A stretch of DNA of 41,766 nt from a virus. Its lineage: Duplodnaviria; Heunggongvirae; Uroviricota; Caudoviricetes. Positions within the stretch are counted from its first letter, which is position 1. Each line of letters starts with the position of its first letter. The position numbers and the translations under genes were made by a program. The DNA lies in the IMG/VR virus record IMGVR_UViG_2531839131_000018, one strand, 5' to 3'. The notes below the pieces were generated by a model that did no database searches, was not told the origin of the DNA, and worked only from the letters and a program-made list of their open reading frames with translations. Of this stretch, positions 1 through 41,766 are shown piece by piece.

Positions 1-1020
1 CTACTTACTGACCACAAGCGGCAAATCCAGTGTTGGGGTGATTTTGGTTTTACGATCGTAAATCAACACCTGATTTTCTGTTTTGTGTCCACTGAAAATT
101 TGTTTGTCGCGACTGCTGCCTTCGTAATCTGAAATCCCTTTGGCTTTTATGTCATGGAAGTTGCATCCAAACGGAACGCCGGCTTTTTGCTCGGCTGCAC
201 GTTTAGCCTGATTCCACCAGTTGTTCAGCGTCTTGGCTATTACCTTCTCGCCTTTGGTTGTGTTGATCACATACTCGCATGTGCCGGAAGATACATTTCG
301 GGCTAACTGGATCGCCGTACGTAATCGCGGAGACCATTCCTTGATTTGTTTAGTGCCAGTCTTGTTTTGCTCAATGTAAATCCCTTTATCCATAATATCC
401 TGCCATTTCAGCTCGAGTACATCACCGAGCCTTGCCGCACAAAGATAGGATATCTCCATTGCAATACATAACTGTGGAATTGCTTCCGCATATATTGCAG
501 CATACTGTTCATCGGTGATGTAAACAGTACGGGCTTTAAGTGTGAATTTTCTGACTCCTTTGCATGGATTATTTTTTACATACCCACGCTCGTATCCCCA
601 TCCGTATATACGGCTCAGACTTGCCAGTTCATGGTTTGCCTGGGTCTTGCTCTCAAGTCCTCGCTTATCCATGAAAATTCTTACCTGTTCAATTTTTACA
701 TTATCAGCAAGCACTTTTCCGAATACTGCCAACAATGCCCTTTGATGTTGCCGATAATCTTTTTGGGTTCGGGGGGCCAGTTCTGTAAATGCAGGGGAGT
801 CCATAAACATGTGCCATAATTTAGCTACTGTCATTATGTTGTGGAGTTTTGCTTTTTCCAGCTCATAATTTTGCCAGACTTTAGCTATGCTGGTTTCCCG
901 CACTCTTCCGAGCCCTATAGTTCTTGTGCTTCCTTCGGGTTTCCATACGTAACTGTAACCATTCGATCTAACACGCGGTGGTAGTGCATTATCTTTTTTG
1001 TTTTTTCTTGGTCTTCCCAT
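1..1020 (-). CDS. int: Phage integrase, tyrosine recombinase family (339 aa, complete; stop at 1-3)
   Basis: Full-length ORF at the prophage end, followed upstream by an overlapping small gene as for lambda xis-int; length and C-terminal R..H..Y-type region fit tyrosine recombinases. attL would lie left of the window. Confidence 0.85.
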   Translation of the reverse strand: MGRPRKNKKDNALPPRVRSNGYSYVWKPEGSTRTIGLGRVRETSIAKVWQNYELEKAKLHNIMTVAKLWHMFMDSPAFTELAPRTQKDYRQHQRALLAVFGKVLADNVKIEQVRIFMDKRGLESKTQANHELASLSRIYGWGYERGYVKNNPCKGVRKFTLKARTVYITDEQYAAIYAEAIPQLCIAMEISYLCAARLGDVLELKWQDIMDKGIYIEQNKTGTKQIKEWSPRLRTAIQLARNVSSGTCEYVINTTKGEKVIAKTLNNWWNQAKRAAEQKAGVPFGCNFHDIKAKGISDYEGSSRDKQIFSGHKTENQVLIYDRKTKITPTLDLPLVVSK

Positions 1021-1240
1021 TGTTCAGCGCCTCAAAATCGGGTTCAGCGGAAACCAGTTCAGGTGCTTTTGGCATCGTAGTCAGTCCGTGTGGAATATCC
1101 CTGCGAAGAACTATTGGTTCGTTTTTAGGACCGATTACAAATGGGATACCGTGCAGCCTTAACTGGTGTTGCTGTTTTGTGTATCGCTCGTATTTCGTGA
1201 TCTCTTGAATCTCTGCTGGCGATAGAGTTAATTCGTACAT
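989..1240 (-). CDS. Putative excisionase / small DNA-binding protein (83 aa)
   Basis: Small basic ORF immediately upstream of int and overlapping its start by about 30 nt, the lambda xis-int arrangement. Call is positional; no strong sequence motif recognised. Confidence 0.45.
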   Translation of the reverse strand: MYELTLSPAEIQEITKYERYTKQQHQLRLHGIPFVIGPKNEPIVLRRDIPHGLTTMPKAPELVSAEPDFEALNNGKTKKKQKR

Positions 1241-1306
1241 GTGGTCACGTGCCTTACAGCATGACCGCCGCCAATATAATTCGGGGACGGCGATCAGGGT
1301 TGAACA

Positions 1307-3673
1307 TTAAAAATCAACCGGATTCGGGATCAGTTTTTGCCAGATTGCTGAAACGTATTTTGCCTGGTGACGGGCATCATCCAGCGCATTGTGGCGCACG
1401 CCTTCAAATGGAATAACGATTCTGGCATCAAAGTCGATTGTTTTTCCCAGCTCAACGATTGTGCGTACATCGCGATCGTTGTAGTAACGCCACGGGCAGG
1501 GGATCCCCTGCCGTTCGTATGAACGGCGCAAAATCGTGTTGTCGAAGTTGGCTCCATTTCCCCAAACCTGAACAAAAAATTCACCGGAGTTTGCGTCGAT
1601 AAATTCCCGCAATTGTAACAGTGCATCATCTAACGGGATTTCATCGGTCATAATGGCAGATTGCGCTTCGCGTGATTGCTTAAGCCACCATTTAATGGTG
1701 TCCCGATCAATGACTCCGCCAGCAGTTTCCAGATCGATAGTCTTACTAAATTCCGGTCCCATATCTCCGGTTTGCGGATCGAAGAATATTGCACCTATTG
1801 AGATAATCGGGGCATCAGGATTGTTTCCCATGGTTTCAAGGTCGATCATTAGATGGTCACATGTCCTGCTGGTGGATGCGTCTATATGATGACCGTTCAT
1901 ATTAATTAAGGGATCTGTCACCTCGCCAGTTTCACTATCGCTGGCATGATGCTGATTGCCGCCAGGGTTCTCCTTGTGTGGATGTTCAGCACCTTCCATT
2001 TCCTCCGGATCATTTTCCTGAACTTCAACCTGATTCTCTTCATTGAATGTTTCCTGGTATGTTGCGTCGCCCATCGCCGCGCCACAATCAGGGCAGTTGC
2101 CCCCACCGCTCTGACCGCAGGTGGTGCAGACTTTTTCCGTTTCTTTCTGGTTCTGGTTCACAGAGTCGAGGGTTTCAATCCCCTTAACCCATTTTGGATC
2201 GTTCGGGTCGCTAATCCCTTCAACAAATTCTCCGCGAGAGGCAGCCAGTAATTTGTCTGCATCGACATGATTTTTGGGCGGAATGTTTTTCCGGGCTTCA
2301 TGGAGTTCTGCCCGCAGTTTCTGATATTTCGCATCAACAGAATTTACCTGTGACTGAGCATCCAGCGGCTGCGTGTTCTGATGATGTTCAGTTGCATTCG
2401 GTTCCACTGTTTCAGCCGTTGCCTGTTCATCTGCCATTGCGCCAGATGGTTGTGGTTTTTCTTCATCGTCCTGTTTTCCTTCTTCTGTTACTCGCTGCGG
2501 CATCGGGGCAGAGGAGCGACCGCAGGCAATATCCACGATTTCCGGATCAGGGTTGGCATGATCGGTTTCAGTCAGTACTTTGTTCAGATATTCAGTGACG
2601 TGTGCGGGGATGACCTCGATCCCAATTGGTGCTTCTTTCACGGACGCAACCACGATGGCGCGGGAATAATCCAGCCCGCCAGGCATAGTGATGAATTTGT
2701 CGCGGAAAACAGAAAAGGGTGGTTTATTTTCAGCGATAATTTCCTCAATGCGTTTAGCATGTGCCGGATGAAGGTTATAGATGTCCACGTCCATTGAACG
2801 GGCCAGTACGCCAGTGGCTACATCGCGCGCCAGTGACGTCAGATCGTGGACGAAACCTTCGCCGCGATCGGTGAGGTTCCCGCCGCCAGCATTAGCACCG
2901 GAAGCCGTGCGAGTGATGCGTGAAACACGATTCCCTTTTCGCCATTCTTTTGTCAGAAGACCGCGATCAATGTGTTCGGTATCCAGCCAGGCTGAAATGA
3001 AATTCTTAAATTCATTGGGCTGATGTTTTTTCGTGATAGAGAACACTGCCTTAATTGCATCAGTCAGGCGGAGCAGGGCGGCATTATCCAGAGTTGTCGG
3101 TTCTGCCATGCTGCGTATGGCCAACAGCAGATTCTGGACATAGCTGTTTTCCTGATCCATCTCAAGAGCAGTAATGTGTTTGCGTTGTTCACGGGTGGCA
3201 TGATGCAGGTATTTCCGATCCCCGGCTGCATACGTAAAAATGTGCAGAAGACGCTGTGTGAACCGCAAAGTGGCTACAGAGACTTCGCAATCCTGGCAAT
3301 CCTCATGGGCGTCTGCCTGCGCGTTTTCTTCCTGGCCTCCCGCCAGTTCTTTGGTTTCTTGAGCATTATCCTGGTGGTGAATGTCGTCTGGCGCTGCTCC
3401 CGGTTTTAGTTCCCAGGTCATGGAGTCTTTGCTGAGTTGATAGCGTTCACTCCAGGTAAAATCGATCTCACCTTCAGGGGGAAGGTCATTAACGACAGGA
3501 AAATTTGTGGCAACAGCTTTAAAATAGTTGCTCAGTTTTTTACCTGACTTAACGATCAGGTAGTCCAGAGTGGCACGGGTCGATTCAAAATCATCACTTG
3601 CCCACAGGATGACGTCAGGTTCACCGGATGATTTTTTCGCTTTCCGTAAAAGGAAGAGTGGTTTTGTGCTCAT
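1307..3673 (-). CDS. Large early protein with C-terminal DnaQ-like DEDDh 3'-5' exonuclease domain (788 aa); N-terminal region resembles the non-catalytic part of RecE (from memory)
   Basis: C-terminal motifs IDLETMG (Exo I), [13 protein letters not shown] (Exo II), [13 protein letters not shown] (Exo III, DEDDh); CTTCGQ..CPDCG zinc-ribbon-like motif; acidic low-complexity linkers. N-terminus [21 protein letters not shown] recalled as RecE-like, unverified. Confidence 0.8.
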
Positions 3674-3772
3674 TGTTTTTTAACCTCAACTCAGATTAAA
3701 ATTACTGCGAGTGATGAATGAATGTCCCAGGTTCTTCACTCAGGCCTGCACACTGTGCAGGCTTTCTTTTTT

Positions 3773-4048
3773 TCAGATTTCACCGTTTAATTTCATTGCG
3801 ATCAGGGTTGCCAGAAATCCGGCTTTTTTTTCTGCGGGCAGATTCTTTCCGATGTGAAACAGGCACATTTTTTTGACACCTTCGTGAAGTGTTTTAACGT
3901 TGCCTGATGGACCGTCGATATCAACCACAGTGAATGGGGTTTCTTTATTTTCTGTTTTAATCACGTAGCCAATACGCTTTCCTTCCAGATTAACTTCGTG
4001 AACAATGTCATCAGTAGTTACAACAGTGGCTTCATAACTGGTAATCAT
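3773..4048 (-). CDS. Hypothetical small early protein (91 aa), possibly RacC-like
   Basis: ATG preceded by AAGGAG at 6-nt spacing (reverse complement of 4049-4066); ORF MITSYEATVV... Family assignment is a guess from length and position. Confidence 0.55.
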   Translation of the reverse strand: MITSYEATVVTTDDIVHEVNLEGKRIGYVIKTENKETPFTVVDIDGPSGNVKTLHEGVKKMCLFHIGKNLPAEKKAGFLATLIAMKLNGEI

Positions 4049-4132
4049 GTTTTTCTCCTTAATTAAGGTTGAGCGAATCACTGCCATTGCTGGCATATAA
4101 AAATGAAACCGGATATTTATTACGGTGCTGGT

Positions 4133-4324
4133 TTAAAGCCCTGCCGGGACTTCGTTATTATCCATGCGAATAACTTTATCGACCGGATAACAGTTACCGG
4201 GAATTTTCTGTTCCGCTGCGGCAGCCATGCATTCTTTCATTGAGCCGTATACGCCAGTAACCATGTCAACCGGTTCACCGGAAACAAGAAAAACCGTCAG
4301 AACAAGTGCAAATGTGGTATTCAT
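4133..4324 (-). CDS. Small secreted or membrane-anchored protein with N-terminal signal-like segment (63 aa)
   Basis: MNTTFALVLTVFLVSG hydrophobic N-terminus; its ATG overlaps the stop of the upstream gene (ATGA), indicating translational coupling. Confidence 0.5.
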   Translation of the reverse strand: MNTTFALVLTVFLVSGEPVDMVTGVYGSMKECMAAAAEQKIPGNCYPVDKVIRMDNNEVPAGL

Positions 4325-4509
4325 TGCCAGCATCCTTTTTGCATCAGGCGTAAACGGGCCAGCATTGAAACAATGCATATTTGATTTAATAGCTCCCGTT
4401 CGTGTTTTCTCTTATTAATGGCATCTTCAGTAAATACGGGGTTACTGATTTTGACACCAATTTCAAAACAACCTTCAGACGTATTGACGTTTGGTAATAA
4501 CGTTTCCAT
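4321..4509 (-). CDS. Hypothetical small early protein (62 aa), possibly Kil-like
   Basis: METLLPNVNTSEGC...; GAGGA Shine-Dalgarno 7 nt upstream of ATG; stop overlaps start of downstream gene. Confidence 0.5.
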   Translation of the reverse strand: METLLPNVNTSEGCFEIGVKISNPVFTEDAINKRKHERELLNQICIVSMLARLRLMQKGCWQ

Positions 4510-5091
4510 TATCGCGTCCTCAACAATGAATTTTGTGATGCGGTGCCTGGTGCCTCCAGGTGACGTTAACCAGTTAACAATTAACGCCGGATACAGAGAA
4601 CCCACCCATAAGAACCAATACGGAGGTCAACTAGCCTTTTTAACTGTTCCGCGTGCGCTTAGCCGCATTCACCGCATCACAAAATTCACTTTAAAAAGGG
4701 CGGCAGAGCAGTCACGGAGTAAAACTGATACCGCCAAACGTCACCAGAAAATTGATAACAGAGGGCGTTGCAGCGGAGTTGTCACTTAAGTGTATGGTCA
4801 ACCTGACAACCCGGTGCTTCATCGGGAAGACATGAACCCCCCGCCATACTTACCGCCGCGCCATTTCGCGGAGTGCCACAACCGGAAGCGCACGGTCGAC
4901 GAAAATTTAACGACAGGCTATCTATGAACCAGCTACCTCGCCGTGCGCTTTCGCGTTATGGTCTGACTTTTCAGGGAAATATCCTTTCAGTAAACTGTCA
5001 GTTCCGGATGCTCACCCGTGTCCGGCGCACGCACTCCACCTCACCCGTGGAGAACTCCTTAATTACCAACCTTAGCTTCGTTGGTTAGCTA

Positions 5092-5310
5092 TTAACGCGG
5101 GTATGTAATCATTCTGGCAATGCTTAATGCCGCTGCTTTTTCCAGCCTGGTGATATCCTGCTCCAGAGCGGACAGATTTTCAGCCTGCTTAGCCCTGGCT
5201 TCATTGGCCCATTTCAGATCCTGCGCTGCATTAATTTTCTGGCGCATCCACTCATAAAGTTCATCATCGGTATAGTCTGGCGCGATGATGACGGGTTCTC
5301 GTTTCTGCAT
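5092..5310 (-). CDS. Hypothetical small early protein (72 aa)
   Basis: MQKREPVIIAPDYTDDELYEWMRQ...; AAGGAG Shine-Dalgarno immediately upstream of the ATG. The same frame stays open upstream to 5907 but the internal start is better supported. Confidence 0.55.
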   Translation of the reverse strand: MQKREPVIIAPDYTDDELYEWMRQKINAAQDLKWANEARAKQAENLSALEQDITRLEKAAALSIARMITYPR

Positions 5311-5436
5311 GTCGACTCCTTGTGGTTCGTGTTGCCTGCTTTTAACCACATCAGGCGAGGTGGTATCCTGAAAGCCGACCAAAGCTTTACGGATAAATAA
5401 GTTATGTTGCAACCACCAATAAATCCGCTTAAAAAT

Positions 5437-5724
5437 ATGAAAATTGATTACTGGTATAAAGCACTTACAGTTGTTGGTGCTGCGTTGTTTGTCTTTAATG
5501 GAACATCTTTTTTTGACAGATACCCCGTTGTTCCACTGGCTTTTTTGTCCTCCGGTATTTTCTTCACTGGCCTTGGAGAGTGGATCAATCACCCTCTCAG
5601 AGTGAGATTTATTGGTCCCGGAGCCGTTGCCCGGGGGCATAACCGTTCTCCGTGCACACTCGGCATTATCTTCGATATATTGGGTGTCTGCCTGATTGTT
5701 ACAGGAGTCGTCAAATTCTTCTGA
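5437..5724 (+). CDS. Possible small membrane protein (about 95 aa), opposite strand to surrounding early genes; SieB-like superinfection-exclusion role is speculative
   Basis: Two hydrophobic helix-like segments (ALTVVGAALFVF, SSGIFFTGLGEW). No good Shine-Dalgarno; conflicts with an antisense ORF on the minus strand, so very uncertain. Confidence 0.25.
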   Translation: MKIDYWYKALTVVGAALFVFNGTSFFDRYPVVPLAFLSSGIFFTGLGEWINHPLRVRFIGPGAVARGHNRSPCTLGIIFDILGVCLIVTGVVKFF

Positions 5725-6005
5725 AGAGAATCCACACACAGGGCATACAACCGGAATACGGCAAATGATTTCACCCGGCTCGATGTGTGGGTACTCGCCA
5801 TCAATTTTTTGTTGCTCCCGTATGCCCATGTTGACCTCATTTCCCCTTAACGCCGGGGTAGCGGAACAAAAACCTGCTGCATAGTTAAAGTTGAACCCTG
5901 CCGTCATGTTCTTACGCCTCGGGCTGGCTACTTAACCCCTGACCACTGCCTGGTAACTCGAAGTATTGCCCGGCGTTCTGTGGGGCGGGGTGGGTTGGTG
6001 AACAC

Positions 6006-6035
6006 ATCATAAAACACACAAAATGTGTTAGTCAA
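6006..6035 (-). promoter_or_regulatory. Candidate leftward early promoter (PL-like) overlapping palindromic operator-like sites
   Basis: On the minus strand TTGACT (reverse complement of 6030-6035), 18-nt spacer, TATGAT (reverse complement of 6006-6011); palindromes AACACAT..ATGTGTT (6001-6029) and ACAC-A7-GTGT (6035-6049) overlap it. Confidence 0.4.
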
Positions 6036-6057
6036 CACAAAAAAAGTGTATAAAGGG

Positions 6058-6089
6058 ATAAAAAACTCCCATTCAAGAGGCGATGGGAG
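6058..6089 (-). terminator. Rho-independent terminator after the ParE-like gene
   Basis: Hairpin CTCCCAT-N10-ATGGGAG (6066-6089) followed on the minus strand by a U-run (A-run 6060-6065 on plus). Confidence 0.5.
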
Positions 6090-6097
6090 GTGGTTAG

Positions 6098-6388
6098 TTA
6101 TTCGCTGTTACTGGGATATTGTTGGCGAGCATGTGCCACGCTTACAATTTCAATGCTTGAGGCAGCTACTTTGTACAGTATTATGTAGTTAGGGTGAGCC
6201 ACTATCTCTCTCAATCCAGAAACCCGTTCGCTTGGCGGATATAGGTACGGATGCTCAGATAGGGGTAGTACAGATGTTTCAATGCGTATTTTTAGTCTGC
6301 GCGCTGCCGGAGGGTTCTCCTTGGCGATGTAAGTTATGATCTGACGCAAATCATCGCGAGCAGACGGTAACCATAATATGGGCAGCAT
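6098..6388 (-). CDS. parE: ParE/RelE-superfamily type II toxin (96 aa)
   Basis: MLPILWLPSARDDLRQIITYIAKENPPAARRLKIRIETSVLPLSEHPYLY..GLREIVAHPNYIILYKV..IEIVSVAHARQ matches the ParE pattern; start overlaps antitoxin stop by 1 nt. Confidence 0.8.
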   Translation of the reverse strand: MLPILWLPSARDDLRQIITYIAKENPPAARRLKIRIETSVLPLSEHPYLYPPSERVSGLREIVAHPNYIILYKVAASSIEIVSVAHARQQYPSNSE

Positions 6389-6579
6389 TACACGCTCTCG
6401 CTTTCCGTGGCAATTTGATTGATGATTTTTTCCATTTTTGCCATTACTTCGTCGTGCGGAATTGCCGGGCGTGGATCTGCCAAACTTGCTGCAACCTTGG
6501 CGCGCAACCATTCGTTATAGCTGTTTTCTTGCTCGATAGTTTCAAATTCTGAGACTATTGGCGAAAGAACCGTGTTCAT
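6388..6579 (-). CDS. Small antitoxin (63 aa), PaaA2-like by size and position
   Basis: 63-aa acidic ORF directly upstream of and overlapping the ParE-like gene; GAGAGG Shine-Dalgarno 6 nt upstream. Resemblance to PaaA2 of the PaaR2-PaaA2-ParE2 module is from memory. Confidence 0.7.
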   Translation of the reverse strand: MNTVLSPIVSEFETIEQENSYNEWLRAKVAASLADPRPAIPHDEVMAKMEKIINQIATESESV

Positions 6580-6605
6580 AATATACCTCTCCCGTATGGT
6601 TGTGA

Positions 6606-7004
6606 TTATGCTCGACGTCCTTTTTGAGCGGCGAGCCATCTTGCAACGGTGCGATCCATTGATTCTTTTTTGTCTTTCATGTCCTTAAGCATTTGTTCTT
6701 GCTCTTCTTCTGGGAACGCCCCAAATGTTTGAAGTAAATCTCTTTGGCGCGGACCTATTTTCATTGAGTCAGGCACTACAACCTGTTCATCCTCGCTCGG
6801 AGGAAGCATGAACCAAAAAATAGGTCGTGCGGTTATTTGTGAAAGTCGATCTAAATTGTCAGGATTTGGACTAACCAAGCCCGCAGCCCATCGCTGCACT
6901 GTTTGTTGCGACACCCCAACTAATTTCCCAAGCTCCGCTTGACTCCAGCCTGTTTCAGACAAGAGTTTCTTTATTCTATATGCAGTGATCTCGAGTGTTT
7001 TCAT
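6606..7004 (-). CDS. HTH (XRE/Cro-CI family) repressor, RacR/PaaR2-like; likely prophage immunity repressor (132 aa)
   Basis: HTH motif SQAELGKLVGVSQQTVQRWAAG; divergent from a Cro-like gene; operator-like palindromes in the 7005-7110 intergenic region; co-oriented with the downstream toxin pair. Confidence 0.75.
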   Translation of the reverse strand: MKTLEITAYRIKKLLSETGWSQAELGKLVGVSQQTVQRWAAGLVSPNPDNLDRLSQITARPIFWFMLPPSEDEQVVVPDSMKIGPRQRDLLQTFGAFPEEEQEQMLKDMKDKKESMDRTVARWLAAQKGRRA

Positions 7005-7040
7005 ACCAACAATTCTACTCAAAAAATGAGTAATACGCGA

Positions 7041-7080
7041 CACACAAAAAACGAGTTTACACATACACGTTTTTTGTGTA
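7041..7080. promoter_or_regulatory. Operator-like inverted repeat in the divergent repressor/cro intergenic region
   Basis: ACACAAAAAACG (7042-7053) and CGTTTTTTGTGT (7068-7079) are near-perfect reverse complements; candidate -35 TTTACA at 7056-7061 lies between them. Confidence 0.45.
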
Positions 7081-7110
7081 ACCTCCTTTCGCATAATGGA
7101 GGTACAAATA

Positions 7111-7383
7111 ATGAATGAACATATTAAGAAAAAGGTTGCGGAAAAATTCTCCCAGCGAGAACTGGCTATGCTGATGAGCACGAAACAACAAAGTGTATCT
7201 CGTTGGTTCAACTCTAAGTTCCCTGCATCAAGGGTGATTCATTTGTGTCAATTGATGCAGTGGGAGGTTGTTCCCCATGAGCTCCGACCAGACATATACC
7301 CTAACCCAACCGACGGTTTACCTGTTGGATTCAAGGTTAACACATCAAATGCACCGGAGTTGATTCATGAAAATCAAGCATGA
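7111..7383 (+). CDS. Cro-like / YdaS-like HTH protein (90 aa)
   Basis: GGAGGT Shine-Dalgarno 6 nt upstream; HTH-like segment SQRELAMLMSTKQQSVSRWF; divergent from the repressor. Confidence 0.65.
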   Translation: MNEHIKKKVAEKFSQRELAMLMSTKQQSVSRWFNSKFPASRVIHLCQLMQWEVVPHELRPDIYPNPTDGLPVGFKVNTSNAPELIHENQA

Positions 7384-7792
7384 ACACATCCGCATGGCGA
7401 TGAATGCCTGGGCGCATCCGGACGGCGAGAAAGTACCGGCTGCAGAGATTGCCAAAGCGTATTTTGAGCTGGGAATGACGTTTCCTGAACTGTACGGCTA
7501 CAGCCATCCGGAAGCCCTGGCTCGCAATACTCAGAAAATATTCCGCTGGGTGGAGAAAGACACCCCTGATGCTGTTGAAAAAATTCAGGCGTTGTTACCA
7601 GCGATCGAAAAAGCAATGCCACCTCTGCTGGTGGCCAGAATGCGCAGCCACAGTTCAGCTTATTTTCGGGAGCTGGTGGAGACGCGGGAGCGACTGGTGA
7701 GAGACGCTGATGATTTTGTCGCAGTGGCGATCGCTGGTTTCAACCAGATGAATCGTGGTGGTCCGGCAGGTAATGCAGTGGCTGTACATTAA
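7367..7792 (+). CDS. YdaT-like protein (141 aa; CII-like or toxin-like family, function uncertain)
   Basis: Position directly after the cro-like gene with overlapping start; length and composition fit YdaT-like proteins of Rac-type prophages (from memory). Confidence 0.55.
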   Translation: MKIKHEHIRMAMNAWAHPDGEKVPAAEIAKAYFELGMTFPELYGYSHPEALARNTQKIFRWVEKDTPDAVEKIQALLPAIEKAMPPLLVARMRSHSSAYFRELVETRERLVRDADDFVAVAIAGFNQMNRGGPAGNAVAVH

Positions 7793-7811
7793 GAACGTTT
7801 ATGGGGTTAGG

Positions 7812-8777
7812 ATGAAGCTCCTTTTTGCCGAACGCCCGCTGGTTATAAACACACAACTGGCTATGAAAATTGGTTTAAACGAGGCCATTGTGTTGCAGCA
7901 GCTGCATTACTGGCTGAGAGATACCAGTTCCGGCATGGAACACGATGGTGTTCGCTGGATTTATAACACAACGGATCAATGGCTGGAACAGTTTCCGTTC
8001 TGGTCAGAGTCAACGTTAAAGCGCGCGTTCGCAAGCCTGAAAACACAGGGGCTTTTGCGTAGCGAAAAGCTCAATAAGTCGAAGCGCGACATGACCAATT
8101 TCTACACGATTAATTACGAGAGTGAGCTTTTAGATGATGGCAAAGTGAGCGAATCGAGCAGGTCAAAATGCACCGCCCCATCAGGTCAAATTGACGCGAT
8201 GGAAGAGGTCAAAGTGAAACGTTCCATTGGTTCAAAACGACCCAATGTCATCAGGTCAAAATGGCCCGATGATCCTACAGAGATTACTACAGAGATTACT
8301 ACAGAGAATAAAAACACTTCTTGTCCGGACGCTTCGCAACCGGACGGACAGACAGCAGAACAGGATTTTTTAACCCGACATCCTGATGCAGTTGTGTTCA
8401 GTGTAAAAAAACGCCGATGGGGAAGCCAGGAAGATTTGGCGTGTGCGCAGTGGATCTGGGGGCGGGTTGTAAACCTGTACGAACAGGCTGCCAGCGACGA
8501 TGGCGAGATCACGCGACCGAAAGAGCCCAACTGGACGGAATGGGCCAATGACGTGCGCATGATGCGGATGCTGGATGGCAGAACTCACAGGCAAATTTGC
8601 GAAATGTTCAGCCGGGCGCAGCGGGATCCGTTCTGGATAAAAAACGTCAGGAGCCCGTCGAAACTCCGCGAAAAATGGGACGAACTGGCAATTCGTTTGT
8701 GGCGCGGTTCTGCGCAGCGTTGTGTGAATCACATTTCTGAACCGGACACCGAAATTCCGCCGGGATTCAGGGGGTAA
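7812..8777 (+). CDS. Phage replication initiation protein (O-like replisome organiser, 321 aa)
   Basis: Located directly upstream of a DnaC-like loader; contains an internal iteron array (ori) in a low-complexity linker (TEITTEITTE); N-terminal DNA-binding-like region. Confidence 0.75.
   Translation: MKLLFAERPLVINTQLAMKIGLNEAIVLQQLHYWLRDTSSGMEHDGVRWIYNTTDQWLEQFPFWSESTLKRAFASLKTQGLLRSEKLNKSKRDMTNFYTINYESELLDDGKVSESSRSKCTAPSGQIDAMEEVKVKRSIGSKRPNVIRSKWPDDPTEITTEITTENKNTSCPDASQPDGQTAEQDFLTRHPDAVVFSVKKRRWGSQEDLACAQWIWGRVVNLYEQAASDDGEITRPKEPNWTEWANDVRMMRMLDGRTHRQICEMFSRAQRDPFWIKNVRSPSKLREKWDELAIRLWRGSAQRCVNHISEPDTEIPPGFRG
8156..8310. repeat. Iteron array, candidate phage replication origin inside the O-like gene
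   Basis: Copies of (C)AGGTCAAA(A/T)TG at 8159-8170, 8181-8193, 8205-8216, 8252-8263 plus a degenerate copy near 8231; then tandem 12-mers TACAGAGATTAC at 8275-8298 and an A-rich stretch. Confidence 0.6.
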
Positions 8778-8783
8778 CGGGCC

Positions 8784-9530
8784 ATGAAAAATATTGCGAC
8801 AGGTGGTGTTCTTGAGCGTATCCGTAAGCTGGTCCCGCAGCATGTAATCGCGCCGTACCGGACAGTTGACGAGTGGCGAGAGTGGCAACTGGCAGAAGAG
8901 CGAAAACGTAGCGAGGAGATCAACCGCCAGAATCGCCAGTTGCGGGTGGAAAAAATCCTGAATCGTTCGGGCATCCAGCCTCTGCACAGCAAATGCTCGT
9001 TTGCGAATTATCAGGTGCAGAACGACGGGCAAAAACACGCGCTGAGCCAGGCAAAATCCATCGCTGACGAACTGATGACCGGGTGCACGAATTTTGTGTT
9101 CAGTGGTAAGCCGGGTACCGGAAAGAATCACCTTGCAGCCGCCATTGGTAATCATCTTCTGGCGAAAGGTCGCAGCGTGATTGTGATAACGGTGGCTGAT
9201 GTGATGCTGGCGTTACACAACAGCTACGACAACAAAAACTCAGGCGAAAAATTTTTACAGGGGTTGTGTGATGTTGACCTGCTTGTCCTGGATGAAATCG
9301 GAATGCAGCGGGATACGCGCAACGAGCAGGTCACGCTGAACCAGATAGTCGACCGCAGAACGGCTTCGATGCGTAGTGTCGGAATGCTGACGAATCTGAA
9401 CCACGTAGCGATGAGTACGCTTCTTGGCGAGCGTGTAATGGACCGCATGGTCATGAACGGTGGTCGCTGGGTGAATTTTAACTGGGAGAGCTGGCGTTCG
9501 AATGTCAGACACCTGAGGGTTGTGAAGTAA
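8784..9530 (+). CDS. DnaC-like helicase loader (IstB-like AAA+ ATPase, 248 aa)
   Basis: Walker A GKPGTGKNHLAAAIG, Walker B DLLVLDEIG; typical position after the replication initiator. Confidence 0.9.
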   Translation: MKNIATGGVLERIRKLVPQHVIAPYRTVDEWREWQLAEERKRSEEINRQNRQLRVEKILNRSGIQPLHSKCSFANYQVQNDGQKHALSQAKSIADELMTGCTNFVFSGKPGTGKNHLAAAIGNHLLAKGRSVIVITVADVMLALHNSYDNKNSGEKFLQGLCDVDLLVLDEIGMQRDTRNEQVTLNQIVDRRTASMRSVGMLTNLNHVAMSTLLGERVMDRMVMNGGRWVNFNWESWRSNVRHLRVVK

Positions 9531-9551
9531 TTTTGTCCGGAGGAAATTTTA

Positions 9552-10304
9552 ATGGAAACCGTTTTTGACGCGCTGAAAGCAATGGGAAAAGCCACATCCA
9601 TAGAACTTGCTACGCGACTTGATATCAGTCGTGAAGAAGTGCTGAACGAACTATGGGAACTGAAAAAGGCTGGTTTTGTTGATAAAAGCGCGTACACCTG
9701 GCGTGTGGCTGATAACAACGTTCAGCAGGAACAGCCAGCGCAGGCAGAACTGCCGGAAGAAACCACCACAGCAACAGTAGCGAAAATCTCAGAGTGCGAT
9801 TTAACCGCGACGATTGAACAACGCGGACCACAAACGGCGGATGAGCTGGATGCGGTGTTCGGTACCACATCACGCAAAGTGGCTTCAACGCTGGCAATGG
9901 CAATCAGCAAAGGTCGTCTGATTCGCGTAAATCAGGACGGTAAATTTCGTTACTGCATGCCGGGCGATAATTTACCAGCAGAGCCGAAAGCCGCGCTGGT
10001 AACGGAAAGTGATGGTAAGGCCTTTCCTCAGCCAGCAGGTGTTGCGTTACCAGTACAGGAAGTTGCAACACAGGAAGATATAAAAACAGAAACTGTGGCT
10101 GATATTGTGCAATCGTTACCATCGTTTACTGAAACGCGAGCGGATGACCTGGTTTTACCATCGCTGCATATGGCAAACCGCGAATTGCGTCGGGCGAAAA
10201 GTCATGTCCAGAAGTGGGAGCGAGTCTGTGCCGCGCTGCGGGAGCTGAACAAGTACCGGGATATTCTGCGGGATATTGCCGCCACCAGAGAACAGCAGCG
10301 GTGA
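9552..10304 (+). CDS. Hypothetical protein with two winged-helix-like segments (250 aa)
   Basis: ORF with AGGA upstream; repeated motifs [17 protein letters not shown] and [16 protein letters not shown] suggest DNA binding; no family recognised. Confidence 0.55.
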
Positions 10305-10618
10305 GTGGCTGGGAGAAGTGGTGCCGTGCGGAAATTATGATACTCCGGCAGTGTGCGGGAGCGATGACAGTCGAAAGCATCGGTTATCTGATTGGCCGTA
10401 GTGAGTCAGCCGTCAGGACGAAAGCGCGGGAACTGGGTATCAGTCTGATGTTGCGGGGTGATTTTCACCAGTCGGTAAAAATTCCCCAGAGCAGTGTTGA
10501 GGTGATACGACAGCTACATGAGCAGGGCATTTCAGGTCGCGAGATAGCGGAAAAATTCGAAATGCCGCTGCGCACGGTGAATAACTATGTTTATTTCGAC
10601 AGGAGGGTACAAGGGTGA
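10303..10618 (+). CDS. Hypothetical HTH-containing protein (about 105 aa; start uncertain, GTG 10303 or ATG 10337)
   Basis: Two HTH-like segments (ESIGYLIGRSESAVRTKAREL, SGREIAEKFEMPLRTVNNY); start overlaps upstream stop. Confidence 0.45.
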
Positions 10619-11022
10619 GGGTTTATATCGCCGGTCCAATGACGGGGTATGAAAATTTCAACCGTGAGGCGTTTCACAAGGCAGAAGAGGAACTGAAACG
10701 GGAAGGGCATACAGTCTTGAACCCGGCAGTACTTCCGGACGGGCTGACACAGCCGCACTACATGGATATCTGCATGGCAATGATACGTAGCGTGGATGCG
10801 ATTTATATGCTGAAAGACTGGCAACGGTCAGCAGGCGCTAAAGCGGAAATGGCTCTGGCGGAGAAGCTAGGGCATGTGGTTGTTTTTCAGAGGGGGCGAT
10901 ATGCCGATTCTCTGGTTTCAGGAGGTGTGGGAAAAAGAAATGTGGGAAGGTCTTGTGATTGTGGCCGAAACAGTTCTTTTATTATGGTCTGTGATTGCGT
11001 GTATTTTTATGATTTATTGTGA
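10615..11022 (+). CDS. DUF4406-like / nucleoside 2-deoxyribosyltransferase-like protein (135 aa)
   Basis: N-terminal MRVYIAGPMTGYENFNREAF is the hallmark opening of DUF4406 proteins (from memory); AGGAGGG Shine-Dalgarno 7 nt upstream of a GTG start overlapping the upstream stop. Confidence 0.65.
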   Translation: MRVYIAGPMTGYENFNREAFHKAEEELKREGHTVLNPAVLPDGLTQPHYMDICMAMIRSVDAIYMLKDWQRSAGAKAEMALAEKLGHVVVFQRGRYADSLVSGGVGKRNVGRSCDCGRNSSFIMVCDCVYFYDLL

Positions 11023-11129
11023 ATGATGTGAATCTCGCGGTGGCCACTGAATTGCAACCATTACCCCCTGTGATGTAATTGTGGGGTAATGGTTGCGCAG
11101 GCATAGCGACAGGACTGGATGAGAAAAAT

Positions 11130-11552
11130 ATGACAAAATTTACCAGAGAGCAATTGATTGCTCATGCTAATGAAAGTGTGAAATCCATGAAATTTGCTGC
11201 GGGACAGACCGCGTTTAAGACTTCAAGAGTTGCCATTGAAATGGATCTTGCACTTGCCCGTATTGCGCTTGCCTCACTTGAAGCAATGCCAGTTGCATGG
11301 TCCTGTGCTAACAATATGGTTTTGTTCAATGCTGAATCTGTTGCGGCATACGCAAAACACTCAGCCATTGCGCCAAAACCCCTGTACGCTGCGCAACCGG
11401 CATCACTTTCACATGAGGAAGAGTTGACAATGCTGGTTAAACAATTGGTAAGTCAGTTGAAAAAAGCGAAACCAGATTGCAAATTACCGGAGAAGGCGAT
11501 GGACTACCTGAAGCGGAACGAACTGATAAGTGCAGAGGATGTTTTACGATGA
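11130..11552 (+). CDS. Hypothetical protein (140 aa)
   Basis: ATG with GGATGAG upstream; ORF MTKFTREQLIAHANESVKSMKF...; no family recognised. Confidence 0.5.
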   Translation: MTKFTREQLIAHANESVKSMKFAAGQTAFKTSRVAIEMDLALARIALASLEAMPVAWSCANNMVLFNAESVAAYAKHSAIAPKPLYAAQPASLSHEEELTMLVKQLVSQLKKAKPDCKLPEKAMDYLKRNELISAEDVLR

Positions 11553-11632
11553 CCTGGCCGGAGGCATTCACAACGACAGGAATTGCAATGGCGGTAGCAC
11601 TTGTTGTGTATTCGATTTGCCGCTGGGGATAA
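11549..11632 (+). CDS. Possible small hydrophobic peptide (27 aa), translationally coupled
   Basis: ATGA overlap with upstream stop; MTWPEAFTTTGIAMAVALVVYSICRWG has one transmembrane-like segment. Too short to be confident. Confidence 0.25.
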   Translation: MTWPEAFTTTGIAMAVALVVYSICRWG

Positions 11633-11843
11633 AAACGGTTTGCAGTGAAAGGGGAGTTAAGTAGAATTGCTGCGGGTGCTTGAGGCTATCTGTCTCAGGC
11701 ATGAACACCAAAAGGCAGATAGAGAAAAGCCCCAGTTAACATTACGCGTCCTGCAAGACGCTTAACATTAATCTGAGGCCCAATCTATGTCTCACAAATG
11801 TAGGTTAGCCTCTTACGTGCCGAAAGGCAAGGAGAAGCAGGCT

Positions 11844-11999
11844 ATGAAGCAGCAAAAGGCGATGTTAATCGCCCTTATCGTCATCTGTTTAACCGTCATA
11901 GTGACGGCACTGGTAACGAGGAAAGACCTCTGCGAGGTACGAATCCGAACCGGCCAGACGGAGGTCGCTGTCTTCACAGCTTACGAACCTGAGGAGTAA
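11844..11999 (+). CDS. hok: Hok/Gef-family type I toxin (51 aa), closest to HokD/RelF from memory
   Basis: MKQQKAMLIALIVICLTVIVTALVTRKDLCEVRIRTGQTEVAVFTAYEPEE shows the Hok signature (transmembrane segment, conserved Cys, C-terminal EVAVF..YE); an in-frame upstream ATG at 11787 gives a mok-like extension. Confidence 0.85.
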   Translation: MKQQKAMLIALIVICLTVIVTALVTRKDLCEVRIRTGQTEVAVFTAYEPEE

Positions 12000-12142
12000 G
12001 AGACCAGGCGGGGGAGAAATCCCTCGCCACCTCTGATGTGCCAGGCATCCTCAACGCACCCGCACTTAACCCGCTTCGGCGTTTTTTCCGTTGATTAACT
12101 CTAGTTATTAGAGAACCGAACTTTTATTGATGGGGCAGGGAG

Positions 12143-12535
12143 ATGAAGAAACTTGTTTTAGTCGCAGGTGTAATGATTGCAACAGTAATGTTGGGGGGGT
12201 GTGCAGCAAAGGTCGATCCAGCGTTGAAAGCAGAAGCAATGAAGCCACTAATATGTAATGATGAAAAGCAATGTGACTTTTATTGGAAACGAGCGCAATT
12301 CTGGTTGGCTAATAATTCCTCATGGAAAATTCAAACGGCGACAGACACGCTAATTTCCACTTATAATCCCTCACCAAATAGTCCATTCCTCGCTTATCAA
12401 GTGAGTAAAATGCCAAATGAAGATGGATCCTCAAGAATTTTCATCAAGCCTTTTTGCGATAATATGTTTGGCTGTCAACCAAACCCCTATCAGGCAGTTG
12501 TTTCCTTTAAAAACTTCGTTAAAACAGGGCAGTAG
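12143..12535 (+). CDS. Lipoprotein (130 aa), candidate moron
   Basis: Signal peptide with lipobox VMLGGC (Cys20); Cys-rich mature domain; GGGAG Shine-Dalgarno upstream. Confidence 0.65.
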   Translation: MKKLVLVAGVMIATVMLGGCAAKVDPALKAEAMKPLICNDEKQCDFYWKRAQFWLANNSSWKIQTATDTLISTYNPSPNSPFLAYQVSKMPNEDGSSRIFIKPFCDNMFGCQPNPYQAVVSFKNFVKTGQ

Positions 12536-12734
12536 TGTATAGCTTGGACGATAAATTATTAGTGAAAACGCCGTAAACCCTCACCCAATGTGGACTAAGC
12601 CTATCAAACATGACTGTGATGATTAGTCCGTAGTTGTTGCCTATGAAATCTGGATTGAGTCAGGGTTTAATCCAATAATTATTCTATCGTTCCTTTACAA
12701 GTCCGGTATATTACTTTCAGTTTGTTTTAGCATA

Positions 12735-12759
12735 CCCGCTTCGGCGGGTTTTGTTTTTT
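12735..12759 (+). terminator. Rho-independent terminator
   Basis: CCCGC-TTCG-GCGGG hairpin followed by TTTTGTTTTTT. Confidence 0.6.
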
Positions 12760-12831
12760 CCTGGCATTCTGGTTTACAATTCGCACGCCAGCCTGAACAA
12801 CTGGCACCTGCTGCGCCAGCAGAGACAACCG

Positions 12832-13110
12832 ATGGCGCACGATACCAAATTACACAATTCTAATGATTCTGCCGCCTTTGCCAGCAGGCACGGGCGGCGT
12901 TCTCATGCATTCAAACCTGACTGGTTCCAGCATGCCCCCTGCACTGAAGAGCAGGCCGAGTGGCTGATTCAGAACTATCGCAGACGTGGGTATGAGTTTA
13001 GGAAAGCCCTCACCCTCGATTATCGTCACTGGATAATCTACGTCAGGCTCCCTTATTCCGAACGCCCACCACGCCCGTCCCGCACATTCCAGCAACGCAT
13101 CTGGAGGTAA
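12832..13110 (+). CDS. Hypothetical nin-region protein (92 aa)
   Basis: ORF MAHDTKLHNSNDSAAF... ending 2 nt before the DUF968 gene; basic, Trp/Tyr-rich; no family recognised. Confidence 0.45.
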   Translation: MAHDTKLHNSNDSAAFASRHGRRSHAFKPDWFQHAPCTEEQAEWLIQNYRRRGYEFRKALTLDYRHWIIYVRLPYSERPPRPSRTFQQRIWR

Positions 13111-13111
13111 C

Positions 13112-14161
13112 GTGCGGGTATTACTTCGACCTGTTCTGGTACCGGAACTCGGGCTGGTGGTCGTTAAGCCGGGCCGTGAATCCATGCCGGTATTCCACAA
13201 TACCCGGGTACTGGTGGAGCCGGAACCGAAAAGCATGCGTAATCTGCCGTCCGGGGTCGTTCCTGCCGTTCGCCAGCCGCTGGTGGAAGACAAAACATTG
13301 CTGCCGTTTTTCAGTAACGCACGGGTGATTCGTGCTGCTGGTGGTGCTGGTGCATTGTCTGACTGGCTGTTGCGCCATATTAAATCCTGCCAGTGGCCAC
13401 ACGGCGATTATCATCACAGCGAAACCGTTATTCACCGATATGGTACCGGCGCAATGGTGTTGTGCTGGCACTGCGACAACCAGCTGCGTGACCAGACATC
13501 CGAATCACTCGAGCAACTTGCTCATCAAAACCTGTCAGCATGGATGATTGACGTCATCGGTCACGCAATAAGCGGTACGCAGGAGCGTGAATTATCTCTG
13601 GCTGAATTATCCTGGTGGGCGGTCCGCAATCAGCTGGCGGACGCGCTACCGGAAGCGGTATTACGTCGCTCGCTGGGATTACCAGCGGAAAAAATCTGCT
13701 CGGTGTACCGCGAAAGCGACATCGTACCGGGAGAGCAGACCGCCACCAGCATATTGAAACAGCGCACAAAAAATCTTGCACCGTTGCCTCACGCCCACCA
13801 GCAACAAAACCCATCACAGGAAAAGACGGTGGTAAGCATCACCGTTGATCCGGAGTCTCCGGAATCTTTCATGAGGCGACCTAAACGTCGCCGTTGGGTA
13901 AATGAGAAATATACGCGCTGGGTGAAGACACAGCCGTGTGCGTGTTGTGGTAAGCCAGCCGACGATCCCCATCACCTGATTGGTCATGGTCAGGGCGGAA
14001 TGGGAACAAAATCCCACGATATTTTTACGCTACCACTGTGCCGGGAGCATCACAATGAACTTCATGCTGATCCGCTGGCATTTGAAGAAAAGCATGGTTC
14101 CCAGATTGATTTAACTTTTCGTTTTCTTGATTACGCCTTTGCAACCGGCGTGCTCGGGTAA
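13112..14161 (+). CDS. DUF968-like protein with C-terminal HNH-like motif (YdfU-like, 349 aa)
   Basis: GTG start with GGAGG upstream; C-terminal CACCGKPADDPHHLIGHGQGGMGTKSHDIFTLPLCREHHNELH; position before rusA and Q as in other lambdoid prophages. Confidence 0.75.
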   Translation: MRVLLRPVLVPELGLVVVKPGRESMPVFHNTRVLVEPEPKSMRNLPSGVVPAVRQPLVEDKTLLPFFSNARVIRAAGGAGALSDWLLRHIKSCQWPHGDYHHSETVIHRYGTGAMVLCWHCDNQLRDQTSESLEQLAHQNLSAWMIDVIGHAISGTQERELSLAELSWWAVRNQLADALPEAVLRRSLGLPAEKICSVYRESDIVPGEQTATSILKQRTKNLAPLPHAHQQQNPSQEKTVVSITVDPESPESFMRRPKRRRWVNEKYTRWVKTQPCACCGKPADDPHHLIGHGQGGMGTKSHDIFTLPLCREHHNELHADPLAFEEKHGSQIDLTFRFLDYAFATGVLG

Positions 14162-14173
14162 AAGAGGTTACTG

Positions 14174-14548
14174 ATGCGTATAGAGTTTGTTTTGCCTTAC
14201 CCGCCAATGGTGAACACCTACTGGCGACGTCGTGGCAGCACATATTTTGTATCAAAAGCCGGTGAGCGTTATCGCCGGGATGTGGCGCTTATTGTTCGCC
14301 AGCAGCGACTGAAATTAAATCTGTCCGGAAGGCTGGCGATAAAGATTATTGCAGAGCCACCGGATAAGCGCCGTCGTGACCTGGACAATATTCTGAAAGC
14401 ACCACTTGATGCACTGACACACGCGGGGTTGCTTATCGACGACGAGCAGTTTGATGAAATTAATATTGTGCGCGGTCAGGTCGTTCCTGGTGGTCGGCTG
14501 GGCGTGAAGATTTACGAAATAATGCATGACGGGCAGGTCAAAAAATGA
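14174..14548 (+). CDS. rusA: Holliday junction resolvase RusA (124 aa)
   Basis: Matches RusA layout and motifs (PPMVNTYWRRRG..., RRRDLDNILKAPLDALTHAGLLIDDEQ); typical nin-region position. Confidence 0.85.
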   Translation: MRIEFVLPYPPMVNTYWRRRGSTYFVSKAGERYRRDVALIVRQQRLKLNLSGRLAIKIIAEPPDKRRRDLDNILKAPLDALTHAGLLIDDEQFDEINIVRGQVVPGGRLGVKIYEIMHDGQVKK

Positions 14549-15366
14549 AGCTGGAAGATTTACCGAAATACTATTCCCCAAAATCGCCTGGCCTGACTGA
14601 TGCATCCGCCTCGACGTCAAAAGATGCGCTTAGTATCACTGATGTGATGGCTGCGCAGGGCATGACACAGAATCGGGCTGAGATGGGGTTTTCTGCGTTC
14701 CTGGGGAAAATGGGCATCAGTATGAATGACAGGGCGCGGGCAACAGAATTACTGGCAGATTATGCACTCAGTCGGTGCGATCGTGTGGCGGCGTTGAGAA
14801 AACTTCCGGCAGAAATAAAACCGGTAGTGATGCGCATTATGGCTTCGTATGCTTTTGAGGATTATGCCCGCAGTGCAGCGAGTAAAAAGCAGTGTTCTTG
14901 TTGCCGTGGGGAAAAATTTATTGAAAGCGAAGTTTTTACAAACAAGGTTCAGTATCCGGATGGTAAGCCGCCAGTATGGGCAAAGTGCACAAAAGGCGTG
15001 TATCCGTCTTATTGGGAAGAATGGAAAAAAATCCGGGAGGTGGTGAAAGTTTCCTGTCCTGAATGTAAAGGGAAGGGAGAGATCTCCACTGCCTGTAAAG
15101 ACTGCCGTGGGCGTGGTGTTGCCATTCATCGTGAAGAGTCAGAAAAACGGGGTATGCCTGTTATCAGGGACTGCCGGCGTTGTGGCGGTCGTGGCTATGA
15201 AAGACTGCCATCAACGGAGGCATTTAATGCCATATGCAAAGTGACGAGTGCTATCACACTTGATACATGGAAAAAATCAGTGAAACGCTTTTACGATACG
15301 TTGGTGGTTCGGTTTGACATTGAAGAGGCATGGGCGGAGCGGCAGTTAAAGAGGGTAACGCGATAG
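14545..15366 (+). CDS. Late-gene antiterminator Q-like protein (273 aa)
   Basis: ATGA overlap with rusA stop; Cys-rich zinc-finger-like cluster (CPECKGKG..CKDCRGRG..CRRCGGRG); immediately upstream of a promoter plus short terminator. Confidence 0.7.
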   Translation: MKLEDLPKYYSPKSPGLTDASASTSKDALSITDVMAAQGMTQNRAEMGFSAFLGKMGISMNDRARATELLADYALSRCDRVAALRKLPAEIKPVVMRIMASYAFEDYARSAASKKQCSCCRGEKFIESEVFTNKVQYPDGKPPVWAKCTKGVYPSYWEEWKKIREVVKVSCPECKGKGEISTACKDCRGRGVAIHREESEKRGMPVIRDCRRCGGRGYERLPSTEAFNAICKVTSAITLDTWKKSVKRFYDTLVVRFDIEEAWAERQLKRVTR

Positions 15367-15371
15367 TGTTG

Positions 15372-15399
15372 TTGATTTTTCCCGAATCTGTGGTAAATT
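15372..15399 (+). promoter_or_regulatory. Candidate late promoter (PR'-like) downstream of Q
   Basis: TTGATT (15372-15377), 16-nt spacer, TAAATT (15394-15399); followed about 50 nt later by an intrinsic terminator. Confidence 0.45.
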
Positions 15400-15448
15400 A
15401 ACCCTAACGATGGGCGTTTTATGCCTGACGTTAGAAGAATTTTTACAA

Positions 15449-15472
15449 CCCGCCACCGAGCGGGTTTTTTAT
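15449..15472 (+). terminator. Rho-independent terminator (tR'-like, candidate target of Q antitermination)
   Basis: CCCGC-CACCGA-GCGGG hairpin followed by TTTTTTATT. Confidence 0.65.
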
Positions 15473-15594
15473 TGCCTGAAAAACGGCACAGGACGTTAAA
15501 TGCGCTGGTGGTTGCGAATACTGGCCTTTCAACTTGCTGGCTTTTTCGACAAGAGTTATTGGTATGTCACGTTAACCAGAAAAGGGAAAAAGAC

Positions 15595-15792
15595 ATGCTA
15601 AAACAGCAGGATATGACCGAAACCGCCAGAGTGGTGTTTAATGAATTAAGCGTCACCGAACCGGCGACCGTCGGGGAGATTGCGCAGAATACTTACCTTT
15701 CACGCGAACGCTGCCAGTTAATACTGACCCAGCTTGTTATGGCGGGTCTGGCAGATTATCAGTTCGGTTGTTACAGACGCCTTCCGCGGTGA
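15595..15792 (+). CDS. Small hypothetical protein, possibly winged-helix (65 aa)
   Basis: MLKQQDMTETARVVFNELSVTEPATVGEIAQNTYLSRERCQLIL resembles a wHTH recognition segment; weak Shine-Dalgarno. Confidence 0.4.
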   Translation: MLKQQDMTETARVVFNELSVTEPATVGEIAQNTYLSRERCQLILTQLVMAGLADYQFGCYRRLPR

Positions 15793-15942
15793 AGGTTTTT
15801 TAATTTGTGGTAATGGGCGGCTGGTGGGTGTTAGCGGCACCTGCCAGCCATCTGCTCATGCGTTGTGGTCACAAGCAAACCTCAGGCCCATCTGCTTTGC
15901 GCAAAAGCGGTATGAGCCTATCAGAGAAGTGCTTATTGATCT

Positions 15943-24152: not shown

Positions 24153-25657
24153 TGGCAATTCTGGATGATGTGATTGGTGTTTTTTCTCCAGGCTGGAAAG
24201 CTGCGAGGTTGCGATCAAGAGCGTTAATCTGCGCTTATGAGGCCGTGAAACCCACACGCACACACAAAGCCCGACGGGAAAACCGTTCTGCCGACCAGCT
24301 CAGTAAGTACGGGGCGGTTTCCCTGCGGGAGCAGGCCCGTTTTCTGGATATCAATCATGACCTCGTAATCGGCGTTTTCGACAAGCTTGAGGAGCGGGTG
24401 ATTGGTGCAAAAGGGATTATTGTTGAACCCCAGCCATTACTGAAAAACGGTGGTGTGGCTACAGAGCTGGCAATGATTATCCGTCGTTTGTGGGCGGAAT
24501 GGTCTGTCAGTCCGGATGTGACCGGACAGCATACGCGCCCCATGCTCGAACGTCTGCTGTTGCGTACCTGGTTACGTGATGGCGAAGTTTTTGCCCAGAT
24601 GGTCAGAGGCGCAGGTGCCGGGCTGGCGCGGACTGCCGGTGTGCCTTTCTGGCTCGAGGCTATGGAGCCGGATTTTGTGCCCATGCTCAGTGATGAGTCT
24701 GCGGGAATGAATCAGGGGGTTTTTCTGGATGAGTGGGGCAGACCGAAAAAATACCTTGTTTATAAAAATTATCCGGTTACCGGACGGCAGAGTGATACCA
24801 AAGAGATTGCAGCTGAAAATATGGTGCATCTGAAGTTTACCCGCCGGCTGCACCAGACGCGTGGTACATCCATGTTGTCGGGTGTGCTGATGCGGATCAG
24901 TGCACTTAAGGAGTACGAGGATTCTGAGTTGGTTGCAGCGCGTGTTGCTGCGGCTCTGGGGTTATATATTCGTAAAGGAGATGGACAGGATTATGAAGAT
25001 GTTGTGACAAATAAAGATAATGACCGGGAGTTGCATATCACTCCCGGCATTATTTATGACGATCTTCGTAAGGGGGAAGATATTGGCATGGTCAAATCTG
25101 ACAGGCCTAACCCTAACCTGGAAACTTTTCGTAATGGTCAGTTGCGGGCCATGGCGGCGGGCACACGTCTGAGTTTTTCCAGTACAGCACGTAACTATAA
25201 CGGTACCTACAGCGCCCAGCGACAGGAACTGGTTGAGTCCCCCGATGGCTATCTGATCCTGCAGGACTGTTTTATTGGTGGCGTAACCCGTCCGGTGTAC
25301 CGGGCATGGCTGAATATGGTGGTCGCCGCGGGGTTACTGAAAATTCCGTCGGATGTGGATATGAAAACGTTATATAACGCAACATATTCTGGCCCGGTGA
25401 TGCCGTGGATCGACCCGGTCAAGGAGGCTGAAGCCTGGAAAATTCAGATCCGGGGTGGTGCGGCGACAGAATCAGACTGGGTGCGCGCCAGTGGTCGTAA
25501 TCCGGATGACGTCAAACGTCGGCGTAAGGCTGAGATTGATGAAAACCGCAGGCTGGAACTGGTATTTGATACCGATCCGGCAAGTGATAAAGGAGGTGGT
25601 AATGCTGAAACAGAACGCGTGGTTCCGCGGCGAACCGAAGGCCAGCCTGAAGAATAA
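24152..25657 (+). CDS. B: Portal protein (lambda gpB-like, 501 aa)
   Basis: Position after W, size and composition consistent with lambda-family portal proteins. Confidence 0.85.
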   Translation: MAILDDVIGVFSPGWKAARLRSRALICAYEAVKPTRTHKARRENRSADQLSKYGAVSLREQARFLDINHDLVIGVFDKLEERVIGAKGIIVEPQPLLKNGGVATELAMIIRRLWAEWSVSPDVTGQHTRPMLERLLLRTWLRDGEVFAQMVRGAGAGLARTAGVPFWLEAMEPDFVPMLSDESAGMNQGVFLDEWGRPKKYLVYKNYPVTGRQSDTKEIAAENMVHLKFTRRLHQTRGTSMLSGVLMRISALKEYEDSELVAARVAAALGLYIRKGDGQDYEDVVTNKDNDRELHITPGIIYDDLRKGEDIGMVKSDRPNPNLETFRNGQLRAMAAGTRLSFSSTARNYNGTYSAQRQELVESPDGYLILQDCFIGGVTRPVYRAWLNMVVAAGLLKIPSDVDMKTLYNATYSGPVMPWIDPVKEAEAWKIQIRGGAATESDWVRASGRNPDDVKRRRKAEIDENRRLELVFDTDPASDKGGGNAETERVVPRRTEGQPEE

Positions 25658-27674
25658 TTCCTGGTTCAGGATGAAGGCGGGTCATAAAAGTGATGCGGAT
25701 ATTTATATCTACGATGAGATTGGTTTCTGGGGAGTTACGGCGAAGCAGTTTGTCAGTGATCTGAATGCGCTGGGTAATATCACCCACATTAATCTCCATA
25801 TCAATTCACCGGGTGGCGATGTCTTTGAAGGCATCGCCATTTTTAATGCGCTGAAAAATCACGGAGCATCCATCACTGTTTATGTGGATGGCGTTGCCGC
25901 ATCCATGGCATCGGTCATTGCAATGGTGGGGGATCCTGTCATCATGCCAGAAAATGCATTCATGATGATCCATAAACCATGGGGAGTGAGTGGTGGCGAT
26001 GCGGATGATATGCGCGATTATGCCGACCTGCTTGATAAAGTTGAATCGGTCCTGTTGCCTGCTTATGCGCAAAAAACCGGAAAAACTACCGATGAAATTG
26101 CCGCCTTGCTGAAGGATGAAACCTGGATGTCTGGTGCCGAATGCCTGGCACACGGATTTGCTGACCAGGTGACACCGGAAGTTAAGGCCATGGCATGTAT
26201 TCAGTCAAAACGTACAGAGGAATTTAAAAAAATGCCGGAATCCATCCGAAATATGATTATTCCGCCACGCAACAGTGCAACGCGTGAGCCTGAAAACAAA
26301 AATACTGTATCTCAGACACAGGAGCAGACTACGGCTCAGGTTGTCGCAACCGCGACCAGTACCGTGACCACTGCAAATGCGTCTTCCGCAGATGAAAGCA
26401 GTATCCGTGCACAGGTGCTGGCTGAGCAAAAAGCACGCGTGAGTGGTATTAATGATCTGTTTGGTATGTTTGGCGGGCGTTATCAGACATTGCAGGCCAG
26501 TTGTCTTTCCGATCCGGAGTGCTCGCTTGAGCAGGCTCGCGAGAAGTTACTGAATGAAATGGGTAAGGAATTTTCACCATCAAATAAAAATACCCCGTCC
26601 CATATTTATGCCGGCAACGGTAATTTTGTGGGGGACGGGATTCGTCAGGCGCTGATGGCGCGTGCCGGATTTGCTGAGCGTGAACAGGATAACGTCTATA
26701 ACGGGATGACCCTGCGTGAATATGCCCGAATGTCACTGACAGAACGTGGTATTGGGGTTTCCGGTTATAACCCGATGCAGATGGTCGGGGCTGCGTTCAC
26801 GCACAGCACGTCTGACTTCGGTAATATTCTCCTGGATGTCGCGAACAAAGCCATTCTGCAGGGATGGGAAGAAGCCCCTGAGACTTACGAACAGTGGACC
26901 CGGAAAGGTCAGCTGTCTGATTTTAAAATTGCCCATCGTGTGGGAATGGGGGGCTTCAGTTCTCTGCGTCAGGTGCGTGAAGGGGCTGAATATAAGTACG
27001 TCACCACCGGAGATAAACAGGCCACGATTGCACTGGCGACTTATGGTGAACTGTTCAGCATCACCCGTCAGGCCATTATCAACGATGATCTGAATATGCT
27101 GACCGATGTTCCGATGAAACTGGGGCGTGCGGCGAAATCCACGATTGCCGATCTGGTTTATGCCATTCTGACATCTAACCCGAAAATCTCCACGGATAAT
27201 GTGAGCCTGTTCGATAAAGCGAAACATGCAAACGTGCTGGATAATGCAGTAATGGACGTGGCGTCACTGGATAAAGCCCGCCAGTTGATGCGCGTTCAGA
27301 AAGAGGGCGAGCGTCATCTGAATATTCGTCCTGCGTTCGTACTTGTCCCGACGGCGATGGAATCCGTGGCTAACCAGGTGATCCGTTCTGCCAGTGTGAA
27401 AGGCGCAGATATTAATGCCGGTATTATTAACCCGGTGAAAGATTTTGCGACCGTTATTGCAGAGCCGCGCCTTGATGATAACAGCCAGACCACCTTTTAT
27501 CTGGCTGCGGCGAAAGGTACGGATACCATCGAAGTGGCTTATCTCAATGGGGTGGATACGCCATATATTGATCAGATGGAGGGCTTCAGCGTGGACGGCG
27601 TGACAACGAAAGTGCGTATTGACGCCGGTGTTGCACCAGTTGATCACCGCGGTCTGGTGAAATGTACGGCGTAA
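25602..27674 (+). CDS. Head maturation protease (ClpP/S49-like) fused to major capsid protein (690 aa; alternative start at 25671)
   Basis: AGGAGG Shine-Dalgarno before ATG 25602 (56-nt overlap with portal in another frame); N-terminal protease-like region, central Thr/Ala-rich linker, C-terminal capsid-like domain. Confidence 0.8.
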   Translation: MLKQNAWFRGEPKASLKNNSWFRMKAGHKSDADIYIYDEIGFWGVTAKQFVSDLNALGNITHINLHINSPGGDVFEGIAIFNALKNHGASITVYVDGVAASMASVIAMVGDPVIMPENAFMMIHKPWGVSGGDADDMRDYADLLDKVESVLLPAYAQKTGKTTDEIAALLKDETWMSGAECLAHGFADQVTPEVKAMACIQSKRTEEFKKMPESIRNMIIPPRNSATREPENKNTVSQTQEQTTAQVVATATSTVTTANASSADESSIRAQVLAEQKARVSGINDLFGMFGGRYQTLQASCLSDPECSLEQAREKLLNEMGKEFSPSNKNTPSHIYAGNGNFVGDGIRQALMARAGFAEREQDNVYNGMTLREYARMSLTERGIGVSGYNPMQMVGAAFTHSTSDFGNILLDVANKAILQGWEEAPETYEQWTRKGQLSDFKIAHRVGMGGFSSLRQVREGAEYKYVTTGDKQATIALATYGELFSITRQAIINDDLNMLTDVPMKLGRAAKSTIADLVYAILTSNPKISTDNVSLFDKAKHANVLDNAVMDVASLDKARQLMRVQKEGERHLNIRPAFVLVPTAMESVANQVIRSASVKGADINAGIINPVKDFATVIAEPRLDDNSQTTFYLAAAKGTDTIEVAYLNGVDTPYIDQMEGFSVDGVTTKVRIDAGVAPVDHRGLVKCTA

Positions 27675-27698
27675 ACGTCGCAGACAACAACTCTGATG

Positions 27699-27717
27699 GC
27701 CCGTAAGGGCTTTTTTT
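27699..27717 (+). terminator. Rho-independent terminator after the capsid gene
   Basis: GCCC-GTAA-GGGC hairpin followed by TTTTTTT; a second hairpin AGCCCC-GTTCA-GGGGCT follows. Confidence 0.5.
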
Positions 27718-27761
27718 GTACCTGAAATCAGCCCCGTTCAGGGGGCTTTGCGGAGGCTGTT

Positions 27762-28085
27762 ATGGCAAAGAATTTTGTGGAAGACGGGAAAACGGTGGAG
27801 ATTGTCGCTGGCGCAAATATCAGTAGCGGAGAGCTGGTACAGGTGGGCGATATTTTTGCTGTGGCACTGACCGATATTGCAAAAGGCGAAATTGGGGACG
27901 GCATGACTGAAGGTGTATTTATGCTGCCGAAACTGAAAACGGATGATATGAAAACCGGTAAGAAGGTTTATCTGAAATCCGGAAAAGTTCAGCTGACGAA
28001 CAGCGGCTCTGATCCGCTGGTCGGGGTTGTCTGGGCAGATGCCGGAACCAGTGCAGAAGACGTGCCGGTAAAACTCAATGTCTGA
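27762..28085 (+). CDS. Small head-associated protein, DUF2190-like (107 aa)
   Basis: GGAGG Shine-Dalgarno; position between capsid and head-tail joining genes; family assignment from memory. Confidence 0.55.
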   Translation: MAKNFVEDGKTVEIVAGANISSGELVQVGDIFAVALTDIAKGEIGDGMTEGVFMLPKLKTDDMKTGKKVYLKSGKVQLTNSGSDPLVGVVWADAGTSAEDVPVKLNV

Positions 28086-28353
28086 TCCCTTTTCCCGGTT
28101 GGCAGCCCGTATGGATGCTGTCACGATCAGAAAAATGGGGAAAACGGCCTCGATTAATGATGCGGATATGATTGTGATCCCGGGAGAAACACTGGCAGAG
28201 CTGAATGCGCTGTCCGGATCGGCGGTTTCTCTGGTGGTGTTTTCTTCGGGGTATCGTCCGCGGCGCGGGGACCGCGTTGTTTATGACGGACAACAATGGA
28301 CGGTCACACGGCATGAACGCTTTAACGGTAAACCCGTGATCTTTATTGAGTAA
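28078..28353 (+). CDS. Head-tail connector protein, FII-like (91 aa)
   Basis: Overlapping start; size and position before Z/U as for lambda FII. Confidence 0.5.
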   Translation: MSDPFSRLAARMDAVTIRKMGKTASINDADMIVIPGETLAELNALSGSAVSLVVFSSGYRPRRGDRVVYDGQQWTVTRHERFNGKPVIFIE

Positions 28354-28363
28354 AGGGGGATGG

Positions 28364-28942
28364 ATGAAGGGGCTTGAGAATGCTATTCGCAATCTGAACA
28401 GCCTTGATACCCGTATGGTACCGCAGGCCAGTGCATGGGCGATAAACCGTGTGGCGCAGAAAGCGGTCTCGGTAGCTACCCGGCAGGTTGCGCAGAATAC
28501 CGTTGCGGGTGACAACCACGTAAAAGGGATCCCCCTGAAAACGGTGCGTCAGCGCGTCCGGGTATTGAAGGCCAGCCCGTCAGGAAAAATGTATGCCCGT
28601 ATCCGGATTAACCGGGGCAACCTGCCAGCCATTAAGCTCGGGGCGGCTCAGGTCAGGCTGGCGCGGCGTGGCGGAAAGCTACGGTACCGGGGAAGTCTGC
28701 TGAAGGTGGGCAAATATCTTTTCCGGGATGCGTTTATTCAGCAACTGGCGAACGGTCGCTGGCATGTGATGCGGCGTATTGACGGCAAAAATCGTTACCC
28801 CATTGATGTGGTGAAAATCCCGTTGTCCGGACCGCTGACGCAGGCATTTACGGAAGCCAGTCGGCATATTGCTGAAACGGAGATGCCGAAACAACTGGGT
28901 TATGCACTGAAGCAGCAACTGAGGTTATTTCTGACACGATGA
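28364..28942 (+). CDS. Z: Tail completion protein Z-like (192 aa)
   Basis: MKGLENAIRNLNSL... with INRVAQKA, GNLPAIKLG, AFIQQLANGRWHVMRRIDGKNRYPIDVVKIPLSGPL, LGYALKQQLRLFLTR matching lambda gpZ as recalled. Confidence 0.8.
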   Translation: MKGLENAIRNLNSLDTRMVPQASAWAINRVAQKAVSVATRQVAQNTVAGDNHVKGIPLKTVRQRVRVLKASPSGKMYARIRINRGNLPAIKLGAAQVRLARRGGKLRYRGSLLKVGKYLFRDAFIQQLANGRWHVMRRIDGKNRYPIDVVKIPLSGPLTQAFTEASRHIAETEMPKQLGYALKQQLRLFLTR

Positions 28943-29340
28943 ACAGACATACAAAAATCCGTCAGGCGGTACTGGCACGTCTGTGTGAGGAGTGTGGCGA
29001 GTGCGCCACATTTTTTGACGGGCTTCCGGCCTTTATTGATGCACAGGAGTTGCCCGCTGTGGCGGTCTGGCTGAGCGATGCCCGGTATACCGGAAAAATG
29101 ACAGATGAGGACGACTGGCAGGCCGTTCTGCATATCGCTGTGTTTATCCGTGCGCAGGCACCGGATTCAGAGCTGGATGAGTGGATGGAAAATAGCATTT
29201 ATCCGGCGCTGAGGCATATACCGGCGCTTTCCGGGCTGATCGACACCATGACACCGCAGGGGTTTAACTACCAGCGCGATGATGAGATGGCGACGTGGGC
29301 GATGGCGGAAATCACGTATCAGATCGCCTACACGAACTGA
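28939..29340 (+). CDS. U: Tail terminator protein U-like (133 aa)
   Basis: ATFFDGLPAFIDAQELPAVAVWL...WQAVLHIAVFIRAQAPDSELDEWMENSIYPAL matches lambda gpU as recalled. Confidence 0.8.
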   Translation: MNRHTKIRQAVLARLCEECGECATFFDGLPAFIDAQELPAVAVWLSDARYTGKMTDEDDWQAVLHIAVFIRAQAPDSELDEWMENSIYPALRHIPALSGLIDTMTPQGFNYQRDDEMATWAMAEITYQIAYTN

Positions 29341-29362
29341 ATAAATAATGTAAGGAGGAGTG

Positions 29363-30133
29363 ATGTCCACACCGAATCCACTGGAGAAAACGAAAGGCGC
29401 AGGGACAACATTCTGGATGTATACCGGGATGGGAGATCCGTTTGCGTCTGCATTGTCAGACACGGACTGGCTGCGACTGGCAATGGTGAAGGATTTGCAG
29501 CCGGGCGAAATGACGGCTGATGCGGAAGACGACACGTATCTTGATGATGAGAATGCGGACTGGAAGAGCACATCTCAGGGCCAGAAAACCGCTGGCGATA
29601 CGTCTGCCACACTGGCATGGCGTCCGGGCGACAGCGGACAGAAAAAACTGGTTGAGTTGTTTTATTCCGGCGAGGTTTGTGCGTTTCGCATTCTGTACCC
29701 CAACGGCACAGTTGATGTTTTTCGTGGCTGGTTGAGTTCGCTGGGCAAAGCGGTGACGTCAACGGAAGTGATGACCCGGACCATCAAAATCACCGGGATT
29801 GGGCGTCCGTACCTGGCGGAAGAGTGTCAGGAGGTGGTCAGCGTCACCGGTGTGACGGTGACACCGATGGCGGTGACACTGCATCCTGGTGAAACGTCCA
29901 AACTGACGTTTGTGCTTGTACCGGAAAACGCCTCGGATAAAACGCTCACGGTGTTTTCCACGGATCCGCAGACAGCAACGGTAAGCCTGAGCGGCCTTGT
30001 GGCTACGGTATCTGCCCGCCAGGAAGGGACGGTCAGTATTGTGGGTATGAGCGGTGATGGCCGTACGGGGCAGGTGGTCAAGGTGACCGTGGCCCCTGCT
30101 GAGGAGAAGAGTACCGGACGTACCCGGGGATAA
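29363..30133 (+). CDS. V: Major tail protein V-like with C-terminal Ig-like domain (256 aa)
   Basis: AAGGAGGAG Shine-Dalgarno; position after U; C-terminal Thr/Val-rich beta-strand-like region typical of Big_2 domains. Confidence 0.8.
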   Translation: MSTPNPLEKTKGAGTTFWMYTGMGDPFASALSDTDWLRLAMVKDLQPGEMTADAEDDTYLDDENADWKSTSQGQKTAGDTSATLAWRPGDSGQKKLVELFYSGEVCAFRILYPNGTVDVFRGWLSSLGKAVTSTEVMTRTIKITGIGRPYLAEECQEVVSVTGVTVTPMAVTLHPGETSKLTFVLVPENASDKTLTVFSTDPQTATVSLSGLVATVSARQEGTVSIVGMSGDGRTGQVVKVTVAPAEEKSTGRTRG

Positions 30134-30193
30134 CAGGGCCATGTTTATCATCAGCCCCGGTTCGCCGGGGTTTTTTATTCGGGGAGAAGAGAA

Positions 30194-30583
30194 ATGTTTC
30201 TGAAACAGGATACGTTTAATTACGGCAATCAGTCGGTGGTACTGAATGAACTGTCTGGTCTGCAGCGTGTGGAATACCTGGCTTATGCCCGTGAACGCGC
30301 GGCGCAGTTTGATGAGGCTTCTGCAGGAATGGAAGAAGGGGCCCGCCAGATTGCTTTTATGGAAATGGGGATGGACATCAACGCCTGGCTGGTTTCCCGT
30401 TCGCTGTGGAATGCCGACCAGTCTCAGAATGTGGCGGCGCTTTTTTCCTCCGTGCGCGTGACATGGTCCTGGGATGCGCTGGGGATGGCGGCGGAAAGCA
30501 TTCTGGCGCTGAGCGGTATGGCACTGACAGTGGCGACAGAGGGGGATGACGTGAAGGAGGTGCTGACGCCGGAAAAGTCCTGA
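30194..30583 (+). CDS. G: Tail assembly chaperone G-like (129 aa)
   Basis: MFLKQDTFNYGNQSVVLNELSGLQRVEYLAY resembles the lambda gpG N-terminus as recalled; followed by a -1-frame ORF overlapping its end. Confidence 0.8.
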   Translation: MFLKQDTFNYGNQSVVLNELSGLQRVEYLAYARERAAQFDEASAGMEEGARQIAFMEMGMDINAWLVSRSLWNADQSQNVAALFSSVRVTWSWDALGMAAESILALSGMALTVATEGDDVKEVLTPEKS

Positions 30584-30591
30584 CGCAGGAA

Positions 30592-30906
30592 ATGCAGTTT
30601 GTCATGCGGCTGGCCCGGGAGTTCCGGCGGGGCGACTGGCGGCGAATGCTGTCAGAAATGTCAGCCACAGAACTGGGAGAGTGGGGGGATTATTTCCGGC
30701 GGCAGAGTTTCAGTGATGTGTGGCTGGATGCGCAATTTGCCACACTGAAAACGCTGATTGTGCAGATGGTTTCCGGAAAAACCGTGGCGGCGGATATGTT
30801 CAGCTTGTTGCCTTCAGAGACAGAAGCGCCCGTCCGGACAGATGAAGAGCTGATGTTTCTGGGGGAAGGTATCGCGGGAGGAATAAGAATTGAGCCAGAT
30901 AGCTGA
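30592..30906 (+). CDS. T: T-frame extension of the G-T tail assembly chaperone (frame open from 30550; expected to be made as a G-T fusion by -1 frameshift)
   Basis: ORF in the -1 frame relative to G, open across the G stop; candidate slip site G GAA AAG at 30571-30577. Confidence 0.6.
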   Translation: MQFVMRLAREFRRGDWRRMLSEMSATELGEWGDYFRRQSFSDVWLDAQFATLKTLIVQMVSGKTVAADMFSLLPSETEAPVRTDEELMFLGEGIAGGIRIEPDS

Positions 30907-33900
30907 CCTTGTTATTGATTTAAGTGTTGATACGGCTGATTTTAAGGAACAGCTTCCGCGTATTAAAGCGCAACTCAATGGTACCGCCAGCGAAGCGGCG
31001 CGCGCAGAAGCGCGGGTCAGACAGTTTGAAGCGAGTCAGAAGCAGGCGGCGACTACCGCGGTGAAACAGACTCAGGCACTGGCGGGGAATGCGCAGGCGC
31101 ATGTTTCGTTGTCAGAGGATGTGGAACAGACCCGTCAGCGACTTGATGCCCTGAACCGGAAAATGCGTGAGGAGCAGGCGCAGGCGGCGGCACTGGCTGC
31201 TGCTCAGGATAAAGCCGCTGCTGCATTTTATCGTCAGATTGACAGTGTGAAACAGGCGGGGGCCGGACTGCAGGAGCTGCAGCGTATTCAGCAGCAGGTC
31301 CGTCAGGCCAGAAACAATGGTGGCATCGCGCAGCAGGATTATCTGGCGTTAATCTCCGAAGTGACGGCAAAAACCCGCGTGCTGGCTCAGGCTGAAGAAT
31401 CCGCCACCCGCCAGAAGACGGCCTTTATCCGGCGGCTGAAGGAGCAGGTATCCGCTCAGAATCTTTCATCCACGGAGCTGCTCAGGGCAAAAGCCGCGCA
31501 GCTGGGTGTCAGTAGTGCGGCTGAGGTGTATATCAGCAAAATGGAAAAAGCCGGGAAGGTCACGCATTCGCTGGGGCTGAAAAGTGCGGCGGCCCGCCAG
31601 GAGATAGGTGTTCTGATAGGTGAAATTGCCCGGGGTAATTTCGGTGCGCTTCGTGGCTCCGGGATCACCCTGGCTAACCGTGCCGGATGGATTGACGCGC
31701 TGATGTCCCCGAAAGGCATGGCTGTCGGCGGGGTTATCGGTGGACTCACTGCTGCTGTTGTCGGGCTGGGAAAGGCCTGGTATGACGGTCAGAAGGAGGG
31801 GGAGGTGTTTAATCGTCAGCTGGCGTTGACAGGGCATTATGCGGGCATCACTACCGGACAGCTGTGGACTCTCAGTCGCGCCATTTCCGGGAATGGTATC
31901 ACGCAACATGCTGCAGCCAGTGCGCTGGCTCAGGCGGTTGGCAGCGGTGCATTTCGTGGAGGTGATATCGCCATGGTGGCGAAAGCTGCCGCGCAAATGG
32001 AAAGTTCAGTGGGGCAGTCTGTCAGCGACACCATCAGTCAGTTTAAGCGACTGAAGGATGACCCGGTAAATGCAGCCAGGACGCTGGATAATGAACTGCA
32101 TTTCCTGACTGCCACCCAGCTTGAACAAATCCGTGTTCTCGGGGAACAGGGGCGTGCCAGTGATGCTGCCCGGATCGCCATGTCAGCGCTGGCAGAGGAA
32201 ACCGGTAAACGCACATCTGATATTGATAATAATCTCAATGCGCTGGGCAGTACGCTGCAAACCTTATCTGACTGGTGGAAGCAGTTCTGGGATGCCGCCA
32301 TGAATATCGGGCGTAATGATTCCCTTGATGCGCAGATTGCGGCGCTGCAGGAAAAAATTCAGCGTGCGAAAAAATCGCCCTGGACAAATGCATCCACCAC
32401 AGTGGAATACGACCAGCAGCGCCTTGATGAACTTCAGGAGAAAAAGCGCCAGAAAGATTTACAGGATGCAAAAGAGCAGGCAGAGCGGAATTATCAGGAG
32501 CAACAGAAACGCCGGAATGCTGAAAATGCCGCGCTGAACCGGATGAACGAAACGGAAGCGGCACGACATCAGCGTGAAATTGCGCGTATTAATGCCATGC
32601 AGTACGCAGATCAGTCGGTCAGGGACGCAGCGATACAGCGTGAAAATAAACGTCACAAAAAAGCCATTAAGAAAGAAACGCCTGCCACCCGTAATGATGA
32701 GGCCACCCGGTTATTACTGCAGTACAGCCAGCAACAGGCGCAGGTGGAGGGGCAGATCGCCGCCGCCAGACAGTCCGCGGGACTGACCACGAAAAAAATG
32801 ACGGAAGCGCATAAGCAGCTTCTGGCCCTGCAGCAGCGTATCAGTGATTTAGCCGGTAAAAAGCTGACGGCAGATGAAAAAAGCGTGCTGGCGCATAAGG
32901 ATGAACTGATTCAGGCGCTGACGCTGCTGGATGCAAAACAGCAGGAGCTGCAGAAGCAGACGGCGCTGAATGACCTTAAGAAAAAATCCATTCAGCTTGC
33001 CAGCCAGCTGGCGGAAGAGGAGCGGGTTCTGCGTCAGCAACATGACCTGGATATCGCCACGACAGGGATGGGGGATAAACAGCGTCAGCGATACCAGGCA
33101 CAGTTCAGTCTGCAACAAAAATATCAGCAGCAGCGGGAACAGTTGGAGCGTGACAGTAAGCGGAAAGGAACATATGGCACAGATGAATACCGGAATGCTG
33201 AGCAGACGCTGACAGACAGTCTTAACCGGCAACTGAACGAAAACAGACGCTACTGGCAGGAGCAGGAACTGATGCAGGCAGACTGGAAAAACGGTGCCAT
33301 GCGGGCGTTTCAGAATTTTACGGCAGATGCGGATAATGCGGCAGGAACTGCTGAGCAGATGTTTACAGCGGCATTTAACAGTGCAGGTAATGCACTGGCG
33401 ACGTTCTGCACGACAGGTAAACTGAATTTCAAATCCTTTACCGCCTCGCTTCTTTCCGACCTGGCAAAAATCATGGCGCAGATGGCCATTATGCAGGCGG
33501 TGAAGGGGATTGGTTCGGCGTTTGGCTGGGGGAGCGCATCCGCTGCCAGTGTGACGCCCAATGCAGATGGCGGTGTTTATCAGTCTGCGGATTTGAGCCG
33601 TTACAGTGGCTCAGTGGTTAACCGCCCGACGTTTTTTGCCTTTGCAAAAGGCGCGGGGGTGATGGGAGAAGCGGGACCTGAAGCCATTCTGCCACTGCGT
33701 CGTGGTGCCGACGGTAAGCTGGGCGTTGTGGCGGATATTGGTGGTTCAGGCATGGTGATGTTTGCCCCGCAGTACAACATCGCGATCAATAACGACGGTA
33801 CGAACGGGCAGATAGGTCCGGCTGCCCTGAAGGTGGTTTATGACCTCGGGAAAAAAGCTGCAGCGGACTTTATGCAACAGCAGTCCCGTGATGGCGGTCA

Positions 33901-33922
33901 GTTAAGCGGAGTGTATCGGTAA
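30890..33922 (+). CDS. H: Tail tape measure protein H-like (1010 aa)
   Basis: TTG start with GGGAGG upstream; long coiled-coil-rich ORF; C-terminal INNDGTNGQIGPAALKVVYDLGKKAAADFMQQQSRDGG matches the lambda gpH C-terminus as recalled. Confidence 0.9.
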   Translation: MSQIADLVIDLSVDTADFKEQLPRIKAQLNGTASEAARAEARVRQFEASQKQAATTAVKQTQALAGNAQAHVSLSEDVEQTRQRLDALNRKMREEQAQAAALAAAQDKAAAAFYRQIDSVKQAGAGLQELQRIQQQVRQARNNGGIAQQDYLALISEVTAKTRVLAQAEESATRQKTAFIRRLKEQVSAQNLSSTELLRAKAAQLGVSSAAEVYISKMEKAGKVTHSLGLKSAAARQEIGVLIGEIARGNFGALRGSGITLANRAGWIDALMSPKGMAVGGVIGGLTAAVVGLGKAWYDGQKEGEVFNRQLALTGHYAGITTGQLWTLSRAISGNGITQHAAASALAQAVGSGAFRGGDIAMVAKAAAQMESSVGQSVSDTISQFKRLKDDPVNAARTLDNELHFLTATQLEQIRVLGEQGRASDAARIAMSALAEETGKRTSDIDNNLNALGSTLQTLSDWWKQFWDAAMNIGRNDSLDAQIAALQEKIQRAKKSPWTNASTTVEYDQQRLDELQEKKRQKDLQDAKEQAERNYQEQQKRRNAENAALNRMNETEAARHQREIARINAMQYADQSVRDAAIQRENKRHKKAIKKETPATRNDEATRLLLQYSQQQAQVEGQIAAARQSAGLTTKKMTEAHKQLLALQQRISDLAGKKLTADEKSVLAHKDELIQALTLLDAKQQELQKQTALNDLKKKSIQLASQLAEEERVLRQQHDLDIATTGMGDKQRQRYQAQFSLQQKYQQQREQLERDSKRKGTYGTDEYRNAEQTLTDSLNRQLNENRRYWQEQELMQADWKNGAMRAFQNFTADADNAAGTAEQMFTAAFNSAGNALATFCTTGKLNFKSFTASLLSDLAKIMAQMAIMQAVKGIGSAFGWGSASAASVTPNADGGVYQSADLSRYSGSVVNRPTFFAFAKGAGVMGEAGPEAILPLRRGADGKLGVVADIGGSGMVMFAPQYNIAINNDGTNGQIGPAALKVVYDLGKKAAADFMQQQSRDGGQLSGVYR

Positions 33923-34251
33923 TGGAGACGTTTCACTGGAAAATTCGTCCTGATATGACAGTTGCATCGGAACCGAAGGTGTTGACGGTAAAGCTGGGGG
34001 ATAGCTATGAACAGCGGCGACCGGCAGGACTGAATAATTTATTGTCTGTTTACAGTGTGACTATCCGGATACGTAAAGGAGAACATCAGTCACTGGAGGA
34101 TTTTCTGGCGCGGCATGGCGGTGTCAGGGCGTTTCAGTGGGTGCCGCCTTATGGCTGGAAACCAGTCAGGGTGGTTTGTCGTAAATGGTCGACACGCGTT
34201 GGGGCGTTATGGGTGACTGTAACGGCAGATTTTGAGCAGGTGGTGAACTGA
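33922..34251 (+). CDS. M: Minor tail protein M-like (109 aa)
   Basis: METFHWKIRPDMTVASEPKV...FQWVPPYGW..VTADFEQVVN closely resembles lambda gpM as recalled. Confidence 0.9.
   Translation: METFHWKIRPDMTVASEPKVLTVKLGDSYEQRRPAGLNNLLSVYSVTIRIRKGEHQSLEDFLARHGGVRAFQWVPPYGWKPVRVVCRKWSTRVGALWVTVTADFEQVVN

Positions 34252-41766: not shown

Follow-up and report, generated by a model that had tools for sequence, protein, structure and literature searches.

Morons are defined, in the passage of PMC3594210 that summarises Juhala et al. (2000) and Cumby et al. (2012), as extra DNA with a deviating GC content and with a promoter and a terminator of its own. [quoted passage not shown] The lipoproteins Llp and Rtp45 act alone from the periplasmic face, where they bind an outer-membrane protein and abolish phage binding; Rtp45 has a size of about 6 kDa and Llp was described as small (PMC12685063).

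Here, we describe a lipoprotein gene carried by a lambdoid prophage (IMG/VR record IMGVR_UViG_2531839131_000018). The term window is used below for the whole stretch of DNA that was analysed, with a length of 41,766 nucleotides. Because its J gene is split, the window prophage may be defective. The element that harbours the lipoprotein gene is of a well-known kind, the moron with an envelope lipoprotein, and the protein sequence was already on record as a hypothetical protein and as a member of a PHROG. When compared with the definition above, the cassette represents extra DNA with respect to collinear prophages, has a deviating GC content and is closed by a terminator of its own.

Genomic context of the lipoprotein gene

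The lipoprotein gene is located in the early-right region of the prophage, which is transcribed from pR, and is followed by a small ORF, DUF968, rusA and Q, in this order. In the window, it is not near the lysis genes, and the J gene lies about 24 kb away. An earlier note, based on the letters of this DNA and their translations, had described a stand-alone gene positioned after hok, and this description was borne out by the occurrence of hok/sok upstream and DUF968/rusA/Q downstream. The locus comprises the following features, with the evidence in brackets.

11674..11849, + strand: hok/sok regulatory region, outside the insertion (Rfam RF01794 sok, 120.1 bits, E 2e-28)
11844..11999, + strand: hokD toxin CDS of 51 aa, within a mok-like ORF at 11787..11999 (Pfam HOK_GEF, E 3e-23; named hokD in identical loci)
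12069..12089, + strand: hok terminator in truncated form, ACCCGCTTCGGCG/TTTTTTCC, marking the insertion's left junction (repeated directly at 12734-12746 and 12753-12761)
12082..12746, + strand: inserted moron cassette of about 665 bp, with boundaries that are ambiguous within the repeated hairpin (empty-site comparison, GC, co-occurrence)
12099..12113, + strand: palindrome CTCTA-GTTAT-TAGAG in the 5' leader (upstream-region comparison)
12132..12142, + strand: purine-rich ribosome-binding region GGGGCAGGGAG (sequence reading)
12143..12535, + strand: lipoprotein CDS of 130 aa (ORF and translation, AlphaFold2 model, PHROG 16082)
12143..12199, + strand: lipoprotein signal peptide, residues 1-19 (KK n-region, hydrophobic core, LGG-C lipobox)
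12536..12733, + strand: AT-rich 3' non-coding spacer of the cassette, about 193 bp (co-occurs with the gene)
12734..12761, + strand: intact intrinsic terminator, ACCCGCTTCGGCGGGT and TTTGTTTTTTCC (terminator scan, fold, empty-site alignment)
12832..13110, + strand: small ORF of 92 aa, PHROG 1212, at the right flank of the insertion (PHROG match)

A cassette inserted behind hokD

The occurrence of empty sites was examined by joining the two flanks in silico and searching the resulting query in 5426 complete E. coli genomes. The best empty-site matches were single, uninterrupted pieces with 100% coverage, in which the hokD terminator is found directly before the small ORF. The junction query was covered to at least 80% in 2671 of the 5426 genomes, or roughly half, a figure that includes filled sites since these were joined by the search as two pieces. 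The filled site, and hence the lipoprotein gene, was detected in 255 of the 5426 genomes (about 5%), where it is chromosomal in all cases and occupies the identical site in at least 250; EAEC 042, ETEC and APEC strains are among the carriers. Base-for-base alignment with an empty site (L019) revealed one intact hok terminator where the window has a truncated copy, 665 bp and an intact copy.

The cassette has a GC content of about 0.39-0.41, as opposed to 0.52-0.58 in both flanks. The 3' spacer, in which no convincing ORF and no Rfam match were found, travels with the lipoprotein gene in 248 genomes of the complete E. coli set. The suggestion that this accessory gene had been independently acquired is thus strongly supported by the empty site, the low GC content and the intact terminator behind the gene.

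Two related cassettes whose surroundings are otherwise unrelated (L088 and L020) also lie behind this hairpin, CCCGCTTCGG(C/T)GGGTTTT, which indicates that the window cassette most probably entered via recombination within the hok terminator hairpin. Other E. coli prophages display, at the same site, either an AT-rich non-coding insert of about 290 bp (L098) or an unrelated ORF of 87 aa (L099), both with an intact hok hairpin. The site behind the hok terminator is therefore variable, with at least three different inserts, and the hairpin itself probably represents a recombination joint for moron exchange.

Transcription and translation signals

The gene had been described as lying between two terminators, a view that holds for the downstream side. 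The terminator at 12734-12761 is intact, folds with -13.1 kcal/mol (z -3.3) and has exactly the sequence that terminates hok in the empty site. Upstream, the copy at 12069-12089 has lost the GGTTTTG of the empty site and is reduced to a stem of 3 bp; its fold of -3.7 kcal/mol (z +0.22) is no better than that of shuffled sequence. This crippled hairpin is identical in form in all 55 E. coli-type IMG/VR loci. Cassettes found in other contexts each close with their own hairpin and T-run.

The earlier note had further taken the gene to be apparently its own transcription unit, and had named 12100-12140 as the place to look for a sigma-70 promoter. A scan of 12085-12142 called no sigma-70 promoter and, with the upstream hairpin crippled, an independent unit is unproven in the window. 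Relatives exhibit extended -10-like motifs, TGnTAGGAT or TGTTAAAAT, at 31-38 nt upstream of the start codon; TGnTAGGAT is found at 31-33 nt, as TGTTAGGAT in L020 and as TGATAGGAT in L023, L088 and L089. At the corresponding position the window bears CTCTAGTTATTAGAG, in which TGnTAGGAT is not intact, and no good -10 hexamer occurs within the palindrome 12099-12113. This palindrome was also considered as a 5'-leader hairpin with apparent compensatory changes (CTCTA/TAGAG versus TAGGA/TCCTA), a candidate that was set aside, since its fold is not thermodynamically significant and it overlaps the candidate -10 motif. Given the crippled upstream hairpin and the missing -10 hexamer, it is reasonable to consider that the lipoprotein gene may instead be expressed by read-through, either from hok or, after induction, from pR. 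The ribosome-binding region is kept as GGGGATAGGGAT in relatives from other genera.

The lipoprotein and its conservation

The 130-aa ORF displays the features of a lipoprotein precursor, namely a positively charged n-region, a hydrophobic core and a lipobox of the form [LVI][ASTVIG][GAS]C. The precursor starts with MKKLVLVAGVMIATVMLGG followed by CAAKV; its signal peptide consists of MKK, with two lysines, a 15-residue hydrophobic core (LVLVAGVMIATVM) and the lipobox L-G-G-C, with Cys20 encoded at 12200-12202 and Ala at position +2. From Cys20 onward, the mature product has 111 aa, a mass of 12.6 kDa and a pI of 8.6. Its domain contains four further cysteines arranged as C38-x5-C44 and C105-x5-C111, with about 60 residues between the pairs, and is probably stapled by two disulfides. 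The classic lipobox and Cys-rich mature domain that had been noticed in the sequence were thus confirmed, the four further cysteines being conserved.

Across 85 diverse relatives, no variation was seen at C20, C38, C44 or C105, and C111 is kept in more than 90%. The C-x5-C spacing is kept in 129 of 144 family sequences for one pair and in 119 of 144 for the other, and a lipobox was found in nearly all of the 163 sequences inspected. Estimates of dN/dS against relatives from other genera range from 0.04 to 0.11 and rest on the three gene pairs with estimable dS, synonymous sites being saturated in all remaining pairs. The number of relatives (see below), the conservation of lipobox and cysteines, and these dN/dS values argue that the ORF did not arise by chance: it is a real gene under purifying selection.

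The precursor would be exported by the Sec pathway, lipidated at Cys20 and freed of its signal peptide, and the Lol system would then deliver the lipoprotein to the outer membrane, on its periplasmic face. Of 144 family members, 115 have Ala at +2 and none has Asp; by the enterobacterial Lol rule, lipoproteins of this kind are expected in the inner leaflet of the outer membrane, where the window lipoprotein should reside.

Database searches and predicted fold

When 1.84 billion cluster representatives were searched exhaustively with a profile, 1139 relatives were identified at E<=1e-3, of which 530 were at E<=1e-10. The family is a large and unnamed group of proteobacterial lipoproteins, with at least 1139 clusters at 50% identity. 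PHROG 16082 was matched over its full length (E 7.7e-84, residues 1-130 versus profile positions 1-130 of 130) and PHROG 4186 more weakly; among the 85 diverse relatives, these profiles were matched by 85 and 73, respectively. Since both PHROGs are devoid of functional annotation, membership says nothing on mechanism.

In databases, the protein is designated WP_000737636.1 and named only "hypothetical protein", as were all proteins retrieved by a further search with the 85-sequence profile. No meaningful match was obtained in Pfam, NCBIfam or a PDB sequence profile search, including Pfam DUF3568, and a profile scan of genome contigs with the alignment of close relatives found nothing. Weak matches to DUF6491, LPAM, Sbal_3080, Cor and QseG were marginal; the PHROG Cor match and the top PDB sequence matches, for which coordinates were reported, are confined to the signal-peptide region. 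The earlier note had envisaged that a homology search might assign a housekeeping function; none emerged, nothing being annotated among the matches. PADLOC-DB v2 defence-protein HMMs gave no family at E<=0.1. Separately, "a lipoprotein" is referred to in a defence screen of the E. coli pangenome; the window protein matches no PADLOC model. A literature search on the accession WP_000737636 found no papers, and no experiment or annotation in the sources searched ties the family to phage resistance. In the literature that was searched, no description was found of the family, of its fold or of its movement across platforms.

AlphaFold2 modelling gave a pLDDT of 82.7 with a 12-sequence alignment and of 93.6 (pTM 0.82) with an 85-sequence alignment, all five models of the latter ranging from 90.8 to 93.6. 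The model comprises a short helix (26-32), a long helix (41-58) and a C-terminal helix (115-128), with a short strand at 36-38 followed by strands at 63-66, 70-73, 80-91 and 97-106. The mature domain is thus predicted to form a compact alpha/beta sandwich of a common fold class (helix-grip/KA1/Flpp3-like), which assigns no function. Flpp3/DUF3568 of Francisella and the BamC N-terminal domain share only 12-13% identity with the window lipoprotein, and eukaryotic kinase KA1 domains score about equally in the fold comparison, which points to a common fold class and is not evidence for a shared function. Structures of Llp, Cor, Rtp45, Bor, RcsF and lysozyme inhibitors were absent from the 60 best fold matches, and a search of viral folds in BFVD gave nothing at E<=1e-3. 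Lysozyme-inhibitor, spanin, RcsF-like and Bor-like identities were also considered, and found no sequence or fold support.

Distribution of relatives on mobile elements

Several relatives occupy phage immunity regions. One (P0017, at L005) is found 45 nt after a Peptidase_S24 gene on the same strand; a second (P0018, at L006) has a 4-bp overlap with an HTH_3 repressor gene, also on the same strand, and its element encodes an integrase and VapE. A third (P0022, at L010) follows, on the same strand, a cI-like gene with HTH_3 and Peptidase_S24 domains, from which a YdaS/Cro-like gene diverges; P0022 is itself followed by a terminator. Genes in such a repressor-operon position, like rexAB of lambda, are expressed in the lysogen.

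Other relatives are associated with tail genes. An Enterobacter homologue (81% identity) is found between the tape-measure gene and gpM, a Pantoea homologue (75% identity) between gpI and gpJ, and the Phytobacter copy adjoins a tail-gene remnant. In a phiJL001/GTA-like tail region, a homologue with 31% identity is located between chaperone-like and tape-measure-like genes, and another relative, on the opposite strand, adjoins an Mrr-like nuclease gene in a phiJL001/GTA-like tail cluster. Several relatives adjoin tape-measure or NlpC/P60 tail genes. Since an exported lipoprotein cannot be part of the virion, these tail-operon copies are morons.

The family was also found on plasmids. WP_032201349.1 (42% identity) is the only obvious cargo of ColE1-type plasmids of 2.5-4 kb in Citrobacter and Salmonella, where the gene is preceded by the extended -10-like motif TGTTAAAAT. 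In Shewanella, a plasmid homologue with 43% identity is the first cassette beside an integron integrase, bounded by GTTAGGC and an attC-like GCCTAAC...GTTAGGT. A subfamily of about 230 aa has an additional C-terminal PDZ domain, and the C-terminal part of an Acinetobacter plasmid protein annotated as LysM domain-containing matches the lipoprotein domain. Taken more widely, the family reaches Shewanella, Mycetohabitans, Sphingomonas, Acinetobacter and Plesiomonas plasmids as well as metagenome contigs. Relatives thus move as single genes between several mobile platforms.

Isolated phages rarely carry the gene. A family member was detected in 2 of 50,697 phage records, both from E. coli, and at least one of the two has the hok-to-Q gene order of the prophage loci; tblastn with divergent family members against the same 50,697 records returned these two E. 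coli records and no others.

Possible functions of the lipoprotein

The gene has repeatedly been captured alone, in prophages at several unrelated positions as well as in minimal plasmids and an integron, so that it must benefit the carrier cell by itself, and its near absence from isolated phage genomes fits a function of benefit to the lysogen. Placement in immunity regions and tail operons, together with rarity in isolated phages, favours a lysogen-protective role. The proposal of superinfection exclusion or host-envelope modification made in the earlier note is plausible in view of the relatives found behind cI-like repressors and in tail operons. Ranked first is the reading of the cassette as a moron encoding an outer-membrane-anchored periplasmic lipoprotein, which would be self-sufficient and would protect its carrier by excluding phages or colicins or by masking the envelope from them; we hold it tentatively, at somewhat under an even chance. 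A single-gene cassette of about 665 bp would have been gained by horizontal transfer and recombined into the hok terminator hairpin of the prophage. The lipoprotein would work alone and would probably be made in the lysogen or carrier cell. It would most likely bind or modify an envelope component, with the result that incoming phages, and possibly colicins, are excluded. Its function would then be superinfection exclusion or receptor masking by a family unrelated to Cor, Llp and Rtp45.

Masking of the carrier phage's own receptor, as with Cor or Llp, was also considered and set aside, as there is no co-variation with the J C-terminus or the tail type. Lipoproteins with 75-81% identity accompany J proteins with unrelated C-termini in the window, Enterobacter and Pantoea, and the E. 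coli cassette is found in prophages with different late-gene modules. Blocking of the phage's own receptor is therefore not supported and, if phages are excluded, the target is probably not the receptor of the carrier itself. A bolder formulation is that of a novel single-protein envelope defence, outer-membrane-anchored, disulfide-stapled and with a fold unlike those of Cor, Llp and Rtp45, that would exclude phages and/or colicins irrespective of the receptor used by the carrier phage, its gene being exchanged as a one-gene module among the immunity regions of prophages, tail operons, ColE1 plasmids and integrons; this appears possible, if rather doubtful. The fusions to PDZ and LysM domains in many family members hint at a general periplasmic binding role that is not phage-specific.

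An alternative is an immunity or inhibitor protein that, instead of blocking phage entry at a receptor, would neutralise an incoming enzyme active in the periplasm, for example a tail-associated peptidoglycan hydrolase or another lysozyme-like enzyme, a lysozyme itself, a bacteriocin or a T6SS amidase. Small, disulfide-rich and periplasmic, the product is single-gene cargo of tiny ColE1 plasmids and of an integron, as orphan immunity genes often are, and among the relatives there are fusions to LysM domains, which bind peptidoglycan, and to PDZ domains, which bind peptides, as well as copies that adjoin tape-measure or NlpC/P60 tail genes. The predicted fold, however, offers no support for this explanation, which we consider unlikely.

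A host-fitness or virulence conversion factor, acting in serum or complement resistance as Bor/Iss, in envelope-stress signalling or in outer-membrane biogenesis, is equally improbable. Similarity to Bor/Iss is lacking, with no match to this family in Pfam or NCBIfam for the window protein or for any of the 85 relatives; a range from Shewanella to metagenome contigs is ill-suited to a host-animal-specific role; and the recurrent siting in phage immunity and tail regions points to phage-related selection.

The absence of a called promoter in 12085-12142 and the location in the pR-transcribed early-right region would be consistent with an accessory of the lytic cycle, expressed by N- or Q-antiterminated read-through only after induction, which would serve the phage itself, for instance by keeping progeny off debris or by helping to disrupt the envelope. 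Relatives found on the same strand in late tail operons are likewise open to antiterminated read-through, and Llp of T5 has such a role (PMC12685063). However, the family occurs in only 2 of the 50,697 isolated phage records, plasmid and integron copies reside where no lytic cycle exists, and other relatives lie in repressor operons; nor is there co-variation with the receptor-binding end of J or proximity to the lysis genes in the window. This explanation is regarded as very doubtful.

Finally, a chance ORF or a decaying, functionless remnant, as might be suspected from the mere "hypothetical protein" annotation and the split J gene of a possibly defective prophage, is effectively refuted by dN/dS values of 0.04-0.11 with saturated synonymous sites, by cysteines and a lipobox that are invariant or nearly so in 85 sequences, by 1139 cluster representatives, and by five confident AlphaFold models (pLDDT 90.8-93.6).

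With regard to the carrier-protective reading, about 5% of complete E. coli genomes have the gene, so that exclusion, if true, could affect host range in phage therapy. A one-gene family that has been caught by prophages, minimal plasmids and an integron also provides an unusually clean target for function discovery.

Comparison with known systems

The window cassette resembles the gene 15 moron of HK97 in being extra DNA of deviating GC content, with a single gene and a terminator and with an envelope-located product. Relatives of the window lipoprotein are found in the kind of slot that gp15 has, between the tail chaperone and tape-measure genes. The products differ, gp15 being a small YebO-like inner-membrane protein whereas the window gene encodes a lipoprotein of 12.6 kDa predicted to be in the outer membrane; for the window copy, no promoter was called. 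Bor/Iss of lambda and the window lipoprotein are both stand-alone lipoprotein morons encoded by prophages, and they occupy different genomic locations.

By prediction, the window lipoprotein is also similar to Cor (phi80, N15 and HK022), Llp (T5) and Rtp45 (Rtp), which are phage-borne, processed by Sec/Lgt/Lsp, located on the periplasmic side of the outer membrane and encoded by stand-alone genes. In sequence, no likeness to these proteins was found beyond the signal peptide: the match to PHROG 1119 (Cor), with an E-value of 0.0075, is confined to residues 1-44 and thus essentially to the signal peptide, and the Cor family NF047972 of NCBIfam is not matched by the window lipoprotein and by only 1 of 85 relatives, at E 0.079. 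The mature product, at about 12.6 kDa, is much larger than Rtp45 and has a different fold, and the Cor PHROG profile has 78 positions. Cor, Llp and Rtp45 are frequent in virulent phages, with genes that adjoin that of the receptor-binding protein; the window lipoprotein is not linked to the receptor-binding end of J, and its family is nearly absent from isolated phage genomes. If the exclusion of phages or colicins proves true, this family would thus represent a structurally new class among the few known outer-membrane exclusion lipoproteins.

An insertion site behind hok and its boundaries

The point directly 3' of the hok terminator, corresponding to approximately position 12082 of the window, is occupied by different inserts in other E. 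coli prophages:

L098 (E. coli FG92-1), site corresponding to window ~12082: AT-rich non-coding insert of ~290 bp
L099 (E. coli SMS-3-5), same site: unrelated 87-aa ORF, WP_000975567.1

The position right after the hok terminator is a small variable insertion site. In the window, the lipoprotein cassette is flanked at 12069-12089 and 12734-12761 by a hairpin of sequence CCCGCTTCGG(C/T)GGG followed by a T-run, and this same hairpin also lies 5' of related cassettes in an Enterobacter tail operon (L088, ~4880-4905) and in an IMG/VR viral contig (L020, ~6925-6950). The hairpin may represent a shared recombination joint in moron exchange. The 5' leader of the cassette has a 5-bp palindrome (window 12099-12113) that, compared with the L020 and L088 leaders, differs by lineage in sequence while keeping its pairing, with arms CTCTA/TAGAG in the window and TAGGA/TCCTA in the relatives. 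It overlaps with the candidate -10 motif of these relatives, and the predicted RNA stability of the leader palindrome was not significant.

Relatives on plasmids and in an integron

Homologues of the lipoprotein were found on plasmids:

L029 4950-5480, Shewanella decolorationis plasmid pNi1-3: 43%-identical homologue in an integron cassette
L002 and L004, ColE1-type plasmids from Salmonella and Citrobacter, 4.0 and 2.5 kb in size: 42%-identical homologue, WP_032201349.1

The Shewanella homologue is the first gene cassette and adjoins the integron integrase; it lies between an upstream GTTAGGC core and a downstream attC-like sequence, GCCTAAC...GTTAGGT. WP_032201349.1 is the chief cargo gene on these minimal mobilisable ColE1-type plasmids, and an extended -10-like motif, TGTTAAAAT, precedes its start codon by ~38 nt.

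Other features of the window and of related prophages

Besides the ORF at 12143..12535, only one ORF of the window passed the lipobox scan, and central tail fibre gene J was found in two parts:

19868-20023 (+): small lipobox ORF of 51 aa, matching PHROG 7528
36305..38035 and 37947..39797 (within 36305-39797): central tail fibre gene J, two overlapping ORFs matching PHROG 31

The small ORF, which would reach 60 aa if begun at an upstream ATG (19841), lies downstream of the lysis genes; its N-terminus reads MPRTAAKWVLVAILVPFLLVG followed by CVS, and it matched PHROG 7528, a family of unknown function, with an E-value of 2e-30. It may be another lipoprotein moron. The two J ORFs align to PHROG 31 profile positions 263-804 and 805-1307, respectively, the first ORF being devoid of the first ~260 positions. 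This split may indicate that the window prophage is defective, or may result from frameshift errors in the sequence.

Elsewhere, in one prophage (L005, 1456-1944), a family member follows an S24 repressor gene and precedes an overlapping second, unrelated ORF, which carries a lipoprotein signal (VSKTILAALALVLAG followed by CSS) and had no PHROG match. The cassette-bearing prophage of E. coli 042 (L097, 6982-23984) contains, between two partial terminase large-subunit pseudogenes, a ~15 kb stretch in which a second terminase/portal/protease/capsid gene set is accompanied by genes for an integrase and a DUF927 protein, an arrangement resembling the insertion of one mobile element into another.

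Domain fusions in the family

In one subfamily, the lipoprotein domain is fused to a C-terminal PDZ domain (P0034, P0101, P0103, P0111, and P0134; alignment A5). On Acinetobacter plasmids of ~110 kb, the lipoprotein domain is matched by the C-terminal part of an encoded protein whose annotation is LysM domain-containing (L028, 4776-5345), and P0118 apparently carries two copies of the lipoprotein domain in tandem. Together, the PDZ fusion, the LysM-annotated proteins, and the tandem copies may reflect a general role in periplasmic binding.

Follow-up and report, generated by a model that had tools for sequence, protein, structure and literature searches.

In a lambda-like Escherichia coli prophage, ribosomes translating the tail gene G very probably shift by −1 on the heptamer G_GAA_AAG, most likely by slippage of two tRNAs, to make a G-T fusion beside abundant G. 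The site is real and already known in kind: it represents an ordinary case of the lambda G/GT frameshift system. We analyzed a stretch of 41,766 nucleotides (IMG/VR record IMGVR_UViG_2531839131_000018; hereafter, the window), in which the parts described below from V to H lie on the + strand. According to the proposed mechanism, a small share of the ribosomes translating G would move back one base on G_GAA_AAG (30571-30577) and continue in the T frame, so that a 237-aa G-T fusion would be produced alongside the abundant 129-aa G protein. By analogy with work on lambda, the fusion would bind the tape measure protein through its G part and recruit the tail tube protein through its T part.

Frame geometry of the G-T overlap

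Gene G (30194..30583) encodes a tail assembly chaperone with a 0-frame product of 129 aa (PF06894, E=4.9e-35; TIGR01674). Its 0 frame ends with ACG CCG GAA AAG TCC TGA, the stop codon occupying 30581-30583. The −1 (T) frame contains a TGA at 30547-30549, followed by an open stretch that begins at 30550 and runs to the stop codon at 30904-30906. Both frames are therefore open together only in 30550..30583 (34 nt), and the shift has to fall inside this overlap. When the overlap was read codon by codon, A_AAG (30574-30577) was the sole Z_ZZN tetramer and G_GAA_AAG (30571..30577) the sole slip-like heptamer, with GAA and tRNA-Glu in the P site and AAG and tRNA-Lys in the A site; no other slip site was found in the 34 nt. 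An earlier note on this DNA had placed G, the open T frame, the overlap and the heptamer correctly to the base, and its statement that this heptamer alone is slip-like in the overlap was borne out by the reading. A GGGGGA run at 30541-30546 was considered as a slip site and rejected, because it precedes the −1-frame TGA and a shift there would lead to an immediate stop.

As a bare string, the heptamer is not unusual in the window, in which GGRAAAG was counted 14 times against an expectation of 12.4. What is non-random is its phase and its place within the 34-nt overlap, together with its conservation. The chance of an in-phase heptamer in the overlap was estimated at roughly 0.002 (about 8 positions × about 2.6e-4 per position). 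The predicted GT fusion is join(30194..30577,30577..30906), with the junction between ...TPEK and VLTQEMQF..., and its T-frame coding part (30577..30906) is supported by PF06223, TIGR01715 and the T-frame alignment.

Gene identities and the tail module

The G protein matched TIGR01674 (phage_lambda_G equivalog) with 140.4 bits (cutoff, 74.45), and the −1 frame matched both PF06223 (E=4.3e-12) and TIGR01715 (phage_lam_T equivalog; 129.9 bits, cutoff 77.35). Pfam matches showed that the tail module of the window is complete and in the lambda order Z-U-V-G-T-H-M-L-K-I, beginning with Z (28346-28942) and U (28939-29340). G and T have the major tail tube gene V on their upstream side and the tape measure gene H downstream. 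The V homologue (29360..30133) encodes a major tail tube protein with a C-terminal Big_2 domain (PF16461 Phage_TTP_12, E=1e-63; PF02368 Big_2), and the H homologue (30890..33922; PF06791, PF09718, PF24622) has a 17-nt overlap with the end of T. The tape measure gene apparently starts at TTG 30890, within the end of T, and its GGAGG ribosome binding site is formed by codons of the conserved C-terminal G-G-x-R motif of T (30873-30906). Upstream of the tail genes, the head gene (25602-27674) is a single 690-aa ORF with a ClpP-type prohead protease domain (residues 45-191) and a capsid domain (residues 392-687), followed by a cement (decoration) protein gene at 27762-28085.

Between V and G we found a terminator-like hairpin (30153..30180) consisting of an 8-bp GC-rich stem with the loop TTCG and followed by a T run. 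A terminator or stem-loop is annotated at the same V-G place in mEp460, Ayreon and N15, and the hairpin may lower the transcription of G-T-H relative to V.

As a whole, the window is a lambda-like prophage of E. coli. Near-identical copies are present in two complete E. coli genomes, and versions with approximately 75% identity in 1295 of 5426 complete E. coli genomes.

Conservation of the heptamer among related junctions

The earlier note had proposed comparing related G-T junctions. We collected such junctions from annotated phages, IMG/VR contigs, one genome per GTDB species and E. coli genomes, and obtained 201 loci with a parsable junction, which fell into 38 unique junction sequences and 20 distinct classes. 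GG[A/G]AAAG was present at the homologous position in all 201, down to about 30% identity of the G protein. An additional scan of IMG/VR with the T alignment returned mostly mEp460/O157-type loci and no further junction class. Neither the rest of the overlap nor the window nor any relative had a canonical X_XXY_YYZ site, so that the alignment result named by the earlier note as refuting its reading did not arise. Exact lambda G-T was also seen on short or low-coverage contigs assigned to Neobacillus, Oceanobacillus, Kitasatospora, Shewanella, Pseudomonas, Leeuwenhoekiella, Chromatium and others; lambda G-T in assemblies of such unrelated organisms most likely represents contamination with, or spike-in of, lambda DNA.

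GGAAAAG accounted for 30 of the 38 unique junctions and GGGAAAG for the other 8. The former was carried by the window allele, mEp460/cdtI/O157-type prophages, Gifsy-1, Gifsy-2, Fels-1, N15, phi80, HK225 and mEp043, and by prophages of Citrobacter, Superficieibacter, Pluralibacter, Atlantibacter and Phytobacter; the latter by lambda and its close relatives, an Stx2a phage, E. albertii, Serratia and Symbiopectobacterium. As judged from these sequences, G_GAA_AAG is no peculiarity of the window. The earlier note had called the slip sequence non-canonical. This description holds in the strict sense, in that the heptamer fails the X_XXY_YYZ test (GAA → GGA leaves a G.U at P-site codon position 2), but it was oversold, since GGAAAAG is the commonest form in the family and is annotated as a slip site in N15. 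Because most of the family shares the GAA form, failure of the strict motif is no bar to membership in the lambda type.

In the N15 RefSeq record, the seven bases GGAAAAG are marked by a misc_feature as "slippery sequence for -1 translational frameshift", and the Gifsy-1 and Gifsy-2 records give T as a frameshift extension of G. In nine of nine diverse phages, the alignment of the T-frame product begins exactly at the heptamer, with the pattern GK-(V/A)(L/F)xxE(L/M)xFxxxLARE; after the slip Lys, the T frames of the window and lambda both read V(L/F)xxE(L/M)xFxxxLARE. This start of the alignment indicates that the site in the window is positionally homologous to the proven slip site of lambda.

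Comparison with lambda, N15 and other relatives

The likeness to lambda G/G-T extends over the protein families, the gene order, the position of the slip Lys codon and the T-frame continuation (for the biology, see PMC5009743 and PMC3296357). The equivalog matches of G and T, the order of the tail module and the homology of the heptamer to lambda's G GGA AAG together uphold the lambda-like interpretation from which the earlier note had started. The lambda site reads GCG GGA AAG, which confirms a single-base difference in the P-site codon: in lambda this codon is GGA (Gly), with cognate re-pairing, whereas in the window it is GAA (Glu), with a middle G.U. The overlap is also shorter in the window than in lambda (34 versus 64 nt), and the G stop codon lies one codon past the site rather than six.

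Among phages with the GAA form, genes 14/15 of N15 (and likewise phi80, HK225 and mEp043) form lambda-type G/T pairs in which an identical G_GAA_AAG occupies the homologous position. The N15-type G continues for five more codons past the heptamer (CCC TCG CCA GTG AGC TGA), whereas G in the window stops after one (TCC TGA); the G proteins of N15 and the window are only about 31% identical, and N15 is without the upstream Shine-Dalgarno (SD)-like element described below. Closer to the window are Gifsy-1, Gifsy-2, Fels-1 and the mEp460/cdtI/O157-type prophages (G identity, 49-65%), which share the ending ...(A/G)CG CCG GAA AAG (T/C)CC TGA; their junctions lack the 9-nt SD-like match. Across all junctions the G-frame tail past the heptamer was 1-6 codons long and variable in sequence.

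Proposed re-pairing of the two tRNAs

In the proposed slip, the A-site tRNA-Lys would move from AAG to the fully cognate AAA, and the P-site tRNA-Glu (anticodon UUC) would move from GAA to GGA, where positions 1 and 3 would be paired and position 2 would form a G.U (G opposite U35). The same G:U re-pairing has been discussed for actinophage chaperone sites (PMC10885494). A_AAG is the most shift-prone tetramer in E. coli, with cognate re-pairing in the A site as the main rule (PMC4066793). From the gene identities, frame geometry, homology to the lambda site and conservation, all of which were observed directly, we infer that slippage occurs here and that it probably involves both tRNAs.

An unlikely variant of this mechanism gives the same −1 shift by slippage of tRNA-Lys alone on A_AAG, which could take place in the A site or, with TCC waiting, in the P site; GAA would have no re-pairing role. 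It would yield an identical protein product, and A_AAG by itself has reached up to 5.6% shifting with a strong stimulator (PMC4066793). However, we found no strong downstream stimulator, and tetramers alone are near background without one (PMC4066793). The pattern of conservation also argues against it. All junctions had G G at heptamer positions 1 and 2, of which position 1 serves as the wobble base of the preceding 0-frame codon. This codon was CCG, GCG, ACG or GTG (Pro, Ala, Thr or Val), each of them four-fold degenerate, and yet it ended with G in every class, while free variation was seen at the wobble positions of the two codons before it. Position 3 was only A or G, each of which permits re-pairing of the P-site tRNA. 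Under tandem slippage, position 1 is outside any T-frame codon, and its invariance therefore points to selection for re-pairing of the P-site tRNA. As a set of non-independent events in related lineages, this invariance is suggestive of slip-site selection, and the invariant G before a varying codon suggests two-tRNA slippage rather than slippage of tRNA-Lys alone. One counterpoint is that the first G also opens a GGA codon that is invariant in the −1 frame; this would be relevant if there were ribosomes that shifted earlier.

Efficiency of the site and downstream stimulators

In lambda, about 4% of ribosomes shift at G_GGA_AAG, the gpG:gpGT ratio is about 30:1, and this ratio matters for phage yield (PMC3296357, PMC5009743). 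In a system reconstituted from E. coli, where G GAA AAG was included as a "less slippery" counterpart of G GGA AAG, it gave mainly the 0-frame product (PMC6924986); the heptamer was described as unfavourable, which was attributed to the second-position mismatch (PMC6924986). By analogy, it is plausible that the heptamer in the window shifts less efficiently than the lambda form, and the caution in the earlier note that the frameshift efficiency may differ fits this comparison. The published free-energy model has no parameter for an A.U → G.U change at the second P-site position (PMC6787027). A full-text search of one literature library returned no experiments on a GGAAAAG phage G-T site and only the in vitro study (PMC6924986); the paper of Xu, Hendrix and Duda (2004) lay outside the scope of the search.

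Downstream structure was considered as a stimulator and rejected. For the window and for six relatives, folds of the 43, 63 and 130 nt that follow the heptamer were not more stable than those of shuffled sequences. The z-scores in the window were +0.90 for 30578-30620 and +0.14 for 30578-30640, with similar values in the relatives, and the 130-nt fold (z = -1.69) was without a local hairpin. At 5-9 nt past the shift site, where a dnaX/IS-type signal would have its 3' stimulator, the folds showed neither a stable stem-loop nor a pseudoknot. Together with the near-background shifting of tetramers that lack a stimulator (PMC4066793), this is a point against the proposed shift. A search of 30100-31000 against Rfam (E<=1) gave only two chance-level matches, both on the V-G terminator hairpin.

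A Shine-Dalgarno-like element upstream of the heptamer

Within G, AAGGAGGTG (30554..30562) is a 9-nt match to the Shine-Dalgarno consensus and a candidate 5' frameshift stimulator. Its duplex with the 3' end of 16S rRNA was calculated at -15.3 kcal/mol, which ranked second on the + strand of the window, behind the true ribosome binding site of the head gene. The element ends 8 nt before the heptamer; the spacing is 10 nt when counted from AGGAGG, and 8-11 nt depending on the choice of SD core. SD stimulators of −1 shifts act at 9-14 nt (PMC5009743), and the upstream spacing of the element is in agreement with that of a dnaX/IS-type signal. As a ribosome binding site for T, AAGGAGGTG was rejected: no ATG, GTG or TTG lies 5-12 nt downstream of it, and the ATG at 30592 is 29 nt away.

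The dnaX and IS signals of E. coli (A_AAA_AAG, with 5' SD-like and 3' stem-loop stimulators) have the A-site A_AAG and tRNA-Lys in common with the window. The SD spacing is also the same, with AGGAGG + 10 nt in the window and AGGGAG + 10 nt in dnaX, the latter counted on an engineered mRNA that is said to mimic dnaX including its SD (PMC6924986). The window differs from these signals in that it has no downstream stem-loop, its P-site codon is not AAA, and its SD-like element is not conserved among relatives. Among the junctions compared, only the allele of the window and copies nearly identical to it had the 9-nt match. In its place, O157-type alleles show GAGGTG (-9.2) or GAGGCG, and no such sequence lies at that distance in N15, phi80 or lambda. 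Because of this lack of conservation, the role of the element is unproven. It may be an enhancer specific to this lineage, or it may have arisen by coincidence from the coding of Val-Lys-Glu-Val; its chance occurrence was estimated post hoc at about 1%.

A more far-reaching and rather doubtful proposal is that AAGGAGGUG (30554-30562) is a dnaX-style 5' stimulator gained by this allele, which would raise the shift on an intrinsically weak G_GAA_AAG, and that, more generally, the G:GT ratio at GGAAAAG sites is tunable by SD-like elements and dependent on host tRNA thiolation. If this were true, GGAAAAG-type G-T sites would rely on two mnm5s2U34 tRNAs (Glu and Lys), with no structure downstream; the G:GT ratio could for that reason be tuned by local SD-like elements, and it could be more dependent on TUS/MnmA than that of lambda.

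The start of T

The T-frame ORF that opens with an ATG (30592..30594) extends over 30592..30906, and the same ATG is the PGAP start in a near-identical E. coli copy (643-957 of that locus). It is quite improbable that T is made alone from this codon, by reinitiation after the G stop codon 8 nt upstream and with no frameshift. The stop-start distance is in principle compatible with coupling (a general remark in PMC5009743), and PGAP and several phage records give T as a separate CDS; however, the start is inconsistent between database records, in which a stand-alone T begins at the ATG after the G stop codon, at a later ATG, or overlapping the G stop codon. Among the records examined, none of this subfamily contains a joined G-T product. 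The species active in lambda is the G-T fusion, which connects the tape measure protein with the tube protein (PMC5009743).

The sequence around the ATG also argues against an independent start. Its position is Leu (CTG) in Gifsy-1, Gifsy-2, Fels-1, lambda, N15 and phi80, and the only SD-like bases (AGGAA, 30587-30591) abut the ATG. The T frame offers no start codon from 30550 to 30591. T-frame conservation and the TIGR01715 profile reach upstream of the ATG: the profile alignment begins at fusion residue 133, before Met134, and Glu133 was invariant in nine of nine diverse phages with either GAA or GAG as its codon. Such synonymous variation at an invariant Glu is a signature of selection at the protein level. 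These comparisons suggest that ATG 30592 is probably not the functional start of T.

It is scarcely conceivable that the T frame is reached by RNA polymerase slippage on the A run of GGAAAAG, or that the prophage is defective and does not express T: nothing specific speaks for either beyond the run of four A in the heptamer, which is far below the much longer runs used for transcriptional slippage, and the T ORF is intact, scores above the equivalog cutoffs and belongs to a tail module without interruption. E. coli PM7 (NZ_CP073996.1 694230-695866) illustrates the different appearance of a G-T locus that is truly disrupted: an IS3-family transposase is inserted a few bases past the G stop codon and the T frame is cut to 16 codons.

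Implications

The −1 shift on G_GAA_AAG matters little as a discovery. For annotation, the product should be a joined GT protein and not a free-standing T with an arbitrary start. The heptamer that is commonest in lambda-type G-T junctions here is the sequence that was chosen in vitro for its lower slipperiness. The efficiency of this heptamer in vivo, and any contribution of the SD-like element to it, would bear on the G:GT ratio in prophages that are very common in E. coli and Salmonella.
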